Virus record (IMG/VR): IMGVR_UViG_3300044259_000026
Coordinates: 9,786 to 73,785 of that record
Source of the DNA: a virus
Taxonomy: Duplodnaviria; Caudoviricetes
Reading direction: 5' to 3' (one strand)
Length of the DNA stretch: 64,000 nucleotides
Each line of letters begins with the position of its first letter. Positions within the stretch are counted from its first letter, which is position 1. The position numbers were made by a program, and so were the translations under genes. The notes beneath the pieces are model-generated. The model was not told where the DNA came from and did not search any database. It saw nothing but the letters and a program-made list of their open reading frames with translations. Below are positions 1 through 64,000 of this stretch, one piece after another.

Positions 1-1
1 T

Positions 2-2170
2 TTCAATCCGGATGGGCAGTACCTGTATGTCAGCTACTTCCTGACCCAACGGAACCAAGAAGATCCTGTGGTCCAAGGTCCCGTTGTTTCTGTTGGTTCT
101 GAATCGGCTCTGCCGGATACCGGTAATTACGACGTAGTGGGTAGCACGGAAACTCCGGGGACCATGGCTCTGGTAGATACCACCGTGGTCGAAGTGACCT
201 ACTCCGACCTTCGTCCACCGACCAGCAACACCACGACTACCGACCACACTGATCCATATACGGATCGGGAAGATGCATTCACTCTGATGGAGTATCACGG
301 TGCGAATACTGATGGCAGTGCCACCACGGCTACTCGCCATTTCCAAACCAACTTCAAGACTCACAAGAAGAAGAGTGTCACCACTGAAAACACTGTGACT
401 GAGACCATTGAAGGTGGTGTGACGAAGACGACCAAAACCACTACCACTGTGGAATCGGTTGATTATGCCTACGCCTACCGCAAAGACACCCAGCACATTG
501 TGGTTAGTGCTTGGGGTCCGATGCAGGTCATCATCTATGAGCAGGGTTCCGGTAACCCTGTCTTTGATGCAATGTTTGAGAGCCCGGTGGATATGGGAAC
601 GTTTGTCCCCCCCATTCCTCTGCGTCGATGGGCACGGATGATCGGTCCGGATTACCAACCGTCCCTCTACGAGTGGACGACTAAAGCCGTGAAGCGATCC
701 ATGGATAAAAAGATCACCCAGATCAATGCTGCCTTGGAGGACAACGACAATCTGAGTGACATTGACTTTGCGTACCTGTCGTTTGGAGTATCCCTGAACA
801 CTCCTGAGAACTCTGGGAAAAAGTACATCTACAAGTTCTTCCAGATGATTAACGAATACGGTGCAGGTGGTGCAGCGGAATACAACGCTTGGGTGCTGGC
901 ATGGAAAGCCGCAGATGAAGCTCAGAAGGTCTGGGCAGACTGGAAGATTGCACAGTCTGACCCTACCAATGTTCTTTTTGGCTCTGAAGAGCCGCCTATC
1001 GTGGCTTACCCTAAAATGCCGACCAAGCAGATCAAGGTCTTCTGCGAGAAGATCAACTATAACATGACCGTTAACTGGACAGGCATTGCAGAGACTGCCC
1101 TTCCCGGCTTGGGTAAACCTAATGCCCGTGTGGGTGAGGTTTGGTTTGAGGGTGGGGGTACTGAGGAATTCAATGAGCTGCTGCTCTCCTCGGGGATCAT
1201 TGGTGACCGTAACCTGACTGGCGATACCGTTCGGATGTACTGGCAGGACAAGGCAGATTCCTACCGTGTGATGGTGGTTACTGGACTGTGGCACACGAAC
1301 ATTGTCTATAAGGGCAAGGGTGTCGATGTTCACGGTGAAGAAGCTTTGCGTGACCCAGAAGAGTCTGGGTTCATCATTCCGCTGCATGAGGGAATCTACC
1401 GATCGATCTCCCTGAAGGATGCAACGCAGATGGCGACTTCCTGCTGCTACATGGTCCTGAACTGCTATCAGGTCACCAAGCAGAAGTGGTATCAGTCTTC
1501 TTGGTTCAAGATTGTGCTGATCGTTGCGGTGATTGTGGTCACCATTGTGACCTGGGGGGGTGCAGCTCCAGCGGGTGCTGGTGTGTTGGGTACGGCAGCT
1601 TCTGTAGGTACGGCCATTGGTTTGGCCGGTACTGCTGCCATCATTGCAGGTGCAGCGATCAACGCCTTGGCCGGTATGATTATCGCCCAGCTCATCATGG
1701 CTGCATCGACTGCCCTGCTCGGTCCGAAGATCGGAGCAATCGTAGGCGCTATCGCTTCGGTAGCAGTTCTGTCTGTTGGTTCCTCTCTGGCCAACGGCGG
1801 TACTGCTGCACAGGGTCTGACCAACATGGCCACTGCCCCTAACCTCCTGAAGATGAGTGTGGCAGCGGGGAACGGCATCAGTGGAGCAATGGATTCTGAA
1901 CTGGCTGAAATCCAAAAGGATATCCAGAAAGTTCAAGAGAACTACAAGACTGAGTTGTCTTCTATTTATGAAGCGTGGGCTAACAACCTTGGCTTCAATA
2001 ACAGTACCATTGACGTTACTCAGCTGACTGATGCCATTGGTGCTCAGTATGAGAACTTGGATACCTTCCTTGGAAGGACCCTTATGTTGGGCAGTGACAT
2101 TGCCGAACTGACCAATGGCTTGATTGGTTCGATGATGGACCTTACCTTGACTACAGATCTACCTGCTTGA
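2..2170 (+). CDS. Virion structural protein, N4 gp53-like (5' truncated by window edge)
   Basis: Frame is open from position 2 (FNPDGQYLY...). Gly/Ala-rich hydrophobic C-terminal region. Position upstream of gp52/gp51/vRNAP matches N4 synteny. Confidence 0.65.
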   Translation, partial: FNPDGQYLYVSYFLTQRNQEDPVVQGPVVSVGSESALPDTGNYDVVGSTETPGTMALVDTTVVEVTYSDLRPPTSNTTTTDHTDPYTDREDAFTLMEYHGANTDGSATTATRHFQTNFKTHKKKSVTTENTVTETIEGGVTKTTKTTTTVESVDYAYAYRKDTQHIVVSAWGPMQVIIYEQGSGNPVFDAMFESPVDMGTFVPPIPLRRWARMIGPDYQPSLYEWTTKAVKRSMDKKITQINAALEDNDNLSDIDFAYLSFGVSLNTPENSGKKYIYKFFQMINEYGAGGAAEYNAWVLAWKAADEAQKVWADWKIAQSDPTNVLFGSEEPPIVAYPKMPTKQIKVFCEKINYNMTVNWTGIAETALPGLGKPNARVGEVWFEGGGTEEFNELLLSSGIIGDRNLTGDTVRMYWQDKADSYRVMVVTGLWHTNIVYKGKGVDVHGEEALRDPEESGFIIPLHEGIYRSISLKDATQMATSCCYMVLNCYQVTKQKWYQSSWFKIVLIVAVIVVTIVTWGGAAPAGAGVLGTAASVGTAIGLAGTAAIIAGAAINALAGMIIAQLIMAASTALLGPKIGAIVGAIASVAVLSVGSSLANGGTAAQGLTNMATAPNLLKMSVAAGNGISGAMDSELAEIQKDIQKVQENYKTELSSIYEAWANNLGFNNSTIDVTQLTDAIGAQYENLDTFLGRTLMLGSDIAELTNGLIGSMMDLTLTTDLPA

Positions 2171-2179
2171 GGAAACTCT

Positions 2180-2611
2180 ATGCTCTCTCTCGAAGATATC
2201 TTGGGCCAACTTGGCTCCCTGTTTAATGGTGGAGACTACCAAGGCAACGGGGCTACCACCTTCGCTGCTCCACAACTGGGTGGTCCTTCGGTGGTAGGAA
2301 GTTCTGCCTCTTTCCCGGCTCTGGGCGGTGCTGCCTCGGGTGCCAGTGGACTGGGCTTCAACTTGGGAACGGGCCAACTGGCCTTGGGCGGCTTATCTGC
2401 CTTGAACAGTATCATTGGTGGTAACAAGGCTCTGAACCTTGCTCAAGACCAGTTCAAGTTCCAGAAGGGCTTGGCTAACACCAACCTGAACAACCAGATC
2501 AAGTCGTATAACACGGCTCTAGAAGATCGACTCACGGCTCGTGGTGTCGCTCAAGGTCAGGATGCTGCAACTGTGGCTGCTGCCATTGAACGTAACCGCC
2601 TGTCTCGCTAA
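2180..2611 (+). CDS. Small virion protein, N4 gp52-like (143 aa)
   Basis: GAGG RBS; Gly-rich, Cys-free; C-terminal ALNLAQDQFKFQK...NNQIKSYNTALEDR; synteny. Confidence 0.65.
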   Translation: MLSLEDILGQLGSLFNGGDYQGNGATTFAAPQLGGPSVVGSSASFPALGGAASGASGLGFNLGTGQLALGGLSALNSIIGGNKALNLAQDQFKFQKGLANTNLNNQIKSYNTALEDRLTARGVAQGQDAATVAAAIERNRLSR

Positions 2612-2623
2612 GAGGATTTGCCA

Positions 2624-4459
2624 ATGGCTACTCTGACTTGGCGTAACGTGGACGCACCCACCATCAATGCTGCTGCTGGTGTGCGGGACGCTACTGCCCT
2701 GTTCGACAACGGACTCAACCGGATCAGTGAAGCACTCTCCGGTTTCCGTGCTGAACAACAACGCGGAGCCAACCAGCAAGTAATGCTGAATGCTCTGCGG
2801 TTTACCGACCCTAAGCAGTATCAGGAAGCTTTGGCTTCTGGTGCTATTACTGGGGGTGTCGATCCAACGGCTATTGATGCCCGGACTTTGGCTGCTCTTG
2901 GTTCCCGAACCAGCGACCTTCAGAGCCAGCGGGCAAACAACCAACGGTTCGATACTAACCAGTACACCTTTGATCGTACCCGACAATTGGATACGGCAAC
3001 GGACGCTGCTCGCCCTGCTGCTGCTCGGCAGTTTGGGATCTCCGATCCTGCACTGGCTGCTCTGCAACCTGAAGATCAATTGCGCTTTGCCCAAGGCTCT
3101 CGACAACTGGTCGGTGCGGATTTGGCCAACGAGTACAACCAGTTCCGCAACCTGACTACTAAACGGGATGACCGTGATCGTCAGGAAGGTTTGGCTTTGG
3201 CTGGTGAACTCAATGACCAAGCAATTGATCCGGTCTCTGGTCGTGAAGTGGCTGCTACTGCTTCGTCCCCGGGTGCCCGAGCCATTGCTGACCAAGCCCT
3301 GTCTCGCCTGTTCCCCAATGCCTATGGTGCTGGCTCCGTGGCTGACACTACCTTTGGTTCCATGCTGCAAGCTGAGTCGTCTGGTCGCCAGTTCACCAAG
3401 GACGGCAAGACGGTCACCAGCCCTAAGGGTGCTCTGGGCATTGCCCAGATCATGCCGAGTACTGGTCCGGAAGCGGCTGCTTTGGCCGGTCTGCCGTATG
3501 ATGCCAACCGTTTGAAGAACGATGCTCAGTACAATGCCACCTTGGGCAAGGCCTACTTTGATAAGCAGATGGAGACCTTTGGCGGTGACCCTGCCAAGGC
3601 AGCTGCTGCCTACAACGCAGGTCCGGGAGCTACCCAGAAAGCAATTGCCGAGGCTGCTGCTGAAGGTAATCCTGATGCCTGGCTGTCGAAACTGCCGAAG
3701 GAAACTCAGAACTATGTACCGAAGGTGACTCGGGGTCAGGTGGATGCAGCGGCTGCTGATCTCGGTGTTCGTCAGATGCAGAACGTCGGTCAGCAAGGTG
3801 CTACTACTGACCTGTTCTCCAACCTCTCGAACACGGACACTGTAGGTACTGTCGCTGACACCCTGCTGGAGTCTGACTTCAAGGGTGCTGATCGTCAGTA
3901 TGTGATCCGTGCCTTGAACGATGTGGTGAAGCGAGCCAACACCAGTCCAGCTCAGGCTGGTGCAATCCTTCGCCGTAACATCTCGGGGGCCAGTAACAAC
4001 CCGTTCAGCGGTGACTTCTCTGGGACCACGAACTTGGGTGGGAATATTGGTTTCCGTGACCAAGGTGTGGAAGGGGATATCCGGGCACAGCAAACTGGTA
4101 TCAACATCGACCAAGCACTGACCAATCAGAATGCTGGACGTATTGCTGCTAGCCTGAGTTCGGCCTATGAGAAAGCTCAGCAAGCTGGCACCGAGTTGGC
4201 CCAGTTGGTTCAAGCCAGTCAGTCTCGACCTGAGTTGGCTCGCCAGATCCCACGTTATCAGGCTCGGGCACAGCGTGCTCAACAAGCACTCCAAGCTTTG
4301 ACTGATGCTCAACGTACCACTCCGGCTTACCGTGCTCAGCGTGAAGCGGCCAACGTTCCTCCGGAAGAAGTGAACCGGGAATTGAATAAACCGGAAGTCA
4401 CTCCGCCAACTGCCCGAGTACTTACTCGACGCGATTTGGAATTCGGTCTGTACGACTAA
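2624..4459 (+). CDS. Virion (ejection) protein with soluble lytic transglycosylase domain, N4 gp51 position
   Basis: SLT motifs MLQAESSG, SPKGALGIAQIMP and AAAAYNAGPG; GAGG RBS before ATG 2624. Confidence 0.85.
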   Translation: MATLTWRNVDAPTINAAAGVRDATALFDNGLNRISEALSGFRAEQQRGANQQVMLNALRFTDPKQYQEALASGAITGGVDPTAIDARTLAALGSRTSDLQSQRANNQRFDTNQYTFDRTRQLDTATDAARPAAARQFGISDPALAALQPEDQLRFAQGSRQLVGADLANEYNQFRNLTTKRDDRDRQEGLALAGELNDQAIDPVSGREVAATASSPGARAIADQALSRLFPNAYGAGSVADTTFGSMLQAESSGRQFTKDGKTVTSPKGALGIAQIMPSTGPEAAALAGLPYDANRLKNDAQYNATLGKAYFDKQMETFGGDPAKAAAAYNAGPGATQKAIAEAAAEGNPDAWLSKLPKETQNYVPKVTRGQVDAAAADLGVRQMQNVGQQGATTDLFSNLSNTDTVGTVADTLLESDFKGADRQYVIRALNDVVKRANTSPAQAGAILRRNISGASNNPFSGDFSGTTNLGGNIGFRDQGVEGDIRAQQTGINIDQALTNQNAGRIAASLSSAYEKAQQAGTELAQLVQASQSRPELARQIPRYQARAQRAQQALQALTDAQRTTPAYRAQREAANVPPEEVNRELNKPEVTPPTARVLTRRDLEFGLYD

Positions 4460-4478
4460 GTTGATGCGTATACAATGG

Positions 4479-4504
4479 AACCCCGCACCTGCGGGGTTTT
4501 GTTG
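4479..4504 (+). terminator. Rho-independent terminator
   Basis: AACCCCGC-ACCT-GCGGGGTT followed by T-rich tract. Confidence 0.75.
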
Positions 4505-4568
4505 CTTCCACGCAGCTTAACTATGAGGTACGATTGTTCCCTATTAATCTCTAACACAGGGTTTCTGA

Positions 4569-7500
4569 ATGGCCACTATCGATGAGTTGCTTGGCAAAGC
4601 GGCTTACCCAGACCAGATGATTCCGGAAGCTTCTGCTGATGCAGGACTCCCGAACCCTAACCCATACGTTCAACAGAAATCCCAACAGATCCTTCAAGCC
4701 GCCCCTGTGAAACAAGCACAGGTGGCAGCTGCTGCCGATCAAAAACGTATGGCAATGGGCGGTCTTCCTACTGATTACCAGATGGCCGTGGGCCGTGTCT
4801 TTGGTAACGGTGCTGAGCATGGCTCTCAACTGGAACAGGATATTCGAAACCTGTCTCCGGTAGATCTCTATGCCGAGTACGGTGCCCAAGCTCAAGACAT
4901 GATCCGGGATCGTGCTGAAGCTGGTACTCAAGTTCTCAATGACTTCAAGACTCCGGCTGCTAGTGCTCCCGAGTTTGCCTATGACATCGCCTCCTCTTTG
5001 GGTGGCGGTTTCGTCAATAGCCTTGCTGGTCTGACCAACTTGGCAGTCGGTGCTGTGTCTCCGGAAGCTGGTGCTTCCTTGGCTCAAGGCATTACCGAAG
5101 CGAACCAATGGCTTCGCTCCACTCAGTCCGATGAACTGAACACAGCTCGTCGTGTGCAAGATGCTGCCAACTTCTTGGATGAACGGGACAACCGTGTTGC
5201 CCAAGCGGAAGAGTCTTCGGCAGGTGAGAGTGACTTCATCACTGGCCTGAAACGTATTGGTCGGGATGCCATGGACTCGGTAGCTAACGCTGCTCTTGCT
5301 CCTGCTCTGTTGGCTGATGGCACTGCAAATGCCACTGGTTCCCTGCTGGCTGCTGGCCCTCTGACCAAGGGTCTGGCTGCATTGGGTCGTGCTGTTGTTC
5401 CAGCTGCTGCCACCACTTCCCGTGTGGGTGCTGCCGTTGCTGACAAGGCTCCGGTCCTTGCTGCCATTGGTGGCATGGAAGCGGGTGGTGCTTACCAGCA
5501 AGTGGTTTCGGACATCATGGGTCGTAGCCATGAAACCCTGCTGCAGGAATCTCCTGAGTACCGTCGCCTGATCGCTGAAGGTGTGAGCCAAGAAGACGCT
5601 AAAGTCCAAGTGGCCAACAAGACCGGTCTGATCTCGGCAGGTATTACTGCGCCTCTCGCTGCTGCTACCGGTACTCTGGTATCCCGCTTCGAAGGTGATG
5701 CACTGGCTGCTCGTGGGGTTCGTGAGTCCTTGGGCAACCTTGGCCGTGAAACTGTTGAAGAGGGTATCCAAGGTGCTACTTCCCAAGTTGCTCAGAACTT
5801 CGCAGAAAGCCAAGTCGCCAACGAAAATAAAAACCTCACCGAAGGCGTTGGTCGCCAACTGGGTGAGGGTGCTCTGTTTGGTCTGGGCGCAGCTGGTGTC
5901 ACGCAGTCTCCGCAGCTCGCTGGTCTGGCAGGTCGTACTACCCTTGGTGCTGCTAGTGCTGTTGGTTCCGCAGCTGTTGCAGCAACTGGAGATGCTCTTG
6001 CACGCCGGGCTGATGCAATTGCTGAACGCAATGCTGCTGCTTCCCCTATCTCTGATAGTGCAGTAGTGCAGGCCACGGCTGAGACCCAAGCCACTGCACC
6101 TCAGGCCCAACCAATCGTTCAAGATGCCATCGACTCTCTGGATGGTACGCCTGAGCAGAAAGCCCAGATCCAAGACTATGCAGATCGACTGTTCACTGCT
6201 TCCCAGTTCGATGCTGGTGAAGTTCGTGCATCCATGGCTCCGGTTGTGGAAGGTGCTGCCAACCGTGTTGAAGCCATCCAGCGTCTGACTGATGTTGTGG
6301 CCAATGCTGAGGAGGATTCCCCTGAGCAATTGCGTGCTGGTCTGGAAATGTTCGAACTGCTGGAGCCCTACTCCCGCTTGATCGAAGCTGATCCGGAACT
6401 GCTGAATCAGATCCCTGCCGATCACCAAGCTTCGCAGATCATCCAGCAATACGGCTCGCTGATGGATTCCATTGGTTCCAGCCCGAAGGTCATCAAGGCC
6501 ATTCAAACCATCCAGCAAGCATTGGCTTCGCGTCAGGCTCAGCCTGTTACCGAACAATCCATTGCTACTCCGGAAGGTCAGGAAGAAGTCCGTGATGCTC
6601 TGACGGTGGCTGCTGTTGCACCTGAGAAAGCTGACTTGGCACAGAACGAGCAGATCCTGTACCAAGTGAGCCAAGGGAAACTTCAGGTAACCCCAGAACA
6701 GAAAGCTGCTCTGGATACCTCTGTTGCTCTACTTCGTGCTGCCAAGGCAGCGAGCGATGAAGCGGTACGCCTTGGTGCCAGTGATCGTTCGGCACAGGTC
6801 ACCCGTGAGATCGCGGTAGAGACTGGCAGCAAAGGGAAATCGGCGTTGGATCATGCCAAGGGCATCATGTCGGCGTGGAAGGCGGGTAACTCGGATCTCG
6901 CACGTAGCCGCCTGTTCCAGATGGGGCAGTTTGTTCAGCACATGCAGAACAAGGTCGGAGCTTTGAACGCCCACTTCGCTTCGGGGAACCCGGCAAGTGA
7001 AGCTGTCAAATACCAAGCTCTGTCCCCAACTGGGGAGTTCGTTGAGAGTGCCTCGGGTCTGAAAGTCCATCCGGCTAACGCACGGTCGGTTAAGTTTGCT
7101 CAGGATGTGTCGATAGAAGCTAAGCTTCTGTCGGATGTCTACAACGGACTCGTGTCCGCTTTTCCAGATCTTCAAGGTCAACATATTCAGGGTACTCAGT
7201 TGGATTCGGCACTGTCGAAGCCTGCTGCTGAGGTAGCGGCTGATGTCGCCAAACCTAAGGCAGCTGCTCCGACTCCTGTCACTACTACTGAGACCGTTCG
7301 TCAGGAACAAGTTCAAGAAACCCCTGCTGTGGAACAACCCACTGTTCAAGAAGAACAGGCTCCTGCTGTGCAGGAAGAACCTGCTCAACCTGAACTGAAG
7401 GGCATCCGTGCAGTCTTCCCGAACCTGTTGGGTGCAGAGAACAACCGCTTTGTGCAGTCGTTCGATCTGCCCACTGACCAACGTACTCGGACCCTCGGTG

Positions 7501-10500
7501 ATGAGAATCCCCTTGGTTCCATTGTGGCTGCCCTGAAAGATTCTGCTGCCCTCACCCAGTACATCGGTAAATCCTTGGCTCACAACTACACCAAGGACAT
7601 TGCTGCTGCTTACCAGACCTACCTCACTTCTGCTGAGAGCATCAAATCCGCATTGGAAGAAGGCCTTCAGGAATACCTGAACAAGCCATACTCCCGTTCG
7701 GACAAGCGCACTCACCGTGAGCTGATTCTGGAAAATGGTGAAGTCACTCAGACCAATGGTCGTCTGCTCAAAGGTGTGGACCTGCAAGCTACTGTCCGTG
7801 GTAAGGCTCTGGCCATTACTCAAGTGGACGGGGAACAGATCCAATACAACCCTGAGCTGCTCGAACCTGCGGTACTGGCTGGCATGCAATGGATGCTGAC
7901 TGCTGACCAGTTTGGTTCGGTCCTTGATGCCAAGGACATTGCATCGATCACCGGCCTTCCGGTTGAATCTGTGTCCAAAAGCATGATCGAAGATTTGAAC
8001 CAAGGGATGAGCGTCATCGAAGCCAAGCGTACCTTGGCCCAGAAGATCAAATCCTACTGGGGTGTGGGTAACAACCCTAACGGGTTCATCGGTAACCAAG
8101 AGGGTATCCCGGAAGCCATTGCTGCCGAGATCCTCCGTGTGTTCCGTGACAGTGACTTGCTGGAAGAGAAGTCGTTCTATGTGTCTCAGGAAGGTTTGTT
8201 GATCGAGTACGTCAAGGGGGAAACCAAGCCTCCGAAGTCGGCTCGTACCATTGACCGCCTGATCCCTGTGCAACTCCCTAAGGAATCCCCTCTGAAGGAA
8301 TTCCCATCGGCAATTGAACAAGCTGTGATGATTGAGCCGGAAGGCATCAACTACATCGGCGGTGCTATGCCCCCTGTGGCCCGCACCCAGCTTCGTCAAC
8401 CGCTGGTGGAGAACACCCCTCAACAGCTGGAAGCCATCAAGAACGAGCAAGAGACTCCATACTTCGTTAACCCGAACATGGCTGGATTCTACTCGGCACT
8501 GGGTATCGACAATATCCTGAAGCTCTTTGCTGCCGGTTCGTTCGACCCTGATAGCATGAACGTCAACCATGCCAAGTCTCTGGACGGTCAGAACCGTGGA
8601 ACCGTTGCTGCCTTCAACCACCTGATGGGTGTTCTGGCAGAGACCGGCAACGTAGGCCAGAAGGCTGGGACTGCATTGGATCAAACTCCAATTCGCTATG
8701 CCTTCAACATGACCCGGGTTGCCCGTCTGCAAATGCTGGGTAAGTACAACCCTCAGGCAAACAAGCTTGTCCGTGAGGCCATCCTGCCTAACCGTTCTAC
8801 CTTGGATCTGTCGAGCCAGAACAGCCAAGACTGGACCCGATTCGCATTGGGTGCTGGTCAGCTGCTGGGTATCAAGGTTCACAAGATGACTCAGGATATG
8901 GCCAAGGCCAAACTGCAAGCCATGTTCGACGGCGGCCTGTCCCGTACTGTGGAAGCACTGCGTGACTGGACCCGTGACTTTGATGTGTCGAATGTCATTC
9001 AGCCTGCTGCCATGCTGCCGGATGATCTGGTGAACAACCTGATCGAAGATTTCAAGGCTGCTGGTGCTGATCTGACTCCGATGGGTCTGCATGCTGTCAT
9101 GGAATACGCTCGCTACCTGAATAGCGAAGACCGTTCCAAGTTCGAGACTACCCTGTACCTCGAAGCTGACGGCGTGACCAACGGTCCGATCAACGCCATG
9201 GTCCTGTTCACCACCGGCAAGTTCACCCCTCGTTGGATCAAGAACATTGCCAAGGGCGGTCTGTTCTTCAACCGTCCGGGTGCCACCGTCAACAGCAACA
9301 ACGTTGAAGTGGATAACCGTGACCTGTACCAAGCGACCACTGACCAGCTCCAAGTGAACTTGGATATGCTGCGTCAACGCATGGCCGGTAACCCTCAAGC
9401 CAATGAGCAACTGAATCACCTGTTCACCCTGATGGATGAATTCCTGGGTGGTGATCTGACTCTGGATGAAGAGGGTAACCTGACCCTGCAACGTGGCATT
9501 GCCAAGAACCCACTGACCATTACTATCTATGGTTCGGGTGCTGGTGGTATCGCTGGCAAGATGGTCAAAGCCATCACTGATGCTGTCTACGAGCGCATGT
9601 CTGACATCGCTATCAATGGTGGTCGTCTGCCTACCAAGGCTGCTGCTGCATTGAACCAACTGCTCTCGACTGAAGCTTCTGTGGATAGTGAAGGCAACGT
9701 TCGCTTCAAGCCTACTCAGTCTGACCGCGAAGACAAATACGATCCGAAGACCTTCACCTTCACCAAAGGTGAGTTGAAGAACATGCAGTCCAATATGCTG
9801 CACATGTTCGTCAACCCGATGCGTGAAGCAATTGAAGAGACTGTGGGTCAGCCTCTGACCGGTACTGCTGAGATGCTGCGTCAAGCCACTCAGGTTCAGT
9901 CGATTGTGATGGAGCATGCCTTCAAGCAACAGGTCGAAGCTGAGCTGGAGAAGAAGCGTCAAGATCCTAACTGGCGAGAAGGTGACTTCCTGACCCAGAA
10001 GGAAATGGCCTCCATCTACAAGAAGCTGGAGCACTTGGCTCCGTATGTGAAGACTGGGACTCAAACCTTCTTCATCGCCGGTAGTCAATCTGTGGATGTT
10101 GGTTCGACCAACTTCGGTCATGCTTTGAACGACCAGTTCCGTACCCCTGCCTTTGTGCATGGTCCGGCAGATGCTGGTGTTGCGGGTATCCCGTTCATGA
10201 ACATCGGTGCTGGTGACGGCCAGATGATGCAGAACATCTCCGTGGCTGATGGGGCGCCTACTGGCACCCTCAAGATCTTCGACGGTATGAACATGCGTCT
10301 GGATCAGATCGAGTCCGGTTCTCTGGTAGCCAACAAGGCTGTCTATGACAGCTGGATGGGTAACCCACTGAAGGCTGTCTTCGAGTCCTACGATCAGTTC
10401 CTGCGTAATGCTGACCTGTCGAAGTTCCCGAAAGCTACTCAGGAACAGCTGAGCCGTGCCTTGTTCGGTCTGGATACTAGCGATGCGTCGTTGGACGATA

Positions 10501-13500
10501 TCCGCACCGCCATGTCGAATCTGGTTGGTTCCCTGAACAATGCCCAGCAACAGATCGAAGCCCGTCACCGTGTGATGAGCAAGGTCTCGATCTCGGTTGA
10601 CCAAATGGCTGCTGCCTCTACCCCTTACGTGCGTGAGGGTGAAATCTTCCTGTCGGGAACCAATGAGGAATCCTTGGCCGATCAGCTGAACACCCTGTAC
10701 GTCAAAGAGCTGGCTGCTATCCAAACCGAGTCCCGTACCCAGACTGAGATTGGTGCTGAGATCGAAGCTCTGGCTACCAAGCACTCGACTGGCGTATCTC
10801 TGCTGAGCACTGCTGATTTGGGTTCCTTGGCTCAAGCTGTTAAGTTGCCTGTTGACCAGACTCAAGTTCTGGAGTCGATCAACAAGTCTCTGGCTGCTGA
10901 GGGATACTCCATTGTTTACGGGACTGCTGAGCAGATTGCGACCTACGCCATGGAAACTGGCCGTACTGTTCCTGATGCTCCGGGTGGTGATGTACGTGGC
11001 TACACTACTGTGGGTGATAAGACCATCTACCTGATCTCGCCAACTGCTGAGACTCTGGTGCATGAGCTGATTCACGCTGCCACCTTCGAGCGGGTGAACG
11101 CGGTTTACTCCGATCCTTCCTTGGCTCGTAGCCAAGTAGGTGCAGCTGTTGTTCGTACCGAAGCTCTGATGGACCAGTTCCTGAACATCGAACTGAGCCA
11201 AGTGAATCCGACTGTGATGCAGGCGTACAACGATGCTACTGCAACCATCCGCAATCACTTGAACGCAGGCAACAAAGCTGCTGCTCTCAACGAGTTCATG
11301 GCTTGGGGTCTGTCCAACCAATCTCTGGTTGACCTCGGTAAACGCACCAAGGCCAGCAAGCTGTCTCAGATTGCTGCCGGTGTGGTGAACTTCATCAAGG
11401 ACCTGTTGGGTGTGAAGAAGGCTGGATCTGACCTGTTCAGCAACCTGCTGTTCAACAGCCAGATCATCATGTCCACTCAGCTGACTACTGGCCAGAAGTC
11501 TTCGGCCTCTACCCTGTTCCAGAATGAGAACTACGGTACTGATGACCGCCTGTCTCGCATCTCTGATGCGTTCGACAAGACCATTGCCCGTCACCTGAAC
11601 AATCCTCTGGAATTGGGACGTGTTGCTCCGAGCACTGCTGTGTCGGAAGCGATCATGTCTTCTTTCCGTATTGGTCAGATGGTTCAAGCCCACGGCTTCC
11701 AAATGAACATGCAGGAAGCTTCGACCTTCAACAACATCCTCACTGCTCTGGCTACTGAGGCGAAGATCGATCCTAACAGCATGTCTGCTGCCCAGCGTCT
11801 GTACTCCCACGTTGTGAAGAACCTGTCGGTTGAGGACTTCATGACCAACCCGGATGACGATGCTGAACGTTACTACGCCCAAGAGAAGTTCGGTTCCATT
11901 GTCGGCAACTTCGGCACTGAGACTGACTCCTTTGGTCGCTCGTCCTTGCTGCCTACCTTCATTGCTCTGGCTACCGTGAACCAAGAGTTCCGGAGTGTGT
12001 TGGCTCGCATGGAGCTGCCTCGTGGTGCGAAGAACGAAGACGGTACGCTTGATGCTGTGCTGGAGAACTTCGGTAACCAGCTGATGGACAAGCTGTCGGA
12101 TCGTATGGCTGGCACTGCCAAAACTGCAAACGTGCAAGAAGCCATCGATGCCTTGAACGCCCACATTGCCTCGCAGATCAATGCCCGGGAAACCTTCATT
12201 GACCAAGTGGCTTCCAAGTCTGGTGGCGTAGTGGACCGGATGAACGACATCGTTACCGAGGGTGTCGAGCGTCTGTCCCAGAAACTGCTGGAGACTGATG
12301 CCAAGGTCCGTAAGTCCGGTGCCGGTAAGGTAACCCGGATGATCTCCGGATTCGGTGCAGGTCTGGGTGCCGTGGTGAACGAGGCTTCTGGCCAGATCGT
12401 TTCCCAAGGTGTGATGAAGGCGGTCAACCGTCTGGACGGCTTCAAGCCACTGCATGATCTGATCAACGACCTGATTGGCCGTACTGAATCCAACGCCAAC
12501 ATCTATGACATGATCAAAGGTGTTCGCTCCATGGTTCAACAAACTCGCCAGCAGTTCCGCGAACATCTGCCGGAAACCATTGCCTCCAAGTTCAGCCGTG
12601 AGCTGACCAAGGAAGAGTGGGCCAGCCTGCACACTTCGATGGGCAAGACTGACTTGGCTGTACTCCGTAACGGCTTCAACCGTAAAGAGATCGAGGGGAT
12701 GCTGACCAGCTCCACCAAGCTGAATGCTCAGGTGAAGAAACTGGAAGATGAATTGAAGTCGGTAGACTCTGCCAACTTCAACACTCTGAAAGCCAAGGCG
12801 AACCAACTGGCCAACTACATGCTGACCGGCAAGCCAGGCAACAACCTGCTGCGTAACGCCACTGCTGTAGCTCAGCTGTTTGGTGAGACGAAGTCCCGTA
12901 ACTGGGCCGCCAAGGATTCGAAGTTCATTGGTTCCTTGGATCAACTCATCACCCTGTATGCCTTGCAGCAAATGAAAAACGAAGACAAGGAAATCCTGTC
13001 TTCGCTGGTGAGTGAGGAATCTGCTGGCATCGACTTTGCTCTGTCTTACTTGGTAGGTCAGCGTGTAGATGAACAGCTTAAGGTGAACAACTCGGCTACC
13101 CGATACAACCACTTCAAGGGTTACATCCCTTCGAAGAACGTTGAAGGTGTCTCGATGTTGACTGCTCACCAATCGGACTTCCCGAAACTGGTAGCCCAGT
13201 CCTACGTGAAAGTGGACGGCTACACCGGTTCCAACTTGGACCGTGGTGCTCGCAACATTGCCTACTTCTATGCTCCGGTAGCTGCTCGTGCAGGCTTTGA
13301 GCAGGGGATCATGCAGAACGTTCGCCAGACTGCTTCGGGCGTGGATGCCACTACCGGATACAGCTTGGCTCCTACTGCTGGTGTCATCACTGAAGAAGTG
13401 GCTGTGGCCAACATCGCCAAGGCTTTGAAGAACGAGCGTTCGCCTGATGAGAACCTGCTGCCGGTCTACGGTGCAGACGGTAAGGTCGTTGCCTTCGAGC

Positions 13501-14864
13501 GCAGTCTGAACCCGGAGATCATGGCTCGCGTTCAGGGCGAGCAGCATTTGGGCGAGATGATTGGTAACTGGCGTGGTCGTCAGGTGGAAGAGGCCATGAG
13601 CCAATCCGTCAATGAACGCCTGATCGACAACCTGAAAGCTATGTACGACAAGGACTTGAAAGAGTCCAAGTCGAACCAAGCCCAGTATGTCAACGTGTTC
13701 GATACCAAGGATCCGGTAGTTCGGGATGCAGCTAAGCTGTTCAACCGAGAGACCCTGTCGTACTTGGAGTCTACCTTCGGTGAAGAGACTTTCTGGGTAC
13801 GCAAGGACATGCTGAACGATGCTCTGGGTTACCGCTCTGCAACCATTGGCGATGCTTGGACCGGCAACACTCGCTGGAGCCAGAAGACTCAGGACACTGT
13901 GAAGAATTTGGCCATCTCTGCTTTTGGCAACAAGGCTTTCCAGTACCTGTCTAACGCTGAGCGAATTGTCCAGAACGTGGTTTCCGATGCTCGGGTACTG
14001 ATCGTGGTCAAGTCTGTGGTGGTTCCGGTTACCAACCTGATCTCCAACGTGTATCAGTTGGCAGCTCGTGGTGTACCTCTGACCAGCATTGCTCGGACCA
14101 TGCCGAAGAAACTGGCTGAGATCGATGCCTATACCAAGTCGCGTGTTCGTCAGGTAGAGGCCGAGGCTGAGCTGCGTGCTTCGACTGACAACCCGATTGC
14201 CACCCGTAAGCTGACTGCCGAGATCCAATCGATCAAGGACAGCCACCGTCGCATGAGCATCTGGCCTCTGATCGAAGTTGGTGAATTCAGCTCGGTATCG
14301 GATGCTGGCGTGACTGCCCGTGAACTGTCGTTCACTGAGGGCCGACTGCACTCGTTCATCGAGCAACAGGTGGATAAGCTTCCGGGCGGTCTGCGTACCT
14401 TTGGTCGCTATGGTCTGATTACCCGTGACACTGCTCTGTTCCAAGGTCTGCAACGTGCTGTCGAGTACGGAGACTTCTTGGCCAAGGCCGTCTTGTTCGA
14501 GGATCTGACTGTTCGCCAGAAGCGTGACCAGAAGTACGCACTGACTCGGATCACTGAAGAGTTTGTGAACTATGACCGTCTCTCGGGCCGGTTCCGTGGA
14601 ACCATGGAAAACCTTGGTCTCCTCTGGTTCTACAACTTCAAGATCCGTTCGGTGAAGGTGGCTGCTTCGATGATCCGCAACAACCCGGTCCATGCACTGT
14701 TGGCTACCTTGGCTCCGGCACCTACTCTGTTTGGTTCCGTGGGTCTACCTACCAGTGACAACATGATCTCCAAGTTGTTGGACGGTTCGTTGGACAACTC
14801 GATGGGTATTGGGATGGGGCTGCGTGCTCCTGAACTCAACCCTTGGGGGGCCATGATTAACTAA
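4569..14864 (+). CDS. vRNAP: Virion-encapsidated RNA polymerase (N4 gp50 type), 3431 aa
   Basis: Size; T7-like motifs A (LEADGVTNG), B (RGIAKNPLTITIYGSG) and C (LKIFDG); no Cys seen; C-terminal HELIH motif. Confidence 0.97.
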   Translation: MATIDELLGKAAYPDQMIPEASADAGLPNPNPYVQQKSQQILQAAPVKQAQVAAAADQKRMAMGGLPTDYQMAVGRVFGNGAEHGSQLEQDIRNLSPVDLYAEYGAQAQDMIRDRAEAGTQVLNDFKTPAASAPEFAYDIASSLGGGFVNSLAGLTNLAVGAVSPEAGASLAQGITEANQWLRSTQSDELNTARRVQDAANFLDERDNRVAQAEESSAGESDFITGLKRIGRDAMDSVANAALAPALLADGTANATGSLLAAGPLTKGLAALGRAVVPAAATTSRVGAAVADKAPVLAAIGGMEAGGAYQQVVSDIMGRSHETLLQESPEYRRLIAEGVSQEDAKVQVANKTGLISAGITAPLAAATGTLVSRFEGDALAARGVRESLGNLGRETVEEGIQGATSQVAQNFAESQVANENKNLTEGVGRQLGEGALFGLGAAGVTQSPQLAGLAGRTTLGAASAVGSAAVAATGDALARRADAIAERNAAASPISDSAVVQATAETQATAPQAQPIVQDAIDSLDGTPEQKAQIQDYADRLFTASQFDAGEVRASMAPVVEGAANRVEAIQRLTDVVANAEEDSPEQLRAGLEMFELLEPYSRLIEADPELLNQIPADHQASQIIQQYGSLMDSIGSSPKVIKAIQTIQQALASRQAQPVTEQSIATPEGQEEVRDALTVAAVAPEKADLAQNEQILYQVSQGKLQVTPEQKAALDTSVALLRAAKAASDEAVRLGASDRSAQVTREIAVETGSKGKSALDHAKGIMSAWKAGNSDLARSRLFQMGQFVQHMQNKVGALNAHFASGNPASEAVKYQALSPTGEFVESASGLKVHPANARSVKFAQDVSIEAKLLSDVYNGLVSAFPDLQGQHIQGTQLDSALSKPAAEVAADVAKPKAAAPTPVTTTETVRQEQVQETPAVEQPTVQEEQAPAVQEEPAQPELKGIRAVFPNLLGAENNRFVQSFDLPTDQRTRTLGDENPLGSIVAALKDSAALTQYIGKSLAHNYTKDIAAAYQTYLTSAESIKSALEEGLQEYLNKPYSRSDKRTHRELILENGEVTQTNGRLLKGVDLQATVRGKALAITQVDGEQIQYNPELLEPAVLAGMQWMLTADQFGSVLDAKDIASITGLPVESVSKSMIEDLNQGMSVIEAKRTLAQKIKSYWGVGNNPNGFIGNQEGIPEAIAAEILRVFRDSDLLEEKSFYVSQEGLLIEYVKGETKPPKSARTIDRLIPVQLPKESPLKEFPSAIEQAVMIEPEGINYIGGAMPPVARTQLRQPLVENTPQQLEAIKNEQETPYFVNPNMAGFYSALGIDNILKLFAAGSFDPDSMNVNHAKSLDGQNRGTVAAFNHLMGVLAETGNVGQKAGTALDQTPIRYAFNMTRVARLQMLGKYNPQANKLVREAILPNRSTLDLSSQNSQDWTRFALGAGQLLGIKVHKMTQDMAKAKLQAMFDGGLSRTVEALRDWTRDFDVSNVIQPAAMLPDDLVNNLIEDFKAAGADLTPMGLHAVMEYARYLNSEDRSKFETTLYLEADGVTNGPINAMVLFTTGKFTPRWIKNIAKGGLFFNRPGATVNSNNVEVDNRDLYQATTDQLQVNLDMLRQRMAGNPQANEQLNHLFTLMDEFLGGDLTLDEEGNLTLQRGIAKNPLTITIYGSGAGGIAGKMVKAITDAVYERMSDIAINGGRLPTKAAAALNQLLSTEASVDSEGNVRFKPTQSDREDKYDPKTFTFTKGELKNMQSNMLHMFVNPMREAIEETVGQPLTGTAEMLRQATQVQSIVMEHAFKQQVEAELEKKRQDPNWREGDFLTQKEMASIYKKLEHLAPYVKTGTQTFFIAGSQSVDVGSTNFGHALNDQFRTPAFVHGPADAGVAGIPFMNIGAGDGQMMQNISVADGAPTGTLKIFDGMNMRLDQIESGSLVANKAVYDSWMGNPLKAVFESYDQFLRNADLSKFPKATQEQLSRALFGLDTSDASLDDIRTAMSNLVGSLNNAQQQIEARHRVMSKVSISVDQMAAASTPYVREGEIFLSGTNEESLADQLNTLYVKELAAIQTESRTQTEIGAEIEALATKHSTGVSLLSTADLGSLAQAVKLPVDQTQVLESINKSLAAEGYSIVYGTAEQIATYAMETGRTVPDAPGGDVRGYTTVGDKTIYLISPTAETLVHELIHAATFERVNAVYSDPSLARSQVGAAVVRTEALMDQFLNIELSQVNPTVMQAYNDATATIRNHLNAGNKAAALNEFMAWGLSNQSLVDLGKRTKASKLSQIAAGVVNFIKDLLGVKKAGSDLFSNLLFNSQIIMSTQLTTGQKSSASTLFQNENYGTDDRLSRISDAFDKTIARHLNNPLELGRVAPSTAVSEAIMSSFRIGQMVQAHGFQMNMQEASTFNNILTALATEAKIDPNSMSAAQRLYSHVVKNLSVEDFMTNPDDDAERYYAQEKFGSIVGNFGTETDSFGRSSLLPTFIALATVNQEFRSVLARMELPRGAKNEDGTLDAVLENFGNQLMDKLSDRMAGTAKTANVQEAIDALNAHIASQINARETFIDQVASKSGGVVDRMNDIVTEGVERLSQKLLETDAKVRKSGAGKVTRMISGFGAGLGAVVNEASGQIVSQGVMKAVNRLDGFKPLHDLINDLIGRTESNANIYDMIKGVRSMVQQTRQQFREHLPETIASKFSRELTKEEWASLHTSMGKTDLAVLRNGFNRKEIEGMLTSSTKLNAQVKKLEDELKSVDSANFNTLKAKANQLANYMLTGKPGNNLLRNATAVAQLFGETKSRNWAAKDSKFIGSLDQLITLYALQQMKNEDKEILSSLVSEESAGIDFALSYLVGQRVDEQLKVNNSATRYNHFKGYIPSKNVEGVSMLTAHQSDFPKLVAQSYVKVDGYTGSNLDRGARNIAYFYAPVAARAGFEQGIMQNVRQTASGVDATTGYSLAPTAGVITEEVAVANIAKALKNERSPDENLLPVYGADGKVVAFERSLNPEIMARVQGEQHLGEMIGNWRGRQVEEAMSQSVNERLIDNLKAMYDKDLKESKSNQAQYVNVFDTKDPVVRDAAKLFNRETLSYLESTFGEETFWVRKDMLNDALGYRSATIGDAWTGNTRWSQKTQDTVKNLAISAFGNKAFQYLSNAERIVQNVVSDARVLIVVKSVVVPVTNLISNVYQLAARGVPLTSIARTMPKKLAEIDAYTKSRVRQVEAEAELRASTDNPIATRKLTAEIQSIKDSHRRMSIWPLIEVGEFSSVSDAGVTARELSFTEGRLHSFIEQQVDKLPGGLRTFGRYGLITRDTALFQGLQRAVEYGDFLAKAVLFEDLTVRQKRDQKYALTRITEEFVNYDRLSGRFRGTMENLGLLWFYNFKIRSVKVAASMIRNNPVHALLATLAPAPTLFGSVGLPTSDNMISKLLDGSLDNSMGIGMGLRAPELNPWGAMIN

Positions 14865-14866
14865 GC

Positions 14867-14895
14867 TTGACAGGAAGAGTGGTCATAGATAATCT
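14867..14895 (+). promoter_or_regulatory. Sigma70-type promoter for tRNA cluster
   Basis: TTGACA (14867-72), 17-nt spacer, TAATCT (14890-95), 50 nt upstream of first tRNA. Confidence 0.65.
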
Positions 14896-14944
14896 GTGAC
14901 CTCTTTAGATCTGTAGGATCTGCCCAGCTTGGCGGCTGGGACTT

Positions 14945-15021
14945 AGAGGAATCGCCAAGTTGGTTAAGGCACTGGATTTTGATTCCAGCATTCGAAGGTT
15001 CGAATCCTTCTTCCTCTTCCA
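14945..15021 (+). tRNA. trnQ: tRNA-Gln(UUG)
   Basis: Acceptor AGAGGAA/TTCCTCT; anticodon arm CTGGA-TT-TTG-AT-TCCAG; GGTTCGAATCC T-loop; encoded CCA. Confidence 0.9.
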
Positions 15022-15027
15022 CTTTCT

Positions 15028-15102
15028 TGGTGAGTAGCAAAGCGGTAATGCACCGGACTGTTAATCCGGGGATCACAGGTTCGAATCCTGTCTCACCAGC
15101 CA
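15028..15102 (+). tRNA. trnN: tRNA-Asn(GUU)
   Basis: Acceptor TGGTGAG/CTCACCA; anticodon arm CCGGA-CT-GTT-AA-TCCGG; T-loop; CCA. Confidence 0.92.
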
Positions 15103-15106
15103 CTTT

Positions 15107-15183
15107 CAGGAATTAGCTCAGTTCGGTAGAGCGCGTCGTTTGGGACGATGAGGTCGTGGGTTCGATGCCTACATTCCTGACCA
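15107..15183 (+). tRNA. trnP: tRNA-Pro(UGG)
   Basis: Acceptor CAGGAAT/ATTCCTG; anticodon arm CGTCG-TT-TGG-GA-CGATG; CCA. Confidence 0.92.
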
Positions 15184-15188
15184 AAAAT

Positions 15189-15214
15189 AAAACCCCTCTA
15201 ATGAGGGGTTTTTT
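15189..15214. terminator. Bidirectional terminator between convergent late and middle units
   Basis: AAAACCCCTC-TAAT-GAGGGGTTTT flanked by A and T tracts. Confidence 0.85.
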
Positions 15215-15606
15215 CATTCCTGTTCTTCAAGGACCTTGACGGTTCTCTCAACCAGATAGCCGTACTTGATGAACAGCTTCTCGAACTCGGGTGGACGGCT
15301 GAAGCCTTTGTCCTTGTACGTCTGGTACATGTCCCAAGCTTTATCCACGATGCATTTCACAGTCGGACTGGAGAGCCAGTTGAGTACGCTGTATCGACCA
15401 CAGAATACGTATTCGAGATCGTGAGTGTCCCGGGCAATGTAGAGGTTCTCTTTACAGAAACCCGTCAGGGACATCGAGAACCTGTTGCCGAACAGCTTTG
15501 CGGCACCTGCGGGGTAGTTGTTGGTCAGCTCAATGGTTCCGGTGTAACCCTCATTGACCAGTTGCTCGCACAGCTCTATAACCCCGGCAGTGACTTTAAG
15601 ACTCAT
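15214..15606 (-). CDS. Hypothetical protein (130 aa)
   Basis: ORF with AGGAG RBS, bounded by terminators. Confidence 0.75.
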   Translation of the reverse strand: MSLKVTAGVIELCEQLVNEGYTGTIELTNNYPAGAAKLFGNRFSMSLTGFCKENLYIARDTHDLEYVFCGRYSVLNWLSSPTVKCIVDKAWDMYQTYKDKGFSRPPEFEKLFIKYGYLVERTVKVLEEQE

Positions 15607-15635
15607 TGAGTTGCTCCTAGATTAATGATCCCCAA

Positions 15636-15664
15636 TAAAAAAGCCCCCCTAGTGGAGGGCTTTC
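15636..15664 (-). terminator. Rho-independent terminator
   Basis: Minus strand GCCCTCC-ACTA-GGGGGGC then TTTTTT. Confidence 0.75.
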
Positions 15665-15667
15665 TGT

Positions 15668-15901
15668 TTAGTGTGGGAGGCTTAGGATTTGAGTGAAAGG
15701 CAACCAGCCTCCGGAGTCAGTTTGAACTGCCCAAGTCTGGATTTCCTTCCCACCGTGGTAACTGATCTCAGGTTGCTCGGTAAGTTTGAACTGCCCGATC
15801 TGGCAGGAGACAAAGTCCCCTACTTGGATCCGTTCCCCGCCTGCCTTAATGAAGACACTCTTCCCGTTGGAAATGTGTTCCTCGAAGTCATCATGGATCA
15901 T
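15668..15901 (-). CDS. Hypothetical protein (77 aa, MIHDDFEEH...)
   Basis: GAAGGAG RBS before ATG 15901. Confidence 0.7.
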   Translation of the reverse strand: MIHDDFEEHISNGKSVFIKAGGERIQVGDFVSCQIGQFKLTEQPEISYHGGKEIQTWAVQTDSGGWLPFTQILSLPH

Positions 15902-16061
15902 CGTTCCGCTCCTTCCCCACATCAAACAGCCACATGGCTCCCAACACCAATGCAACCACGACCGATACTGCTATCGCTGGGGCTGCCGCAATGATGGCAC
16001 TGGTGATTGCCGATACCAATGCCAACAGTCCGAACCCCAGTAACAGGATTCGGACAAGCAT
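15891..16061 (-). CDS. Small membrane protein (56 aa, MLVRILLLGFGLLALV...), not in ORF track
   Basis: Hand translation; start overlaps upstream stop (TGATG); two hydrophobic segments. Confidence 0.65.
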   Translation of the reverse strand: MLVRILLLGFGLLALVSAITSAIIAAAPAIAVSVVVALVLGAMWLFDVGKERNDDP

Positions 16062-16507
16062 CAGTTGTTGTTACGCTTCAGGCCGCTGAACAGGGAACCC
16101 TTCTTCGGAGCTTCCGGAGCCGGTTCGGCTTCAGCATCTTGGGTTTCTGGTTCGTCCGTGACAGGCACGTTTTCGGCTTCGTCTTCCGGCTCTGGGTCCG
16201 AGCTTACAGCCACGGAAGGTTCAGGGTCGGAGCTTTTCTCGACCTCCTGTGGAGGCTCGTCCTTGACGACTTCGGCCTTGGTCGCAGTGACCACACGCTT
16301 GGTCACCGGAGCAGGGACTTCTTTAGGAGCTTCGATGGTTTTGGCCTTGGTAGCCGGGAGGATGTCGATGATGGCGGTGGAACCATCAGCACCACGGGTA
16401 GCCTTCAGCTCGACGGTGATTTCGGTATCGCCGTTGATGGTCAGCAGGCTGTTGACGTAGTTCTTCAGGGCCAGCTCGATATCGTTTTGGGTCAGGATCA
16501 ATTGCAT
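16061..16507 (-). CDS. Conserved N4-type protein with acidic low-complexity tail (148 aa)
   Basis: Start MQLILTQNDIE after AAGGTG RBS; ends APKKGSLFSGLKRNNN; position after RuvC. Confidence 0.75.
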   Translation of the reverse strand: MQLILTQNDIELALKNYVNSLLTINGDTEITVELKATRGADGSTAIIDILPATKAKTIEAPKEVPAPVTKRVVTATKAEVVKDEPPQEVEKSSDPEPSVAVSSDPEPEDEAENVPVTDEPETQDAEAEPAPEAPKKGSLFSGLKRNNN

Positions 16508-16508
16508 G

Positions 16509-17066
16509 TTATTGCACCTTTTTGAAAAGGGTAATGAGTTGCTGGAACTCGGGTGTGAGTACCCCAGCATGGATTGCACCGATGGCATCAGCCCGGTGCT
16601 CGTTGTTGTCGGTGGGCTTGCCTCGGTGCCACGTCCACCCAGCATCTGGGTAGAGGTCCATGGCAGCTTCGATCATCTTGGCCTTGCTTGCGTTGGCATC
16701 GCCGGTCAGTGCCTTCTTGACAGCCTTGGCCTGCACCTCGATGACAATGATCCCACTGGCTCGCATTGCTCCGACAATGCCGTGGGCTACACCCACAGAC
16801 TTCATCGCATTAGCAGACTGCGAACCAACGGGACACTCTGAGAAGGTGACCTTTACCCGACCAGCCACATCGAAGGCATGTCGGGCAAGGTCCTCAGTTC
16901 TCCTCAGGTCATCCGAGTTGACACGGACTTGTTTGTCCTTGCCCTTCTCGGTTCTCTGAAGATCAGTCGTCACGTCAGTGAGGAATCCGGTATCAAGGCA
17001 CAGTTGGCCTACGGCAGTGCCCCAGTTAGTGAAACTGGGGTCCATGCCCGCTACCGGGATGATCAA
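16509..17066 (-). CDS. ruvC: Holliday junction resolvase, RuvC-like
   Basis: N-terminal GMDPSFTNWG, central SECP, C-terminal ADAIG; TTG start. Confidence 0.85.
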   Translation of the reverse strand: MIIPVAGMDPSFTNWGTAVGQLCLDTGFLTDVTTDLQRTEKGKDKQVRVNSDDLRRTEDLARHAFDVAGRVKVTFSECPVGSQSANAMKSVGVAHGIVGAMRASGIIVIEVQAKAVKKALTGDANASKAKMIEAAMDLYPDAGWTWHRGKPTDNNEHRADAIGAIHAGVLTPEFQQLITLFKKVQ

Positions 17067-17825
17067 TTACTTCTTGCCGAACAACGACTTCTTCGGAGCG
17101 GAGTCCGCTGCCGGGGCACTGCCCGACTTCTGAGGGATGCCGCCCTTGGCCGGGGCCTGACCGTCCTTGATTTCACGCTCGTCACGGACGGTGCCCTTGT
17201 TCTTGTCCTGCCACTTCTGGAAGAATTCGGCTTCTTCCTTACCAGCACGAGCTTCCGGCACGGACAGCTTGACCTCGGCGTGGAACACCTTGTCGATGTA
17301 GTTCGACTCACGGGTGTCCGAAGTGGCCTCGTATTCGCCGGTGGCCTCGTTCTTGACGTTCTTGTTTTCGATCTTTTTCATGATGCCTGCGAGGATCTCC
17401 TGACCCTGCACCTCGACGGCACACATGACCTTCTTCGGCAGCTCTTTCTTGGCGTCGAAGTCGTAGACGTTGACCACCTTCTCCTCGAACACCGTCTCGC
17501 TGAGCGGCTTCTCGGTGGTCAGCATGCAGATGTCGTCGATGGTGACGTAGCCCGGCAGTGGAACCTTCTTGGTCTTGTCCTGCTTGTTCAGGAAGAAGTT
17601 TTCACCCTTCTGGTTGGTGATGTAGATGGTTTCGCGGTACTCCTTACCGGTCTCCTTGATATCACCGATGATGGTGATGCTGTGAGCACCCTTCTGGGAT
17701 TGGCCAGCGAAGAACGCTTTGACCTTGATGGTGTACAGGTCGGAGTCGATGGCACCACCACCGCCACCCAGGCGGTCTTGAGTTTCTTCGAGGCCATCGG
17801 ATTTCAGGTTTGCGAACAGGCTCAT
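17067..17825 (-). CDS. ssb: Single-stranded DNA-binding protein / late transcription activator (N4 gp45 type)
   Basis: MSLFANLK start, KKSLFGKK C-terminus; synteny after AAA ATPase. Confidence 0.88.
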   Translation of the reverse strand: MSLFANLKSDGLEETQDRLGGGGGAIDSDLYTIKVKAFFAGQSQKGAHSITIIGDIKETGKEYRETIYITNQKGENFFLNKQDKTKKVPLPGYVTIDDICMLTTEKPLSETVFEEKVVNVYDFDAKKELPKKVMCAVEVQGQEILAGIMKKIENKNVKNEATGEYEATSDTRESNYIDKVFHAEVKLSVPEARAGKEEAEFFQKWQDKNKGTVRDEREIKDGQAPAKGGIPQKSGSAPAADSAPKKSLFGKK

Positions 17826-17879
17826 ATGTCTTTTCTCTCTTTGCTAAGTCTTTGAATTGCTTTGGGTTCTTTGAAGTTT

Positions 17880-18638
17880 TTAGCCTTCGTAGAACTCGTT
17901 CAGGTGATCGAGCAGCTTCTGGGCGTCGTTGTCCATGTAGGTCTCGGCCCGCTCGAACATGCCCATGGGGGAACGAATTCGTTCGCCAGTGGTGCCTTTG
18001 GTGATCCGGGTCTGGAATACGTGCTTGTAGCCAAGCTCGCGTTCCTCGTCGGTGATCTCCAGCAGGCTGCTGCCATACTTCTCCAGCTCCTTGATAGGAA
18101 CCTTCTTTGCTGCCACCACGGTCGTGAAGTATGCCTCCACGCCGTTGTTCTTGAGAGCACCTTTGATCGGGACACAGGTCTTGATCTCTTGGTTCTTCTC
18201 GTCCAGCTCATCCTTGACGTGAGCAATGATGATGACCGGTTTGCCGAATTGGGCGACCTTTTCCTGCATGACTTGCTTGAAGAACTGTTGGTAGTTCTGC
18301 CAGCCTGCCATGGTGTTAGCCGAACCCAGAACATACTGGGATTCGAACATGTCCATAAGGAAGGTCATCGAGTCGATGATGATCCCGTCAACATCGTCCT
18401 TGTTGGCGATGCACTCGTCGAAGTACTGGATGACTTCGTAGGGATCGGTCACGGTGACCCGGTTGAACTTGTTGCGGAACGGCAGTCGCTTGCCTGCTTC
18501 GGTGCCCAAGTAAACCCAGCGTTCTTGGTTCCGGATGTTGCGCAGTGATGCGGATTTGCCCTGAGTGGAGTAGCCCACAATCAGCACAAGCTGATCGAGG
18601 CTACCTTCCAGATCAGAGACGTCGATGTCGTCAGACAT
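17880..18638 (-). CDS. AAA-family ATPase (N4 gp44 type, Sak4-like)
   Basis: Walker A GYSTQGKS; Walker B IIIDS. Confidence 0.85.
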   Translation of the reverse strand: MSDDIDVSDLEGSLDQLVLIVGYSTQGKSASLRNIRNQERWVYLGTEAGKRLPFRNKFNRVTVTDPYEVIQYFDECIANKDDVDGIIIDSMTFLMDMFESQYVLGSANTMAGWQNYQQFFKQVMQEKVAQFGKPVIIIAHVKDELDEKNQEIKTCVPIKGALKNNGVEAYFTTVVAAKKVPIKELEKYGSSLLEITDEERELGYKHVFQTRITKGTTGERIRSPMGMFERAETYMDNDAQKLLDHLNEFYEG

Positions 18639-18646
18639 GATTTCTC

Positions 18647-20818
18647 CTAAGCCCGCTGGAATTTCTTCGCAACGGTGACCATGACAGTGTTATCGATCTC
18701 GTCCGAAGGAAGCGAGTTGCTGAGCTTCTTGTTGAACGAATGGACCTGAGCTTGAACCTCAGGGTAGGACAGCCCACTGTCCACCAGAGCCAAGGCAAAC
18801 TTGATCATCTGGTTGTTACGGTTCCCGCTGGCCATGCGTTGCGCAAACCAACGCTCCAGATTGTCGAGAGACTCGACCTTCTTGAACTCGTCCTGATACT
18901 CAGCATTGCGGCTGGTCCGTGGGATGAAAGGCAGGACATCGAGGAGTCCGCCTTCCATGTTCAGGTGGTAGGAACCACCAGAGAAGGTCTCCCACTTACG
19001 TTCTGCTTGGTTTGCACCTTCGTCAGTCTTGAAGGGGAGCCAAGCCATGACGTTGTCCATGAATGCCTTGTAATCCTCAGCATCCAACTTCAGCTCGTAA
19101 TTCATAGGAATCATGATGCGGAAGCGGTCCTCACCTTCGGTCTGATGACGTTTGGTGGTGTAGGTCATGAACTTGTAGTCGGCCAGCAACTCGTGGGCAA
19201 CATCGAGGGTGGTGCCCCCGTCCACGTCGATGACGATCATGTTGAAGCCCGGAACAACGTTCTCACGAGCCCGGTGACCGTTCTTGAAGTGGTGGTTGGC
19301 CCAGTGCATCCCTTCCGCTTGGGTCAGGTTGAACAGTTGATCGAACGGCACACGTTCGTTCGGGTTCTCCGGAGTACCTTGGTAGTGGTAGGCCCAGTGG
19401 TCGCTGTACGAGACGATGATCTCATCGAGATTGGTCTCAGCCAGCTTCTCGCCGCTGAAGAACTCGATACCGTCCCGGAAAGCTTTCTTGATGATGACGT
19501 GGTGCTTGTATCCCCAACCGATGGCCATACCCATCTGCTCGTTACGTGCCCCTTGGCTCATTTTATAGAACGGCAGGGCTTCGTGTAGATCAGCGTGGGT
19601 CAGCTCGGTGCCCATGTCTGCGATGTACTTGGCCAGCTTCACATAGGATTTCTCCCGGGTGAGGATGGTCTGGAAGGACTCGCCAGATTCTTCTACCAGC
19701 AGGATAGCCTGCTTGAGGTGCATCTCTTCGATCTCGCAGCTTTGATCGACGAATGCCAAAGCACCTGCCAATTTGAGAGCCTTGAAGTACCGGTGAGACA
19801 TTTCCGCTTTGCGGATCTCCTCGTGGTCCTTCATTTGATCGGCTGCCATTTCACAGGCGATCTTATACTCCCACAGCAGGATGCCCACCGGATCATCCAC
19901 CGTCATTTTCCACCCATAAATAGCCGGATCGGCCAACAGGTGGAAGTGATGCGCCCACTTGTCCACAACAACCGAGTTGCTTGGTTGAATCAACTTGCGG
20001 TAGATCTCTTCCGCCGACTGGGTGTTGTGAGCCTTCTCTTCTTGCTCACCCCAGCCAAACAAACACCGACGTGCATAACCAGTATCGAGGAAGCTGTAGA
20101 ACAGGTCCTCGGTCTTGGCACCGTCCAGCAGTTTGCTTGGAGTACCGAACAGCAAGACGTTGGCTGGGGTACGCCCGTCCAGTTCTTCTGCCCGTTGGTT
20201 CTCGGCAGTGTTCTTGGTGATCTTCTGCTTGACCGAACCTAGGTCATACAGCTCCAAGAACAGGTTCATCAGTTCCGCAGAACCTTCAAGGTTGGAACCA
20301 ACCTCGTCCATCTGGAAGTTGATGGCCCCACAGTTGCCCATCAGCAACTTGTGACGCAGCTGCTTCACAGCAGGTGCAGTGCCCGAGTCGAAGGTGAACG
20401 GGATTGCCCCGGCACGCTTGAACTCGCCCAGCAAGCTGTCGTATTCAACTTGCTGGTCAGTACCATTGCGGATCGAACGCTCTTGGGCCAGCAGGTTGAG
20501 ATGCTGATCCGAGATGGTTGGGAAGGTCTCTTCCATGAACCGCTTTTTGAAGCCGGACAGGAAATCCCCTTCGAAGATGGCCACAGAGTGACCCTTACCG
20601 AAGCCCGAGGTGGCGAGAGCCAACACGTACATGTTGACTGGGATTTCACCACGGTCTTTGGTGACAATGGTTGCCCGCATGGAACTGGCCATCTTCCCGA
20701 GGAAGAAAGCCAACTCAGCGTGGAAGAATTTACGGTTGGTGTTCTGTGTTTTGGCGCAGAGCACGTCAGTAATCTCTTCGATTACCGGATGGTGAGTGAC
20801 CCCAGTCAAATCGATCAT
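18647..20818 (-). CDS. DNA primase (N4 gp43 type)
   Basis: P-loop-like SGFGKG; YTTKRH motif; PriCT-like GNRNNQM C-terminus; ATGA overlap at 20818. Confidence 0.82.
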   Translation of the reverse strand: MIDLTGVTHHPVIEEITDVLCAKTQNTNRKFFHAELAFFLGKMASSMRATIVTKDRGEIPVNMYVLALATSGFGKGHSVAIFEGDFLSGFKKRFMEETFPTISDQHLNLLAQERSIRNGTDQQVEYDSLLGEFKRAGAIPFTFDSGTAPAVKQLRHKLLMGNCGAINFQMDEVGSNLEGSAELMNLFLELYDLGSVKQKITKNTAENQRAEELDGRTPANVLLFGTPSKLLDGAKTEDLFYSFLDTGYARRCLFGWGEQEEKAHNTQSAEEIYRKLIQPSNSVVVDKWAHHFHLLADPAIYGWKMTVDDPVGILLWEYKIACEMAADQMKDHEEIRKAEMSHRYFKALKLAGALAFVDQSCEIEEMHLKQAILLVEESGESFQTILTREKSYVKLAKYIADMGTELTHADLHEALPFYKMSQGARNEQMGMAIGWGYKHHVIIKKAFRDGIEFFSGEKLAETNLDEIIVSYSDHWAYHYQGTPENPNERVPFDQLFNLTQAEGMHWANHHFKNGHRARENVVPGFNMIVIDVDGGTTLDVAHELLADYKFMTYTTKRHQTEGEDRFRIMIPMNYELKLDAEDYKAFMDNVMAWLPFKTDEGANQAERKWETFSGGSYHLNMEGGLLDVLPFIPRTSRNAEYQDEFKKVESLDNLERWFAQRMASGNRNNQMIKFALALVDSGLSYPEVQAQVHSFNKKLSNSLPSDEIDNTVMVTVAKKFQRA

Positions 20819-21801
20819 GGGAAGTATCGGTCCTTTTGCTTGCACGCATCGAAGGCGTCACAGTACTCACACCGTTTCGGTTGACCCGGCTCGGTGATGA
20901 TGATGCCTTTACCGCCTTTCTCTGCGATGTGTTTACGGGCTTCGGCCAGACTGTCGAAGTTCTTGGTGGAGCGACCTGCTGTCTTTGCTGGATCAGCGTA
21001 GTACTTGTACTTCGGATCCGACATCCACAGTTCGTCAGGCGTACACTCAGGTAACTCACTTTCGGGAGCCTCCATGAGCTTATCCACCAGAACAAGCTTG
21101 TCCTTCACCCAACGATCAGTGACGATGATCGAGTCCAGCGGGATGTCCTTGTTGGCCATTCGCTGTTGTGGGTACTTGGGGTTGGTCTTGGCAAGGGATT
21201 TCTGCCAGTCGGTGAAGATGTATTCGATCCGAATGAAGTCTTCGGTGATCTTCTCCGGGTTGAGCCAGCGATACAGGGAACCCTGCATCTTGTGTTCGTC
21301 ATCTCGACCACCGTGGACCCAGGTGTAGGCAGAGGTGGACTTGTTGTCGTGGACAATGCCCTCGGCAACCATGTCGAACTTACCGCCTACGGTGTAGGTC
21401 TTTCCGTTGATTGTGATCTTCTTGAAAGCCCGCTGCTCCAAATAAATTGGGATGCAGTCAGGCATTTCCTTCAGCAGTTCATCGGTAGGGTTGATCCGAA
21501 CCCGTTCAGCCACATGCTTGGGATACCCCAAACGAATGAGGGACTTGGTTCGGACATGGTCGTTGGTCCAAGCCTTTTCGATGGAATCGTGCAGGGCAGT
21601 GCCCAACGCACGAGACGCCAGCTCGCTGACATCCAAGACCCGACCTTCCAGAGGGATGCGTCGGGGCAAGATGATCTGACGAATGGGCTTCATCAGGGAC
21701 GTGACCGAGATGTAGTTTTCCATCTGCTGGTAGTCGTACTCGTCGTGCAGTAGCCAGACCTGCATGGCGAGAGAGATACCGTGTTCGTTCGTGATCTTCA
21801 T
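20815..21801 (-). CDS. PD-(D/E)XK exonuclease (Cas4/AddB-like, N4 gp42 type)
   Basis: ISVTSL, GTALH, GKFD...HDNKST; C-terminal Cys cluster ECT...CEYCDAFDAC. Confidence 0.82.
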   Translation of the reverse strand: MKITNEHGISLAMQVWLLHDEYDYQQMENYISVTSLMKPIRQIILPRRIPLEGRVLDVSELASRALGTALHDSIEKAWTNDHVRTKSLIRLGYPKHVAERVRINPTDELLKEMPDCIPIYLEQRAFKKITINGKTYTVGGKFDMVAEGIVHDNKSTSAYTWVHGGRDDEHKMQGSLYRWLNPEKITEDFIRIEYIFTDWQKSLAKTNPKYPQQRMANKDIPLDSIIVTDRWVKDKLVLVDKLMEAPESELPECTPDELWMSDPKYKYYADPAKTAGRSTKNFDSLAEARKHIAEKGGKGIIITEPGQPKRCEYCDAFDACKQKDRYFP

Positions 21802-21846
21802 AATCACTCCATAAAAATGGGGACCACTCAATGTGATCCCCTTGGC

Positions 21847-22320
21847 TCAGACTTTCCGGAAGTGGGTGATGCGGGATGTTATCCCTTGGTTCCAGTTCCA
21901 ACTACCAGCTCGACGAGCCCTTTCAGGTTCTTCTCCATCCGGGAAACGTACCTGAATCAGGTCATTTGCATTGATAGTTTTTGGGATTTCCCCACTACCC
22001 GTGTACTCAACCCAGTTAGGCTCCTCATTTGCCACTACAACTGACTGCCTTTGCTGCTCTTGACGTAGAGAGGCTTGTGCATAATGCACTCGCTTCTCGC
22101 AGTCATAGAGGGCCTTTTGACCGGGCTTACCATTACCCAGACGGGCAGCAGCAGTACGCCAGATGGCCTTGAATTCACAACCTTCATCGAAGGTCATGTT
22201 CAGTGCTCGTATGATGTCCTCACACTCGGCCTGATAGGGCACCTGCTCTTCCCGCTGGGGATGGTCGATCTTGGCCAAGTAGTAATTGGTGAGACCACCA
22301 GTCAACTTGGCTTCGGTCAT
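21847..22320 (-). CDS. DUF3310-like domain protein with extra C-terminal domain
   Basis: NYY...ECEDII...FDEGCEFKAIWR...DCEK..HY pattern resembles DUF3310. Confidence 0.55.
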   Translation of the reverse strand: MTEAKLTGGLTNYYLAKIDHPQREEQVPYQAECEDIIRALNMTFDEGCEFKAIWRTAAARLGNGKPGQKALYDCEKRVHYAQASLRQEQQRQSVVVANEEPNWVEYTGSGEIPKTINANDLIQVRFPDGEEPERARRAGSWNWNQGITSRITHFRKV

Positions 22321-22640
22321 TTCTTGGCAGCCTTAGCAGCGGCGACAGCTTCGGCACCGTAGAACTCGGTGTCGGTCATGCAGCCGAGGTTGCTGATGTT
22401 GGCGAAGATCAGTTCCAGTACTTGCACTTCGACACCTTCGACCTTCTTGTGCAGGGAGATCTGCGCATGTTCCTGCATCTTCACCAGATCCGCACGGGAC
22501 AGGAAAGGTTCTTTGGTGGCATGCACCACCTGTTCCTGAGTGGGGAATGGCTGCTCCGGGTTGTCCATCCGGACGGCGGTCAGGTTGACCATTGCCATCC
22601 AGAAGTGACGTTTGCTTTCTACTGCGGGCTTGTTGTTCAT
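22317..22640 (-). CDS. Hypothetical protein (107 aa, N4 gp40 position)
   Basis: AGGAG RBS; ATGA overlaps at both ends. Confidence 0.7.
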   Translation of the reverse strand: MNNKPAVESKRHFWMAMVNLTAVRMDNPEQPFPTQEQVVHATKEPFLSRADLVKMQEHAQISLHKKVEGVEVQVLELIFANISNLGCMTDTEFYGAEAVAAAKAAKK

Positions 22641-25270
22641 GCTTTCTCCTGCGGGATTGGTGGCCAGACTTTGGGCCATCCGGCATCCAGTCTGGCGACG
22701 TGATTTTGGATAACACCTCGGATCTGGTCCTCGGATGCATTGTTGGGGATCTCTGCCTCGTACTCCCACGAGGGATAGAACAAGGACAGTTCCCCGCCCA
22801 GTCCGACATCGGGATGCCGAATGTCGTCATGGTCTTGCCAGTTCACAGCCTCCACCAGATGCTGGTTCACGAACCGAACCACATCGATGTCATCACGAAC
22901 CAAGAAATACTGGGCATCGTGGATCTGGGCACATGGACGGATGTCCAGTCTGAACTTGGAAGCTCGGACCTTGCCCATGAACTCACTGCCAGCACGGCTG
23001 TTCAAGAGACACCAGCTTTGACCCAAGGCGTTACCTGCGGTACGGCCCTCGGCTTCAGCTTGGAATGGGGTTTTACTGGTTCCACGGATGACCTGATGCA
23101 GCAGTGGGGTTCGAACCCGCAGCCCGAAGGCGGCAGTAATGTACCCGTCTTTGCTGGCCTGATCCAATTTACTCTGTATCCATTCGTCGGAGACGTGGTA
23201 GAGCACGTGGTAGGCCGACTCAACCTCTTTGGCTTCCGTTTCCGAGAAACCACAGTTGGTCATCAAGGTCTTGTAGGTCCCTTGGTAAGTCAGTGCAAAG
23301 GTCGGAGCCTTCGACTCGCCACGTAGGTCCTTGTACAGCTTTTGGATCGAGTTGATGCTCTCCACCGTGTTCACGATGTCGGGCATCTTGTGTGGCCAGT
23401 AGCTGTAGGCTCGCAGCGAGTGACCGTCATAGCCATCTGTGTACACCTTCAGCTTGTTTGGGTCCTTTGTTGTCAAGGCCGAGATCCGGTCTTCCAGCGA
23501 AGCGAAGTCCAGACCCATGAACAACCAGCCTGGAGGGGCTTGGAAGCACGACTTGATGAGCTTGGCATATCGACTGCTGGCAGGCAGGTTCTGGAGGTTG
23601 GGCTTGCTGGACGACAAGCGACCAGAGACCGTACCCCCAAGGTTGAAGTTCCCGAACAGATACCACCATCCGTCAGGACCTTGGGCTGCACCGAGCAGGG
23701 CAGGCAAGAACGTCTGGATGATTGTGGTCACACTGGCGAAGTCCAACAGGGCATCCAGTAGGTCTTTGACCTCCTGTTTGTCTGTGTGGTTCTTCAGAGC
23801 TTTCAGGGTGTCGGCATCCGCCGAAGGCTGCTTGGAGTCTGTCAGTGCAATGACTGGCAGAGCCAGCATGTCATAGAGCAGAGCCTGAACTTGCGGGTTG
23901 GAGTTTGGGTTGAATTCCTGATTGGCTTCAGCAGCGGTAATCCGCTTCTTCTTCCACTTGGCATTCATCTTATCGGCGTACTGCTCATTCAGCTGATAAG
24001 TAAATCGCTGAACCAAAGGGGATGCTTGGAGTCGTGTAACAGCATCTTCCCGATCCTTCATCAGGATCTTTTCAACTTCCAGCACTCGATGCATATTCAC
24101 CGGCATACCGGTTAGCTGCATCTGCACCACATCGAGTGTGGCAGGCTGGAAGATGTTCTTGTAGAAGTCCTCTTGGTTGTCTTGGATCATCTTCGGCAAA
24201 TTCTTGCCTCGGACATACCAAGTAGCCAGACCGTCCACCAAGTTGTATTCCAATAGAGTATCCATCGGGATCTTGGTGATGTCTTTGATTTCTTCTTGAG
24301 CGTAGTTGCCAGCAAACTCCTGAGACTGGTCTTTAAGACCCAGCTTGTTACCGGCACAACTGTTGGTCGCCAAATAGGAGATCAACTTGGTGCAGTCCCA
24401 GTTCCTGAGCATGACACTCAGACCTTCCAACAGCCCTTCAGTGTCGGTGAGATCTTTCATAAACAACTGATAGATCAACACATACACGTCAAAGGCGATG
24501 TTGTGGTAAATGCCCTTCTGACTCAGCTTAATGAAGAAGTCCTTAAGCAGCGCTCGAACAGGATCATTCCTTACATTTCTGAGATACGGGGCTTCCGTGG
24601 CTCCAACAATTTCTTCGCAATCCACGGGGAAGGCGATACCTTCATGCTTATTCCAGCAGAAGGTGATTGTGCCGATGCCGCACTTGTGGTGCTTCAGGTC
24701 AAAACCTTCAATGTCCACTGTTAGCGGGCAGTCCATAGCCAACAATTTTTCCAGCCATGCTTTGATTGCCTCGTAGGTACGAGGGTACTCGGCAAAGTGG
24801 ATGATGTTGGCTCCGGGATCTTCATAACTATCCGAGCAAGCATTGACCAATGCATCCATGGTCTGCTTGATCCCGGCAGCCACTTTGATCGGGTTGTAGA
24901 ACATCTGCCGGTAGTTGGGAATATAGAGAACCTTGAAGTCTCCATATTCACTGTCCACCACATAGCCCAAGTAGGGCTCTGCTTTTGGCAGTTTGGTCAG
25001 GGCCTTGAAGTAGTCCCCATCCGAGACCAAGACATATTGCGCCTTGGCAGTTTTCAACGCAGGCACTACAACTTCGTCCAAGTACTGACGCATTTCTGCG
25101 ACAGAGGTCTTCTTGGTGGTCTGGGAGTAGTGCAGTTGGATCGCCAACAAGTCTTCTTCATCCAGCCCATGAGGTCGGAAGTAGCAGTTGACGATATCAT
25201 CCTTGCGGATGTTTTGGGTCAGCAGGACTAGAGGGTACTCCTCCCGATCTGCCCATGTCGCGTGATACAT
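22637..25270 (-). CDS. pol: DNA polymerase, family A (N4 gp39 type), uninterrupted
   Basis: Exo I VDIEG; motif A DFASLEDR; motif B RGESKAPTFALTYQG; motif C QIHDA. Confidence 0.95.
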   Translation of the reverse strand: MYHATWADREEYPLVLLTQNIRKDDIVNCYFRPHGLDEEDLLAIQLHYSQTTKKTSVAEMRQYLDEVVVPALKTAKAQYVLVSDGDYFKALTKLPKAEPYLGYVVDSEYGDFKVLYIPNYRQMFYNPIKVAAGIKQTMDALVNACSDSYEDPGANIIHFAEYPRTYEAIKAWLEKLLAMDCPLTVDIEGFDLKHHKCGIGTITFCWNKHEGIAFPVDCEEIVGATEAPYLRNVRNDPVRALLKDFFIKLSQKGIYHNIAFDVYVLIYQLFMKDLTDTEGLLEGLSVMLRNWDCTKLISYLATNSCAGNKLGLKDQSQEFAGNYAQEEIKDITKIPMDTLLEYNLVDGLATWYVRGKNLPKMIQDNQEDFYKNIFQPATLDVVQMQLTGMPVNMHRVLEVEKILMKDREDAVTRLQASPLVQRFTYQLNEQYADKMNAKWKKKRITAAEANQEFNPNSNPQVQALLYDMLALPVIALTDSKQPSADADTLKALKNHTDKQEVKDLLDALLDFASVTTIIQTFLPALLGAAQGPDGWWYLFGNFNLGGTVSGRLSSSKPNLQNLPASSRYAKLIKSCFQAPPGWLFMGLDFASLEDRISALTTKDPNKLKVYTDGYDGHSLRAYSYWPHKMPDIVNTVESINSIQKLYKDLRGESKAPTFALTYQGTYKTLMTNCGFSETEAKEVESAYHVLYHVSDEWIQSKLDQASKDGYITAAFGLRVRTPLLHQVIRGTSKTPFQAEAEGRTAGNALGQSWCLLNSRAGSEFMGKVRASKFRLDIRPCAQIHDAQYFLVRDDIDVVRFVNQHLVEAVNWQDHDDIRHPDVGLGGELSLFYPSWEYEAEIPNNASEDQIRGVIQNHVARLDAGWPKVWPPIPQEKA

Positions 25271-25278
25271 AGGCTCTC

Positions 25279-25788
25279 CTAATACAGCAGCCGGGTGGCT
25301 GCGTAAAATTCGATTTTGGGAATCATGGCCTCGATCTGCCGAAGTGTCCGATTGTCGCTTTGCCAGAGTATTCCCTCAGGAAGCTTGCGAGGGATCTTTG
25401 CCAAAGCTGGAACCAGATTGGCTACACAATCGGGCAGAGCATCTCGGATTTCCTGCGCATCAGCACACTGAAACAGCATCTTGTAGAAGGTCTGCTTGAT
25501 GGACTGTTTCTCCCACTGGATCACACGGCACTCGTTGACCAAATGGTTACCCTCTTTCAACAGAGAGAAACACAGTGGTTTGAACATCGTATGGGATGTG
25601 GGCTTATAAACTCTCTGGGTTGGGATATACACCGCCCCCTTGAAGGTAAAGCCCTCCAGTTTGTGTCCTTGGATCTCACGGTTCTTCTTGTCCAGCTCAG
25701 TGACTAGCCCGTCGATACGCCGAGTTTCGGCTTCAAACAGGACTGTCACCAGAGCATCCAACAGCTCTGGCAGTTCAGCAATGGCCAT
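25279..25788 (-). CDS. Hypothetical protein (169 aa, N4 gp38 position)
   Basis: AGGAGGAG RBS; located between helicase and polymerase. Confidence 0.75.
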   Translation of the reverse strand: MAIAELPELLDALVTVLFEAETRRIDGLVTELDKKNREIQGHKLEGFTFKGAVYIPTQRVYKPTSHTMFKPLCFSLLKEGNHLVNECRVIQWEKQSIKQTFYKMLFQCADAQEIRDALPDCVANLVPALAKIPRKLPEGILWQSDNRTLRQIEAMIPKIEFYAATRLLY

Positions 25789-25798
25789 GATCTCCTCC

Positions 25799-27115
25799 TT
25801 ACAGGATCAGCTCGCCATACTTGGGAGCCAACTCACCAAAGAACACAATCCGGTCGGTTGGTCGGGACACTGCCACGTACATCGAACGGGCAGCCTGTGC
25901 CGGATGGCGGATCTGGCTGAAGTCCGTGAGGTCAATGTAGGTGGTGTGCATGGTAGAACCCTGTGCCTTGTACGTGGTGCAGGCATCACGTTGGCGAAGA
26001 TCCGGGAAGTTGCCCTTTAGGAAGAAGTAGCGTTCCCAGTTCTTGCACTTGGCGAAGTACTTGATGAGCTGGGTGTAGTGGTCCCGGTCCTGTACGATTT
26101 TGACATCATGCAGGATCTCACCCCGAGTGGTTTCCAACTCAGCTCGTCGAATTGTCAGGGATGCTCCCGTAACGATTTCGTACTCTTCGTCAATGCTGCT
26201 CAGGTGGCGGATGTACACCTCGTCCTCAACGGACAGCTGCACCTTGCCGATTCGTACAGCGCTGTTGTTGACCACGTACTCACCGGCTTGGAACTGGCCA
26301 GGCAAACCACGAACATCTCGGATGAACTGGTTGTAGGCAATAGCTTGACGGTTGGTGTAGGTCAGGATGCGAGCATTGTAGAGCGGGTCTGCAAATAGGC
26401 GGGTGACCTCTTCCTCCATTTGCTCTGCATCCAGCCAATCAATCACCCCGGGAACCAATTGGATTGGGTTCCACTGCTGGGTTTCTACCGTATTACGGAA
26501 CTGGTTACAGATAGCTTGCAGGGCAGGCTGACCGGCGTTACGCATTGGGATGGTCAGGTCGAAGGAGGGCATTGGGTCAGAATAGACCTGAGACACCTCT
26601 TCACCTACTGGGGCCAACTGGCACTTGTCGCCCACGTAGACGATCTTGCTCTTCATGGTGCCTTCCCGGATGAACTCCAAGAGTTTACGGTCAACCATGG
26701 AAGCTTCGTCCACGAACAGAATGATCCCTTGATGGATCTCCCACTGTTTGGTCTTGGTGATACGAGCCTTACCAGTCTCGAAGTCTTCGATGACCTTGAG
26801 ATTCATCTGGCTGTGTACGGTGCTGGTTGGTCGGCCAGTGTTCTGTCCCAGCACTTCAGCCGCTTTGTTGGTGGTCGCTGTCATGTAGACATCGAAGTAC
26901 TCCGGTTCAATGCCTGCCAACTTACAGGCGTCGAAATACTGCTGCATGATTCGGTCGATCAAGTAGCCCATCAGGTAGGTCTTACCCACACCGCCGGGAC
27001 CGGAGATGCGGAGTTCTTTGTCTTTACTGAACAGGAATGCAAAGAAGCCATCAGCAGCTGCTTGCTGGTCCGCATTCAGTGGAAACTCTGGAAGACTCAA
27101 TTGAGGATTCTCCAT
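25799..27115 (-). CDS. SF1B DNA helicase (Dda/RecD-like)
   Basis: GPGGVGKT, VDEAS, GDKCQLAP, YKAQGST, YVAVSR. Confidence 0.93.
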   Translation of the reverse strand: MENPQLSLPEFPLNADQQAAADGFFAFLFSKDKELRISGPGGVGKTYLMGYLIDRIMQQYFDACKLAGIEPEYFDVYMTATTNKAAEVLGQNTGRPTSTVHSQMNLKVIEDFETGKARITKTKQWEIHQGIILFVDEASMVDRKLLEFIREGTMKSKIVYVGDKCQLAPVGEEVSQVYSDPMPSFDLTIPMRNAGQPALQAICNQFRNTVETQQWNPIQLVPGVIDWLDAEQMEEEVTRLFADPLYNARILTYTNRQAIAYNQFIRDVRGLPGQFQAGEYVVNNSAVRIGKVQLSVEDEVYIRHLSSIDEEYEIVTGASLTIRRAELETTRGEILHDVKIVQDRDHYTQLIKYFAKCKNWERYFFLKGNFPDLRQRDACTTYKAQGSTMHTTYIDLTDFSQIRHPAQAARSMYVAVSRPTDRIVFFGELAPKYGELIL

Positions 27116-27119
27116 TACG

Positions 27120-27147
27120 AAAAACCCTCCTGAGTCGGAGGGTTATT
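27120..27147 (-). terminator. Rho-independent terminator
   Basis: ACCCTCC-TGAGTC-GGAGGGT with T-tract on minus strand. Confidence 0.7.
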
Positions 27148-27160
27148 TGCTGCTGGTGCC

Positions 27161-27616
27161 TTAACGAACGTAAGGCGTGAGGTTGGCCTTGCTGTAGTTC
27201 GGTCCTTTGATAACCTTACGGTTCTCGTTATACAACGGCATGCCGTTGTCATCGAACTTGGAGAAGTTCGAACGGTTGACCTCGTTCATGGCCCCGATGA
27301 TCTCGTAGCCACGAGTGTGGCCAACACCGGTCGCCGTCACGATTTGATCGCACAGCGAGTCCAAGAAAAGGACTTCGTCAGTCGGCTGTACTACATTGTC
27401 GCTGGCCTTCAGGTGCTCTGCCAGAAGGTGCAGATGCATTTCTGCTTGCGCAATGAGTCCGGTGGTATACGGATCTTTACCATCCAGTGCCTGCAAGGAT
27501 TCCACCACCTCTTCGTAGTGGACGCCCAGCTGGGAATGGAAGTCCTTACTGGAAGGATTCGGTCGAGCACGTTGGAACCACAGCAGGGTGTTTTGCAGCG
27601 TAGCTTGTGCGGTCAT
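27161..27616 (-). CDS. MazG-like NTP pyrophosphohydrolase (151 aa)
   Basis: EEVVE, DSLCDQIVT, EVNRSNFSKF, KVIKGPNY. Confidence 0.85.
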   Translation of the reverse strand: MTAQATLQNTLLWFQRARPNPSSKDFHSQLGVHYEEVVESLQALDGKDPYTTGLIAQAEMHLHLLAEHLKASDNVVQPTDEVLFLDSLCDQIVTATGVGHTRGYEIIGAMNEVNRSNFSKFDDNGMPLYNENRKVIKGPNYSKANLTPYVR

Positions 27617-27939
27617 ACAGGGTTTCCTTGATTCTGTCGTTGGTATTCTTGGATCAGCAGGTTTCGGACAAAGTCCTTGATGTTGCTGCCTTGCACGGCA
27701 TCGGCAACCCATTCCTGCTGATCGACGTTGAGGGTGACAAAGATGTCTTCCATGAACGCTCGACGGGTATCCGCAGCGGGAACCTTCAACCGGACCAGTC
27801 GAGCCATCACCGAAGTGGGGTGAATACCCACCACAGCGCCAATGGTCTTGAGGGACAGACCGACACTGTTGAGTCGGGTGATGTCGTAATCGGATCCGAT
27901 ACGGTTGATGCGAACACAGGAAGCGTGGGTAGAAGACAT
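27613..27939 (-). CDS. Putative HTH DNA-binding protein (108 aa)
   Basis: GLSLKTIGAVVGIHPTSVMARL HTH-like segment; GGAGG RBS. Confidence 0.65.
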   Translation of the reverse strand: MSSTHASCVRINRIGSDYDITRLNSVGLSLKTIGAVVGIHPTSVMARLVRLKVPAADTRRAFMEDIFVTLNVDQQEWVADAVQGSNIKDFVRNLLIQEYQRQNQGNPV

Positions 27940-27955
27940 GGATTGTTCCTCCAAT

Positions 27956-27990
27956 AAAAGATGCCCACAGTCTAATAGACTATGGGCATC
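27956..27990 (-). terminator. Terminator after rIIB
   Basis: 14-bp hairpin GATGCCCA-T-AGTCT-ATT-AGACT-G-TGGGCATC, then TTTTATT. Confidence 0.8.
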
Positions 27991-28003
27991 AGTTGAAGCG
28001 GTG

Positions 28004-29821
28004 TTACTTGGAGCGGTAACGTTCGATCGTCTTCTCTTCAGCCTCGCTGACCCCGAGAGCCGACCAACCTTTCTTGGCAGCTTTCTTGATCTTGAGGATG
28101 GAATCCGCTGTGTTCACATCCATCTTGCCGTTGAGCAGGGATCGGATTCGATCACGAGGCGTACCAGTACCACCGGCAGGTGCAGCCTTGGCAGGCTTCA
28201 CTGCTTTGACTGGGATGACTTTGTCGTCATTGCGCGGGGCCTCCTTAGGAAGAGTCTTTGCAACAGCCTCAACGCCATCAGCCTTGGCGATGAGAGCCAA
28301 TGCAGCTTCAGCCACTTCCGCAGCTACGCCCAGCTTGTCCCACGACTTTTTGGCCGACTTCTTGAACTGCACGAGGTTACGGGCACGAGCCAAACGATCA
28401 CCATCAGTCTCGGCAGTCAGGAAGGATTCGACCAGAACTTCGACCGGCTTCTTGATTGCTACCGGGGCTGCCTTGGACAGGCCCTTGGTTGCCACAGCAG
28501 CGGCATCGACCTCGACATGCATGGTCTCGTCCGTATCTTGCAGGTGCTCGATGGACTCAGCATGCACGTCTTGCAGTTCGACCTCCTCGGCATCCTGCAC
28601 CTTGGTGATCCGCAGATCGGCACCGTAATGCCCACCGATCTCCACGGTCTCCAGAACTGGAGTGTGGTTACCGGCCACAGCATTCCCCAACAACTTCGTA
28701 TCCTTGAGTGGGCGGTTGCAGGTCACGTTGTCGTGATCCTCCTGGCTCAGCTCAGCGATGATGAAGTAGCCCTTGGCACGCAGCTTACGGGCGTCCGAGT
28801 GCGGTACGGCGATGACATCTTCCGGTGCCAGCTTGGCCAGCACACAGACATCGCCGCTGAAGCTCGACAGGTAGTCCCGGCGAGCCACATGCAGACCGTT
28901 GGAGCAGTCACGAGACCGGTTTGGATCGACCAGCTTCTCGTCCATGAAGACGTGAGAGCCGACCTTCTGCTTCACCTTACCCGAGTGGCAATCGACGTAG
29001 TAGTCGTCTTTTCGGCGCAGGCGTTTGTACACCAGCACGGTGCCATCGTCTGCAATCGGCAGCTCGCCCTTTTCCATGAAGGTCAGAAGATCCTTCAGAG
29101 AGTGGGCACGCTTGACCGAGGCAGCACGGCGGAAGAAGTTGGCCATGCCGACTGGGGAGCCCAGCTTGGCAGCGATAGCCTTGACCTGAACATCGATTTG
29201 CTCGATGCCATCGATGATGGTGCCGTCATCCAGCACTGCAACCACGGTGGTCTCTTCCTCTTCCGTCTCCGGAATGGCTTTGGTCATGCGGTCGAACTCT
29301 TCCGAACCCGCAGGTGCAGCGTGGGCCATGATTTCTGCCACGGCAGCTGCACTTTTGGTCAGAGGAGCCTGCTCGGCTTTCTGTTCTGGGGTTGGTTCAG
29401 CCTCTTCCAGACGCTCAACCACAACAGGTGAAGCTTCTTGGACAGGTACTGGGTTGGCTGGCTCAACCACAGGTACTTTGCCGACCATGGGACGGGGCTC
29501 CAGCGGATCGTCCACGAAGTGGTTGATGATCTCTTTGGCCTTCTTCTTGAGCATCCGGAAGAAGCGAACAGCGCCATTGAGTTGCTTCTCGGTCTCGGCA
29601 TAGTGGGCCGATTCCTTGATGTTGAGGAGCAGATCTTCGGGCAGTTCACAGACCGGAGGCAAACCGGCTTCAATGCAGGCCTCCAGTTCCGGGAACACCT
29701 TATCCACAAGATTGCGGATGCGGTGGTCACCTTGTTGAACAACGATGGATTCCCCGTTGTCCTTGTACAAGGTCAACTGCAGGCCATCCAAGTTCGCTGC
29801 AACAATACGAATGGTAGTCAT
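28004..29821 (-). CDS. rIIB: rIIB-like protein
   Basis: LPIADDG.VLVYK, DCHSG, VDPNR..DCSNGLHV; follows rIIA. Confidence 0.88.
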   Translation of the reverse strand: MTTIRIVAANLDGLQLTLYKDNGESIVVQQGDHRIRNLVDKVFPELEACIEAGLPPVCELPEDLLLNIKESAHYAETEKQLNGAVRFFRMLKKKAKEIINHFVDDPLEPRPMVGKVPVVEPANPVPVQEASPVVVERLEEAEPTPEQKAEQAPLTKSAAAVAEIMAHAAPAGSEEFDRMTKAIPETEEEETTVVAVLDDGTIIDGIEQIDVQVKAIAAKLGSPVGMANFFRRAASVKRAHSLKDLLTFMEKGELPIADDGTVLVYKRLRRKDDYYVDCHSGKVKQKVGSHVFMDEKLVDPNRSRDCSNGLHVARRDYLSSFSGDVCVLAKLAPEDVIAVPHSDARKLRAKGYFIIAELSQEDHDNVTCNRPLKDTKLLGNAVAGNHTPVLETVEIGGHYGADLRITKVQDAEEVELQDVHAESIEHLQDTDETMHVEVDAAAVATKGLSKAAPVAIKKPVEVLVESFLTAETDGDRLARARNLVQFKKSAKKSWDKLGVAAEVAEAALALIAKADGVEAVAKTLPKEAPRNDDKVIPVKAVKPAKAAPAGGTGTPRDRIRSLLNGKMDVNTADSILKIKKAAKKGWSALGVSEAEEKTIERYRSK

Positions 29822-29831
29822 AACTTTCCTC

Positions 29832-32228
29832 TTACTTGAGCAGTTCGCGCACAATGGTTTGTGCAACTTTGGTTTTGGGATGGTCCACAGGCAATGTTTC
29901 AAGGCAATGCCCCAAGGAACTCAAATCCAAGAACGACTTCCAAGGAGATTGCTCGATCTTGGTTTTCAGCTCTTTGACTTTTGGGGATTCCTTCACTTTC
30001 TCGGCCACCTTTGCACAGAGAGGCATCGCAGGGCGACGGTTCTCGTTGAAGAAGGTCAGCAACATTTCAGTCTCCCCGGAGATCGAGAAACGAATGCCCA
30101 AGTCCTTCATCAGCTCCTCATGCTGAAGCATGTTACGCAGGATGCGGTTCACATCCTCGTCCCGCCAGTAAGCCCCCTCTTCAACATATTTGCCGAAGGC
30201 AAGGTAACGTTTGAAGTCAGGGCGCTGGGACAAGTTACTGTCCACGTAGTTGGCAACGAAAGTTTTCAAGTCGGGAACCCCTTTGGCTTTGAGTGCAGAT
30301 TTCTGAACGGAAGTAACTACGGCAATTTTATCGCCCCAGAGTTTTTCAACAGCTTGGGACTCTTTTTCGGAGAACCAAGAGAACCAACGACCTTTGCAGT
30401 AGTGGGACTTGTTCTCCAACTCCACATAGGCGATTGGGTCCAACAGACCAGCCACGCTACCGTTCTCACGAGCGGTGCTGAGCAGGAAAGTTTCCCCATT
30501 GAAACTCTGAGACAGCGTGAGGTAACCCTTACGCTTAACTGCCGGTTTCTTCACCGCAGGCACAAAGTTCGGATCATCCGAAGGTTTGGCACGTTGAACC
30601 GGTTCAGGCACTTCAACGGTCACGTCGAAGCCAAGGTCTTCGAAAGTCTTTTTGGCTTCCTCAACCCGGTCTGGGTGATGGTGGGAGACGTATACGATGT
30701 AACCGTCTGCACCCCAATCATCCGTTCGGCGAACGTTTTGCAGAAACTTCTCTGCGGCTTTCTTGGATCGAACAATCAACACCTGTTGGAACAAGTGACC
30801 GATAGCATGTTCATTGCTGGTCAGGGTGCGGTGCTTCAACCGCCCCAGTTCACCGTACCAGCCATTGGAGATCCACAGCCTAGACCTGTCCATCTTCTCG
30901 ACAGCATCAATAGCTTGATAGACCGGGTAGGTAATGAACTTGTGAAAGACTGCGGTCATGCCGGTATAGCGACGATGCCCTCGGTAATCACGAATTCGTT
31001 CCTTCATCTGCTTGTACATTGCCCGGGCAAGTTTCATGTCCGGGAATGCGTTCTTCTTCAGAGCCATTCGAATCCGAGGGAAGAACAACTTGTCTGGCTC
31101 GATATACGAACCTTGCTGACTCAACAAGAAGTTCAGTCGGGCTTGACGAAGTGAGAAAGCATAATGTCCAGTGTGATGACTCAGTTGAGGACGAGCTTGA
31201 GCAATTGAGATGTTCTTACGGAAGACGGTTGGGGAAGGTGTTTCCTCAGCCAGCTTTTCATTAACCAACATTGCCTTGGTTTGCTTTGCAGCAATCTCAC
31301 AGGAACTCAGTTCTTTAGGGGAGAACTGAGCCAGCAGAGCTTTCAGCGTCTTCACCGTCCCTTCCGTGAAGTTCAGGGACTCCCGGTTGGGCGCAATCGA
31401 AATCGAGTCCGGGGGGGCCATGAAGATGATGACTTCATTGTGCAACTTGTTCATGTGGTCACGAACAAGTTTCCACTCGGTAGAGAAGCCGGTGTTCTCT
31501 GGCACTGGATATACCACGTTGCCATAGCGAACATTGATTCGGCTCAGCAAAGTACCATTGAAGCCCGTGATGATGTAACCAGTTGGGGATTCCAACAATG
31601 GCAATGGCTCTTTGACTTCTTGCCCGTTGACCGAAGCCAGAATGCCACCGAGCATTAATACTTCGTGGATAAGCCCGAGATATTCGCTACGCTCACCGGG
31701 CTTGATGGCGAAGGTGACAGTGATGCCAGTCTCTTCAGTAGGCAAAGACATGATCTTGTTGATCGAAGGTTTGCCACCCAGTTCCATCGAGGACTTGCTG
31801 ACTCGGTAGATGGTCTTGGTTCCGTTGTGGCAGCTGTCCACTTGGAAGTTGTCTGTCACAGCGAACGGGGCTTTCGAACCAAGGCCGAAGCCACCAGTTT
31901 GGGTGGAGTCGGTACGCTTGGTCGAGTTGCCGTAGGTCCCGTAGATCTCACCGATCTTCTCGTGAGGGATCCCCGGACCAAAGTCACGGATGGTAAGTTG
32001 GGTATCCGTGAGGGTAATTTGGAGTGGTACGTCGGTCTTGCCGACGACAATGTGCCCATCCCAACCGTTGCAGGCGACTTCACGTACAGCTGCCAGTTTG
32101 GGGTAGGTGTAGAGTGCCGAGGACAGGATGTGCATCAGTGCTGCACTATCGCTTACGCCCATCTCGACAGCTTCTTGATGGCCTACAAAGGCATGGGTTA
32201 CACGGTCTGCTACTTGACTCACTTCCAT
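29832..32228 (-). CDS. rIIA: rIIA-like protein (N-terminal GHKL/HSP90-like ATPase)
   Basis: REVACNGWD, IRDFGPGI, GGFGLGSKAPFA; AAGGAG RBS before ATG 32228. Confidence 0.9.
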   Translation of the reverse strand: MEVSQVADRVTHAFVGHQEAVEMGVSDSAALMHILSSALYTYPKLAAVREVACNGWDGHIVVGKTDVPLQITLTDTQLTIRDFGPGIPHEKIGEIYGTYGNSTKRTDSTQTGGFGLGSKAPFAVTDNFQVDSCHNGTKTIYRVSKSSMELGGKPSINKIMSLPTEETGITVTFAIKPGERSEYLGLIHEVLMLGGILASVNGQEVKEPLPLLESPTGYIITGFNGTLLSRINVRYGNVVYPVPENTGFSTEWKLVRDHMNKLHNEVIIFMAPPDSISIAPNRESLNFTEGTVKTLKALLAQFSPKELSSCEIAAKQTKAMLVNEKLAEETPSPTVFRKNISIAQARPQLSHHTGHYAFSLRQARLNFLLSQQGSYIEPDKLFFPRIRMALKKNAFPDMKLARAMYKQMKERIRDYRGHRRYTGMTAVFHKFITYPVYQAIDAVEKMDRSRLWISNGWYGELGRLKHRTLTSNEHAIGHLFQQVLIVRSKKAAEKFLQNVRRTDDWGADGYIVYVSHHHPDRVEEAKKTFEDLGFDVTVEVPEPVQRAKPSDDPNFVPAVKKPAVKRKGYLTLSQSFNGETFLLSTARENGSVAGLLDPIAYVELENKSHYCKGRWFSWFSEKESQAVEKLWGDKIAVVTSVQKSALKAKGVPDLKTFVANYVDSNLSQRPDFKRYLAFGKYVEEGAYWRDEDVNRILRNMLQHEELMKDLGIRFSISGETEMLLTFFNENRRPAMPLCAKVAEKVKESPKVKELKTKIEQSPWKSFLDLSSLGHCLETLPVDHPKTKVAQTIVRELLK

Positions 32229-32259
32229 GAGTGCGCTCCTTAGATCGAATAAGAGTGAA

Positions 32260-32285
32260 GCAACCCCCAAACATCTGAGGGTTGC
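32260..32285 (-). repeat. Intergenic hairpin, copy 1 (CAACCCTCAG...TGGGGGTTG)
   Basis: Inverted repeat whose arms are shared with 41850-41875. Confidence 0.55.
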
Positions 32286-32300
32286 AAACCAAACAAAGCC

Positions 32301-33209
32301 TTAACGGATGTACTCGTTCTTCAAGGTCTTGCGGAACTGAATCCAGCCCGGCAGATTGCCGTGCAAGCCGGGGTTTTCGAATGCATTGCACATGTAGGCA
32401 TCGTCGTAGTACAAGATGTCCGGAGTAGCCTGATGCTCGGTCGGGCTGGCATGGATGATTTCTGCCGTGACTAGCCGCTCGAAGAGTTTGATGTCCTCTT
32501 CGATGGATGGACGCTTACCTTCGTGGTTCAGGTAACTGACACGGGCACAGCGAGCAGCCGAGATCTTCTTGAGAACCTCATCGATCTCACTGTTCTTCGG
32601 CATGTCACGGGTGATGCGACCTTCCTGACACAGCTGGGTTGCAGCCAGACGGTCTTGGGGATCAATGAACGGCAGATGCCACTCACCGATATCCAGTTTC
32701 TGAGCCCGGCTCATGGAGCGTTCTTTCTTCCAGACTTGAGCCAGAAGCTGAATGTTTGGATCAGCATCCGTGTGGTCGCGCAGTCCATCGAAGTTCGAGT
32801 GCTTGACTGTGGTGACCACCACATGCATCCATTGGAAGGGTTCCAACAGTCGGTTGGCTACCTGCTTGTGCAGACCCAGCTCCATCAGAGTTTCAGCAGC
32901 ATCTGCTGCCTTATAGGCTGCATCGATCCAAGTACCGATAGCCTCTTCTTTGAGATGGTAGGAAATCTCCCCACCCGCTTGCATCCCAGCTTGGTTGGCT
33001 CCCCAATGAACCGGCATGGCCGGATCGTTACGAACCTGTTCGATGACTTTCTTGACGGGGATTGCCCGAGAGCTGGAAGCGTTACGGCTGAACTCGCGGT
33101 GGGTCATGAATTCAGCATGGATGAAACGGGGGTATTGCAGAACACTGGTGGTCAGGGTCTGACCAGATGGACCGACGCTATCCAGAATGACTTGGGCTTT
33201 GAACGGCAT
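32301..33209 (-). CDS. thyX: Flavin-dependent thymidylate synthase
   Basis: THREFSRNASSSRA ThyX motif; QVANRLLEP; HASPTEH. Confidence 0.92.
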   Translation of the reverse strand: MPFKAQVILDSVGPSGQTLTTSVLQYPRFIHAEFMTHREFSRNASSSRAIPVKKVIEQVRNDPAMPVHWGANQAGMQAGGEISYHLKEEAIGTWIDAAYKAADAAETLMELGLHKQVANRLLEPFQWMHVVVTTVKHSNFDGLRDHTDADPNIQLLAQVWKKERSMSRAQKLDIGEWHLPFIDPQDRLAATQLCQEGRITRDMPKNSEIDEVLKKISAARCARVSYLNHEGKRPSIEEDIKLFERLVTAEIIHASPTEHQATPDILYYDDAYMCNAFENPGLHGNLPGWIQFRKTLKNEYIR

Positions 33210-33235
33210 ATGAATCTCCTGTTGATGGAATCTGA

Positions 33236-33267
33236 AAAAAGAAAACCCCTCACTAGGAGGGGTTTTC
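33236..33267 (-). terminator. Rho-independent terminator
   Basis: AAAACCCCTC-ACTAG-GAGGGGTTTT; minus-strand T-tract. Confidence 0.8.
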
Positions 33268-33283
33268 TCGAACCGAAATGGCT

Positions 33284-33616
33284 TTAACTGAAGCCAGCAC
33301 CGGCACCTACGCCGGTCTTGCCACTGGCCACCCCGCTGGTCAGGGTCGAGGTCAGGTCTGCAAGACGGAAGCCATTCGATTCAGCGGTCAACTTGGCCGA
33401 ACTGCCCGTTCGTTCCGAGTCGATGGATTGCATGTGGGCCAGCTCAGCCTTCAGCTTGGCACACTCACCACCGTAGCTGCCCGAGGCGGCGACAGTGTAG
33501 CGCAGTTTCGAGATCAGATCGGGCCGTACATCGGCTTGAGCCGACAGGGAGAACCCGAGACAACTGGCCAGAGCCAGAGCAACATAACCTACCCAACGGT
33601 AGAGCGTACTTCGCAT
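33284..33616 (-). CDS. Putative exported protein (110 aa)
   Basis: Basic N-terminus, hydrophobic helix, AQA-D signal peptidase-like site; GAGG RBS. Confidence 0.65.
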   Translation of the reverse strand: MRSTLYRWVGYVALALASCLGFSLSAQADVRPDLISKLRYTVAASGSYGGECAKLKAELAHMQSIDSERTGSSAKLTAESNGFRLADLTSTLTSGVASGKTGVGAGAGFS

Positions 33617-33684
33617 AGTGTGATCCTCTTGGTTCACTGGTTTAGAGAATTGCAGCCTACCTCAAAGATAGACTGCGGTGCAAC

Positions 33685-33987
33685 TTACAGACGGCGAACT
33701 TTAAAGCTGACGCCCAGAGCTTCCAGCATGTCGGTCAGAGCCTTCAGCTCAGGAGGCAGCTCTACCGATTCCGATTGGGCTTCGGCTTCGCCGGTGGTCT
33801 TGTCCGAAGCCTGTGGCTCCTCTTCCTTGGCCTTCGGCAGCTGGACAAGGTTCAGCAGACGGTCCTCGACGGCCTTGATGACCGACGACGGGGAGTTGAT
33901 CGAGTACAGGTTGACCAGAGTCTGGGACAGGGCCAGAGCAGCTTGGGAGTTGATCTGGTTTACTTCAGCGTTGCAAACTTGGCACAT
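33685..33987 (-). CDS. Hypothetical protein (100 aa, MCQVC...)
   Basis: AAGGG RBS; N-terminal CxxC. Confidence 0.65.
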   Translation of the reverse strand: MCQVCNAEVNQINSQAALALSQTLVNLYSINSPSSVIKAVEDRLLNLVQLPKAKEEEPQASDKTTGEAEAQSESVELPPELKALTDMLEALGVSFKVRRL

Positions 33988-33997
33988 AGGATTTCCC

Positions 33998-34243
33998 TTA
34001 CAGTTGGGTTTTGGGTACAGACGATTTAGCTGTCTGATTGGGTTTGCACACAAACACCACTGGCTTGTTGAAGCCAGTTACGACAGTGTAAGCGTTCGAT
34101 TGGTTCAGGTGGTTGGCAGAGATCTGACAGAACTCGGAGCCAGATGGACCATGGAACGGTGCCATCACAATCTCCCGACAACCATCAACAGCATTACAGT
34201 TGCTTGCCATCAGGAAAGCGACAACCGCTCCAGCGTAGTCCAC
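33998..34243 (-). CDS. Hypothetical protein (81 aa)
   Basis: GAGGAG RBS, GTG start. Confidence 0.6.
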   Translation of the reverse strand: MDYAGAVVAFLMASNCNAVDGCREIVMAPFHGPSGSEFCQISANHLNQSNAYTVVTGFNKPVVFVCKPNQTAKSSVPKTQL

Positions 34244-34246
34244 TAC

Positions 34247-34501
34247 TTACTCCTCGTTATACCCCTCGGGTACTTTGTTACCTTCTTTCTCGAAGGCTTG
34301 GTTGATGTACTGCACCACGTCTCCGTGTGCCGGACCGAAGTCCGCCTTCTGGAAGAAGTAGCGGAGATACTTCAGCTCTTCCTCTAAGGTGACATCCAAT
34401 TCGACCAGTTTCGTCCCATAAGGGCAGGCCTTATTGAACTGAACGTAGCCTGTTTCACCGGCCTCGTGATCGGCAAGAGTTACTGCAAGTTCTTTGCTCA
34501 T
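34247..34501 (-). CDS. Hypothetical protein (84 aa)
   Basis: ATGA overlap with upstream gene. Confidence 0.65.
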   Translation of the reverse strand: MSKELAVTLADHEAGETGYVQFNKACPYGTKLVELDVTLEEELKYLRYFFQKADFGPAHGDVVQYINQAFEKEGNKVPEGYNEE

Positions 34502-34698
34502 GCTTTTCTCGGTTTTTGGCAATCTTCCAACCACTTCTCCAGATTCTCTGGAGTTACAGTTTGGTCGATACAATTGTTGATGAGGTAGGACGCGAACTTC
34601 TCCCAGATTTCGAGTTCTTTGATCCGCTCTACCTGTTTGAGGATGGTCTTGCGTTGACTTTCGTTACGCTCTTCCATCGTGTTCGTCGTCTCAGCCAT
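34498..34698 (-). CDS. Hypothetical protein (66 aa)
   Basis: GGAGG RBS; tightly packed. Confidence 0.65.
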   Translation of the reverse strand: MAETTNTMEERNESQRKTILKQVERIKELEIWEKFASYLINNCIDQTVTPENLEKWLEDCQKPRKA

Positions 34699-35208
34699 TT
34701 AGGCCTCCATCAACTCCTTCAGGGTGCTTTGCAGTTTGACGAGCTTCTCGCTCTTCTGACCTGCTTGGACCAGAGCTTCGTCCATTTCCAGAGCCAACAT
34801 CTCCAGATCGTCTGCGAGGACGGTCAGGAAAGTGGCTTGGGTACGCAGTGCAGTAGCTTTTTGGGCCAGCCGATCCGACAACAGTTGTTTGCTTGGTTCT
34901 TCTTTGCTCACGGTAACTTTTTCCTTTTTGATCGGCTCTGGTTTGACATTGCTTCGGAAGTTTTGCACGCCCGCCTCCGAGATCAGGCCACACTCTTTGA
35001 GTGTACGCAGGCAACCTGCAATAGCACTCTTGGTGTGGTTGTGTGGTTCAACGCGGGCCATTTCCCGACTGATTTCATCGATGTTCCAATGCTCCTGCAT
35101 TGGCACAGCGGCGAACACTTTGCGGGCCAGGTTAGTCTGTCCAGACAGAATGTTCTCAGCACGAATACGATTCACACTACCTCCGGTCGTTCCGAATGAA
35201 GGGTTCAT
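34699..35208 (-). CDS. Putative winged-helix DNA-binding protein with coiled-coil tail
   Basis: ARKVF..VP.QE.W..DEI...AIAGCLRTLKECGLISE pattern; heptad C-terminus. Confidence 0.6.
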   Translation of the reverse strand: MNPSFGTTGGSVNRIRAENILSGQTNLARKVFAAVPMQEHWNIDEISREMARVEPHNHTKSAIAGCLRTLKECGLISEAGVQNFRSNVKPEPIKKEKVTVSKEEPSKQLLSDRLAQKATALRTQATFLTVLADDLEMLALEMDEALVQAGQKSEKLVKLQSTLKELMEA

Positions 35209-35497
35209 TGTCTCCCATCATCCGGGAAACGGTATTGATGAACTCGATTGAGGCATCCACGATGTCCTCAGCTTCGAGTATGTCTTTGAGCTTCCGTTGA
35301 TGCCTTAAAGGCACTTGCGGAACCAAAGAAACAACCAACTTACGGAGTTTCTCCGGGCAGTCATGGAGACGATGACTCAAAGCCAACCTCACCTGAACAT
35401 TGTCCGGGGTCATTGTTCCTTCTGGTTCCTTGGCTCTCAGGTTCTGCATCCACTTTGGAAGCGTGAATACGTTAGAAGGCCCACGTTTGTGCTTCAT
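35177..35497 (-). CDS. Hypothetical protein (106 aa)
   Basis: GGGAG RBS before ATG 35497. Confidence 0.6.
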   Translation of the reverse strand: MKHKRGPSNVFTLPKWMQNLRAKEPEGTMTPDNVQVRLALSHRLHDCPEKLRKLVVSLVPQVPLRHQRKLKDILEAEDIVDASIEFINTVSRMMGDNEPFIRNDRR

Positions 35498-35499
35498 GA

Positions 35500-35826
35500 C
35501 TACTCCCAACGGTCGGTAGGCATTTCGTTTGACGGCTTGATGGCAGACTTCATGGATCGTTTGAAGGTCTCTTTATGTACCCACACTGAGCTTTCTTGCC
35601 AGTTGCGGCATACACTTTTGGGGACCCAAACCAAATGAAGATCTGTCAGTTCTAACTGAACAGCTTTTTCTGTCTCCGCCGTGATCCGGATAAACCGCAC
35701 CTTCTGGTGATAGAACAGGCTGTTTCTTGTGAAGGATCCTTGGGATGTACGACTGCAATCAGCATCGTCAAAACGACGATCATAGTCCTCCCAAGCATCC
35801 CCCTCGTGATCGAATGTATCGCTCAT
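35500..35826 (-). CDS. Hypothetical protein (108 aa)
   Basis: GGAG RBS; AETEKAV...WVPKS motif. Confidence 0.65.
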   Translation of the reverse strand: MSDTFDHEGDAWEDYDRRFDDADCSRTSQGSFTRNSLFYHQKVRFIRITAETEKAVQLELTDLHLVWVPKSVCRNWQESSVWVHKETFKRSMKSAIKPSNEMPTDRWE

Positions 35827-35876
35827 AGCGCACTCCAGAAAAAGAAATCCCAAGAACCGAAGTCCTTGGGAAATCA

Positions 35877-36077
35877 TTACTGGGTCACACGCAGTTCGTT
35901 ACGGGGAACCCACTGATTGTTGACCTTGACCATGCAGCCGACGAAGGCTCCATACTTGGTCTCACGATCAGTTTGTGCCCCGTAGATCTTGCAGGTGCCC
36001 ACGTTCCAGACACTCATGATAAGCATGACGCCCAGTACAGGTACGGCCAAGATGCCGAAGAGTTTCAACCATGACAT
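35877..36077 (-). CDS. Small membrane protein (66 aa)
   Basis: N-terminal TM helix; AGGAG RBS. Confidence 0.65.
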   Translation of the reverse strand: MSWLKLFGILAVPVLGVMLIMSVWNVGTCKIYGAQTDRETKYGAFVGCMVKVNNQWVPRNELRVTQ

Positions 36078-36190
36078 GGCACTGCTCCTGCTTGGATCCA
36101 TGCGATGAGTGAGTCCAGAAGGTCTGGTTCACCCACGCACATGATGATCAGAATCGTAAGGCAGATGCTGCCCACGGCGTCAGACGACAT
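36065..36190 (-). CDS. Small membrane protein (41 aa, MSSDAVGSICLTILII...GEPDLLDSLIAW), not in ORF track
   Basis: Hand translation; starts 3 nt after the TerB-like stop. Confidence 0.5.
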   Translation of the reverse strand: MSSDAVGSICLTILIIMCVGEPDLLDSLIAWIQAGAVPCHG

Positions 36191-36193
36191 GGC

Positions 36194-36631
36194 TTAGGCC
36201 AAGAAGCTTTCGAGGCGCAGGCCGAACAGTTGAGCAACATCCTTCAGGATCTTCTCTTCCTTTTCGTCCATCTCACCGTCAGCCAGAGCGACAGTCAGGC
36301 CAGCCACGAGAACGTCTTCCATTTCGTGCTTGTCGCCTTGGCACTGGCCGATCTCACGCATGATCTGGCTACGACCAGCCAGCATACCTACGTCACGCAG
36401 CAGGCTGTCGAAGCGGGCGTAGGTGGCACCGACTTCAGCACCGTAGTTGGCCAGAGCCGGGGTGTTGTCCAGCAGCTTCTGGACCTTGGCGCGTTCAGCG
36501 TCCGAGGCGTCACCGTCGGCGTACATGACCAGAATGGCGATGCCTACGGTGGCTTCCATCAGGTCTTTCTTTTCGAACTTGGCGATGTCACGAGCGGCTG
36601 CTTTGGCTTTCTTTTTGAAGAAACCGAACAT
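36194..36631 (-). CDS. terB: TerB-family (tellurite resistance-like) protein
   Basis: Duplicated motifs YADGDASDAE and LADGEMDEKE..L..VAQLFGL; GAGG RBS. Confidence 0.8.
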   Translation of the reverse strand: MFGFFKKKAKAAARDIAKFEKKDLMEATVGIAILVMYADGDASDAERAKVQKLLDNTPALANYGAEVGATYARFDSLLRDVGMLAGRSQIMREIGQCQGDKHEMEDVLVAGLTVALADGEMDEKEEKILKDVAQLFGLRLESFLA

Positions 36632-36682
36632 TGGGTAGATCCTCTTTGATGACAGTGAAAAGGCACTGACTACCTATTTGAA

Positions 36683-36795
36683 TGGCGCCCGCAGAGTGGA
36701 TTCGAACCACTGACCTTCAGCGACGGCGGATCTTTAACGGGAGCTACCCTAGATCCTGTGTGGCCGATGCTCTAACCGACTGAGCTACTTTGGGC
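36683..36795 (-). ncRNA. tRNA-like element with 41-nt structured anticodon loop
   Basis: D-arm TAGCTCAGTCGGTTAGAGC; anticodon stem TCGGC/GCTGA; variable AGGTC; T-arm AGTGG-TTCGAAT-CCACT; 3' CCA; imperfect acceptor stem. Confidence 0.8.
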
Positions 36796-36800
36796 ATAAA

Positions 36801-36895
36801 GCTGCATTGGTGGAATCACTGAGTGATTGCCCCTAGGATTCCCGGCCTGTCTTCAGCCACCCAGTAATTCCCCAATGCAGCCTAGAAAACTAGGC
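36801..36895 (-). ncRNA. Structured non-coding segment upstream of the tRNA-like element
   Basis: 10-bp inverted repeat GCTGCATTGG (36801-10) / CCAATGCAGC (36872-81), internal AATCAC-TGA-GTGATT, plus GCCTAG-AAAA-CTAGGC. Confidence 0.5.
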
Positions 36896-36916
36896 TACAT
36901 CTTGGTACTGCTAGCC

Positions 36917-37111
36917 TTAGGCCAGCATGGCACCGACTTCGGTCAGACGCGAGCTGATGGCTTGAATGCCCTCAGCGACCGGGATTTCTTCCCCGGAACG
37001 CATGGTGACGATGGTGTCACCGTCCGAGCCGATCACCGAGGAGATGTCGTCGACGTTGAACAGGGAGGATTTGCCGGTAGCGTTGTTCTTCAGTTTGATG
37101 AATTGCGACAT
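36917..37111 (-). CDS. FlbD/SwrD-like small protein (64 aa)
   Basis: FIKL...LFNVDDISSV...DTIVTMRSGEEIPVAE pattern; GGAG RBS. Confidence 0.6.
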   Translation of the reverse strand: MSQFIKLKNNATGKSSLFNVDDISSVIGSDGDTIVTMRSGEEIPVAEGIQAISSRLTEVGAMLA

Positions 37112-37157
37112 TGTCTTACTCCAGTTGGTTAAGGGCGTCTTGCCCCCAGAAAAAGAT

Positions 37158-37400
37158 TTATGGGCAGCAGCGAGGACTGCCACCACAGTAGTACTTGTTC
37201 CCCTCGTAATTGACGGGGCCACGTCTCCCACAGCCACAGGTGGCTTGCACTTGGAAGATCCCATCTGCAAAGCAGATATCTTCCTTTCCACCCTCTGCAC
37301 ATGCTCCGCAGACCAACTCATAAGCCGGATCGAGGATCATCCAGCTATTTGGTTCGCCGCAGCACATGCAGGTTGCTTGGATAGTTTGTTCAGTAGTCAC
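37158..37400 (-). CDS. Cys-rich protein (80 aa, 11 Cys)
   Basis: GTG start inferred; repeated QATC units. Confidence 0.6.
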   Translation of the reverse strand: MTTEQTIQATCMCCGEPNSWMILDPAYELVCGACAEGGKEDICFADGIFQVQATCGCGRRGPVNYEGNKYYCGGSPRCCP

Positions 37401-37566
37401 TGCGCTTATCCCAGTGAGGGTTGTAGTGGACCATTGTGCTGGGAGAAGGTTGAACACCATTCTCCCGGCACAGTCTGGTCGCCTCGGCCATGGACCCTTT
37501 ACGGGCAGCACAGCGGTAGACCCGCTGTTGCCAGTTCCGATTACTGATCCGTACCACTACGCTCAT
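37390..37566 (-). CDS. Hypothetical protein (58 aa, MSVVVRISNRNW...), not in ORF track
   Basis: AAGGAG RBS; ATGA overlap with dcd stop. Confidence 0.6.
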   Translation of the reverse strand: MSVVVRISNRNWQQRVYRCAARKGSMAEATRLCRENGVQPSPSTMVHYNPHWDKRSDY

Positions 37567-38015
37567 ACCGACTCCTTGGCCCGAACTGGTCGGTTTCCTT
37601 GGTTCTGGTATTTACCATCGTAGCAAGCCTCTTCTGCGATTTTCTCGAAGATGACTTGGGCAATCCCACTACCGGCTTTGATCTTACGGGGCCAGAACCC
37701 CGAATAACGCAGCTCGATAGTCAGAAAGCCTTTCCACCCGGGCTCGATGTTGGTGGTCATGCTCGCGTCAATACCACGGCGTGCCCACGTCGATTTGTTC
37801 AACACCCGCCCCATCACTGTGGTGGGCATATTGAATTCCTCAACGGAGGACGCCAACACGAAGCGACGACCCCAGAACATCCAGACATCTTGCTTGATGC
37901 GGATGTCATAGCCACACTCAGTCAGGCCCCACGAGGTGCCATGAGTGGTTTGTTTGGTTCTGACCATGTTCTTGATCGGGGCCAGCTTGAGCAGTCCCAG
38001 CTTATTGATGATCAT
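37563..38015 (-). CDS. dcd: dCTP deaminase
   Basis: GYDIR, NKSTWARRG, NIEPGWKGFLTIEL. Confidence 0.88.
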   Translation of the reverse strand: MIINKLGLLKLAPIKNMVRTKQTTHGTSWGLTECGYDIRIKQDVWMFWGRRFVLASSVEEFNMPTTVMGRVLNKSTWARRGIDASMTTNIEPGWKGFLTIELRYSGFWPRKIKAGSGIAQVIFEKIAEEACYDGKYQNQGNRPVRAKESV

Positions 38016-38019
38016 TGGT

Positions 38020-39177
38020 TCAGCTCTTGATGTGAATTATGGTTCCGAACGGGACCGATCGATTGCGAGCATTCACGCCAATCCAGATAACTGGGGTTGG
38101 TGTTTCCAGCGGGTGCATCGGCGGGCAGTCCATATCCGAGAAGATGACGGCAGCAGTTGGCTTGAGCTTGTCAATCTCACGACGGACGCACTCAAAGGAC
38201 GTACCCCCACGACCAGTGATGACCAGTTTCTCAAAAGGCTCATCTTCTTCGAAGACAAACGTCTCTTGAATCTTGGTATCGAACAGGCACAGGGTGAGCG
38301 TCTTAGGATTCAGCACATCTTTGATGTACTTGATCTCGCTGTTGCATCGAACAACATCCGCATCAGAGACAGAGCCCGACACATCGATGAAGTAGGCCAG
38401 GTGTTCCAGCCTACCCTCACCGGGTTCCTGAGACGGCATGTACATGTCAGAGTAGCGACGGTTAGGTCGTCTCCAAGTGTACTCGTCATCATCCACAAGA
38501 TCGGTCATGAACTTCATGAGCAAGGTTTCCCACGGCACAATCGACTCAAGGAACTTGTCGAGAGTGGTCTTGGTGATACCGGGTATTTGCCCGGCACCGC
38601 CAGCCATGGTGGCTTGCTGAACAGCCCGCACCACGTTGCTGACAACAGCCTGCTTAGTGGCATCGGATGGGTTGTCACCCATGTCGCCGTCACCGGGTTG
38701 ACCGGGTACACCTCCCCCCAGTCCGGTAGGGGGCTTCAGGCCTTTGGCTTCCAGCAGGTTGTAGATATCCTCTTCAACCATGATGCCGTTAGCATCCACC
38801 TCAGGCATGATCCAACCGCTCTCGATACCCTTAAACGATTCGCCCTCACGTTTGAGGTCATTGTTAATCCGGATATCGCAAGCCCAGTTCCAGATCTCTG
38901 GATCCCGAGTGCCACGCCGGATCATATGCAATCGCCCCGGGTGCCACAGTTCATGCTTCAGGATGGTCACCCGAGCTTCTGGAAGGAGGCTCATGAACCA
39001 GTGAGGGTTCCACCAGAGGGTCAGACCATCAGTACCAGCGGTTTTTACTTCTTCGGTCCAGACAAAGGTTAGGGTACACATGATCGAACCGAGGAAAGCA
39101 GAGTTGCTACCAAGGAAGACCTTGGCCATGGTTTTGTCCAGCTCACGCTGGAGTAACTGGGGGTCTAATTCAGTCAC
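38020..39177 (-). CDS. vWA-domain putative metallopeptidase (DUF2201-like, N4 gp25 type)
   Basis: TAGTDG, HELWH (HExxH), MIDAS IDVSGS, GRGGT. Confidence 0.88.
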   Translation of the reverse strand: MTELDPQLLQRELDKTMAKVFLGSNSAFLGSIMCTLTFVWTEEVKTAGTDGLTLWWNPHWFMSLLPEARVTILKHELWHPGRLHMIRRGTRDPEIWNWACDIRINNDLKREGESFKGIESGWIMPEVDANGIMVEEDIYNLLEAKGLKPPTGLGGGVPGQPGDGDMGDNPSDATKQAVVSNVVRAVQQATMAGGAGQIPGITKTTLDKFLESIVPWETLLMKFMTDLVDDDEYTWRRPNRRYSDMYMPSQEPGEGRLEHLAYFIDVSGSVSDADVVRCNSEIKYIKDVLNPKTLTLCLFDTKIQETFVFEEDEPFEKLVITGRGGTSFECVRREIDKLKPTAAVIFSDMDCPPMHPLETPTPVIWIGVNARNRSVPFGTIIHIKS

Positions 39178-39532
39178 GGTAAACCTCTTCTTTCTGGATT
39201 GGCTCCCCGATAAGCCCTAGGAGCATGTTTTGAACAGCCTCCAGCTTCATTTGGGATTGTCCACGGACAAAGATGTACATCCTTTCTACTACCAAAGGGA
39301 TACTTTCCCGGTCCCGGACCCATGCACGGACGATATGCGTGGCAGAGGATTCTGCCACGGTCTCGATCTTGCCCAACTTATCCAATGAGATTCGTCGGTT
39401 GCTGGCAGTGATTACCGATGCTTGGGTGTATCTGGCAGGGACCACTACTACAGTAACTCTCGGAGGGTTTCCCGGTTTTCCCGGCTGGAATAGCACACGG
39501 AAAATTTCGTTCGGAAAGTTGGGCTTTTGCAT
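39170..39532 (-). CDS. Hypothetical protein (120 aa)
   Basis: ORF between the AAA and vWA genes; AAAGGT RBS. Confidence 0.65.
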   Translation of the reverse strand: MQKPNFPNEIFRVLFQPGKPGNPPRVTVVVVPARYTQASVITASNRRISLDKLGKIETVAESSATHIVRAWVRDRESIPLVVERMYIFVRGQSQMKLEAVQNMLLGLIGEPIQKEEVYRD

Positions 39533-39534
39533 GT

Positions 39535-40575
39535 TTAACCTTTGAGGTATTGGGCCAGATTGCGCATTGCCCCTGCGAAAGCCGCATGGGAACGCAGGTC
39601 AGGGTGGTTGACCATCACGGAGCGGTAGAACAGGACTTTGAAGGACATGTCGAACCGGTTGATGTATTCGGTTACAGGACCGAAGTTCTTCTCATCCACC
39701 TTTTCCATGATGGTCGAGATGGTTGCCCACTTGGTGGACACGTCCGAAGGCACCGGAGTACCCAGAGGATCCTTGAGGATCTGGGCCATGGTGACCAAGG
39801 AGGCGAACACTTTGGTGAACTGGATGAACTCGGTGGCTACACCGGAGGTGATGCAACCTGCGTACATCGGAGCATCTTCGTCCGAGACAACAGCCTCGTT
39901 ACGAACCATGCGCTCCATGAATTCCCATGTCCGTGGGCAGCAGAAGGTTTTGTCCTTGTGGCTGGAGCTGAAGTCCATCAGCTTGCTTGGGAACTGGCTC
40001 AGGAAGCCAACGACCCGAGGATCGTATTTCTGCTTCAAGGCGACATCGTACAGCCACTCGTCGAAGTCGATCACCATTTCCAGATGAACGACACGCGACT
40101 GCATGGCCGTCGAGAGAGCATTGACGATGGCCTTGTCGGTGGACAGGTTACCGGCACAGACGATGATGACGTTGTCATGCAGCTTGTGCTGACCGACCAT
40201 GCGGTCGAGGATCAGCTTGTACGAAGCGGCCTGAACCTGCTTGCTGGCCGAGTTGAACTCATCCAAGAACAGCAGCCAGCCGTCCTTGCCCGGTGGCAGT
40301 TCGTCACCTTGCAAGGGGAACAACTCACGGAACGGGGCGAAGGCAGCGAAGCCGTCCTTGAACCAAGGCAGACCGGTCATGTCCGTTGGTTCCGAGGTGG
40401 ACAGACGGTGGTCGATCAGCTCCAGATTGAAGTCTTCAGCGATGCTGCGGGTGATGGACGATTTGCCCATCCCCGGAGAGGATTGCAGGAACGGGACCAG
40501 ACCTGCGGTGAGGATCTTGGTCATCATGCGTTTGGCACCACGAGGGGTGCAGCGGTGAATCATGTGGTCAGTCAT
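39535..40575 (-). CDS. MoxR-like AAA+ ATPase (N4 gp24 type)
   Basis: SPGMGKS, LFLDEFN, ALSTAMQSR, CCPRTW. Confidence 0.9.
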   Translation of the reverse strand: MTDHMIHRCTPRGAKRMMTKILTAGLVPFLQSSPGMGKSSITRSIAEDFNLELIDHRLSTSEPTDMTGLPWFKDGFAAFAPFRELFPLQGDELPPGKDGWLLFLDEFNSASKQVQAASYKLILDRMVGQHKLHDNVIIVCAGNLSTDKAIVNALSTAMQSRVVHLEMVIDFDEWLYDVALKQKYDPRVVGFLSQFPSKLMDFSSSHKDKTFCCPRTWEFMERMVRNEAVVSDEDAPMYAGCITSGVATEFIQFTKVFASLVTMAQILKDPLGTPVPSDVSTKWATISTIMEKVDEKNFGPVTEYINRFDMSFKVLFYRSVMVNHPDLRSHAAFAGAMRNLAQYLKG

Positions 40576-40582
40576 AACTGCC

Positions 40583-40927
40583 TCAGCAAGAACAGGAGAA
40601 GAAGTGAGATTCCTCTACTTCATCGAGGGATTTTCCTTTCAGGACGGCGTACTTTTCCCAAAACATGGGTTCAACGCCTTGACCTTCGAAGGCACCGCCT
40701 CGGGTGATGTAATCACCACCCCAGCGAGAATTGCTTTCAGGTTGGTGAGAGTCTGCAGTGTCCAGAAGCTCGTCCACAGTGACCTCGCTGGAGGAGTATT
40801 CCTCATCCGCACACTGGTCAGACAGGTTCTTGGCATACGCCTTGATCCATTCATAGGCCAGAGCTTGAGGATCCCCACAGATCACACGAGCTTCGTGCTC
40901 GTCTTCAGGGTAAGGAAGATGGCTCAT
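40583..40927 (-). CDS. Hypothetical protein (114 aa)
   Basis: GAGGG RBS; TAATG overlap. Confidence 0.7.
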   Translation of the reverse strand: MSHLPYPEDEHEARVICGDPQALAYEWIKAYAKNLSDQCADEEYSSSEVTVDELLDTADSHQPESNSRWGGDYITRGGAFEGQGVEPMFWEKYAVLKGKSLDEVEESHFFSCSC

Positions 40928-41265
40928 TACTTACCCTCAGGGAAATCCGGGTGCTCCCAGACGTGACGCAGGGACTTGACCATGCGAGGGGCCATGACGA
41001 ACCAGAAGGATTCATCCTTCTTTGGGCCTCTGGGCAGGAACGGATCGACGATGCCGTGGTATGGAACTTTGACCCCGAAGATCAAGCTCCCTGTCGGATA
41101 GGCAATACCTTCGAGGATGCCGATCTTCTCACCTACAATCAGGTTGGATCCGGCTTTGACAGGATCGACAGCCAAGTGAATGGCGTCACGGGCTTCAGGC
41201 TTGAAATGGATCATGCCCAAGGTTTCGAGGGCATCGGTTGCAACGGTGCGTTTGTCTGCGGACAT
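40927..41265 (-). CDS. Hypothetical protein (112 aa)
   Basis: AGGAG RBS. Confidence 0.7.
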   Translation of the reverse strand: MSADKRTVATDALETLGMIHFKPEARDAIHLAVDPVKAGSNLIVGEKIGILEGIAYPTGSLIFGVKVPYHGIVDPFLPRGPKKDESFWFVMAPRMVKSLRHVWEHPDFPEGK

Positions 41266-41319
41266 CTTTTCTGCTCCTAAGCATCTTGAAAGGGATTTAA
41301 AACCAAAACAGCTTTACCG

Positions 41320-41817
41320 TTACTTGAAGAGCCCGTGGCGGTCGAAGTCACGGACCACACGTTCAACATCAGAGATCCACTCTCCAACGGTGAAAGCTTC
41401 CAAGATCTCTGCTCCGTTAAAGACGAAGGACTGACCAGCATCCGTCAAGCATTCGTAAGCCGGATACTCTCCGTAAGGGTTTTCTTCACAGACAAACTCC
41501 GGAGATTTGAGAGTCTTTACTTTGATGATGTGGGCATTGCCCGTACGACGACCGTCTTTGGTACACAACTGGGCGCCGGGGAGCATTTCATACCCCCAAT
41601 TTCGGTCCTTAGCCCATTCAGGGATAGGCCCACAAGATTGCTGGAATTCGTACATCGCACGCTTGGCTGCGACTACGCTTGGCTCGGAAGCGGCGTCTTT
41701 ACAGCCTGCATCTTCGAGGAGCCCTTCGTAGTTTTCCATGATGTTGCGAAGAGCCAGATAGAGCTTGGTGTCGAGGTTCTGGAAGTCGAACTTCTCACCC
41801 GGTTCAGGTGTGTACAT
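41320..41817 (-). CDS. Hypothetical protein (165 aa)
   Basis: AAGGAG RBS before ATG 41817. Confidence 0.7.
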   Translation of the reverse strand: MYTPEPGEKFDFQNLDTKLYLALRNIMENYEGLLEDAGCKDAASEPSVVAAKRAMYEFQQSCGPIPEWAKDRNWGYEMLPGAQLCTKDGRRTGNAHIIKVKTLKSPEFVCEENPYGEYPAYECLTDAGQSFVFNGAEILEAFTVGEWISDVERVVRDFDRHGLFK

Positions 41818-41849
41818 AGTGGAACTCCTTGAGAATTTAGGGAGGGGAA

Positions 41850-41875
41850 CAACCCCCAGCAAAAGCTGAGGGTTG
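41850..41875 (-). repeat. Intergenic hairpin, copy 2 (CAACCCTCAGC-TTTT-GCTGGGGGTTG)
   Basis: Inverted repeat whose arms are shared with 32260-32285. Confidence 0.55.
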
Positions 41876-41880
41876 TCTTA

Positions 41881-42063
41881 CTACTCTGAGGTCGCAGCCT
41901 TGAGGGCACCGAACAGCTTCATTCGGTTGGTTCGATCTTGGGGATCTTCCCGGTCCAACTCATCGGCATGCAGCGGGTTCTGCATGAGGGTTTGCAGCCA
42001 CATGGCTTCCTCATGGGTCAGTTCCAGCTTGTAGACCACGGTCGTGTTTTTGATAACTTTCAT
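41881..42063 (-). CDS. Hypothetical protein (60 aa)
   Basis: Starts 1 nt after upstream stop. Confidence 0.6.
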   Translation of the reverse strand: MKVIKNTTVVYKLELTHEEAMWLQTLMQNPLHADELDREDPQDRTNRMKLFGALKAATSE

Positions 42064-42064
42064 G

Positions 42065-42346
42065 CTACTCACCTGCGGAAGGGGCACCTTGATAGGGCCG
42101 AGTTTCAGGATATTGGTCGGTGAGGTCGGAGAACATCGAACCGAATCTCCAACTCATAAAGCCCGGACTCATGTCCTGTACTACTTCCACCAGACGACCT
42201 ACGTCCTCCGGTTCAAAGGTGTAGTCGTACTGCCCCAAGTACATCTCTTGGGTAACCCCCACATCTTCTGCCTCAACGAGGAAGGCAATGCGGGAGGAAT
42301 CGATGGGGTCTGTCACATAGCGACGACCGTTGTTCAACTGCTTCAT
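42065..42346 (-). CDS. Hypothetical protein (93 aa)
   Basis: TAATG overlap. Confidence 0.65.
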   Translation of the reverse strand: MKQLNNGRRYVTDPIDSSRIAFLVEAEDVGVTQEMYLGQYDYTFEPEDVGRLVEVVQDMSPGFMSWRFGSMFSDLTDQYPETRPYQGAPSAGE

Positions 42347-42726
42347 TACTTACCTTCCCAACAGTCGAGGCATACAGCTCCACGGATCGGCCCGCCCATA
42401 CCACGGATGATTTTATGGCAATTTGTACAGGACACGATTGCGGCGGTGGCGATCATACCTTCCTTGATTGGGTAGATAGCCTTGCCATCTACTCGATAGC
42501 CGAGAGCCTTTGGCTCGTTTGCTTCCTTTTTAGCATCCCGTGCTTGGTGGTCAGTCCACCATTGGGTAAGACCCGAGATCTCCTTACCCAAAACCAAACG
42601 GTTTTCTGGACTGATCCGCTTCATCACAGCACACAGCATCTCTGCTACAGGGCTGTTGTGGGTGAAGCTTTCCAGAGCTTCTGCTCGGACGTTTTCCGAA
42701 CTGTCACGCGGGTCATAGCAAGGCAT
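42346..42726 (-). CDS. Hypothetical protein with C-terminal CxxC...CxxC (126 aa)
   Basis: AAGGAG RBS; MPCYDPR start; CTNC...CLDC. Confidence 0.65.
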   Translation of the reverse strand: MPCYDPRDSSENVRAEALESFTHNSPVAEMLCAVMKRISPENRLVLGKEISGLTQWWTDHQARDAKKEANEPKALGYRVDGKAIYPIKEGMIATAAIVSCTNCHKIIRGMGGPIRGAVCLDCWEGK

Positions 42727-43076
42727 TATTGATTCTCCTTGGCTCGCTGTGCTCGGAGCCGTTGGTTGCGCAGATGGCTGACCATCTCCAGATGGTAAGG
42801 ATTGCAGCACAGGCGCTGATTGCACTTGTGATCGATTTGCTTCTTGCCGGGTACATACCCAAAGAAATGGGTATAAACGACAATGTGGGTGGCTACCGTC
42901 TGTCCATTCAGAGACATACGTCCATAGCCACCACCACGACCTTGGCCAGAGTCAGCACCAGTCCAGATATGGCATGGGGTGTCATAACCCCGATCCTCCA
43001 CGACAACACGTTCATGGATGCGTAGCATGATTTCATCTCTTCGCCCCATGAGTTCGGTGGTGTCAATGTTGAGCAT
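42726..43076 (-). CDS. HNH endonuclease
   Basis: CHIWTGA...GYG...IDHKCNQRLCCNPYHL. Confidence 0.88.
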   Translation of the reverse strand: MLNIDTTELMGRRDEIMLRIHERVVVEDRGYDTPCHIWTGADSGQGRGGGYGRMSLNGQTVATHIVVYTHFFGYVPGKKQIDHKCNQRLCCNPYHLEMVSHLRNQRLRAQRAKENQ

Positions 43077-43275
43077 TGCCGTCACGGCCAACCTCCACAC
43101 GCTGGTCGAGGTCTACGAACCAACGCTCCAGACGGCCAGTGTTGTCTACAACAACCCAAGCACCAGAATCGTCGATGTACTGGAAGTGGTGGTCACCCTT
43201 CTCGGAGTGAGTCAGGGTGTCGCCACGGGTGAGCTTTCCTTCCTCGTAAAGCTCTTTGAGGATGACGTGTGTCAC
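43063..43275 (-). CDS. Hypothetical protein (70 aa)
   Basis: AGGAG RBS, GTG start. Confidence 0.55.
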   Translation of the reverse strand: MTHVILKELYEEGKLTRGDTLTHSEKGDHHFQYIDDSGAWVVVDNTGRLERWFVDLDQRVEVGRDGNAQH

Positions 43276-43289
43276 TTTCCTATCTCCTA

Positions 43290-43320
43290 AAAGCAGAAAC
43301 CCCTGCACTAGGCAGGGGTC
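43290..43320 (-). terminator. Terminator-like hairpin
   Basis: ACCCCTGC-ACTAG-GCAGGGGT. Confidence 0.65.
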
Positions 43321-43501
43321 TGTGTTTGATTAAACCCAAACAAATCTAGCTTTGGGCTGGCGCTGCAATTTGTGGTGGAGCAATGGAAGCTGCCCAAGCC
43401 TGTACGAATTCGACAATGGCCTTCTGTCCAGCCTCTGTCTCCATGAATGCCGGTAGCTCCTTGATCCGGCATGTGAAGATCACCTTCCCGCAGTAACCCC
43501 A

Positions 43502-43535
43502 GAAAAAAGAAGCCCTCCATAAGGAGGGCTTTTTC
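43502..43535. terminator. Rho-independent terminator
   Basis: AAGCCCTCC-ATAA-GGAGGGCTT with flanking A and T tracts. Confidence 0.8.
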
Positions 43536-43536
43536 G

Positions 43537-44031
43537 TTACGAGGTAACTTTCGGGGTTACCGTCACCTTGGCCCATCGCCACAGGTGAGGAGCCGACAGG
43601 GACGTGACGCGAACACGGGTTTCACCACGAGCCAGACCGCTGACTGCACCGTCGTGATCCACACGAGCAATCTTCTCGTTCTCGATGAAGTAGAGCATGC
43701 GGCTGTCACTGACAGCAGTTGGGGTGATGGTGCCTACTAGAGTCTTGGTCTCACCCTCTTTGACCGAAATGTCGTTGATGGTCATGGAAGTAGGGACTAC
43801 CAGCCCCGGCCACGAGATCTTGATGCCTTGCATGTCTTCGACTTTCTGCGCGTACAGCTTTTCCTGAACGTGCTGGTAGATGACATGGCTGCCCATGTTG
43901 CGGGAAATGGCATCGGTGAGATCCGGGTGATCGAACGTGCCGATCAGAGTAAAACCTCCCGGGGTAGCTGCTGCAGCAGCCGCGACTTGTACTTCACGGG
44001 TGGAAGCTTTCCAGAATACTTTGTATTGCAT
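43537..44031 (-). CDS. Ig-like (Big_2) capsid decoration protein, N4 gp17 position
   Basis: LIGTFDH N-terminal motif; Big_2 pattern VKEGETKTL..TITP...IARVD..G.VSGLARGETRVRVT. Confidence 0.8.
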   Translation of the reverse strand: MQYKVFWKASTREVQVAAAAAATPGGFTLIGTFDHPDLTDAISRNMGSHVIYQHVQEKLYAQKVEDMQGIKISWPGLVVPTSMTINDISVKEGETKTLVGTITPTAVSDSRMLYFIENEKIARVDHDGAVSGLARGETRVRVTSLSAPHLWRWAKVTVTPKVTS

Positions 44032-44043
44032 TGGATTGACCTC

Positions 44044-44075
44044 AAAAAATAAAGGGACACTCCTAAGAGTGTCCC
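44044..44075 (-). terminator. Rho-independent terminator
   Basis: GGGACACTC-CTAA-GAGTGTCCC with minus-strand T-tract. Confidence 0.8.
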
Positions 44076-44082
44076 AAGTTTA

Positions 44083-45285
44083 TCAGCAGAGTGCGTAATC
44101 AGCTTCCAGAATCTGATCGATCATGGTCGGGTCCAGTTTGCCGATCTCCACTTCTTGTCCCATGAGCTGAGACAAGATGCTCGACAGCAAGTTCGACTTG
44201 GCAATCAGATGCAGTTGCAGGTTGTACTGCTTACGCAGGTCGTTGCCGTAGTTAGGCAGGCAACGGAAGCAATCGTGAATCGAGATCACTTCGAACGGCT
44301 TTTCAGGCAGAGAGTCGATCAACTCACGCACTACGTCTTCATTCACCAGATGCACGTTCTCCGAGGCGAGGTGGTCCAGAATACGAGCAGACAGGTAGCC
44401 AGTCTTCTCGTAGTGGTTCCACAGGACACGAACCATGACAGCATTTTCATCCTCTGCATCGTAGTCCTCGGTTGCCGGGTAGGCGAATGCATTGAGGATG
44501 CGGATGATGGCAGCTCGGTCGTACATGCAACGGCGGGCCATTTCACGGACGATCATACCGTCGATGCTGTGAGTGGTATTGGCTCCCAGCGAACGGCCTT
44601 TTTCGGTTGGACGGTTGATCTGAGTGGTGATGTCGAACGGCATGCCGTCGAAATGCACAGTCTCAACTTCTGGCCCCATGACCTTGGTACGTACATGCCA
44701 GTTGTCTGGCAGTACCCAGTTGTAGACCAGAGCCTCAGGGTTCCAGATCTGGAGGTAGAACTGGTTGAGGTCCCATGCACCCGGGCAGTGCAGCTGCATC
44801 ATCTCGTAGAAGGTATACAGCAGGATCCCTTCACCGAATACTTTCTTTGGTTCAGCTTCGGAGCCGTAGAGCGAGGTCATGATTGCAGTCTTGGTCTTCG
44901 ACCGATCGATCTTGGCGCCTTCACCCAGCTTGTCTGCCATGAACTGGTAGATGGAGGTGTAGGCGTCTTCACGACGGCCAGTGCTGACTACGTTGCACAG
45001 CTCAGCCGAGCTACGGTCACAGGTCAATGCAGCAAGGATCTGCAAGCCAGAGCACGTAGCGTCCAGCGAGATCGGGTAACCCGAAGCCTTGCCAGCTTTG
45101 ACATCTTCCCAAGCTTGAACGCCTGCGAAGAACAGGGCAGGTTCCTTGGCCTGAGGCAGCATGTCCATAAGCTCATGCTCGTGGTCGTTGAACCACTGTT
45201 GGCGGACAGACCACTCTTTGTTGTCCAGACCGAACGATGCTGCGATGTCCATTTGCAGGTAGGCTTTACCGGTGAACAGTTCCAT
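44083..45285 (-). CDS. RNAP2: RNA polymerase II subunit 2 (N4 gp16 type)
   Basis: Motif A LDATCSGLQ; motif B RSKTKTAIMTSLYG; motif C IHDCF. Confidence 0.93.
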   Translation of the reverse strand: MELFTGKAYLQMDIAASFGLDNKEWSVRQQWFNDHEHELMDMLPQAKEPALFFAGVQAWEDVKAGKASGYPISLDATCSGLQILAALTCDRSSAELCNVVSTGRREDAYTSIYQFMADKLGEGAKIDRSKTKTAIMTSLYGSEAEPKKVFGEGILLYTFYEMMQLHCPGAWDLNQFYLQIWNPEALVYNWVLPDNWHVRTKVMGPEVETVHFDGMPFDITTQINRPTEKGRSLGANTTHSIDGMIVREMARRCMYDRAAIIRILNAFAYPATEDYDAEDENAVMVRVLWNHYEKTGYLSARILDHLASENVHLVNEDVVRELIDSLPEKPFEVISIHDCFRCLPNYGNDLRKQYNLQLHLIAKSNLLSSILSQLMGQEVEIGKLDPTMIDQILEADYALC

Positions 45286-45326
45286 GCGTCTTACTCCTAA
45301 TGTGAGTTGCTTATTTGGAAAGGGGA

Positions 45327-45833
45327 TTATTCAGTTGGGTTGTAGAACCAGTGATACCACTTCCACTTCTTAGGTGGGTCCAGGTCGCAGCGGGCATCCA
45401 TGGCAGCACGCTCGTCTGCCAAGCGTACTGCTTTATTGGTGTAATCTTCTCGCTGTTCCCATAGTTGAGTGAAACCTTCTCTGGAGTACTCTCCAGTACG
45501 CACTTTCATCATGTCTGTATTGAATCGATGCTCTCCTTTGTTGTCTTCAGAGAACAGATGCTTCCAGCGCTCCAGTTGCTCGTCATAGAAGGACGGATAC
45601 CACTCTTCTATCCGTGCAAGCTCTAGTGCTTTATAGGCCTGATTGATCGCATTTTGCTTATCCTCCGAGTTGTATCGGGAGATGGACAACTTCCCCTCAT
45701 TGGTTCGGGTAGTTAGCTCAGCTTCCCAGTAATCTGGACCATCTCCTCGAACTGTACGCCTCAGGGAGATAGTCTTGTGGATGTCCACTGGGGAAATCAA
45801 TTTGATGCGGATAGTTGCTTTGGCAATACTCAT
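45327..45833 (-). CDS. Hypothetical protein (168 aa) between RNAP II subunits
   Basis: ATGA overlap; AGGTGG RBS. Confidence 0.65.
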   Translation of the reverse strand: MSIAKATIRIKLISPVDIHKTISLRRTVRGDGPDYWEAELTTRTNEGKLSISRYNSEDKQNAINQAYKALELARIEEWYPSFYDEQLERWKHLFSEDNKGEHRFNTDMMKVRTGEYSREGFTQLWEQREDYTNKAVRLADERAAMDARCDLDPPKKWKWYHWFYNPTE

Positions 45834-46033
45834 TCGACCACCTCAACAGTGATTTTGACGATACGTGCTTTACTGAAGCCACCATCCATACGGTTGGATG
45901 CTAGCTTATTAGCAGACCGGAGGTAACTCTCGGCAGTTTTGAGATCAGGCAGATTTCGTTGCCATATTTGCCACTCACGCTTGCCTGTACTTCGGTTTTT
46001 ATAGAATCCTTCGATACCGTAAGTTACGCTCAT
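45830..46033 (-). CDS. Hypothetical protein (67 aa) between RNAP II subunits
   Basis: ATGA overlaps at both ends. Confidence 0.65.
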   Translation of the reverse strand: MSVTYGIEGFYKNRSTGKREWQIWQRNLPDLKTAESYLRSANKLASNRMDGGFSKARIVKITVEVVE

Positions 46034-46848
46034 TCGACCAACTCCTCGTTAGCAAAGACAATGACTGCTTTGTTCCAAGCAGTGCCTTGGTAGTTCACAT
46101 GGTAGCCTTGGCTATATGTACGGCCACGTTTGCAGTACTTATGGCGAAGATGGAAGGCATCACTCTCTTTTGTGATGAGTCCCATAACTTCGTGAGCAGT
46201 GCGGTCATACTTTTCAAATGCTCGCTTACGCTTCTCGAAGTCTTCCTTAGTTTCACCTTCTTTAGGCTTATCCAAGTTACGCCATTCGTTCTTCACCATC
46301 TTGGCTACTCGCCAATCGATTTTGAACTTGATCTTGTTGAGGCGGTTGATGTGGTCGAGACACACATCATCCTCGTGGTGATTCTTCTTGAGGATAATAG
46401 AGCTGAAGGTGGTGTACATACCATCTTCACTGTTGCAGGTTACTTCTTTTGGTTCGATGATACTTGGCAGCGGGAATTGGAAACGGTCCAACTCTGCTTG
46501 CGTCTCATCACTGATGGTGAATTTGACGATGAACTTCATGGTGGCCCTGTCCCAGTCCACCAGATCGGCCTCACAGGCCTTATCGATGGCTTCTACGCAA
46601 TCCTGCATGTTCAGGAAGTGGTGCTTCAGGGAGCCAACAAGAGTATTAAGATCGCAGCGTTTATGCAGCGACATCTGTGCCAGAAGATCGATAACGAACT
46701 TTTCAGGCAAGCCTACATGTTCGGCATACGCAGCGAAGTCAAAGTCTTCACAGTCTTTGAACTCTTCGCGGATACGTGCCATCAGTTGGTTTTTGTTGAA
46801 CAGTTCTTCCAGTTCAATTTGACGCGCTTTCAATGCTTCTTGGCTCAT
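46030..46848 (-). CDS. RNAP1: RNA polymerase II subunit 1 (N4 gp15 type)
   Basis: CLDHINRLN, KRGRTYSQGYHVNYQG; N-terminal half of a T7-like RNAP. Confidence 0.9.
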   Translation of the reverse strand: MSQEALKARQIELEELFNKNQLMARIREEFKDCEDFDFAAYAEHVGLPEKFVIDLLAQMSLHKRCDLNTLVGSLKHHFLNMQDCVEAIDKACEADLVDWDRATMKFIVKFTISDETQAELDRFQFPLPSIIEPKEVTCNSEDGMYTTFSSIILKKNHHEDDVCLDHINRLNKIKFKIDWRVAKMVKNEWRNLDKPKEGETKEDFEKRKRAFEKYDRTAHEVMGLITKESDAFHLRHKYCKRGRTYSQGYHVNYQGTAWNKAVIVFANEELVE

Positions 46849-46871
46849 GGCCTGCTCCTTAGAAAGTTAGT

Positions 46872-47207
46872 TTAGATCTCAAAACCCAGTTGCAGTTGCT
46901 GCATATCTTCCGGTATCTCAGGGCAGGACTTATATTCCCACCATTCGCTACCGTCGTACTCACCGCGCTCAGACCAAGTGCCGTCCGTATACCAAATAGT
47001 TCCGTACAGGTTTTGTCTGCCGTAACCATCGTCGTATTCAACATCCAACATGTTAATGAACTGCTCATACTGCTCTTGGGTATGCCCTACTGGTAGACTG
47101 GCTACGCCGATATCGTCATTCCAAGTGGGGTCACCATTAGTCAAACGTATGCACTTGACTTGCTTGGTTCCAATTTCCTTGAGAATTTCTTCTTTAGCGT
47201 TAATCAC
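46872..47207 (-). CDS. Hypothetical phage protein (111 aa)
   Basis: YDDGYG.Q.L.G.IW..DGTW..RGEYDGSEWW motif. Confidence 0.7.
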   Translation of the reverse strand: MINAKEEILKEIGTKQVKCIRLTNGDPTWNDDIGVASLPVGHTQEQYEQFINMLDVEYDDGYGRQNLYGTIWYTDGTWSERGEYDGSEWWEYKSCPEIPEDMQQLQLGFEI

Positions 47208-47590
47208 TACATTGTGCCCCAGTAGTTGTGGTCGTCACCCAGAATTGGTCGCCATGCTTCATCGAAGTAGCAATTCTTGGGTGCATTGACGAACATTGGC
47301 GCAATGTCCTTATCGCGGTAACCGGCAAGTCCACAGCCAATGCGGGTTACTTGGAACAGCACTTTGCGGTGGTCAATTGCATAGGCAATAAAGCCATCCA
47401 CGTACATCTTGATGCGATCCAATGGAAGAGTGAGGATGTCCTCGTTCTTGGTTGGGATAGCAAAGCTGTCACCGAAGTGACCATAGCCCTTACCATAGCG
47501 AGCACCCTTACTCTTCCAAGCGAACTTGGCTGCGCCTGCACCGTGGATACCAGCAGCGTTGCTGCCGAATACGAATACCATCTCCTTCAT
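47207..47590 (-). CDS. VFVFGSN-family protein (macro-domain-like; N4 gp14 type)
   Basis: VFVFGSNAAGIHGAGAA, FAIPT, VTRIGCGLAGY. Confidence 0.75.
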   Translation of the reverse strand: MKEMVFVFGSNAAGIHGAGAAKFAWKSKGARYGKGYGHFGDSFAIPTKNEDILTLPLDRIKMYVDGFIAYAIDHRKVLFQVTRIGCGLAGYRDKDIAPMFVNAPKNCYFDEAWRPILGDDHNYWGTM

Positions 47591-47793
47591 TACAGACTCC
47601 CCCACGTTTGGTGATCAGCTTCGGTCATGCGACCGCTATCTTGGTTTTCAAGTTCGTACTTCTTCAGATCTTCACGGTGCTCATCGCAAGCATGCTTGAA
47701 CTGAAAGTTTCCTTGACTACGCCATACTGCTCGTACCGTTTTTTCAGGACAAAACTTGCACCAAGGTTTGTGCTCTTCTTTGATCATCTTCAT
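47590..47793 (-). CDS. Small Zn-finger-like protein (67 aa)
   Basis: CKFC...ACDEH. Confidence 0.6.
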   Translation of the reverse strand: MKMIKEEHKPWCKFCPEKTVRAVWRSQGNFQFKHACDEHREDLKKYELENQDSGRMTEADHQTWGSL

Positions 47794-47802
47794 GTGATGC
47801 TC

Positions 47803-48015
47803 CTATCTGGTTCTGTAGTTATTGCCAACGATCTCCATACCTTGGAGATACTCAAGCATTTCTTGTTGAAGCTTTTTGACCGCATCTTCTCGATAAGCCC
47901 GAACCTCAATTCGTCCGTACCAAATACTCAGACCATCAGGCTCTGCGTAATCCAGCTCTGCGGTGTAAATTCCACAGTTTGATTCCGAGATTTCACCTAG
48001 TTTCCACTGGCTCAT
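47803..48015 (-). CDS. Hypothetical protein, MSQWK paralog B (70 aa)
   Basis: ATGA overlap; similar to 48012-48215. Confidence 0.65.
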   Translation of the reverse strand: MSQWKLGEISESNCGIYTAELDYAEPDGLSIWYGRIEVRAYREDAVKKLQQEMLEYLQGMEIVGNNYRTR

Positions 48016-48215
48016 TCGTAGGTTACTCCACACATTTCAGCGGCCTGCAGCGATTGAAGAATGAAATCCCTAACTTGTGTAGCCTCTTCCTCGGTACTTC
48101 GGTGTACTTCTATACATTGAAACCAGCCAACCTGATTTATGCAGGCTGTCCAACATCCCCTATCGGTATTTCCATAGCGTTGGAAAGTGACGATTCCTGC
48201 TTTCCACTGACTCAT
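48012..48215 (-). CDS. Hypothetical protein, MSQWK paralog A (67 aa)
   Basis: GGAGG RBS; similar to 47803-48015. Confidence 0.65.
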   Translation of the reverse strand: MSQWKAGIVTFQRYGNTDRGCWTACINQVGWFQCIEVHRSTEEEATQVRDFILQSLQAAEMCGVTYE

Positions 48216-48230
48216 GGTTTCCTCCAGCCA

Positions 48231-48260
48231 ATAAAAAAGAGAGCCTTAGGCTCTCTTCTT
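48231..48260 (-). terminator. Rho-independent terminator
   Basis: AAGAGAGCC-TTA-GGCTCTCTT with minus-strand TTTTTT. Confidence 0.8.
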
Positions 48261-48327
48261 GGGTTTGGTGTGCCTGTACTCGGTTGGCGAGTGAGGGTTA
48301 CACCGACTGCACCGGCACAGCACAATG

Positions 48328-48546
48328 CTAATACCGGTCGTCCGACATACCGCTGTCATTCTTGATACTCCTGCGGATTAGGTTGATCACCGTGAACAGC
48401 CCGGCGAGTATTACACCGAGCGTCAGGACAAAGGCTTTGTCCATTGGTTCAAGGTGTTCCCACGAAACGACCATAGTGAATCCCACGACCACCGCAAGGA
48501 TGGACAGCAGGATTCGGGTCATGATCTTAGCGATCAGTTTGATCAT
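48328..48546 (-). CDS. Two-TM membrane protein (72 aa)
   Basis: Two hydrophobic helices; GAGG RBS. Confidence 0.65.
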   Translation of the reverse strand: MIKLIAKIMTRILLSILAVVVGFTMVVSWEHLEPMDKAFVLTLGVILAGLFTVINLIRRSIKNDSGMSDDRY

Positions 48547-48664
48547 CGGATTCCTCGTTCTCTCGGGCTTGTCGATCAAGCTCCTCTTGCTCTTTACGGT
48601 ACTGGACTTCTTCAGGCATTTCAGTGAAGTGACGATCCAGTTGACGATGGTTGAGCTTACTCAC
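48527..48664 (-). CDS. Small acidic protein (45 aa), not in ORF track
   Basis: Hand translation; GTG start overlapping NADAR gene end. Confidence 0.45.
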   Translation of the reverse strand: MSKLNHRQLDRHFTEMPEEVQYRKEQEELDRQARENEESDDQTDR

Positions 48665-49409
48665 CTTGATACTCTCCGATTGCTTTCAGTAGGACTTGTT
48701 TGATGATGTCGCCATGGCACTGCTTGGGGTAGCAGAAGCATTGCAGCCTCAGCTCACCTGTATCCATGGCAATGTTGCCGAGCCGATTCAGCTCGTCAAT
48801 GATCTTTGGCTCATTCCGATTGATGGCATCAGCCAGGTAGATCCTGTACCTTCCGATGACAGCCTCACGACTGTCATTGACAGTGGTCCCTATTGGGAAT
48901 GGGTTACCCAGCGGACTACCACGACCAATGTACTCACCTTCCATCTTGTGATGTTTGTTCACCACTTGGATGTTTGGTTGTTGGATCTCTGCTCTGATTT
49001 TCATCAGAGTCTTGCCTAGCAGGTTCTGTCCTTGGTTCGTCTTCAGACAGACTCCCCAAATCTTGTCACCCCACCAGTTACCTTCGATCAATTCAGCATT
49101 GCCCGTGCTTCGCAGCATGTCACGCAGTTGAGGATGGCTGAACTTGGACCTGAGGATGGTCTCCATCAAAGAAACTTTGACAGATTCCCAATCCGGACGG
49201 AGTTTCAGCCTGCGGCCCAGCTTCTTAGCCTCTCCCGGTGTAGGACACTGGAGGATTGCTTGCTGTAACTCAGCATTGTGAGTCTTTGCTGCCATGTAGG
49301 CATGCTCACTGGATGGCCAAGTGGTCCCCATGAATTCCACGGGGGCCATGTAGAAGTTACTCAGGAATCGGTACTGCCCCTTGAACTCTTTGATCTGATT
49401 CAAGCTCAT
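48657..49409 (-). CDS. NADAR (YbiA-like) domain fused to DUF4326-like domain
   Basis: FLSNFY, SEHAYMAAK, AKKLGR, DKIWG, GQNLLGKTLM; then YIGRGSPLGNPF...CFCYPKQCHGD. Confidence 0.88.
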   Translation of the reverse strand: MSLNQIKEFKGQYRFLSNFYMAPVEFMGTTWPSSEHAYMAAKTHNAELQQAILQCPTPGEAKKLGRRLKLRPDWESVKVSLMETILRSKFSHPQLRDMLRSTGNAELIEGNWWGDKIWGVCLKTNQGQNLLGKTLMKIRAEIQQPNIQVVNKHHKMEGEYIGRGSPLGNPFPIGTTVNDSREAVIGRYRIYLADAINRNEPKIIDELNRLGNIAMDTGELRLQCFCYPKQCHGDIIKQVLLKAIGEYQGE

Positions 49410-49596
49410 CGCAAATGTGCTCCATGATGTTGAGCAGTTCATGAACGTCATGGTCCTCAGGCAGTTCGAACTCCAATGGCCAGTTAGCCAACGTAGTTCT
49501 TGCCGCATGGACACAATCCCGGAAAACATTACTCAGGTACTTCCTCCGCACATGCAGAGGATCGTTACCCGAGGTGAGTCGTCCTTTCTTGATCAT
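49357..49596 (-). CDS. Hypothetical protein (79 aa)
   Basis: GGGAGG RBS; overlaps NADAR start. Confidence 0.55.
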   Translation of the reverse strand: MIKKGRLTSGNDPLHVRRKYLSNVFRDCVHAARTTLANWPLEFELPEDHDVHELLNIMEHICDELESDQRVQGAVPIPE

Positions 49597-49759
49597 TGTC
49601 TTCCCGCCTCCCAGTCATGAAGTAGGGCAAATTCTTAGAGGAGTTCCAACCACAATGATAGTGGCCCGGTTCTCCTGCCTTAAGGCAATTGGCCCTTTCA
49701 AGGTCATCCTGTACAGGATCAGACCCTGTAGCTTTTCTGAACATCTCTGCAGTGATCAT
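49565..49759 (-). CDS. Hypothetical protein (64 aa)
   Basis: AAGGAGG RBS; DDLERANC..AG..GH..CGW. Confidence 0.7.
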   Translation of the reverse strand: MITAEMFRKATGSDPVQDDLERANCLKAGEPGHYHCGWNSSKNLPYFMTGRREDNDQERTTHLG

Positions 49760-49971
49760 TGCCCCTCCTTCAGGGGTAAGCAGCTGATTCCTTTCGTGGT
49801 CCTATAGCAGACATTGCCCAGTTCCCGGTCAATGCTTCTGAACCAACCATCCCCTATTTCTTCCTTGCCGGGTTCGTTGGCAGATAATCCCACCTTCTGC
49901 CCAATTTGGGCGATGCCAAGCAGCACTATCGCAGTAATCATCATTGCCAAAATCACAGGGTTTACTTGCAT
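49756..49971 (-). CDS. Membrane-anchored protein (71 aa)
   Basis: GGAG RBS; N-terminal TM; CY...ISC. Confidence 0.65.
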   Translation of the reverse strand: MQVNPVILAMMITAIVLLGIAQIGQKVGLSANEPGKEEIGDGWFRSIDRELGNVCYRTTKGISCLPLKEGQ

Positions 49972-49981
49972 TGGTTCTCTC

Positions 49982-50524
49982 CTAGATATGCAGGGAAATA
50001 TGGGCACGCTCTTTACCAGCAGCCATGTCCCAAGTCATTTTGGTTCCACCATCCGCTGGCACATCACCAGTACCGAAGGTGAACGCCATCATGTGGGTAC
50101 AGTCTCTTGCTACCAAGGCGTTACGGGTGGCCATAGCCTTGTAGCCTTTGGCTATTGGTTGGGTGGTGACAGTGCAGGTTTTCCTGTTCATGCACTCCCA
50201 GATGTGCCTCAATGAGTCGAATCCGAGATTGTTCGAGAACAGACAGTGGTAGTAGTGACAAGCATTGCCACTGGTTCCGTACTCACCATGGAACTGTCCA
50301 TTGGAGAATGGTGCAGGCAGATGCAGGATCAGCTCCTTGCATAGTCCATTGAGATAGGCCCAGACGGCCACATGATCTGCCCATGCAGCACCACCGGATA
50401 CCAGTATGTCTGTTGGTTCCACCTCAGCAGCCAAGGTTTCACACATGAAATCCCAGTGACTACCTGTCATGGGGATGCTTTTGTCACGCCCAGCAGTACC
50501 AATCACAGCGATTACACGGTTCAT
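49982..50524 (-). CDS. SLOG-superfamily protein (YspA/DprA-like Rossmannoid)
   Basis: IAVIGTAGR, LVSGGAAWADHVA, RNALVA, GGT..T. Confidence 0.75.
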   Translation of the reverse strand: MNRVIAVIGTAGRDKSIPMTGSHWDFMCETLAAEVEPTDILVSGGAAWADHVAVWAYLNGLCKELILHLPAPFSNGQFHGEYGTSGNACHYYHCLFSNNLGFDSLRHIWECMNRKTCTVTTQPIAKGYKAMATRNALVARDCTHMMAFTFGTGDVPADGGTKMTWDMAAGKERAHISLHI

Positions 50525-50621
50525 AACTTCTCCTAGATAGGTTGTTTCTGGCTCAGTTGCCCTTTAGGCATGCTTAGCGAAAATCAGTCGATTTTTCTAC
50601 TTTGACATTTAGGTCAGTTGA

Positions 50622-50903
50622 CTACAGGTTTTGACTTTTCAACTCTTCAATCCACTGAAGGTAGAAGTCTTTACAGGCTTCGAAACCTTCAAGGTCGCTT
50701 GCCTCATCAGGCATCTGCCCAGTACACATCAGGGCAGAGAGCAAAGCAGAGCAGCACGGGTCCATTGAGTGAACCTTTTCCATCACAGCTGCCACATGCT
50801 CTCGGAGGCCTAAGGCTTTAAGGGCATGGCACATGTACACATGTTGCTCCCACGAGTACATCTCTGTATCGATTGCTTTCTGCAACGCTTCACTGAGTTT
50901 CAT
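50622..50903 (-). CDS. Hypothetical protein (93 aa)
   Basis: GGAG RBS; ATGA overlap. Confidence 0.65.
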   Translation of the reverse strand: MKLSEALQKAIDTEMYSWEQHVYMCHALKALGLREHVAAVMEKVHSMDPCCSALLSALMCTGQMPDEASDLEGFEACKDFYLQWIEELKSQNL

Positions 50904-51322
50904 TGGTTCTGCTCCAAGTATTTGAGTCCTTTATCTGTCAGTTCGTAATCTCCCCGACAGCCGCAGTAACAACCATCCACATAACCTTTGAGAATCAGGT
51001 TACGCATCTTGGCTTGTACTAGTTTCTCAGGTGCTCCTTTGGGCATAGCCTCCTGAACAGAGTTAGTCCAATTAGGAAAGCAAGTTCCCCACTTACCATT
51101 CAGATTCTTCAGGAACTGAAGTATTGGCAGTGTAGGAATGTCTTTGCACTGAGGCTTATCAGTACGCAGCTCATTGTCTAAGTAAGCCTTACCGCTCTCA
51201 CCAATCTGGTGATAGTACTTAGCCATCTCAACGAGCCTATCCCTATCCAAATTGTTATGGATGGATTGGACACCCTCTTTGGCGATCCTATGTCTGATCC
51301 ATTCTTGTACATGAGTGATCAT
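50900..51322 (-). CDS. Hypothetical protein with winged-helix-like C-terminus (140 aa)
   Basis: KLVQAKMRNLILKGYVDGC.CGCRGDYELTDKG. Confidence 0.7.
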   Translation of the reverse strand: MITHVQEWIRHRIAKEGVQSIHNNLDRDRLVEMAKYYHQIGESGKAYLDNELRTDKPQCKDIPTLPILQFLKNLNGKWGTCFPNWTNSVQEAMPKGAPEKLVQAKMRNLILKGYVDGCYCGCRGDYELTDKGLKYLEQNQ

Positions 51323-51600
51323 TTGTTCAGCTCTCTGATGAATGCTTTTCTCTTTTGGCTACGCTGTTTGGAGTTACCATTGAAGTAGAGGTAACCCCTG
51401 TCTTGATGTTTACCATCGGCCAGCATCCATCGAACATCCCCGTTGTTCAGAATGGAAACGTAGCAATAGAACGGGCCAGTGAAGTGCTCTCTGTACCACT
51501 CAGGTTTAAACATCTTTGGGAGCCTCGTGAATTCGTCGATCCAGATCATCTGGGCAATCTTTCCCTGCAGCCTCGGCTTCAGAACCTTCATCGAGCACAT
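51319..51600 (-). CDS. Hypothetical protein (93 aa)
   Basis: Tightly packed ORF. Confidence 0.6.
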   Translation of the reverse strand: MCSMKVLKPRLQGKIAQMIWIDEFTRLPKMFKPEWYREHFTGPFYCYVSILNNGDVRWMLADGKHQDRGYLYFNGNSKQRSQKRKAFIRELNK

Positions 51601-51606
51601 CTTGGA

Positions 51607-51903
51607 TTACTCTTGGTTCAGTATTTCGAGGATACATTCCAGTTCAAACTCAGGGAGCTTGAACAGACCATTCTCTGGCCCACGCTTAAACTCGACATCA
51701 TTGAGTCTGAGTACCCAAGAACTGTCACGGATAACAAACTGTCCGATGGGAGCATTGTTCGCATCAGTTAGCAGGCCATTACTGTCTACACGGAACAGTA
51801 CTGTTTGGGTATCACGGTCGATGTAATTGACGCTGTCGTCTTTGGTATCTAGTACCTGCAACAGCACACCATCTTTGTAGCGGGTATGGTGCATGGTGGT
51901 CAT
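51607..51903 (-). CDS. Hypothetical protein (98 aa)
   Basis: AAAGGA RBS. Confidence 0.65.
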   Translation of the reverse strand: MTTMHHTRYKDGVLLQVLDTKDDSVNYIDRDTQTVLFRVDSNGLLTDANNAPIGQFVIRDSSWVLRLNDVEFKRGPENGLFKLPEFELECILEILNQE

Positions 51904-51916
51904 TGGTTCAGTTCCT

Positions 51917-52111
51917 TTAAGAGAGGATTATTCCGATTGCTGCCATTAGGCAGATGCCCATGATTACTGTGAGTATTGCCCAGCCGAATCCCCAAAGGAT
52001 TGCCAGAGGGATACTTTCATCTTTTGGCCAACCATCTTTGTATTCACGGAAGCTCATTACTGCCCACACGATGATTGCCAAGATCATGAGGAGCTTAATT
52101 GCTAACATCAT
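51917..52111 (-). CDS. Two-TM membrane protein (64 aa)
   Basis: Hydrophobic helices; GAGG RBS. Confidence 0.6.
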   Translation of the reverse strand: MMLAIKLLMILAIIVWAVMSFREYKDGWPKDESIPLAILWGFGWAILTVIMGICLMAAIGIILS

Positions 52112-52310
52112 TTGGACCATCCTCTTTTAGGAACTCGGTTAGTTGAATCATCATCTTTCGGGCGTGGTGTTTACTGATCACTACATGGATTAATTTATCG
52201 TGTTGCCCGGTAGACTCTTCTGCCGATACCACTAGGTAGTCCCTGTACTTATCGTCATCGATGATGATTGCTTTTTGAATACCAGAGTCACATGGGTACA
52301 TAGTTTTCAT
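52095..52310 (-). CDS. Hypothetical protein (71 aa)
   Basis: AAGGGG RBS. Confidence 0.6.
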   Translation of the reverse strand: MKTMYPCDSGIQKAIIIDDDKYRDYLVVSAEESTGQHDKLIHVVISKHHARKMMIQLTEFLKEDGPNDVSN

Positions 52311-52314
52311 TGGT

Positions 52315-52581
52315 TCAATCCCCTTTGAAGTTTGGGTAGACGGTCAGATCAGTTGCCTCAACCTCTCTTCCGGTTGGTTCTTGGTACCAATCCGGTTTGT
52401 TGTCTTCCCATGCCAGTTCGACAGCCTTTTCCAGACTGTCAGCATAGTAGCTACGTTGGCCTACATGGACAAACCAAGTACGGGTTACATCATCTTGATA
52501 GAAGCGGACAGAGCAATCAGTTCCGTTCTCCACATAACCCGCGAGTTGACGCATTTTGGTGAACAGTGAAATGGTGTTCAT
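52315..52581 (-). CDS. Hypothetical protein (88 aa)
   Basis: AAGGA RBS; ATGA overlap. Confidence 0.65.
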   Translation of the reverse strand: MNTISLFTKMRQLAGYVENGTDCSVRFYQDDVTRTWFVHVGQRSYYADSLEKAVELAWEDNKPDWYQEPTGREVEATDLTVYPNFKGD

Positions 52582-52793
52582 CGGTTCAAATCCTTCAGAA
52601 GTTTTCTACGTTGCTGTCGGCGTTGTTTACTGTTTCCACTGAGTGGTGCTATGTAAACTGGACTATCACAGCAGTCGATAATCCAATCACGGGTGATGAT
52701 TCCATTGTTGGACCATTTAGATACCGTGAATGGGCCATCTTTTTTACGTGCGATGTATTCAACGGTTTTTGGGAATGAGCGGATCATGACCAT
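52578..52793 (-). CDS. Hypothetical protein (71 aa)
   Basis: ORF following terminator; AAGGAAG RBS. Confidence 0.6.
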   Translation of the reverse strand: MVMIRSFPKTVEYIARKKDGPFTVSKWSNNGIITRDWIIDCCDSPVYIAPLSGNSKQRRQQRRKLLKDLNR

Positions 52794-52823
52794 CTTCCTT
52801 AGGAACTATCAGAAGGCGAAGCC

Positions 52824-52845
52824 AACCAGCCCCGAAGGGCTGGCT
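52824..52845 (-). terminator. UUCG-tetraloop hairpin after gp2 (terminator-like)
   Basis: Minus strand CCAGCCC-TTCG-GGGCTGG. Confidence 0.6.
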
Positions 52846-52857
52846 AGGTTCTAACGG

Positions 52858-53271
52858 TTAAGCACCGAACAGCTTGCGAGCGAATTGGTTTTCACCAGTT
52901 GGTGCAGGCGGTTCACCACCGATGCGACGGAGTTGGATTTGCAGTTGGTCATCTGGGTTGATGATGACGGCATTGCCCGGTTCCAGTTGCTTGGCAGCTT
53001 CCAGCAGTTGGTCACGCAGGTCGTTACGAGCTTGCATGAACTGGTTGTACTCGGCATTGCGACCAGTGGTCTTGAGGTCTTCGATCTGATCGAGAGGGAT
53101 ACCCTGACCGAGGGAGACGAACCAAGTTTCGCCGTCTTCTTGCTGGATGCCAGAGTCATAGCCGATGTTCAGCCAGAACTCAGCTTTCGGACGTTGAGCA
53201 GCAGGAGTGGTTGCAGCTTGAGCAGCAGCAGGAACACCGAAGGTACGAGTGAGACCGTTGATTTTCGACAT
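52858..53271 (-). CDS. gp2: N4 gp2-like ssDNA-binding activator of RNAP II (137 aa)
   Basis: RPKAEFWLNIGY...GIPLD...ARNDL..QL...LEPG...LRR...NQFARKLF; AAGGAG RBS. Confidence 0.9.
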   Translation of the reverse strand: MSKINGLTRTFGVPAAAQAATTPAAQRPKAEFWLNIGYDSGIQQEDGETWFVSLGQGIPLDQIEDLKTTGRNAEYNQFMQARNDLRDQLLEAAKQLEPGNAVIINPDDQLQIQLRRIGGEPPAPTGENQFARKLFGA

Positions 53272-53307
53272 GGTAAAGCTCCTTAATAGATAGAATGGGA
53301 TTATTCC

Positions 53308-53326
53308 CAAAAGGTGCGCAGCACCT
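53308..53326 (-). promoter_or_regulatory. Virion RNAP hairpin promoter (P2-like), +1 at 53308, transcribing leftward
   Basis: Template (plus) strand C-AAAA-GGTGC-GCA-GCACC-T has N4 promoter geometry; lies 37 nt upstream of gp2. Confidence 0.85.
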
Positions 53327-53402
53327 AGTAGATCAGGTACAGGTAGCAGAGGACTGCAGTGGTTAGACACACCAAGTACATGAAGCCTTCAAACGACATT
53401 AC

Positions 53403-53546
53403 TTAATCCTCAGACAACCAAGTGATGATGAAGCCAGCGATTACAGTTGTTACACCCAACCAAGTTGGGATGATGTTCTCAACTATTGCGAAGCCAGTGA
53501 TGGCGATGACAATGCCGAGGATGACCAACATGATTGAGCGATACAT
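53403..53546 (-). CDS. Small two-TM early protein (47 aa), not in ORF track
   Basis: MYRSIMLVILGIVIAITGFAIVENIIPTWLGVTTVIAGFIITWLSED; AAGGT RBS. Confidence 0.55.
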   Translation of the reverse strand: MYRSIMLVILGIVIAITGFAIVENIIPTWLGVTTVIAGFIITWLSED

Positions 53547-53641
53547 TTAGGTAACCTTTAGGTTGAGGGTATGGTTGGACTGGAGTTGAGGGAAGGGGAA
53601 ATGCAATGCAGATTTACTGCCCTAGCACTCCCCTGACTCAG

Positions 53642-53728
53642 TTACCTCATAAGGGCGATGACCAAACGTGGCATCAACCAGAAGTTGAGGACGTAGCTGA
53701 TGTTGTACAGATTGGTTACACCCAGCAT
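53642..53728 (-). CDS. Micro-ORF (28 aa) after gp1, not in ORF track
   Basis: Strong AAGGAG RBS 6 nt upstream; MLGVTNLYNISYVLNFWLMPRLVIALMR. Confidence 0.5.
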   Translation of the reverse strand: MLGVTNLYNISYVLNFWLMPRLVIALMR

Positions 53729-53731
53729 GAG

Positions 53732-54058
53732 TTACTCCTTAGAGTCTTCAGGACGCAGCAGACTTGTGAAGCGCTGATAGGCTTCGTTGTAGTGAGCAGC
53801 ATGACGCTCGGACTTCAGGCAGAACTTGTCGGCCTTGATGGCGAGAGATGCACGTTCCTCGGATTTCTCCATGATGAGGTTCTCGATGAAGGTCTCTTTG
53901 TCTGCGATCTGACGGATGCGTTGGTTCTCAGCAGCTTGACCTACGAACGAGGTGGCCATGCCTACAGCAGTGGATACAGTATCCAGAGTTGCAGTCACGG
54001 TATTTGCAGTCGAGCTTACGGTGTTGAGCAGAGCGCTGAAGGTCATACGAGTGGACAT
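53732..54058 (-). CDS. gp1: N4 gp1-like early protein (108 aa)
   Basis: MSTRMTFSALLNTVSSTANTV...; first gene after hairpin promoter; GGAG RBS. Confidence 0.8.
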   Translation of the reverse strand: MSTRMTFSALLNTVSSTANTVTATLDTVSTAVGMATSFVGQAAENQRIRQIADKETFIENLIMEKSEERASLAIKADKFCLKSERHAAHYNEAYQRFTSLLRPEDSKE

Positions 54059-54091
54059 AGGATGGACTCCATTGATTGAGGGCATGATTGC

Positions 54092-54110
54092 CATACGATG
54101 CGCAGCATCG
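54092..54110 (-). promoter_or_regulatory. Virion RNAP hairpin promoter (P1-like), +1 at 54092, transcribing leftward
   Basis: Template C-ATAC-GATGC-GCA-GCATC-G; same geometry and loop as 53308. Confidence 0.85.
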
Positions 54111-54266
54111 AAGTGTAATGAACACGGGGGTAGGGTCATGGAGTGTATCCAGTGTACCGGGGGGGTACTTGGCAATTGGGGCGGGGCGCCGGAGGTGTAC
54201 AGTGCCTTGGAACATAGCTATGATGCCTACCAGAACCTTTCTCCTACATAATCTGCGGAGCCTGCC

Positions 54267-54452
54267 ATGGACCTTAGCGTCAAGACCGTACACATCCTGA
54301 CTTGCCCTAAATGTAAAGAGATGCACGAATGGGAGGTCCACCGAAATGACCCAGAAGACCCACGGGTCTGGTTTGTGAAGCCGAAGGGGGGCAATCAGAT
54401 CTGTGGCCTGTCTGGCATGGCTGACCACCGAACCAAGATTCTCGCGGGGTAA
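54267..54452 (+). CDS. Small CxxC protein (61 aa), isolated plus-strand gene
   Basis: GCGGAG RBS; CPKC motif. Confidence 0.5.
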   Translation: MDLSVKTVHILTCPKCKEMHEWEVHRNDPEDPRVWFVKPKGGNQICGLSGMADHRTKILAG

Positions 54453-54460
54453 CCTTCCTG

Positions 54461-54500
54461 AAAAAATATGCAGGAGGATTTTGCCTATCGCTCCTGCTAT
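54461..54500 (-). terminator. Terminator closing the paralog array
   Basis: GCAGGAG-(14 nt)-CTCCTGC with minus-strand TTTTTT. Confidence 0.7.
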
Positions 54501-54715
54501 TTAATCTGGAGGTAGATGCACGCTTCCCCGTCGACTCTGCCTATCCTAGGCTTATGGGGCACGATCCCCTCCAGTAAAGCCATGCCCAACAAGAGGTCGT
54601 ATTGTTCTTGGTTCTGGACAACCATTTGGACATCCCAAGCACGGGCGTACAGTTCAGCCCGCTTATAGGAAATCTCCTGCCACTTATCGTCGCCCCTTGA
54701 GAAGTAGAGCTTCAT
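54497..54715 (-). CDS. Array paralog 14 (72 aa)
   Basis: Core MVVQNQEQYDLLLGMALLEGI. Confidence 0.8.
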   Translation of the reverse strand: MKLYFSRGDDKWQEISYKRAELYARAWDVQMVVQNQEQYDLLLGMALLEGIVPHKPRIGRVDGEACIYLQIK

Positions 54716-54942
54716 TCGACCACCTTAACGTAGAGGGTGTAGGGCTCTTGGCCTATGCGGATTTGGGATGCGTCTTGTAGATCGAAACCTATGCCCATCA
54801 TCAGCTGCCAAGCCAAGACCATGGGAATGTCATCCTTATCAGAGGCGAAGTACCACATGTTGGAAGAGGTCAGGGTTTGAATTTCCCCTTCGTGAAATGC
54901 CCGAAGGTTGCCACCCCGGTGCAGGGCATACTGTAGTTCCAT
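54712..54942 (-). CDS. Array paralog 13 (76 aa, divergent)
   Basis: Core WYFASDKDDIPMVLAWQLMMGI; ends YVKVVE. Confidence 0.7.
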   Translation of the reverse strand: MELQYALHRGGNLRAFHEGEIQTLTSSNMWYFASDKDDIPMVLAWQLMMGIGFDLQDASQIRIGQEPYTLYVKVVE

Positions 54943-54946
54943 TGGT

Positions 54947-55168
54947 TCACTCCTCAATACGAACGTAGACTTGGTACTTGGACAGGAACTCTGTATTTTT
55001 GACGATGACTGGAATGTCCACCCCTTCGATTATTTTGAGCACTTCAAGGATCTCTTTGTCTCCTTCGTGCTGGACTACGATGTCCCGTCCTCGGTCGTAG
55101 AGATGTTTTAGGGTAGTGGTGATCCAGGCATCTTCTTTCGCATATCTCAAGCGGTACTGTATCTGCAC
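54947..55168 (-). CDS. Array paralog 12 (73 aa)
   Basis: Core IVVQHEGDKEILEVLKIIEGV. Confidence 0.75.
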   Translation of the reverse strand: MQIQYRLRYAKEDAWITTTLKHLYDRGRDIVVQHEGDKEILEVLKIIEGVDIPVIVKNTEFLSKYQVYVRIEE

Positions 55169-55171
55169 ATC

Positions 55172-55405
55172 TCACCCCACGAATAGGAAGACACAGGAGT
55201 CAAGATCCGCGGCCTTTACTTCAGACCGTAGGATGATGCGTTTGAAATGAGTTCCATCCACCAACATCAAAGTCTCAAGGAGATCCTTTTGTTCTTGGCT
55301 CTCCATGACAAAGATCCAAGCGTCAAAGCGGGACAGCTTTCGGACAGTCTCCACAGACATGGGCTGGTAAGGGTGGGAGACATTGCAGGTATAGAAGTAT
55401 TCCAC
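55172..55405 (-). CDS. Array paralog 11 (77 aa)
   Basis: Core IFVMESQEQKDLLETLMLVDGT. Confidence 0.8.
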   Translation of the reverse strand: MEYFYTCNVSHPYQPMSVETVRKLSRFDAWIFVMESQEQKDLLETLMLVDGTHFKRIILRSEVKAADLDSCVFLFVG

Positions 55406-55408
55406 GGT

Positions 55409-55624
55409 TCACTCCCTGAAGTAGATTTTGACGGACCAGTTGTTGGGGGTGGCTATCTGGACCTCAGGTAGTTGGGTGCCTGCGACCAAGGATAGGCCCA
55501 GCAAATGGTCATAGTCTTCTTGGTTCCTGACATGGAGTGGAGCACCGAACTGTCTACAGAACCGAAGACACTCTTCGAGGGAAGTCTCCCGGTCACCATC
55601 AGGATGACTCAGCATGAGTTTCAT
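55409..55624 (-). CDS. Array paralog 10 (71 aa)
   Basis: Core LHVRNQEDYDHLLGLSLVAGT. Confidence 0.8.
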   Translation of the reverse strand: MKLMLSHPDGDRETSLEECLRFCRQFGAPLHVRNQEDYDHLLGLSLVAGTQLPEVQIATPNNWSVKIYFRE

Positions 55625-55626
55625 AG

Positions 55627-55863
55627 CTACTCCGGCAGGGCTGCAATATGGCAGGGAGTCAGTCCAGTGGTGTTCTCATCTACCCCATCCAGAAGGACTT
55701 GGAGACGGACGCCCCAGACAAGGGCAGAACCAAGGAGATAATCCTTCAGTTCTTGCGTATCTACGATGATCGGCTCGTAGACATAAGGTGATTCCATGAT
55801 GTCCTTCAAGTCGATAGGGAAGGACTTGATGGAACCAAGGGAAACCTTCTGAATGAGTTCCAT
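55627..55863 (-). CDS. Array paralog 9 (78 aa)
   Basis: Core IIVDTQELKDYLLGSALVWGV. Confidence 0.8.
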   Translation of the reverse strand: MELIQKVSLGSIKSFPIDLKDIMESPYVYEPIIVDTQELKDYLLGSALVWGVRLQVLLDGVDENTTGLTPCHIAALPE

Positions 55864-56081
55864 TACTCCACTACCTTGACGATCACTTCGTTCATAGCGA
55901 TAGGTTGATCGTCATCGATACGGACATAAGCCTCGACCCCATAAACTATAAGTAACGCTTGAAGTAGATGCTCTTGGTTTCGGTCGAAGACGACCATATG
56001 GACCCCTTTCCAGCGGGGACTTTCGAGATCCATAGTCATCCAATGGGTGGTATAACGGGAATGGGTATACAAGGTTTTCAT
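55863..56081 (-). CDS. Array paralog 8 (72 aa)
   Basis: Core MVVFDRNQEHLLQALLIVYGV; ends IVKVVE. Confidence 0.78.
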   Translation of the reverse strand: MKTLYTHSRYTTHWMTMDLESPRWKGVHMVVFDRNQEHLLQALLIVYGVEAYVRIDDDQPIAMNEVIVKVVE

Positions 56082-56105
56082 AAGGACTCCTTAAATATGA
56101 GAGAG

Positions 56106-56312
56106 CTAAATAGGACGTACCCACCACCCTGTGAGTTTGACAGTGTTGAGTGGGATCTGAAGGTTCAGTTCTACACCATCCAGTAGGCACATGCCCAACA
56201 GGATATCCAAGGTCTCCTGATCCTTCACCCATAAGGTGGTTGTCTTGTTGAGGTCCCGAAGCTCAGCTTGAGCCCGATACTCAGAATTTACAGCTTGGTA
56301 TTCTATTTGCAT
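56106..56312 (-). CDS. Array paralog 7 (68 aa)
   Basis: Core LWVKDQETLDILLGMCLLDGV; ends GWWVRPI. Confidence 0.8.
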   Translation of the reverse strand: MQIEYQAVNSEYRAQAELRDLNKTTTLWVKDQETLDILLGMCLLDGVELNLQIPLNTVKLTGWWVRPI

Positions 56313-56527
56313 GGCCGAATCCACCATCCGAGCTTAGGCTTGACAAGGGAGTAGGTGATTTTGAAGGCTAGTCCGTGAACCAATAGAAGCCCTACCAGCT
56401 CGTCCAGATCATCTTGGGACTGGGCGTGCAGATTTAGGGTTTGCTCTGGTCCCTGCTTTAGGATGCCTAGGTCTACTGCCGTCCATCCGAAGCAAGACTC
56501 CGATACGTGACAGACTTCTACGATCAT
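56303..56527 (-). CDS. Array paralog 6 (74 aa)
   Basis: Core LHAQSQDDLDELVGLLLVHGL; ends GWWIRPCK. Confidence 0.8.
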   Translation of the reverse strand: MIVEVCHVSESCFGWTAVDLGILKQGPEQTLNLHAQSQDDLDELVGLLLVHGLAFKITYSLVKPKLGWWIRPCK

Positions 56528-56778
56528 GTGACTACCCTCAGCTCTACAGTTTTCCCAGCTTCATGTGGTTGCCATGGGTCTAGTCGAATTTCGACCCCCT
56601 CAAGTAGGGAGTAACCCGCGATCATTTCGTGATGGATGTGGTTTGTGGCGAAGCATGGTTTGAATTGGTCAGTACCCTCGTAGAGGATGTTGTCGTTTTG
56701 AAAGGTGGCTAGTTCTTCTAGGTCTCGGAGAAAGCTGCCGTCCCACTCTTGCTTTGTAAAGCGGTACTCAATTTTCAT
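56524..56778 (-). CDS. Array paralog 5 (84 aa)
   Basis: Core CFATNHIHHEMIAGYSLLEGV; GGAGG RBS. Confidence 0.75.
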   Translation of the reverse strand: MKIEYRFTKQEWDGSFLRDLEELATFQNDNILYEGTDQFKPCFATNHIHHEMIAGYSLLEGVEIRLDPWQPHEAGKTVELRVVT

Positions 56779-56792
56779 GTGTCACCTCCAGA

Positions 56793-56835
56793 AAAAGAAA
56801 AGCCCCAGAAGGGAGTCCAATCCTCTGGGGCTTTT
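56793..56835. terminator. Terminator within the array
   Basis: AAAAGCCCCAGA...TCTGGGGCTTTT with minus-strand TTTTCTTTTT. Confidence 0.8.
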
Positions 56836-57040
56836 CAGTGTCAGGTATTCAAGGGTCCTGACTACACTGTCTATCCTATCGAACTGGCAGACCATGACTG
56901 AATCTGCGTAACCTAGGCAAGTGCCTAGTTAAGGAGCACCCGACCGATAGACTGAAGAGGTTATATCCCACCTACTCCTGGGGCCGTTATCACATGACCG
57001 CATCGTTACCGCAGCAGCCATGTGAGTCTAAATCTAGTTT
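56795..57040 (-). ncRNA. Candidate structured ncRNA inside the array
   Basis: About 270-nt gap with multiple nested helices, an upstream extended -10 (TGcTAATAT) and a downstream terminator. Confidence 0.55.
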
Positions 57041-57046
57041 TGAATA

Positions 57047-57286
57047 TTAGCAACAGAGTTCTACGAAGCAGTAGGGTCTGCCGTTTGCCTGGAAGACTGC
57101 ACCTTTGGATAGATCCAAGATCTCAACGGTGATCTGAACCCCCAGAAGAAGCAGGTAACCATCGAGCAGATCTTTCTGATCTTCCGTGTCCACAAACCAG
57201 ATACGACTCTTCACTGAAGGTATGGTGAGAAACCACTCCACGCGATTTACGTGTGTGAACTTGGAGCCTACTAGTCTCATGTTCAT
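57047..57286 (-). CDS. Array paralog 4 (79 aa)
   Basis: Core WFVDTEDQKDLLDGYLLLLGV. Confidence 0.8.
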   Translation of the reverse strand: MNMRLVGSKFTHVNRVEWFLTIPSVKSRIWFVDTEDQKDLLDGYLLLLGVQITVEILDLSKGAVFQANGRPYCFVELCC

Positions 57287-57561
57287 GTCAGTTCCTTAAT
57301 CTCCACAACCCAAAGAAAGACTATGCATTTGGACTCCCCACCCCCTCCGGTGTAGTCCAAGGGGATTTCATGAGGCCCAACGACCACATCAAACTCAAGG
57401 CTGTAGATCATGGCGTATGCTTCGAGGGTAGCCTTCTCAGCTTCCGACCTCACAACATACTGATTCTTGATGGCCCACTTAGGAGGCGGGGCAAAGATCT
57501 CATCTGTGGTGCAGACCAAGAAATGGTTTGCTCCCGGGAATCTCTTACGAATCTCGATCAT
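57283..57561 (-). CDS. Array paralog 3 (92 aa)
   Basis: Core YVVRSEAEKATLEAYAMIYSL; AGGAGG RBS. Confidence 0.75.
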   Translation of the reverse strand: MIEIRKRFPGANHFLVCTTDEIFAPPPKWAIKNQYVVRSEAEKATLEAYAMIYSLEFDVVVGPHEIPLDYTGGGGESKCIVFLWVVEIKELT

Positions 57562-57827
57562 ATGTTGATCCTCCTGAGTGGGTCCCATGTGAGGAACAAC
57601 CCGTTTCTGTTATAGACCCAAGGATTGGTGGATGCCTGTTCGGTGACCTCTCTGATCTCCAGCTCTCGGCCATACAACAGGGACATCCCCTCCAAGAAGT
57701 CAGCCTCAGCTTTCGACTCCACAAGAATCAATGGAACCCTCTCCAGCGAGTAGAACTGGAAAAGGAACTCAAGAGTGGACCTTTCGTAAGGGCGAGACCC
57801 AACCCGGAACCACAGATCAAAGTCCAC
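57558..57827 (-). CDS. Array paralog 2 (89 aa)
   Basis: Core ILVESKAEADFLEGMSLLYGR. Confidence 0.8.
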   Translation of the reverse strand: MDFDLWFRVGSRPYERSTLEFLFQFYSLERVPLILVESKAEADFLEGMSLLYGRELEIREVTEQASTNPWVYNRNGLFLTWDPLRRINI

Positions 57828-58086
57828 GGAGGTTCACCCTCCAAGTTGTGAAGACAATGGGCAATAGGCGCATATCCTCTGGAGCCTTACTCCTAACAAC
57901 CCCCACCCACTCACTATGGGTGTCCACCTGAATATTCCGCCCATAGGCCAAGGCCCAGCCCAAGATCTCATCTTTCTCTTCTTGGTTCTGGCAGAGAATC
58001 TGGAAGCGCACCTTGTAGTTGAAGACTTGCTCCTCCGTCCACTGGGCACCGTTCATCATCCCGTTGATGTGGTTGTAAAACAGCAT
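57817..58086 (-). CDS. Array paralog 1 (89 aa)
   Basis: AAGGAG RBS before ATG 58086; core ILCQNQEEKDEILGWALAYGR. Confidence 0.8.
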   Translation of the reverse strand: MLFYNHINGMMNGAQWTEEQVFNYKVRFQILCQNQEEKDEILGWALAYGRNIQVDTHSEWVGVVRSKAPEDMRLLPIVFTTWRVNLRGL

Positions 58087-58104
58087 ACGAAACTCCTTGG
58101 TTAG

Positions 58105-58133
58105 TTGAATGGAACCTAAAGACAGGCTAAAGT
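58105..58133 (+). promoter_or_regulatory. Putative sigma70 promoter for plus-strand (late) genes
   Basis: TTGAAT, 17-nt spacer, TAAAGT in the divergent intergenic gap. Confidence 0.5.
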
Positions 58134-58171
58134 CTATCCTCAGATTTGACCCAACCCCAAGGAAACTTAAC

Positions 58172-58336
58172 ATGGAACAGACTGAAAACGAGCGCCTCTT
58201 GGCGGAGTATGAAGTAGCTAAACAGCTGGAGCTGTCGCTGACCCGGGAAATAGACCAAAAGTCTGTTGAGTTGGCACAAGCTCGTGATGAAGCTGCCGCT
58301 GCCCGTGCCCGCCTACTCAACTCGCTGGGAGCCTAA
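58172..58336 (+). CDS. Small coiled-coil protein (54 aa)
   Basis: AAGGA RBS before ATG 58172. Confidence 0.6.
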   Translation: MEQTENERLLAEYEVAKQLELSLTREIDQKSVELAQARDEAAAARARLLNSLGA

Positions 58337-58338
58337 CC

Positions 58339-58572
58339 GTGGACAATCAACACAAGCAGATCAAAGGTTACCGTGATCTCAGCCAAGCTGAGATCGATGG
58401 TATGAACTCGATCAAAGCCGCCGAAGAAGACATTGCCCAACTGTGGAAGCAGATCGGCAAGATCGAAGGCGTAGACCCTCGTGCCCTGAACATCGCACGA
58501 ACCAAGCTGCAAGAAGGCTTCTCTTGGTTCGTTCGTGCTGTCGCCAAACCTGCCGATCCTTTCTCGGAGTAA
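58339..58572 (+). CDS. acb2: Anti-CBASS cyclic-nucleotide sponge, Acb2-like
   Basis: MDNQHKQIKGYRDLSQAEIDGMNSIK (Y11, K26) and R.L.IART.LQ.G....RAVA.P match the Acb2 family pattern. Confidence 0.88.
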   Translation: MDNQHKQIKGYRDLSQAEIDGMNSIKAAEEDIAQLWKQIGKIEGVDPRALNIARTKLQEGFSWFVRAVAKPADPFSE

Positions 58573-58574
58573 CC

Positions 58575-58757
58575 ATGTCGAAACTTCAAGAAGCTGCCAA
58601 CAAGTTCCGCCAAGCCACCATCGACTACGAAGCTGCCCGTGACCAGCTGGGCAAGCTTCGAGAAAAAGCCTATGAGCAGGAAGACTTGGTAGAGAAGCTC
58701 AAGATGCAACGAACCACTGCCCAACGAGAGCTGCTTGAGGCAACCTCGGAAATGTAA
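58575..58757 (+). CDS. Coiled-coil protein (60 aa)
   Basis: GGAG RBS; heptad pattern. Confidence 0.65.
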   Translation: MSKLQEAANKFRQATIDYEAARDQLGKLREKAYEQEDLVEKLKMQRTTAQRELLEATSEM

Positions 58758-58761
58758 TCGG

Positions 58762-58784
58762 AAGGGGCGAAAGCCCCTTTCTTT
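58762..58784 (+). terminator. Terminator-like hairpin (GAAA loop)
   Basis: AAGGGGC-GAAA-GCCCCTT then TCTTT. Confidence 0.65.
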
Positions 58785-58798
58785 ATGGAGACAGGTAC

Positions 58799-59470
58799 AT
58801 GCTCACCAAAGACCAAGTAGAAAAGGCCCTTCCTGCTCACCTGAAGTCTGCCGTTACCCCGCAGTTGGTTAATACCATCAACACGGTTGTGGCCGACCCT
58901 CTGGTAGCTGAGCAGGTACGGGAGAACTTCCTGTCCTACAGCCATGTGCTGCAAGACGGTAAGTACAAGATGGAGGACTACCTGAACGCAGTTCAGTACG
59001 TGTCCTACAAGCTGATGGGCAAAACTAACCAACAAGCCTATGAGCTGACCTTCCCGCAACGGATCATCAACCTGACTGCTGCTGGTAAGGGCAAGAAAGA
59101 AATCTCGGCCTATGTGGCCATGTACAACAAGAATCAGCTGGTCAACAAGATCCTTGAACAGAGCATCATCCCGACTTGGGTCTTGAACCAAGACATCTAT
59201 CAGGATGCTATCAACGTTCAGGCTGACTTGATGTACAACGCCCAAAGCGAGAAGGTTCGCAGTGATGCGGCAAACTCCTTGCTGACCCACTTGGCCAAGC
59301 CGAAAGATACGAACTTCCAGATCGCTGTTGATGTGAAGGAATCTTCGGGTATGAACGAGATGCGGGAACAGTTGACCAAGCTGGCACAGATGCAGCAGGA
59401 GTTGATTGCCAACGGTATCTCTACCAAAGACATTGCCGGGCAACGGCTGTTTGAGAACGGGGAAGGCTGA
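58799..59470 (+). CDS. N4 gp69-like protein (putative terminase small subunit)
   Basis: Immediately upstream of TerL; SEKVRSDAANSLL.HL motif. Confidence 0.75.
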   Translation: MLTKDQVEKALPAHLKSAVTPQLVNTINTVVADPLVAEQVRENFLSYSHVLQDGKYKMEDYLNAVQYVSYKLMGKTNQQAYELTFPQRIINLTAAGKGKKEISAYVAMYNKNQLVNKILEQSIIPTWVLNQDIYQDAINVQADLMYNAQSEKVRSDAANSLLTHLAKPKDTNFQIAVDVKESSGMNEMREQLTKLAQMQQELIANGISTKDIAGQRLFENGEG

Positions 59471-61086
59471 TGAGCGCACCACCATTCGAGAAAAAACAGA
59501 ACCCCTTGGTCAAACAGAAGCTCGATGACTGGTTGAACCAAGTGGATTACAAGGAGCTGAACAGCCCTTCGTATACCCCATCCCAGTTCGCCCTGATCTT
59601 TATGAACTTCATCAAGCTGGTGAACGGTGCTCAGGGTGAGAGCCACAAGACCCCACCCGTCCACTTGAAGATGCTGGACAAGATGGTTGGTGGTCGTGAC
59701 TACATCGCCAACCTGTGTTTCCGGGGTGCCGGTAAGACTGCTGTGTTCATGGAATACCTGACTCTGTTCATTGCTTTCTATGGTCACCTGCCGGAGTTCG
59801 GCAAGATCGAAGGGATGATCTACGTCTCGGACTCCATGGATAACGGTGTGAAGTCGGCTCGTAAGAACATCGAGTTCCGGTACAACAACTCGGAGTTCCT
59901 GCAGAAGTGGATTCCCAAGGCAACCTTCACGGACAACTACCTTGAGTTTCAGAACGCTGAAGGTCACCGTCTGGGTGTGAAGATGTTCGGTGCTAAGACC
60001 GGCCTTCGTGGTACGAAGATCTTCGGTAAGCGTCCTGTTTTTGCGGTACTCGATGACTTGGTTTCTGACGATGATGCCAAATCCAAGGCAGCCATGACGG
60101 CGATCAAGGACACGGTCTATAAAGGTGTGAACCACGCACTAGACCCAACCCGCCGTAAGGTCGTTTTCAACGGTACGCCGTTCAACACCGACGACATTCT
60201 GATCGAGGCAGTAGAGTCGGGTGCTTGGGATGTGAACGTCTGGCCAGTCTGCGAGAAGTTCCCTTGCACTCGGGAAGAATTCGTAGGCGCATGGGAAGAT
60301 CGTTTCACCTTCGAGTTCATCCAAGAACAGTATGAGATGGCCGTGAACACGGGCAAGCTCGCCTCCTTCTATCAGGAGCTGATGTTGCGGATTACCTCGG
60401 AAGAGGAGCGGTTGGTTCAAGATGCGGAGATCGGCTGGTACTCCCGAGCTGACCTGTTGCGGAACAAAAGCAACTTCAACTTCTACATCACCACCGACTT
60501 TGCCACCTCTGCCAAGCAGACGGCTGACTTCAGTGTGATCTCTGACTGGGCGTACAACTCCAATCAGGATTGGTTCTGGGTAGACGGAATCTGTGAGAAG
60601 CAGACCATTGATAAAACCTTCAATGACCTGTTCAAGCATGTGTCCATGTACTCGCCCCAACAGGTGGGTATCGAGGTGACCGGTCAACAGCAGGCGTACA
60701 TCAAGCTGCTGCAAGGCGAGATGATGAACCGGAACATCTGGTTCAACTTTGCCTCCAGTGAGAAGAGCGGTGAGCCTGGCATTCGACCAACCCAAGACAA
60801 GCTGTCCCGATTCAACATGGTTGTTCCTTGGTTCAAGGCTCGGAAGATTTACTTCCCAGAAGAGATGCGTCACTCCGTAATTGTGGGACAATTCCTTGAG
60901 CAGATCCGGCTGGCAACTTCCAGTGGTCTGAAAGGAAAGGACGACTGTATCGACACCATCTCGATGCTGGCGTATCTCACTCCTTGGAAACCCTCTGAGT
61001 CTGCACCTGTGCATACTGACAGCGGAGTCTTTGAGGAAGATCTTGAACCAGAGGACATCAGCCCGATGTCTTCCTACGTGGTGTAG
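59470..61086 (+). CDS. terL: Terminase large subunit
   Basis: Walker A FRGAGKT; Walker B AVLDD; GTP; RNase H-like TTDFA...DDCID. Confidence 0.93.
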   Translation: MSAPPFEKKQNPLVKQKLDDWLNQVDYKELNSPSYTPSQFALIFMNFIKLVNGAQGESHKTPPVHLKMLDKMVGGRDYIANLCFRGAGKTAVFMEYLTLFIAFYGHLPEFGKIEGMIYVSDSMDNGVKSARKNIEFRYNNSEFLQKWIPKATFTDNYLEFQNAEGHRLGVKMFGAKTGLRGTKIFGKRPVFAVLDDLVSDDDAKSKAAMTAIKDTVYKGVNHALDPTRRKVVFNGTPFNTDDILIEAVESGAWDVNVWPVCEKFPCTREEFVGAWEDRFTFEFIQEQYEMAVNTGKLASFYQELMLRITSEEERLVQDAEIGWYSRADLLRNKSNFNFYITTDFATSAKQTADFSVISDWAYNSNQDWFWVDGICEKQTIDKTFNDLFKHVSMYSPQQVGIEVTGQQQAYIKLLQGEMMNRNIWFNFASSEKSGEPGIRPTQDKLSRFNMVVPWFKARKIYFPEEMRHSVIVGQFLEQIRLATSSGLKGKDDCIDTISMLAYLTPWKPSESAPVHTDSGVFEEDLEPEDISPMSSYVV

Positions 61087-61093
61087 GTGACAA

Positions 61094-61795
61094 ATGAAAT
61101 TGAGCGAGCTGCTGAAAGAACTTGCCTTGGGTGAGCTGAGCAGCATGGCATTTTCCCAGACGGGTACGGTCAAGGACGACTCGCATCCGAAGGTAATCAC
61201 TGCCATCAATGCTGCACTGACGGACATGTATTCCCGTATCCACTTGCTGGAGCGGGAAGTCATTGTTCAAACGTTGGAGTGGAAATCCCTGTACTATCTC
61301 CGTCCGGAGTTCGCTCAGATGAGCAACTCGAATGAGCGGTACAAGTACATCATCGACACTCCGGCAAACCCGTTTACTGGTGACTTGGTGAAAATCCTTG
61401 GGGTTACCAACGAACGCGGTGACCCTCTCCCAATGAACGACGCTGAGCAGTGGGCATCGGTATTTACCCCTCACTTTGATGCGGTTCAGTTTAACCACCC
61501 CGGGTACAATCAAGTCTTCTTGGTTCAATACCAAGCCTTGCACCCAGTCCTGAAATCGGACGGTGAGGACTACTTGGATCAAAAGATTCTGGTGCCTTCG
61601 GTGATGTTGGAGATGCTTCGGATCAAAACTGCTGCCAATATTTACAGTCCTATGTCTGGGCAGGAATACGCAGCTAAGACCCAAGCGCTGGAGGCTGCAT
61701 ATGAAATGCGGCACAATGACATCCTACAGCGGAACCAAGTGGGAGATTCCGGTGTGAACACGAATATCAAACTCCACCGTCGCGGCTTTTGCTAG
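61094..61795 (+). CDS. N4 gp67-like virion (head-tail adaptor) protein
   Basis: MKLSELL..LALGELS start; synteny after TerL. Confidence 0.75.
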   Translation: MKLSELLKELALGELSSMAFSQTGTVKDDSHPKVITAINAALTDMYSRIHLLEREVIVQTLEWKSLYYLRPEFAQMSNSNERYKYIIDTPANPFTGDLVKILGVTNERGDPLPMNDAEQWASVFTPHFDAVQFNHPGYNQVFLVQYQALHPVLKSDGEDYLDQKILVPSVMLEMLRIKTAANIYSPMSGQEYAAKTQALEAAYEMRHNDILQRNQVGDSGVNTNIKLHRRGFC

Positions 61796-61807
61796 CAGGA
61801 GAACTTA

Positions 61808-63868
61808 ATGAGCATGTCTCGTCCAATGACTGACTTCCCTCGTGCCGAGGCGGGTCTGGTCGATAACTTTATCGGTACGGCGTACGACACTGTAAAGAAA
61901 GTGTACGACACGCTGCCTGAGATCCAACGCCTTGACGAAGTCCGCGAGAACATCCCTGAACTTGCGGCAGAAACCGTTCAGGAAACCATTGATGCGGCTA
62001 TGCCTGCTGTACGGGAAGAGCTGGATTCTTCGGTAGAGTTGGCAAAGACTTGGGCTGAAGGAACCAATCCCAGCCCCGAGGACCCTACTGCCAAGTCGGC
62101 TCGTGAATGGTCTGAGCAGGCTAAAGCAGACTTGGCTCAAGGTGTAGTTGATATTGGTCATCTGGTTGAGTCGGCAGACGCTGCGCTTGCAGGTTCTGTA
62201 GAGCAGCTGGATACCAAAGTCGCTGCTGCTGAAGCTGCCCGGGATGCTGCTGCAATGTCCGGTCGGATTTTCAAAACTATTGCTTTGGGTATGGCAGCAA
62301 CTCCTGTGGATGGGTACTTCTCTGTACCGTCTGCCGCTAACAGCGAATACCTGATCCTCTACCAGAACGTTGCCGGTGTAGCGACTGTCGTCAATACCTA
62401 CCCATCCTCTTCGGCACTGAATCAAGTGGCTGACTTGGTTCGCCCCAATGAAACAGCTGTCCATGTCACCATTGCTGACGAAGAAGACGGGATTATCGGA
62501 AGCATTACCAACAACCAATTGCACCTGCCAATGGTGGATGTTGAGCGGGAAGATGGCATCACTTCCTTGGTGGATGATGAGGGGGGAGTCAGTTTCTACT
62601 ACTCTGATACCATGACTCTGGCAGGACATGCTGAATTCGGCCCTATCGACGTTCCCGGCATTTATGTCGTGAACGGTGAAGATGAGGTTATTTGCGACTT
62701 GCAGAATGTTCAGATTGGTTCCGGGGAAGATACGGCCACTCGCCCAGATCCTCTGGAGGGTGACATTGCAATGTTTACCCCAGTGGCCACTTTCAAGGAT
62801 TTGGGTGCTCAACTCTTCCCACAGAGCATGCTCCAATACCGAGAACGCTTCGATGAAGTAGAAGCTGCTATGTCCAGCGTTGACCGTACCGCTTTTGCTG
62901 ATGGTCGAGCTTTGCCGATTGACGCAGCCGCTTACGGTGATCGGGCGATCTTCTCGCTGCGTGATCGGGCAACTTACGAGCGTCGACGGATGATTAACCT
63001 GAGTATCATTGATGTACCCGCTCAGAACAATCTGCCGATTAAGGTGATGATGATCGGTGACTCTATCGGTAACCGTCAGGGTGCTCTCTTTCTGAAGAAG
63101 TATCTGGAACACATGGGAGCTGCCCCCCAGTTCATTGGTACGTTCAACGGATCTGCCTTGTCGAACAACTCTATCAACCCAGATGGTCCACTTGGCGAAT
63201 GTCGTGAAGGTTGGGAAACTGGTGACTTTACCTTTGCTATCACTGACCGAGTGTCTGCGGTAGCTCCGGGCGGGGAAGATGAATATCTTCGATCCTCCAA
63301 AGCAACCAAGGCCCCAATCAACCCATTCATTCGTGCGGCAACTGGTGCAGACGATCCTGCTGTTGTATGCAACGGGTGGGTGTTTGATCCGAGCTATTAC
63401 TTCTCCCGGTACAGCTTGGATACTCCAGATGTTATTACCATCACTCTGGGTACGAACGATGTTCGGGACCGAACCACTGCCACCATGTACGATACGATGT
63501 ACAGCAACTTGAAGATCATGATCGATCAATTGCTGCTAGCAGCTCCCAATGCTCGCATCATCTTGTCGATCCCAGGTACTTCCATGGCGTCGGTTCGTAA
63601 TCCGCTGTGGTCTGAAAAGTACATCGAGGTATTCCGGGCATTCCGGGATCTTCGAGCAAACCTACCAGCTGCGAAGATTGTTGTGGCTCCTTGCTGGGCC
63701 ATGTGCGATCACGAGTCTGGCTATACCTTCAGTAACGCTGTAGTAGGTGCTGATGGGTTTGCAAGTGTACAATTCTCGGACACTGTTCACCCTATTGGGG
63801 CGAACCGGGAAAACCTCTACAAGTCGCTGGCACCTTTTGTGCTTGCTGCAAAGCTCAACCTGATCTAA
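61808..63868 (+). CDS. Tail fiber/spike with C-terminal SGNH/GDSL hydrolase
   Basis: N4-type N-terminal anchor (VDNFIGTAYDTVKKV); SGNH blocks IGDSI, EGW, LGTND, DTVHP. Confidence 0.85.
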   Translation: MSMSRPMTDFPRAEAGLVDNFIGTAYDTVKKVYDTLPEIQRLDEVRENIPELAAETVQETIDAAMPAVREELDSSVELAKTWAEGTNPSPEDPTAKSAREWSEQAKADLAQGVVDIGHLVESADAALAGSVEQLDTKVAAAEAARDAAAMSGRIFKTIALGMAATPVDGYFSVPSAANSEYLILYQNVAGVATVVNTYPSSSALNQVADLVRPNETAVHVTIADEEDGIIGSITNNQLHLPMVDVEREDGITSLVDDEGGVSFYYSDTMTLAGHAEFGPIDVPGIYVVNGEDEVICDLQNVQIGSGEDTATRPDPLEGDIAMFTPVATFKDLGAQLFPQSMLQYRERFDEVEAAMSSVDRTAFADGRALPIDAAAYGDRAIFSLRDRATYERRRMINLSIIDVPAQNNLPIKVMMIGDSIGNRQGALFLKKYLEHMGAAPQFIGTFNGSALSNNSINPDGPLGECREGWETGDFTFAITDRVSAVAPGGEDEYLRSSKATKAPINPFIRAATGADDPAVVCNGWVFDPSYYFSRYSLDTPDVITITLGTNDVRDRTTATMYDTMYSNLKIMIDQLLLAAPNARIILSIPGTSMASVRNPLWSEKYIEVFRAFRDLRANLPAAKIVVAPCWAMCDHESGYTFSNAVVGADGFASVQFSDTVHPIGANRENLYKSLAPFVLAAKLNLI

Positions 63869-63879
63869 AGGAATCCATC

Positions 63880-64000
63880 ATGGGTACTAAAATTGTAGCT
63901 CGCGGTAGCCTTGCTCCTTGGGATAGCAAGGTCGTTGTTCCTGTAAACGATAAGTTGGAAGGTTGGTTCACCTTCGACACGGACGCCCGCCGTCTGGCAG
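63880..64000 (+). CDS. Next tail-associated gene (3' truncated)
   Basis: AAGGA RBS; MGTKIVARGSLAPW... open to window end. Confidence 0.55.
   Translation, partial: MGTKIVARGSLAPWDSKVVVPVNDKLEGWFTFDTDARRLA

Follow-up and report, generated by a model that had tools for sequence, protein, structure and literature searches.

The 113-nt element at positions 36683-36795 of the window, by which the whole analysed stretch of 64,000 nt is meant, appears to be a functional gene for a tRNA-shaped RNA that does not decode. It would be processed like a tRNA and act through its tRNA body, and it belongs to a small family in N4-like (Schitoviridae) Pseudomonas phages. On the comparison of sequences presented here, we give this reading a probability of about 0.5. 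The tRNA shape seems to be kept for a purpose other than codon reading. The preliminary description had already suggested a non-decoding tRNA mimic; the suggestion has now gained comparative support from seven members with a near-invariant body, no 7-nt loop and a preserved helix, and its mode of action stands as a prediction. The usual explanations for tRNA genes in phages are the supply of codons and, more recently, the replacement of host tRNAs cleaved by defence systems; a conserved body that does not decode fits neither.

Architecture of the tRNA-shaped RNA gene

The Rfam tRNA model (RF00005) matched positions 36794-36687 of the minus strand with 41.2 bits against a gathering score of 29, and the match includes a 40-nt insertion in the anticodon loop. 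Its E-value over the whole window is 2.6e-5, far beyond chance. The predicted mature RNA runs from the 5' G at 36795 to the 3' CCA at 36685-36683. The 5' strand of the acceptor (36788-36795) follows a U-rich spacer and a U at -1 and forms an 8-bp stem with 36694-36687, in which pairs 5 and 6 are mismatched (A.C and A.G). U8 and A9 lie between the acceptor and the D arm (36769-36785), which has a 4-bp stem and a 9-nt loop with G18 G19. A 5-bp stem with one G.U pair follows at the position of the anticodon stem (5' strand 36763-36767, 3' strand 36717-36721). It closes a 41-nt loop (36722-36762) in place of the 7-nt anticodon loop, and this lineage-specific loop is predicted to form an irregular hairpin. 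The 5-nt variable loop and the T arm occupy 36695-36716, the T arm itself (36711-36695) having a 5-bp stem and a 7-nt UUCGAAU loop. The 3' end is composed of the acceptor 3' strand (36687-36694), the discriminator G (36686) and the encoded CCA (36683-36685). All positions of tertiary interaction are canonical in the alignment to the tRNA model. The cloverleaf features listed earlier (D arm, T arm, variable loop, anticodon-position stem and CCA) are thus all present when the minus strand is read, and the 8-bp acceptor with two mismatches is also as described.

The element therefore shares with canonical tRNAs (RF00005) the acceptor, D arm, variable loop, T arm, tertiary-pair positions and encoded CCA, but it differs from them in the part which reads codons and in the acceptor. 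A decoding tRNA has a 7-nt loop with U33 and a purine at 37, while the loop of the element has 41 nt and offers neither U33 nor an anticodon. Likewise, a fully paired 7-bp acceptor followed by discriminator and CCA is replaced here by 8 bp with two mismatches. ARAGORN in its default mode did not call the element as a tRNA.

A real tRNA gene interrupted by a small intron, from which a decoding tRNA is spliced, was considered. The insertion sits in the anticodon loop, the usual site of tRNA introns, and the intron mode of ARAGORN, a check proposed in the preliminary description, did return a model. This model, a tRNA-Ala(AGC) with a 16-nt intron at 33/34, requires a U.U pair and a 24-nt variable arm; it was judged contrived and was rejected. 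No contiguous deletion yields a loop with U33, as had been stated before. Splicing would leave the members of the family described below with one and the same acceptor but with anticodon stems that differ and no anticodon in common. Neither a group I intron nor a protein-spliced intron fits. Group I introns are self-splicing, have about 200 nt or more and contain a P1-P9 core; the insert, with 41 nt, is far too small, and no Rfam intron model matched it at E up to 10. The two 3-nt bulges and 4-bp helix of a bulge-helix-bulge intron are absent, the fold having a symmetric internal loop instead, and the phage genome contains no splicing endonuclease (tRNA_int_endo), RtcB or RNA_ligase domain. 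An intron-bearing tRNA gene is accordingly the least credible of the explanations considered, and we regard it as extremely unlikely.

Genomic context

The window covers nearly all of a 73.8-kb complete genome with terminal repeats, which belongs to an N4-like Pseudomonas phage. The nearest cultured relatives are Zuri, Ebordelon and Holyagarpour, N4-like Schitoviridae that infect Pseudomonas putida (the Zuri group). The minus strand encodes the tRNA-like gene and every surrounding gene, in the order HNH endonuclease, dCTP deaminase, three small ORFs, a long hairpin (36887-36797), a 5-nt U-rich spacer, the tRNA-like gene, a small hairpin (36670-36651) and a TerB-like gene. The assignment of the directly downstream gene as TerB-like holds (PHROG 632, E = 6e-44), and so does the separation of the element from the tRNA operon, whose three ordinary tRNAs lie 21 kb away on the opposite strand. 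No sigma-70-like promoter or terminator was found between the upstream ORF and TerB, and the first terminator-like site is at 35871-35848, so that the element probably lies within a polycistronic transcript. Compared with its shuffles, the 297-nt intergenic RNA has the better fold (z = -2.73).

The long hairpin (36797-36887, minus strand) ends 5 nt before the 5' end of the tRNA-like gene. The base of its stem is kept in Zuri, Ebordelon and Holyagarpour, and the distal stem differs in sequence yet still pairs. It probably belongs to the same non-coding array as the tRNA-like gene, and it could serve as a processing site of the RNase III type or constitute an RNA module of its own. The small hairpin (36651-36670, minus strand) lies between the CCA and the TerB ribosome-binding site. 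It is composed of 7 bp and a pyrimidine-rich 6-nt loop; the loop and a purine-rich 5' flank are conserved (hairpin and flank together at window 36651-36680), and three compensatory pair changes were seen across Zuri, Meara and contig L098. This hairpin precedes the ribosome-binding site of whichever gene follows the array (~2975-3005 in the Zuri record L001, ~1645-1675 in L091, and in L098). The conserved motif after the CCA was also considered as a repeated or general promoter; this was rejected, the motif being present in a single copy in the window and one copy per genome. Further upstream on the minus strand, positions 37158-37366 encode a cysteine-rich small ORF of about 70 aa. Its counterpart in the Zuri group (L001 ~3355-3580) is unannotated in the Zuri, Ebordelon and Holyagarpour records.

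A family with a near-invariant body

In blastn searches of phage records, the T arm and 3' acceptor strand of the element matched at about 97% in Littlefix, 98PfluR60PP, Meara, CRC2 and CL. All five are N4-like Pseudomonas phages, and no gene is annotated at the matched site. When the loci in the phage records were read, they proved to share both acceptor strands, the D and T arms and the variable loop with the element. Two more members, on contigs L097 and L098, came from a scan of metagenomes. The family as analysed comprises seven members (window, Meara, Littlefix, 98PfluR60PP, CRC2, L097 and L098) plus one near-identical relative. As the GenBank records of the carrier phages lack annotation of these genes, the family is missed by annotators. 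It is at the same time readily testable, since Meara, Littlefix, 98PfluR60PP and CRC2 are cultured phages whose hosts are laboratory strains of Pseudomonas.

The members share a body of about 60 nt, which is almost invariant and accounts for 46 invariant columns in the 7-way alignment. The T arm is the same in all seven members, and the 5' strand of the acceptor, the D stem and the variable loop are each the same in six. Even the acceptor mismatches recur, at pair 5 in five members and at pair 6 in six. Apart from one acceptor position, the differences fall on D-loop positions which are variable in real tRNAs as well. With a covariance model of the body (R1), the members scored 88-106 bits, the window 93, and ordinary tRNAs at most 45 bits. 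By these features (an 8-bp acceptor of the same sequence, invariant D and T arms, and a loop other than 7 nt on a helical arm) the element of the window is a full member of the family.

This conservation stands out from that of the surrounding DNA. The body is 91-97% identical to that of the window, while neighbouring coding DNA is 65-78% identical where it can be aligned at all, and identity to the core proteins of the window phage is only 23-55% in Littlefix and 98PfluR60PP. Covariation across homologues had been proposed as a check of the fold, and none was found in the body because the body hardly varies. Part of the identity could be due to a cassette that has recently spread by horizontal transfer. 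In another metagenome, a close relative of the window phage is identical across 36390-36911 except for a single change in 520 nt, from G to A at the discriminator. The base of its long hairpin contains about 126 additional bases. As this near-identical block also spans part of TerB, it may be merely a recombination patch.

Among 185,579 bacterial species genomes, none contains the 24-nt 3' block; the body is therefore no copy of a host tRNA. A 21-nt T-arm block is found in Met, Ile and Arg tRNAs of many phyla and therefore names no parent isoacceptor. The family is small. Model R1 found ordinary tRNAs only in 44 viral records, and exact-pattern scans of IMG/VR returned only Littlefix itself and unrelated tRNAs. 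No member was present among 80 IMG/VR loci near dCTP deaminase, where one contig (L027) has only a weak acceptor and T-arm element. The TerB neighbourhoods found in IMG/VR belong to phages of other types and lack the tRNA-like element. Other members adjoin different genes, and the location upstream of TerB, pointed out for the window, is consequently not a feature of the family.

The variable anticodon arm

The arm at the anticodon position differs from one lineage to another in both length and sequence. Its closing stem and loop measure 5 pairs and 41 nt in the window, 5 pairs and 18 nt in Meara, 3 pairs and 6 nt in Littlefix, 6 pairs and 40 nt in 98PfluR60PP and L098, 5 pairs and 6 nt in CRC2, and 9 pairs and 3 nt in L097. 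None of the seven members has a 7-nt loop. There are six unrelated arm-stem sequences and all of them pair; the product of their shuffle p-values is ~1e-15. The flanks of Littlefix and 98PfluR60PP are about 95% alike by eye and their arms have 13 and 52 nt, which suggests discrete replacement or deletion. The insert of the 98PfluR60PP type is identical at 50 of 52 positions in L098, one of the two changes turning a G.U pair into G:C, and the modules next to this arm differ much more between the two than the arm itself. The long arms of the window and of 98PfluR60PP were also compared as possible homologues, and this was rejected, their 41-nt and 40-nt loops being unrelated in sequence.

These observations bear on whether the element is a dead tRNA gene. 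In that case, indels and an internal duplication would have destroyed the anticodon loop of an ancestral phage tRNA, and the remnant would now be decaying without function. Two adjacent acceptor mismatches in most members, the absence of the cassette from the nearest relatives and the resemblance of the window insert to a decayed D-arm copy are all consistent with this. CRC2 looks like an intermediate, its acceptor being fully paired and its loop nearly normal (6 nt). Decay should however strike body and arm alike, and what is seen is a near-invariant body with arms which are unrelated and yet helical. The genome also has no functional twin from which the gene could be repaired by gene conversion. 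Random decay of the stems among homologues, the outcome that was to mark a pseudogene, agrees poorly with a body that hardly varies, and we consider a dead gene quite unlikely.

The loop of the window had been described as a 41-nt structured insert with nested helices. The insert is there, but it is not conserved, the whole anticodon arm being different in each lineage. The nearest relatives in the Zuri group have other tRNA-like cassettes at the same site, which makes the 41-nt insert lineage-specific. The nested helices of 6 bp and 3 bp are predicted by folding; comparison lends them no support, as this region is unchanged in the only close relative. Nor does the element as a whole have a better fold than its shuffles (z = -0.72). 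Part of the loop (36725-36747) resembles a decayed second copy of 36762-36788. In local self-alignment on the minus strand, 36747-36725 and 36788-36762 (the D arm and the 5' strand of the anticodon stem) share 20 identities over 23-27 nt; 2 of 200 shuffles equalled this, and a stricter test gave p ~0.09. The alignment is suggestive, and the insert may in part be a decayed internal duplication of these elements. As such, the insert of the window itself may be a junk duplication. No further copies of it exist within the window, and an origin as a mobile repeat was rejected on the ground of this single copy.

Positions 36740-36749 of the insert are complementary at 9 of 10 bases to the ribosome-binding region of TerB (36633-36642). 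Pairing between the two would make the element a cis-acting leader of the TerB mRNA which controls its translation, and the insert also repeats 7 nt of the ribosome-binding region. We estimate the chance of such a match, which was noticed post hoc, at ~0.02-0.05. The complementarity is not found in other members of the family; their inserts are unrelated, and they lie upstream of unrelated genes or at an operon end facing the virion RNA polymerase gene. The match is probably due to chance, and a TerB leader is very unlikely.

Cassette replacement and arrays of RNA modules

The closest relatives of the window phage, the Zuri group, lack the family RNA. The slot in which it would lie is bounded in them by the same conserved flanks, the long hairpin on one side and the small hairpin with the ribosome-binding site on the other. 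In Zuri, the slot holds a 99-nt element with a perfect acceptor, a T arm, CCA and a non-canonical core, which is related to a second tRNA-like gene of 98PfluR60PP. Ebordelon and Holyagarpour have a different insert of ~165 nt with a T-arm-like motif. The flanks of Holyagarpour are almost identical to those of Zuri, and the content of the slot is different. Since the nearest relatives do without the cassette, it is dispensable.

In Meara, Littlefix, 98PfluR60PP, L097 and L098, the family member lies within an array of structured modules. Each module ends with a closing stem, an ACCA-like tail and a U-rich spacer, so that the array resembles a tRNA operon. The gene downstream of the array differs among the phages, and in Littlefix the array forms the end of the early region and faces the virion RNA polymerase gene.

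This arrangement is one argument for a processing signal without further function. In such a case the module, like the neighbouring hairpin, would punctuate a polycistronic transcript, RNase P and 3' trimming would set the ends and stabilities of the flanking mRNAs, and the excised RNA would have no job. The array of modules organised like a tRNA operon fits this well, as does the lack of any promoter-like or terminator-like site between the upstream ORF and TerB. RNase P can do without an anticodon arm, which would explain the free variation of the arm, and the other modules found in the slot retain only acceptor and T arm. A signal of this kind should nevertheless show compensatory drift, and instead about 60 nt including the D arm are invariant in phages with only 23-55% protein identity. 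Conservation of the 98PfluR60PP-type insert is also against it, and fast swapping of cassettes between near-identical phages would be unexpected for a housekeeping signal. A pure processing signal is on balance unlikely.

Comparison with known tRNA-like RNAs

Plant mitochondrial t-elements and the mascRNA of MALAT1 are non-decoding, tRNA-like processing signals in longer transcripts. The element resembles them as a tRNA-shaped module in a longer transcript, from which it could be excised by RNase P and 3' processing. Those RNAs are loosely tRNA-like and conserved in structure, whereas the present family keeps a complete tRNA body with invariant sequence. Phage T4 (rnaC and rnaD) and phage T5 (RNA1 and RNA2) reportedly encode small stable tRNA-like RNAs of unknown function inside their tRNA clusters. 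Compared by description, these are like the element in having acceptor-like ends and in not decoding, and are said to be co-processed with tRNAs; they differ in their position, as the element lies 21 kb from the tRNA operon.

Special tRNA classes with unusual acceptors were also rejected. Of the features of bacterial tRNA-Sec, only the 8/5 helix and the purine discriminator fit the element, which has a D arm of 4 bp with a 9-nt loop (against 6 bp and 4 nt), a 5-nt variable loop instead of a long variable arm, and no UCA loop. In tRNA-His, which has the 8/5 helix in common with the element, G-1:C73 is followed directly by CCA, while the element has an extra purine between the eighth pair and CCA and lacks a GUG anticodon. 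A tmRNA combines a tRNA-like domain with a tag reading frame and pseudoknots; neither ARAGORN nor Rfam reported one here, and the element possesses a full D arm and a stem at the anticodon position.

YrlA and other Y RNAs of bacteria and mycobacteriophages mimic the D arm, T arm and acceptor of tRNA, and one member is cut by RNase P and receives CCA (PMC4201824). In YrlA, the RNA ends on the anticodon side, where it forms a Ro60-binding helix with a conserved motif, and the gene lies beside rsr (PMC4201824). The element, by contrast, ends at the acceptor and has no conserved Ro60-helix motif. No TROVE/Ro60 gene was found in the phage genome, and no Rfam family other than tRNA gave a credible match. 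An identity as Y RNA was rejected on the basis of the acceptor-side ends and the lack of a Ro60 gene and of a Y RNA match in Rfam.

Engineered tRNA scaffolds carry RNA inserts in the anticodon arm, and the tRNA body provides correct processing and stability in E. coli (PMC3753655). The element has the same plan, since in both a foreign, structured RNA replaces the anticodon loop of a tRNA body. The scaffolds are however a laboratory design, and a natural role of the insert as payload needs a conserved insert, which is true only of the 98PfluR60PP/L098 pair.

Known phage tRNAs are tied to host defences which target tRNA. Phage tRNAs with altered anticodon loops escape anticodon nucleases (PMC10264068), and a phage T5 tRNA is linked to PARIS (PMC11464382). 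The present RNAs are likewise encoded by phages and vary in the region of the anticodon loop. The known phage tRNAs differ in that they decode, have 7-nt loops and replace cleaved host tRNAs. As the present family cannot decode, it would have to act as a mimic or decoy.

No description of this RNA family was found in the literature or in Rfam; papers on AcrIIIA1 and on viral structured RNAs were considered and have no bearing on it.

Proposed mode of action

RNase P and the enzymes recognising CCA ends read the acceptor/T helix, the D/T elbow, a U at -1, a G1:C pair, a purine discriminator and CCA. Sequence features of the RNase P type are present in the family, which has U at -1 in six of seven members, G1:C, a purine discriminator and an encoded CCA in three of seven. 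The conserved part of the element is hence what proteins that process or bind tRNA recognise, and from this we infer a tRNA-like excision, an L-shaped fold and an action through the body. The element would be co-transcribed with the surrounding leftward run of genes. Host RNase P would cut between U 36796 and G 36795, and the 3' end would be trimmed to the encoded G-CCA at 36683. No CCA-adding enzyme was found in the phage genome, which leaves any CCA addition to the host. The RNA would fold as an L through the canonical D/T elbow, with an 8-bp acceptor giving 13 stacked pairs as in tRNA-Sec or tRNA-His. The 51-nt irregular hairpin at the position of the anticodon arm would preclude codon reading, and the only requirement on this arm may be that it is a helix. 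Excision would incidentally sever the polycistronic mRNA a short way upstream of TerB.

Selection falls on the tRNA body and not on the arm, and for this reason the RNA would work by occupying a host protein which recognises the tRNA shape, most likely as a mimic or decoy directed at a tRNA-handling factor or at a defence that targets tRNA. No ORF is shared by every carrier phage and missing from the Zuri group. Since the RNA thus has no co-occurring phage protein, a partner, if there is one, would have to come from the host. Invariance at the level of sequence, the swapping of cassettes and the location among accessory genes together speak for a specific partner and for a role as mimic or decoy. 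The tRNA shape could generally serve as a decoy or competitor for tRNA-recognising host proteins, as carrier of a variable RNA arm or as transcript punctuation.

The swapping of cassettes between the same flanks in the nearest relatives resembles what is seen in accessory or counter-defence regions, and by this analogy the non-decoding RNAs may be interpreted in a more specific manner. In this tentative and rather doubtful extension, the swapped RNA cassettes would be tRNA-body decoys, whose invariant L-shaped body traps or blocks a tRNA-recognising host immune protein and whose arm is repeatedly replaced in an arms race. Candidate targets would be anticodon nucleases and enzymes which cut or modify the acceptor end, and the arm is the part that such enzymes attack. 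If true, this would represent RNA-based counter-defence by tRNA mimicry and not by resupply of tRNA. The data do not discriminate among the functions proposed in the preliminary description, a decoy, an RNase P/E processing signal and a regulatory RNA, nor between a decoy and a plain processing signal.

Other tRNA-like elements and modules

Some further structured RNAs were observed in the course of the comparison. A second tRNA-like family is represented at ~2995-3095 of L001 (minus strand, Zuri) and ~1210-1300 of L090 (98PfluR60PP). It has a perfect acceptor, a T arm, CCA, a long hairpin resembling a variable arm and a short D-like hairpin, and both copies were undetected by ARAGORN and Rfam. 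The copy of 98PfluR60PP has a 7-nt loop reading CUA and that of Zuri a 20-nt loop; judged by its loop, the former might be an amber suppressor. A structured module of ~95 nt lies beside the tRNA-like gene in four phages (L091 1545-1640; L089 1355-1450; L090 1320-1410; and L098, on the minus strand upstream of the family member). It is composed of an 8-9-bp closing stem and two invariant internal blocks, has no match in Rfam and is absent from the window.

On a 77-kb viral contig (L005, 1300-1420), two T-arm-like motifs, one of them with an acceptor-like stem, lie between a terminator and a TerB gene; by their sequence, they are a further relic or module of tRNA origin upstream of a TerB gene. 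In Littlefix, the family member is followed directly by a tRNA (L089 1543-1676) with an Rfam score of 48.4 bits and a 70-nt insertion in its anticodon loop. A 73-kb viral contig (L094) has about 30 matches to the tRNA model, and some of its tRNAs also carry inserts.

Follow-up and report, generated by a model that had tools for sequence, protein, structure and literature searches.

What is a run of 14 very small genes doing near one end of an N4-like phage genome, do the genes form one family, and what might such a family be for? The question is raised by a window of 64,000 nt from a tailed-phage record (IMGVR_UViG_3300044259_000026), in which 14 co-oriented minus-strand ORFs of 68-92 aa occupy positions 54497-58086. 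N4-like phages occur widely and include candidates for phage therapy; to our knowledge, the genes at their right end have never been assigned a function.

The first-pass annotation of this DNA had described 14 consecutive small genes, mostly overlapping or abutting, with terminators of their own, divided 4+10 by a structured RNA and diverging from acb2, and each of these features is indeed present. Every gene has a Shine-Dalgarno-like site, and neighboring genes either overlap by at most 11 nt (with corrected starts) or are separated by 2-24 nt, the single exception being a gap of 268 nt. Based on Shine-Dalgarno sites and homologues, downstream starts are preferred for three genes (m03 at 57561, m07 at 56312 and m13 at 54942), and these corrections account for the size range of 68-92 aa. 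The pI of the array proteins is 4.4-6.6. The features of the locus, in the order in which the array is read, are:

58339..58572, plus strand: Acb2-like cyclic-nucleotide sponge gene (PF24729, E 1.9e-17), divergent from the array
57817..58086, minus strand: m01, 89 aa; leave-one-out E 1.5e-6; AF2 pLDDT 91.2
57558..57827, minus strand: m02, 89 aa, GTG start; leave-one-out E 5.9e-6
57283..57561, minus strand: m03, 92 aa from the MIEIR start; leave-one-out E 0.0056
57047..57286, minus strand: m04, 79 aa, final gene ahead of the RNA element; leave-one-out E 2e-6
56779..57046, minus strand: conserved structured non-coding element; fold z -4.6
56524..56778, minus strand: m05, 84 aa; leave-one-out E 0.014, yet top-ranked among non-training ORFs
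56303..56527, minus strand: m06, 74 aa, GWWIRP end; closest paralogue m07 (m06/m07 E 7e-8)
56106..56312, minus strand: m07, 68 aa from the MQIEY start, GWWVRP end; leave-one-out E 7.4e-7
55863..56081, minus strand: m08, 72 aa, VKVVE end; orthologue P0022; leave-one-out E 4.8e-4
55627..55863, minus strand: m09, 78 aa; leave-one-out E 3.3e-4
55409..55624, minus strand: m10, 71 aa; closest paralogue m14 (E 1.5e-7)
55172..55405, minus strand: m11, 77 aa, GTG start; leave-one-out E 1.4e-6
54947..55168, minus strand: m12, 73 aa, GTG start; leave-one-out E 4.9e-5
54712..54942, minus strand: m13, 76 aa from the MELQY start, VKVVE end; weakest member (leave-one-out E 0.44), top-ranked non-training ORF
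54497..54715, minus strand: m14, 72 aa, last gene, best family match (leave-one-out E 2.5e-8); AF2 pLDDT 85.9
54461..54496, minus strand: terminator-like hairpin GCAGGAG/CTCCTGC with a T-run, read from the sequence, directly past the m14 stop codon
53820..54215, minus strand: terminal-repeat homology (blastn, 69-70% identity over ~400 nt to both Zuri repeat copies and the Ebordelon repeat)

When leave-one-out HMMs, each built from 13 members, are run against the complete set of 874 stop-to-stop ORFs in the 73.8-kb genome (~860 of them outside the array), the omitted member comes immediately below its 13 training members in every case. Its E value lies between 2.5e-8 and 0.0056 for 12 of the 14 genes, with m05 and m13 being weaker, and the best non-member reaches 0.26-3.9. 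By this measure the 14 genes are one family of real paralogues, which agrees with the deep paralogy claimed at first pass, and the full family HMM finds no 15th copy in the genome. The core motif is visible in both alignments (A1 and A2), where one glycine is nearly invariant and, as had been described, the ends are hypervariable. The paralogues share only ~15-35% identity. No DNA-level repeats were found in the array, which argues that the copies are old, and the same follows for the duplications from a tree in which array copies interleave with those of other phages and orthogroups remain recognizable; the earlier suggestion of an old gene accordion is consistent with both observations. Within this tree, m02 is grouped with Zuri gp98 (and its identical Ebordelon copy), a gene on contig L004 and P0025, and m03 has the orthologues P0015, P0017 and P0018.

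The AlphaFold models of m01 and m14, which are based on different alignments, confidently predict a small alpha/beta fold with a shared beta-beta-alpha-beta-alpha-beta core. In these models the conserved motif reads as a helix N-cap or capping box followed by a glycine C-cap, and it is therefore probably structural, a determinant of the fold rather than an assembly or catalytic site. Foldseek returns nothing from the PDB for either model, and a PDB sequence-profile search returns nothing below E 0.49. The best VIA-align scores, Z 4.5 for m14 (LysR/periplasmic-binding subdomains) and Z 5.9 for m01 (helicase RecA-like subdomains; rmsd 3.0, 80 residues), are below the tool's meaningful level and are not counted as fold assignments. 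The ESM Atlas gives no usable feature hit and a mixed set of structural neighbors (TusA, PilN/GspM, methyltransferase pieces), and the best matches in a viral structure library are almost all uncharacterised N4-like phage proteins. Judged from the models, then, the array fold has no convincing solved structural relative. Pfam offers no family for ten members at E up to 1 or for the other four at E up to 0.1, the hits for m01 being spurious; neither its helicase/ATPase families nor the Acb2/Tad-type sponges (PF24729 or related, matched by the neighboring gene only) match any array member, and the array proteins contain no nucleotide-binding or catalytic motif. The resemblance to R3H-like folds that had been floated finds no support, there being no Pfam R3H hit and, as was conceded when it was proposed, no R and H residues. 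A homodimer prediction for m14 scored 0.00 without a verdict and carries no weight either way.

The affinity of the family is indicated by profile-profile comparison. Over 74 columns, hhalign aligns a profile of seven gp70 orthologues with the array family profile at a probability of 96.9% (E 1.7e-10), and the family HMM matches N4 gp70 (E 1e-4), Axy13_070 (2e-7) and Axy22_074 (2e-6). In a PHROG scan of single members, 13 of the 14 are without a hit and m14 matches phrog_7213 weakly (E 0.0033); m08 shows a weak match to phrog_3369 (E 0.05). Based on these alignments, the array family belongs, as a remote member, to the N4 gp70 family (PHROG 7213), and m01, the first gene of the array, is orthologous to N4 gp70 in both position and sequence. 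Like the array proteins, N4 gp70, G7C gp70, JWAlpha gp87 and Axy13_070 display the start pattern M-x-L-F/Y-Y ... W-x-E-I and the strand-helix-Gly core. The gp70 gene also has the same locus and direction, being the first rightward gene past gp69/terminase and ahead of the terminal repeat, and in both cases the conserved RNA element then comes after the gene. The two differ in number and size (one detectable copy in N4 and ~92-106 aa, as opposed to 14 copies of 68-92 aa), and the C-terminal hydrophobic F-T-T motif of the gp70 type is kept by m01 only (LLPIVFTTW..LRGL, compared with FFTKIP in gp70). The profile of gp71 (PHROG 9160) aligns weakly with both the array family (E 0.029, probability 1.7%) and gp70 (E 0.0042, probability 8%), with the L-P-x-S..H..G..L.G motif correctly in register each time.

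The gp70-like family is confined to N4-like phages (Schitoviridae). Among 1.84 billion representative proteins there are ~28 true relatives, all of them small; two long hits, P0019 and P0028, were dropped as repeat proteins unrelated to the family. A homologous-protein search with N4 gp70 as the query returned gp70 alone, the array has no megablast or blastn match in 50,697 phage records, tblastn with m14 gave no match, and literature searches found no paper on gp70 function.

Copy number, counted from family-HMM hits and syntenic arrays, varies between relatives from 1 to 14. There is one copy in N4, inbricus/Axy13, Axy12, Axy22 and JWAlpha, three to four in G7C, pSb-1 and HN01, four in Ebordelon, five in Zuri, seven in Meara and UCB24, and at least eight on metagenome contig L006, so that 14 is the largest number among the genomes compared here. 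The Pseudomonas phages Zuri (gp97-101), Ebordelon and Meara and the Erwinia phage UCB24 have the same family, locus and RNA element, with recognizable orthologues of m01 and m02, but carry 4-7 copies rather than 14. The first-pass annotation had presented the array as an undescribed system, a claim that has to be given up: the family is remotely related to a gene annotated in many N4-like phages, and Zuri, Ebordelon, Meara, UCB24 and metagenome contigs carry arrays that range from 4 copies to at least 8.

Between m01-m04 and m05-m14 lies the structured RNA. It has a hairpin on its 5′ side, an H-type pseudoknot core at 56929-56987, a CTCCTT box and additional hairpins, and it ends in an intrinsic terminator (~56795-56845); the Shine-Dalgarno site and ATG of m05 lie directly downstream. 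The element is conserved in 12 N4-like phages, its pseudoknot helix covaries, and the same core follows gp70-type genes in 11 phages besides this one; the pseudoknot pairs were counted by anchored parsing, as MAFFT misaligned the core. Rfam has no match for the element, and a search by pattern did not find the motif in LUZ7. Its placement differs among relatives: it resides after the last gene in Zuri and Ebordelon and after the fourth gene in Meara, UCB24 and the present phage, in which ten further genes lie past it. Two terminators were confirmed, one past m04, where it forms the 3′ end of the element, and one past m14. A sigma-70 consensus scan stayed at background level, and no array promoter was placed. 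Among public sequencing runs, no RNA run is listed as containing the array; two sediment metagenome runs carry its DNA and may be the source.

Homology with the Zuri and Ebordelon terminal repeats places the array ~290 nt inside the right end of the linear genome. The homologous stretch (53820..54215) probably marks the physical genome ends and, by analogy with N4, the array DNA should enter the cell last. A location upstream of the first vRNAP promoter, as stated at first pass, applies to the circular assembly only, whereas on the linear genome the array sits just inside the right end. It diverges from the terminase side (terminase at 59470-61086, plus strand), and the order gp69/terminase, array, terminal repeat is the same in N4, G7C, JWAlpha, Axy and Zuri. 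The array shares its reading direction with the early and middle genes. On two metagenome contigs, Acb2 or Sequestin-domain genes adjoin the arrays.

The reading that we favor, tentatively and with a probability of roughly 0.45, is that an old 14-copy gp70-like expansion supplies accessory binders of host or defense factors in the middle phase of infection, with a second block that is gated by the RNA. The predicted product of each gene is a small, mildly acidic, soluble alpha/beta protein; the motif builds its fold, running from a strand through an N-capped acidic helix and a Gly cap to another strand, and the N-terminal hairpin and C-terminal tail vary freely. The genes form two translationally coupled blocks, m01-m04 and m05-m14, and the conserved pseudoknotted RNA and its terminator between them could set how much transcription reaches the second. 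Each protein might neutralize or retarget a host or defense factor of its own, a panel that could be likened to the multigene families at the genome ends of large viruses. A diversified panel of this kind is favored because Acb2 adjoins the array, and the Acb2 or Sequestin-domain neighbors on the two metagenome contigs fit it as well, but this is guilt by association, and Acb2 is encoded on the opposite strand and runs with the late genes. Other observations also count against it: last-entering DNA is a poor site for first-line counter-defense, and the middle-phase timing is borrowed from LUZ7, the right-end genes of which are a different family. It is conceivable, though distinctly doubtful, that the gp70-like scaffold is a modular inhibitor platform directed at 14 immune or host targets, the RNA being a riboswitch-like or protein-responsive sensor that gates the ten-gene block through terminator read-through. 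If so, N4-like phages would carry a regulated, expandable counter-defense cassette at the genome end.

Also counting against the favored reading, several subfamilies of N4-like phages retain one gp70 copy at a set position, which would suit a conserved role internal to the phage better than an arms-race gene. Such a task at the genome end could be replication, concatemer processing, packaging or the modulation of one of the three RNA polymerases, with the extra copies sub-functionalised. The gp70 orthologue is fixed beside gp69/terminase and the conserved RNA in N4, G7C, JWAlpha, Axy12, Axy13, Axy22 and HN01, a replication-related role was suggested by the LUZ7 authors for the right-end cluster of that phage, given its middle-phase timing (PMC9163698), and the weak likeness of m01 to RecA-like helicase subdomains points in the same direction, albeit at a Z below the tool's meaningful level. 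However, LUZ7 has no gp70-like family at its right-end locus, the array proteins lack nucleotide-binding or catalytic motifs, and both a copy number of 1-14 and so low a paralogue identity are unusual for a core function; we regard this explanation as rather unlikely. The paralogues might instead be subunits of a hetero-oligomer joined through the helix that is common to all copies, and tight gene coupling, often with overlapping stop and start codons, would favor stoichiometric co-expression. A fixed heteromer is nevertheless improbable, because many relatives have a single copy and even the close relatives Zuri and Ebordelon differ freely in number; the conserved residues, moreover, occupy intramolecular capping and packing positions in both models. 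Highly improbable, finally, is the idea that these are small proteins packaged in the virion and ejected along with the DNA, as internal proteins are in other phages. One array member is labelled 'virion structural protein' in the deposited Ebordelon record, but its identical counterpart in Zuri is called hypothetical, the array proteins match no structural family in PHROG or Pfam, the G7C annotation marks gp67 as virion-confirmed and not gp70 to gp71.2, and the genes have the strand and direction of early and middle genes, unlike late structural genes.

The link between a 14-copy environmental array and gp70 of the model phage N4 makes the question testable in E. coli, and the gp70-like family is accompanied by a conserved structured RNA with no counterpart in Rfam. 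Should the paralogues that we take, tentatively, for accessory binders prove to be target-specific inhibitors, they would amount to a library of small binders, already made, that share a single stable fold.

A close architectural counterpart is in LUZ7, which has a cluster of 29 small genes (ORFans) upstream of its right terminal repeat, in a rightmost region covered by mid-infection transcripts (PMC3715699; PMC9163698). These genes (gp87-gp115) occupy the same locus, diverge from an N4 gp69-like gene, have the same direction and small size, and are for the most part mutual paralogues. They nonetheless belong to a separate protein family with another shared motif (the best E of the array family HMM against all 29 proteins is 0.74), so that only locus and architecture are held in common. 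The right end of Schitoviridae genomes is thus a general site of paralogue expansion, involving the gp70 family here and an unrelated family in LUZ7.

Multigene families or gene accordions are also found at the genome ends of large DNA viruses, as in the MGF families of ASFV and the terminal host-range genes of poxviruses, for which roles in host range or immune evasion have been shown experimentally. The array differs from these families in having no sign of recent amplification at the level of DNA repeats. It resembles them in consisting of tandem, diverged paralogues whose copy number varies between relatives and which lie near a terminus, an arrangement that is the usual signature of host-interaction genes.

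The fourteen consecutive genes that the first-pass annotation listed at 54497-58086 are present on the minus strand (m01 to m14, numbered from the 58086 end), each preceded by a Shine-Dalgarno-like (SD) site, and the product sizes of 68-92 aa that it claimed hold once three starts are corrected. Judged by SD sites and homologues, better starts lie further downstream for m03 (57561), m07 (56312) and m13 (54942). With these starts, adjacent genes overlap by at most 11 nt or are spaced by 2-24 nt, apart from a single 268-nt gap between m04 and m05. The array also has the terminators of its own that had been proposed: a terminator-like hairpin directly 3′ of m14 and an intrinsic terminator in the structured RNA that occupies the gap. 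All 14 proteins are mildly acidic (pI 4.4-6.6). The m12/m13 junction (54940-54949) reads TGA-ACCA-ATG, a stop-spacer-start motif that the first-pass annotation listed at other early-region junctions.

Most members of the array are already linked pairwise by phmmer, and the proposed paralogy withstands a leave-one-out test, in which an HMM built from 13 members was searched against every stop-to-stop ORF of 40 aa or more in the genome (874 in all). In each of the 14 trials the withheld member came directly behind the 13 used for training, with E values from 2.5e-8 (m14) to 0.0056 for 12 members; the weakest are m05 (0.014) and m13 (0.44), and the best unrelated ORF in these searches reached 0.26-3.9. 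The full HMM finds no further copy anywhere in the genome. No DNA-level repeats were found within the array, so the copies are old rather than the product of recent amplification.

A Pfam scan of the 14 members assigns no family, and PHROG yields weak matches only. A profile search of 1.84 billion representative proteins returns 44 matches; apart from proteins of the window itself and two repeat proteins unrelated to the family, these are about 28 true relatives, each 73-107 aa long, whose contigs are pieces of N4-like phages with several family members side by side. The family HMM picks the one copy of gp70 in coliphage N4 (E 1e-4), its counterparts in inbricus/Axy13, Axy12, Axy22, JWAlpha, G7C, pSb-1 and HN01, and downstream neighbours of these (G7C gp71.1 and gp71.2; pSb-1 gp31, gp32 and gp34; HN01 ORF92 and ORF93). 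Profile-profile alignment of the family with seven gp70 orthologues covers 74 columns (96.9% probability, E 1.7e-10) and takes in the hydrophobic F-T-T motif at the C terminus of m01. N4 gp70 belongs to PHROG 7213, of unknown function, which m14 matches directly (E 0.0033). On the strength of the HMM matches, the profile-profile alignment and this direct match, the array is best read as an expansion of an N4 gp70-like family, in which both position and sequence make m01 the orthologue of gp70. The profile of gp71 (PHROG 9160) gives weak matches in the right register to the array family (E 0.03) and to gp70 (E 0.004). The array was initially flagged as a candidate undescribed system, a label that does not survive: its family proves to be gp70-like, with smaller arrays in Zuri-like phages. 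Copy number is five in Zuri (gp97-101, all of which match), four in Ebordelon, seven in Meara, seven in Erwinia phage UCB24 and at least eight on one metagenome contig. Literature searches found no paper on gp70 function, nor any published account of arrays of this kind. The last array member of Ebordelon (L009:7782-8036) was deposited as a "virion structural protein", a label supported by no PHROG or Pfam family, and its identical counterpart in Zuri carries the annotation "hypothetical".

In a tree of 85 non-identical family members there is no clustering by phage. Support values are low, the alignment being short, and only groupings that pairwise similarity also backs are to be trusted. In this tree m01 clusters with the gene that opens the array in UCB24 and in Meara, as well as with ten metagenomic representatives, m02 with Zuri gp98, m03 with three representative relatives (P0015, P0017 and P0018), m08 with P0022 and m14 with P0016; the nearest pairs inside this phage are m06/m07, m05/m13 and m10/m14. 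Because phages are mixed in this way, the majority of the duplications are older than the split of these phages, and later gain and loss changed the copy number, which ranges from 1 to 14.

AlphaFold2 models of m14 (41-sequence family alignment; pLDDT 85.9, pTM 0.70) and m01 (separate 12-sequence orthologue alignment; pLDDT 91.2, pTM 0.81) both display a beta-beta-alpha-beta-alpha-beta-...-beta order, with one additional helix in the longer C-terminal part of m01. The conserved motif corresponds in both to the third strand, a helix starting at the N/D/S/T residue, and a glycine at the helix end. The classical capping box is an N/S/T/D-x-x-E pattern where a helix begins, and because the motif matches it, it is probably a determinant of the fold. 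Foldseek found no solved relative of either model, and the best VIA-align Z scores, 4.5 and 5.9 (the latter to RecA-like helicase subdomains), are under the level that the tool treats as meaningful. Against a viral structure library, nearly all the top-scoring matches are uncharacterised N4-like phage proteins, four of them from Zuri and others from phages such as Axy22, Klebsiella phage KP8, JWDelta and JWAlpha, which independently supports the sequence-based family result.

The gap that divides the array 4+10 does contain a structured RNA, as had been suggested, with a fold much more stable than that of shuffled sequence (z -4.6). A gap of the same kind follows the gp70-type genes of N4, G7C, JWAlpha, Axy12, Axy13, Axy22, HN01, Zuri, Ebordelon, Meara, UCB24 and the metagenome contig L006, and a conserved RNA, some 200-270 nt long, is found behind such genes in 12 N4-like phages from several subfamilies.

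RNA element of the window, and RNA cores or elements in other retrieved loci
56779-57046, minus strand: RNA element, from fold and conservation
56929-56987, minus strand: core of this element
L010:7372-7449: core or element
L015:3297-3373: core or element
L017:3378-3459: core or element
L001:9113-9171: core or element
L008:8322-8379: core or element
L007:8316-8373: core or element
L006:6388-6445: core or element, metagenome contig
L013:1593-1661: core or element, HN01

The shared parts of the RNA are, in order, a CCCC/GGGG stem (CCGCC/GGCGG in N4 and G7C), a loop of which five bases form an H-type pseudoknot with the five bases just upstream of a more distal conserved CAG, a CTCCTT box similar to the 16S rRNA 3′ end, one or two variable hairpins and an intrinsic terminator; the SD site and start codon of the next gene lie within about 10-25 nt of the terminator. 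The pseudoknot helix is fully paired (5/5) in ten of the 12 phages and 4/5 in the other two, through nine different covarying sequences, and strands swapped between phages form a mean of only 3.2/5 pairs. No Rfam family matches the element. Its layout is riboswitch-like or leader-like, and it could regulate in cis as the leader of the block that follows, or could be an RNA derived from the 3′ end of the transcript upstream of it. HN01 has a tRNA-Asn gene (L013:1476-1551) directly behind the pseudoknot core, at the position of the variable hairpins of other phages.

The ends of the 73,785-bp source contig, of which the window covers 64 kb, overlap by 127 nt, and the contig was therefore assembled as a circle. 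Two sediment metagenome runs contain the window's DNA. The large terminase (59470-61086, plus strand) is 85% identical in protein sequence to that of Pseudomonas putida phage Zuri and 72-79% identical to those of other N4-like phages (Schitoviridae). Because 53820-54215 shows 69-70% identity to the direct terminal repeats of Zuri (both copies) and Ebordelon, the physical genome probably ends about 290 nt downstream of m14, and on the linear DNA no array-sized coding region would lie further right than the array, its rightmost one. A putative opposite-strand gene of 61 aa with a CPKC motif (54267-54452, plus strand) lies between the terminator of the array and the repeat-like stretch. N4 DNA enters the cell left end first, and the remainder is drawn in with the help of transcription. 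If this order applies here, the array would reside in the last-entering DNA, which argues against a first-line early role.

Beyond m01, on the divergent side, are a small coiled-coil gene and then the expected Acb2-type sponge gene (PF24729, E 1.9e-17). Two metagenome contigs of N4-like phages have Acb2 or Sequestin-domain genes in this same position beside their arrays: an Acb2-like gene adjoins the array on L004, and on the terminase side of the arrays of L004 (222-920) and L006 (4402-5205) is a protein with Phage_gp49_66 and Sequestin Pfam matches; the window has Acb2 but no Sequestin match.

The established base is thus one old family with one fold, variable ends and variable copy number, encoded with tight translational coupling in two blocks, between which lies a structured RNA that carries a terminator; the whole occupies the right genome end. 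We infer, at a probability of roughly 0.45, that the array proteins act as accessory proteins that bind host or defence factors: the variable N-terminal hairpin and C-terminal tail would give every paralogue a target of its own, expression would fall in the middle phase, and the RNA and its terminator would set the expression level of the second block. The main rival, which we consider less likely, is that the proteins have a conserved phage-internal function at the genome end, and the fixation of a single gp70 copy in many genera speaks for it. That the proteins are subunits of a hetero-oligomer seems improbable, and that they are virion proteins packaged with the phage, more improbable still.

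The locus that in this phage would house paralogue-specific binders is also crowded in the N4-like phage LUZ7, where it holds a "cluster of 29 small genes" (PMC3715699), and the rightmost LUZ7 region encoding small genes is covered by mid-infection transcripts (PMC9163698). Most of the 29 (gp87-gp115, L019:6699-12346) are paralogues of one another (gp102/gp104, E 7e-25; many other pairs below 1e-5) and share an L-x-x-K-Y-x-K-E-like motif, but they constitute a different family, unrelated to gp70, that has expanded independently at the same locus. With the gp70 family here and another in LUZ7, the right end is therefore a general site of small-gene expansion. What is new is the copy number of 14, the largest among the genomes compared, together with a host lineage other than that of the coliphages, the division into 4+10 genes, the orthogroups, Acb2 as a neighbour, the parallel in LUZ7 and the covariation count for the pseudoknot. 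The closest known systems are N4 gp70, which belongs to the same family and is itself uncharacterised, the LUZ7 ORFan cluster, which shares the locus but not the family, and the smaller arrays of the Zuri-like phages.

Follow-up and report, generated by a model that had tools for sequence, protein, structure and literature searches.

The DNA analyzed here (the window; 64,000 nucleotides) corresponds to positions 9786-73785 of an IMG/VR virus record that is 73,785 bp long and carries terminal repeats. Its terminase region shares ~80% DNA identity with that of Pseudomonas phage Zuri, an N4-like member of the Schitoviridae, and the window represents the right end of a phage of the N4-like group that is related to Zuri. 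Fourteen small genes on the minus strand (54497-58086), encoding proteins of ~75 aa, constitute a paralog array. The sole sizeable gap in this array, between the two genes listed in Table 1, is the site of the element described below; as the first-pass annotation of the sequence had proposed, the RNA is embedded in the array, with four array genes upstream and ten downstream. A profile of the array matches gp70 of coliphage N4 (hhalign probability, 81%; E = 1.3e-5) and, weakly, gp71 (E = 0.044); the array proteins have no match in Pfam and only insignificant matches in PHROG, and no nuclease or RNA-binding family was found among them.

The 457-bp terminal repeat of Zuri maps by tblastx to nucleotides ~54240-53750 of the window, and the physical genome probably ends near 53750-54240 rather than at the ends of the IMG/VR record, a placement that is drawn from the alignment with Zuri. 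The position of the repeat puts the array and its gap at the right end of the chromosome, transcribed toward the repeat and thus outside the early genes, with 2.3 kb of genes between the element and the repeat.

Table 1. Genes and RNA features in and around the gap of the paralog array (window coordinates)
Feature	Position	Strand	Basis
Last of four upstream paralog genes, 79 aa	57047..57286	-	ORF list, family HMM
Putative -10-like element TGCTAATAT	57044..57052	-	Sequence; overlaps stop codon of upstream paralog (57047-57049)
5' hairpin P0, 12 bp, apex GGUAAC; outer arms UCACAUG (57019-57025) and CAUGUGA (56990-56996)	56990..57025	-	Fold; lineage-specific
H-type pseudoknot core	56954..56983	-	Covariation and compensatory variants
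Stem S1 and loop L1	CCC 56981-56983 with GGG 56967-56969; L1 (C-A) 56979-56980	-	
Stem S2 and loop L3	56970-56978 with 56954-56961; L3 (AUAUA) 56962-56966	-	
3' domain	56869..56952	-	Covariation of helices B and C
Helix B (GUCUAUC/GAUAGAC)	56946-56952 with 56869-56875	-	
Helix C	56939-56944 with 56878-56883	-	
Junction CUCCUU and two variable hairpins	56931-56936; 56913-56928 and 56887-56907	-	
Spacer hairpin CAGUGUAGUCAGG...CCUGACACUG	56836..56868	-	Fold; lineage-specific
Intrinsic terminator, stem ~56802-56831, U-tract 56792-56801	56792..56835	-	Folds, -17.8 kcal/mol
First of ten downstream paralog genes, 84 aa	56524..56778	-	ORF list

All of the helices named in the first-pass annotation are present on the minus strand at the coordinates it gave, and the minimum-energy fold recovers every one of them. 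These comprise the long 5' hairpin, said to carry a GTAA tetraloop and found to have the loop GGTAAC, the long-range helix (B in Table 1), which also covaries in relatives, and the strong terminator, a G+C-rich hairpin followed by a U-tract. The two hairpins enclosed by the long-range helix (CTAGGC-ACTT-GCCTAG and GCAGAT...GTCTGC) and the CAGTGT/ACACTG hairpin that follows it are likewise present and are lineage-specific, and relatives carry unrelated hairpins at the position of P0. The general description of the element as a multi-helix, pseudoknotted minus-strand RNA that ends in a terminator thus holds, but the particular pseudoknot that had been proposed does not.

The 252-nt stretch folds with a predicted energy of -95 kcal/mol, compared with -74.9 +/- 5.0 for shuffled sequences (z = -4.06), and none of 200 shuffles was as good; the plus strand of the same stretch gives z = -2.8. 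The conserved core by itself (56864-56990) is not unusually stable (z = -1.07), and the thermodynamic signal comes mostly from the lineage-specific 5' hairpin and the terminator. Stability alone is therefore no proof of an RNA, and it is the comparative data that carry the case.

Relatives in phages and prophages

No match to the region was found by blastn among 50,697 phage records. By nhmmer, positions 11-249 of the element align with nucleotides 75063-75321 of Zuri (E = 5.6e-10). This part of Zuri is a gap flanked on one side by gp101, the final gene in a co-oriented run of five small ones, and on the other by the right terminal repeat, which is ~90 nt away. A strict 28-nt pattern of the window/Zuri consensus matched Zuri alone in IMG/VR. 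Among N4-like loci fetched via the terminase gene, a covariance model of the core (R1) gave weak matches in a dozen others, all on the strand opposite TerL, and a second model rebuilt from the R1 matches (R2) detected the element in ~59 of 81 N4-like loci, in the same placement and always on the strand opposite TerL; in the whole window it gives a single match. The copy in coliphage N4 occupies nucleotides 69370-69488, in the gap between gp70 and gp71 and ~700 nt from the right end. N4 has served as a model for the study of transcription for decades, and this conserved RNA at its right end has been unannotated so far; we found no description of the RNA in the literature.

Genes of the gp70/gp71 family stand beside the RNA in Zuri (five upstream) and in N4 and its close relatives (one upstream, one or two downstream), and members of the array family also flank it in several metagenomic N4-like phages. 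At about half of the N4-like loci, no gp70/gp71 homolog was detected beside the RNA at the sensitivity used.

The family extends beyond N4-like phages. The pattern ACCCYAG-N5-8-GTGGGG-N2-5-ATAAC occurs in at least 120 IMG/VR stretches, and R2 confirmed 61 of 70 new loci found in this way, many of them on contigs of 15-62 kb that are not N4-like. In these non-N4 phages, the RNA is co-directional with HNH, TerS and TerL genes and lies 0.1-3 kb upstream of them, preceded by genes for helicases, exonucleases, regulators, integrases or spanins. Among prokaryotic genomes (596 Gb), the pattern was found in 98 stretches, mostly chance matches: 19 of the 80 tested were confirmed, and these prophage copies are nearly all from Gamma- or Betaproteobacteria. 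No copy was found in a lambdoid phage of E. coli whose terminase resembles the one at locus L122. We consider it highly probable that the element is one of a large family of structured RNAs found in proteobacterial phages, in which a compact H-type pseudoknot is the part that stays invariant. The number of phage and prophage sequences with this pseudoknot is well above a hundred, and in many of them it directly precedes DNA-packaging genes.

The pseudoknot core and the Rfam motif RF03044

The proposal of a structured RNA at this locus is borne out by covariation in relatives, which is seen in the long-range helix, in a second helix inside it and in the 5' hairpin of the core. Between the window and Zuri, both sides have changed in 16 of 46 predicted pairs (e.g., GUCUAUC/GAUAGAC to GUGAAUC/GAUUCAC). 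Across 45 distinct sequences, 89.5% of cells hold standard pairs, compared with 63.4% after shuffling, and the covariation score is 0.74, compared with 0.23 after shuffling and 0.08-0.15 when the partners are slid by one to three columns; 18 of the 20 pairs show changes on both sides. These values come from an alignment fitted to the covariance model, which favors the structure. Helices B and C show double-sided changes in 12 of 12 pairs, with 95% and 90% of cells paired, respectively; S2 covaries across the 45 sequences as well, and the frequent G-U pairs are compatible with the minus strand only.

The crossing interaction put forward in the first-pass annotation, GGAGTA with TGCTCC, is not upheld by this alignment. 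GGAG pairs instead with CUUC in a covarying stem (variants GCGG/CCGC, GCCA/UGGC and GUAG/CUAC), while the CUCCUU sequence stays constant, which leaves the GGAGUA/UGCUCC pseudoknot unsupported. As the aligned sequences are read here, the true pseudoknot is formed by the CCC that precedes a conserved "AG" and the GGG that follows "GU" in the hairpin loop. This stem (S1) is CCC(Y)/GGGG in most sequences, and compensatory variants occur in about five lineages: CCCGCC/GGCGGG in N4, UACCGCC/GGCGGUA in a group of N4 relatives, and CUCC/GGAG, CGCU/AGCG and CCGUUA/UGACGG elsewhere.

The core pattern of the family is ACCC-YAG-stem-NNGU-GGGG-AYAUAAC-stem'-CAG, followed by a two-helix stalk, and the A-rich third loop of the pseudoknot ends in AUAAC. 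After the pseudoknot come, in order, CAG, helix B, helix C, the junction, the variable hairpins, the return strands and a conserved UGA. Many members have (A)CCUCCUU as the junction; in some (loci L058 and L079), both the junction and the inner hairpins are missing, which leaves the pseudoknot as the invariant part. Mimicry of an anti-Shine-Dalgarno sequence by CUCCUU was considered as the core function and has been downgraded, since the junction is absent in these members.

A comparison of the window with Rfam, suggested in the first-pass annotation, yielded only tRNAs and chance look-alikes of terminators (NsiR1, the His leader and others), whether at the gathering threshold or at E <= 10; in the element itself, nothing reached the gathering threshold. 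Among the tRNAs are ordinary genes for Gln, Asn and Pro at 14945-15183 (+); a further match to the Rfam tRNA model, at 36687-36794 (-) (108 nt; 41.2 bits; full model 1-71), was not called by ARAGORN and reads as a tRNA-like gene with a long insert.

One Rfam family, RF03044 (Proteo-phage-1), is related to the element. Rfam files it as "Gene; sRNA," an uncharacterized orphan motif from comparative genomics. RF03044 does not match nucleotides 56600-57250 of the window at E <= 10; one relative of the element gives a faint match (12.9 bits), and scores of 13.4-20.1 bits were obtained for five relatives, compared with a gathering threshold of 42 bits. On these scores, the window element is a divergent relative of RF03044 and not a member by the Rfam criterion. 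Two bona fide RF03044 members (52.4 bits; L216, 8529-8612 (-), and L222, 12629-12712 (-)) were found by the pattern, and R2 matches bona fide members with 20.8 bits (E = 0.003), with helices B and C aligning just beyond the Rfam model.

The correspondence is confined to the 3' half of RF03044. The "hairpin 2" of Rfam (CCCA/UGGG) equals stem S1, its loop AGCCGG equals L1 plus S2a, and its conserved 3' flank AAaAACaCCGGCAG equals L3, S2b and CAG. These features (a CCC/GGG stem enclosing AG and S2a, then the flank AAaAAC-N-S2b-CAG) are all present in the window, the core of which reads CCC-CAG-GAGUAGGU-GGG-AUAUAAC-CUCUUC-AG, and both RNAs occur in phages and prophages of Proteobacteria. By contrast, the 5' half of RF03044 (CCccaG and hairpin 1 with an internal GgGG loop) is absent from the window, where an unrelated 36-nt hairpin (P0) takes its place; in the window branch, a single pseudoknot thus stands between an unrelated 5' hairpin and a larger 3' domain, with a terminator behind. 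We infer that the 5' half of RF03044 (CCCC-AG-CUGGC-GGGG-...-GCCAG) is a second, tandem pseudoknot unit. In L216 and L222, the sequence can be read as a tandem pair of H-type pseudoknot units with two more helices behind them. Neither the pseudoknots nor the 3' helices appear in the secondary structure given by Rfam. Only a narrow subset of the family had been catalogued, as an orphan motif that is now easier to test: its pseudoknot core is common to it and the N4-type RNA, the pseudoknot and 3' helices missing from the Rfam drawing are supplied, and the platform behind the fold is seen to be a terminator in some phages and a leader adjacent to the Shine-Dalgarno (SD) sequence in others.

Expression platforms and possible functions

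In the window, the terminator stands ~60 nt behind the fold, and its U-tract ends 17 nt before the ATG at 56778. An intrinsic terminator lies behind the core, at a distance of 18-141 nt, in 39 of 45 N4-like members, and the interval from its U-tract to the next start codon is often 20-50 nt. Among the non-N4 members, only ~25 of 55 have a terminator; many reach the SD sequence and start codon of the next gene within 20-120 nt, and the core often begins 5-18 nt after the stop codon of the upstream gene.

The letters of the extended -10 element TGCTAATAT, from which the first-pass annotation had derived an independently transcribed RNA, are present, but a promoter role finds no comparative support. 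The TAATAT element is not conserved in Zuri, and -10-like hexamers are not enriched upstream of the relatives (11 of 45 observed, 13.9 expected), so that a conserved sigma-70 -10 was rejected. A scan of the minus strand of the array for sigma-70-like promoters found none and did not call TGCTAATAT.

The 3' arm of the terminator, CUUCUGGGGC, is complementary over 9-10 bp to the 5' strand of the pseudoknot, GCCCCAGGAG, and the duplex between the terminator arm and the core has z = -5.0 in the window and -3.6 in Zuri. Across the family, such complementarity is at chance (mean z = -0.1 for the 5' arm and -0.4 for the 3' arm; n = 39). As a separate observation, the 5' arm of the terminator, GCCCCAGAGG, nearly copies GCCCCAGGAG (terminator stem at 56802-56831, pseudoknot strand at 56974-56984; minus strand), and the 3' arm can therefore pair with either over 10 bp; Zuri keeps this dual pairing with different letters, and the rest of the family is without it.

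The reading that we prefer, to which we assign a probability of roughly 40%, is that the element is a cis-acting, factor-dependent transcription gate, in which the pseudoknot receives a common factor. In this model, the RNA would be made as the tail of a transcript covering the four upstream gp70-type genes, the terminator would stop most polymerases 17 nt before the next start codon, and the ten downstream paralogs, with the terminal repeat beyond them, would be reached only by read-through. The pseudoknot domain would act as a receptor that sets the level of read-through via a factor common to many phage-host pairs, for which RNA polymerase itself, a host or phage protein and a small molecule are candidates; no overlapping terminator/antiterminator pairing of the classical riboswitch type would be needed. 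In relatives without a terminator, 20-120 nt separate the fold from the ribosome-binding site of the gene that follows, in many cases terminase, and the fold may act there on translation or on the fate of the mRNA. The earlier suggestion of an attenuator controlling the ten downstream paralogs fits the layout (17 nt to the start codon, no sigma-70-like promoter), whereas an attenuator of the classical riboswitch type is unsupported family-wide.

The varied expression platforms, terminator or SD-adjacent, are typical of cis-regulators and argue for a gate. Against it, dense phage genomes put any intergenic RNA near the next start codon, and the classes of downstream gene differ (gp71-type or terminase). 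Phage-specific promoters (N4 RNAPII or virion RNAP) may also lie inside or behind the element, and no transcriptome of an element-carrying phage was found in the literature.

A precedent is offered by the processive antitermination RNAs, putL and putR of phage HK022 and the EAR element from the eps operon of Bacillus; put is made up of two stem-loops, and EAR contains a pseudoknot. Like the proposed gate, these are folded RNAs encoded in cis, downstream of the point where a transcription unit begins and ahead of a terminator with which they need not overlap. The element differs from them in that it has no sequence or structure match in Rfam, and in that every polymerase arriving at the terminator has already made the RNA, so that an added regulatory factor would be required. 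A bolder proposal, which we regard as doubtful, sees in the pseudoknot the sensor of a phage regulatory RNA of a new class, either a riboswitch that responds to a signal of the state of the host or of the infection or an RNA that, like put, reprograms RNA polymerase; such a sensor would set when many proteobacterial phages enter their packaging or late genes and when N4-like phages, N4 among them, enter the gp71-type genes at the right end. A true gate on late or packaging genes would add a new layer to the temporal control of phages. Both N4 and Zuri are cultivable, which makes mutational, transcriptomic and pull-down tests straightforward.

Nearly as likely as a cis-acting gate, and itself held only tentatively, is a stable, trans-acting non-coding RNA consisting of the fold and the terminator hairpin, set free from the upstream transcript or transcribed from a promoter of its own. 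It could serve as a decoy, a sponge or a scaffold for a host or phage protein, or its exposed, C-rich CUCCUU junction could pair with Shine-Dalgarno regions. Several observations that count against a gate speak for such an RNA: the strong, stand-alone terminator behind a variable spacer equally suits a released stable RNA, antiterminator pairing between the terminator arm and the core is lacking family-wide, and Rfam places the related RF03044 in the sRNA gene class. At several N4-like loci (e.g., L004), moreover, the RNA comes first after a divergent control region, with no protein gene upstream, and the junction (A)CCUCCUU resembles the 3' end of 16S rRNA in many members. However, about half of the non-N4 members have no terminator and continue into the SD sequence of the next gene, a core that begins 5-18 nt after a stop codon leaves no room for a promoter, no upstream -10 is conserved, and the CUCCUU junction, which L058 and L079 lack along with the inner hairpins, is not the invariant functional part.

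Small RNAs have been described in another N4-like Pseudomonas phage, LUZ7, in which sRNA1-3, each <250 nt, were detected by ONT-cappable-seq in an intergenic gap between orf69 and orf70, near the virion RNAP gene, and are abundant late in infection (PMC9163698). These resemble the element as small non-coding transcripts from an intergenic gap of an N4-like phage, but they lie elsewhere in the genome; homology was rejected, as R2 finds no match there or at any other place between 30 and 75 kb of LUZ7.

A metabolite riboswitch of the classical kind, whose ligand, bound to the pseudoknot, would decide between terminator and antiterminator, is improbable. The preQ1-I, SAM-II, fluoride and guanidine-III aptamers are likewise compact H-type pseudoknots (~35-40 nt) in which the third loop is rich in A and many loop nucleotides are invariant, they too have terminator or SD-adjacent platforms, and in the window and Zuri the 9-10-bp duplex described above would provide the alternative pairing. 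That pairing, however, has a z of ~0 family-wide; the strand that would have to compete lies farthest 5', ~170 nt away from the terminator, a kinetically unfavorable arrangement; the downstream genes have no common metabolic theme or coherent function; and no Rfam riboswitch matches the element.

Still less probable is a dedicated RNA partner of the gp70/gp71-type array proteins, one of the functions raised in the first-pass annotation, whether in a ribonucleoprotein or in a system like type III toxin-antitoxins, in which the terminator would set a high ratio of RNA to protein. The order of pseudoknotted RNA, intrinsic terminator and small protein gene recalls ToxI-ToxN (and CptI), the RNA lies within gp70/gp71-family arrays in the window, Zuri, N4 and its close relatives, and others, and RF03044 members resemble two tandem pseudoknot units. 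The element is, however, single-copy and much larger than ToxI or CptI; no tandem repeats were found in 56700-57150, so that a ToxI-like repeat array was rejected, and no ToxN/AbiQ-type endoribonuclease was found downstream, where the Pfam and PHROG searches of the ~75-aa proteins gave no nuclease signature and no RNA-binding family. The association is also not kept across the family: most non-N4 members, in which the RNA stands before HNH and terminase genes, and about half of the N4-like loci have no detectable gp70/gp71 homolog adjoining, and an RNA family far wider than the protein family makes such a partnership unlikely.

Least probable is an RNA or single-stranded DNA structure at the chromosome end, used by terminase or in replication of the terminal repeat: the element is always near packaging genes or a genome terminus (the right end in Zuri and N4, and just upstream of HNH-TerS-TerL in cos-type phages), but 2.3 kb of genes separate it from the repeat in the window, its direction relative to terminase is not the same in N4-like phages as in the others, and pseudoknot-level covariation with G-U pairs points to a transcript. 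We know of no precedent beyond the pRNA of phi29, which is unrelated. A recoding signal (frameshift or read-through) was likewise rejected, because the upstream stop codon is 60 nt away in the window, the stops in N4 are tandem (TGA-TAA) and an upstream ORF is missing in some members.

Two further sequence features accompany subsets of the family. At the N4-like loci L018, L004, L010, L067, L055 and L048, the divergent control region that separates the terminase operon from the RNA contains, 100-130 nt ahead of the latter, the recurrent motif CCTATTGTCT (or CCTATAG) with a short perfect hairpin and GAACCA after it; the motif may serve as a promoter or operator specific to the phage. At loci L102, L100, L122, L163, L132 and L142, a small conserved hairpin, G(C/U)CGG-AAAGA-CCGGC, lies just 3' of the core. 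This hairpin occurs in several non-N4 members without a terminator and may be an extra part of the RNA in that branch.
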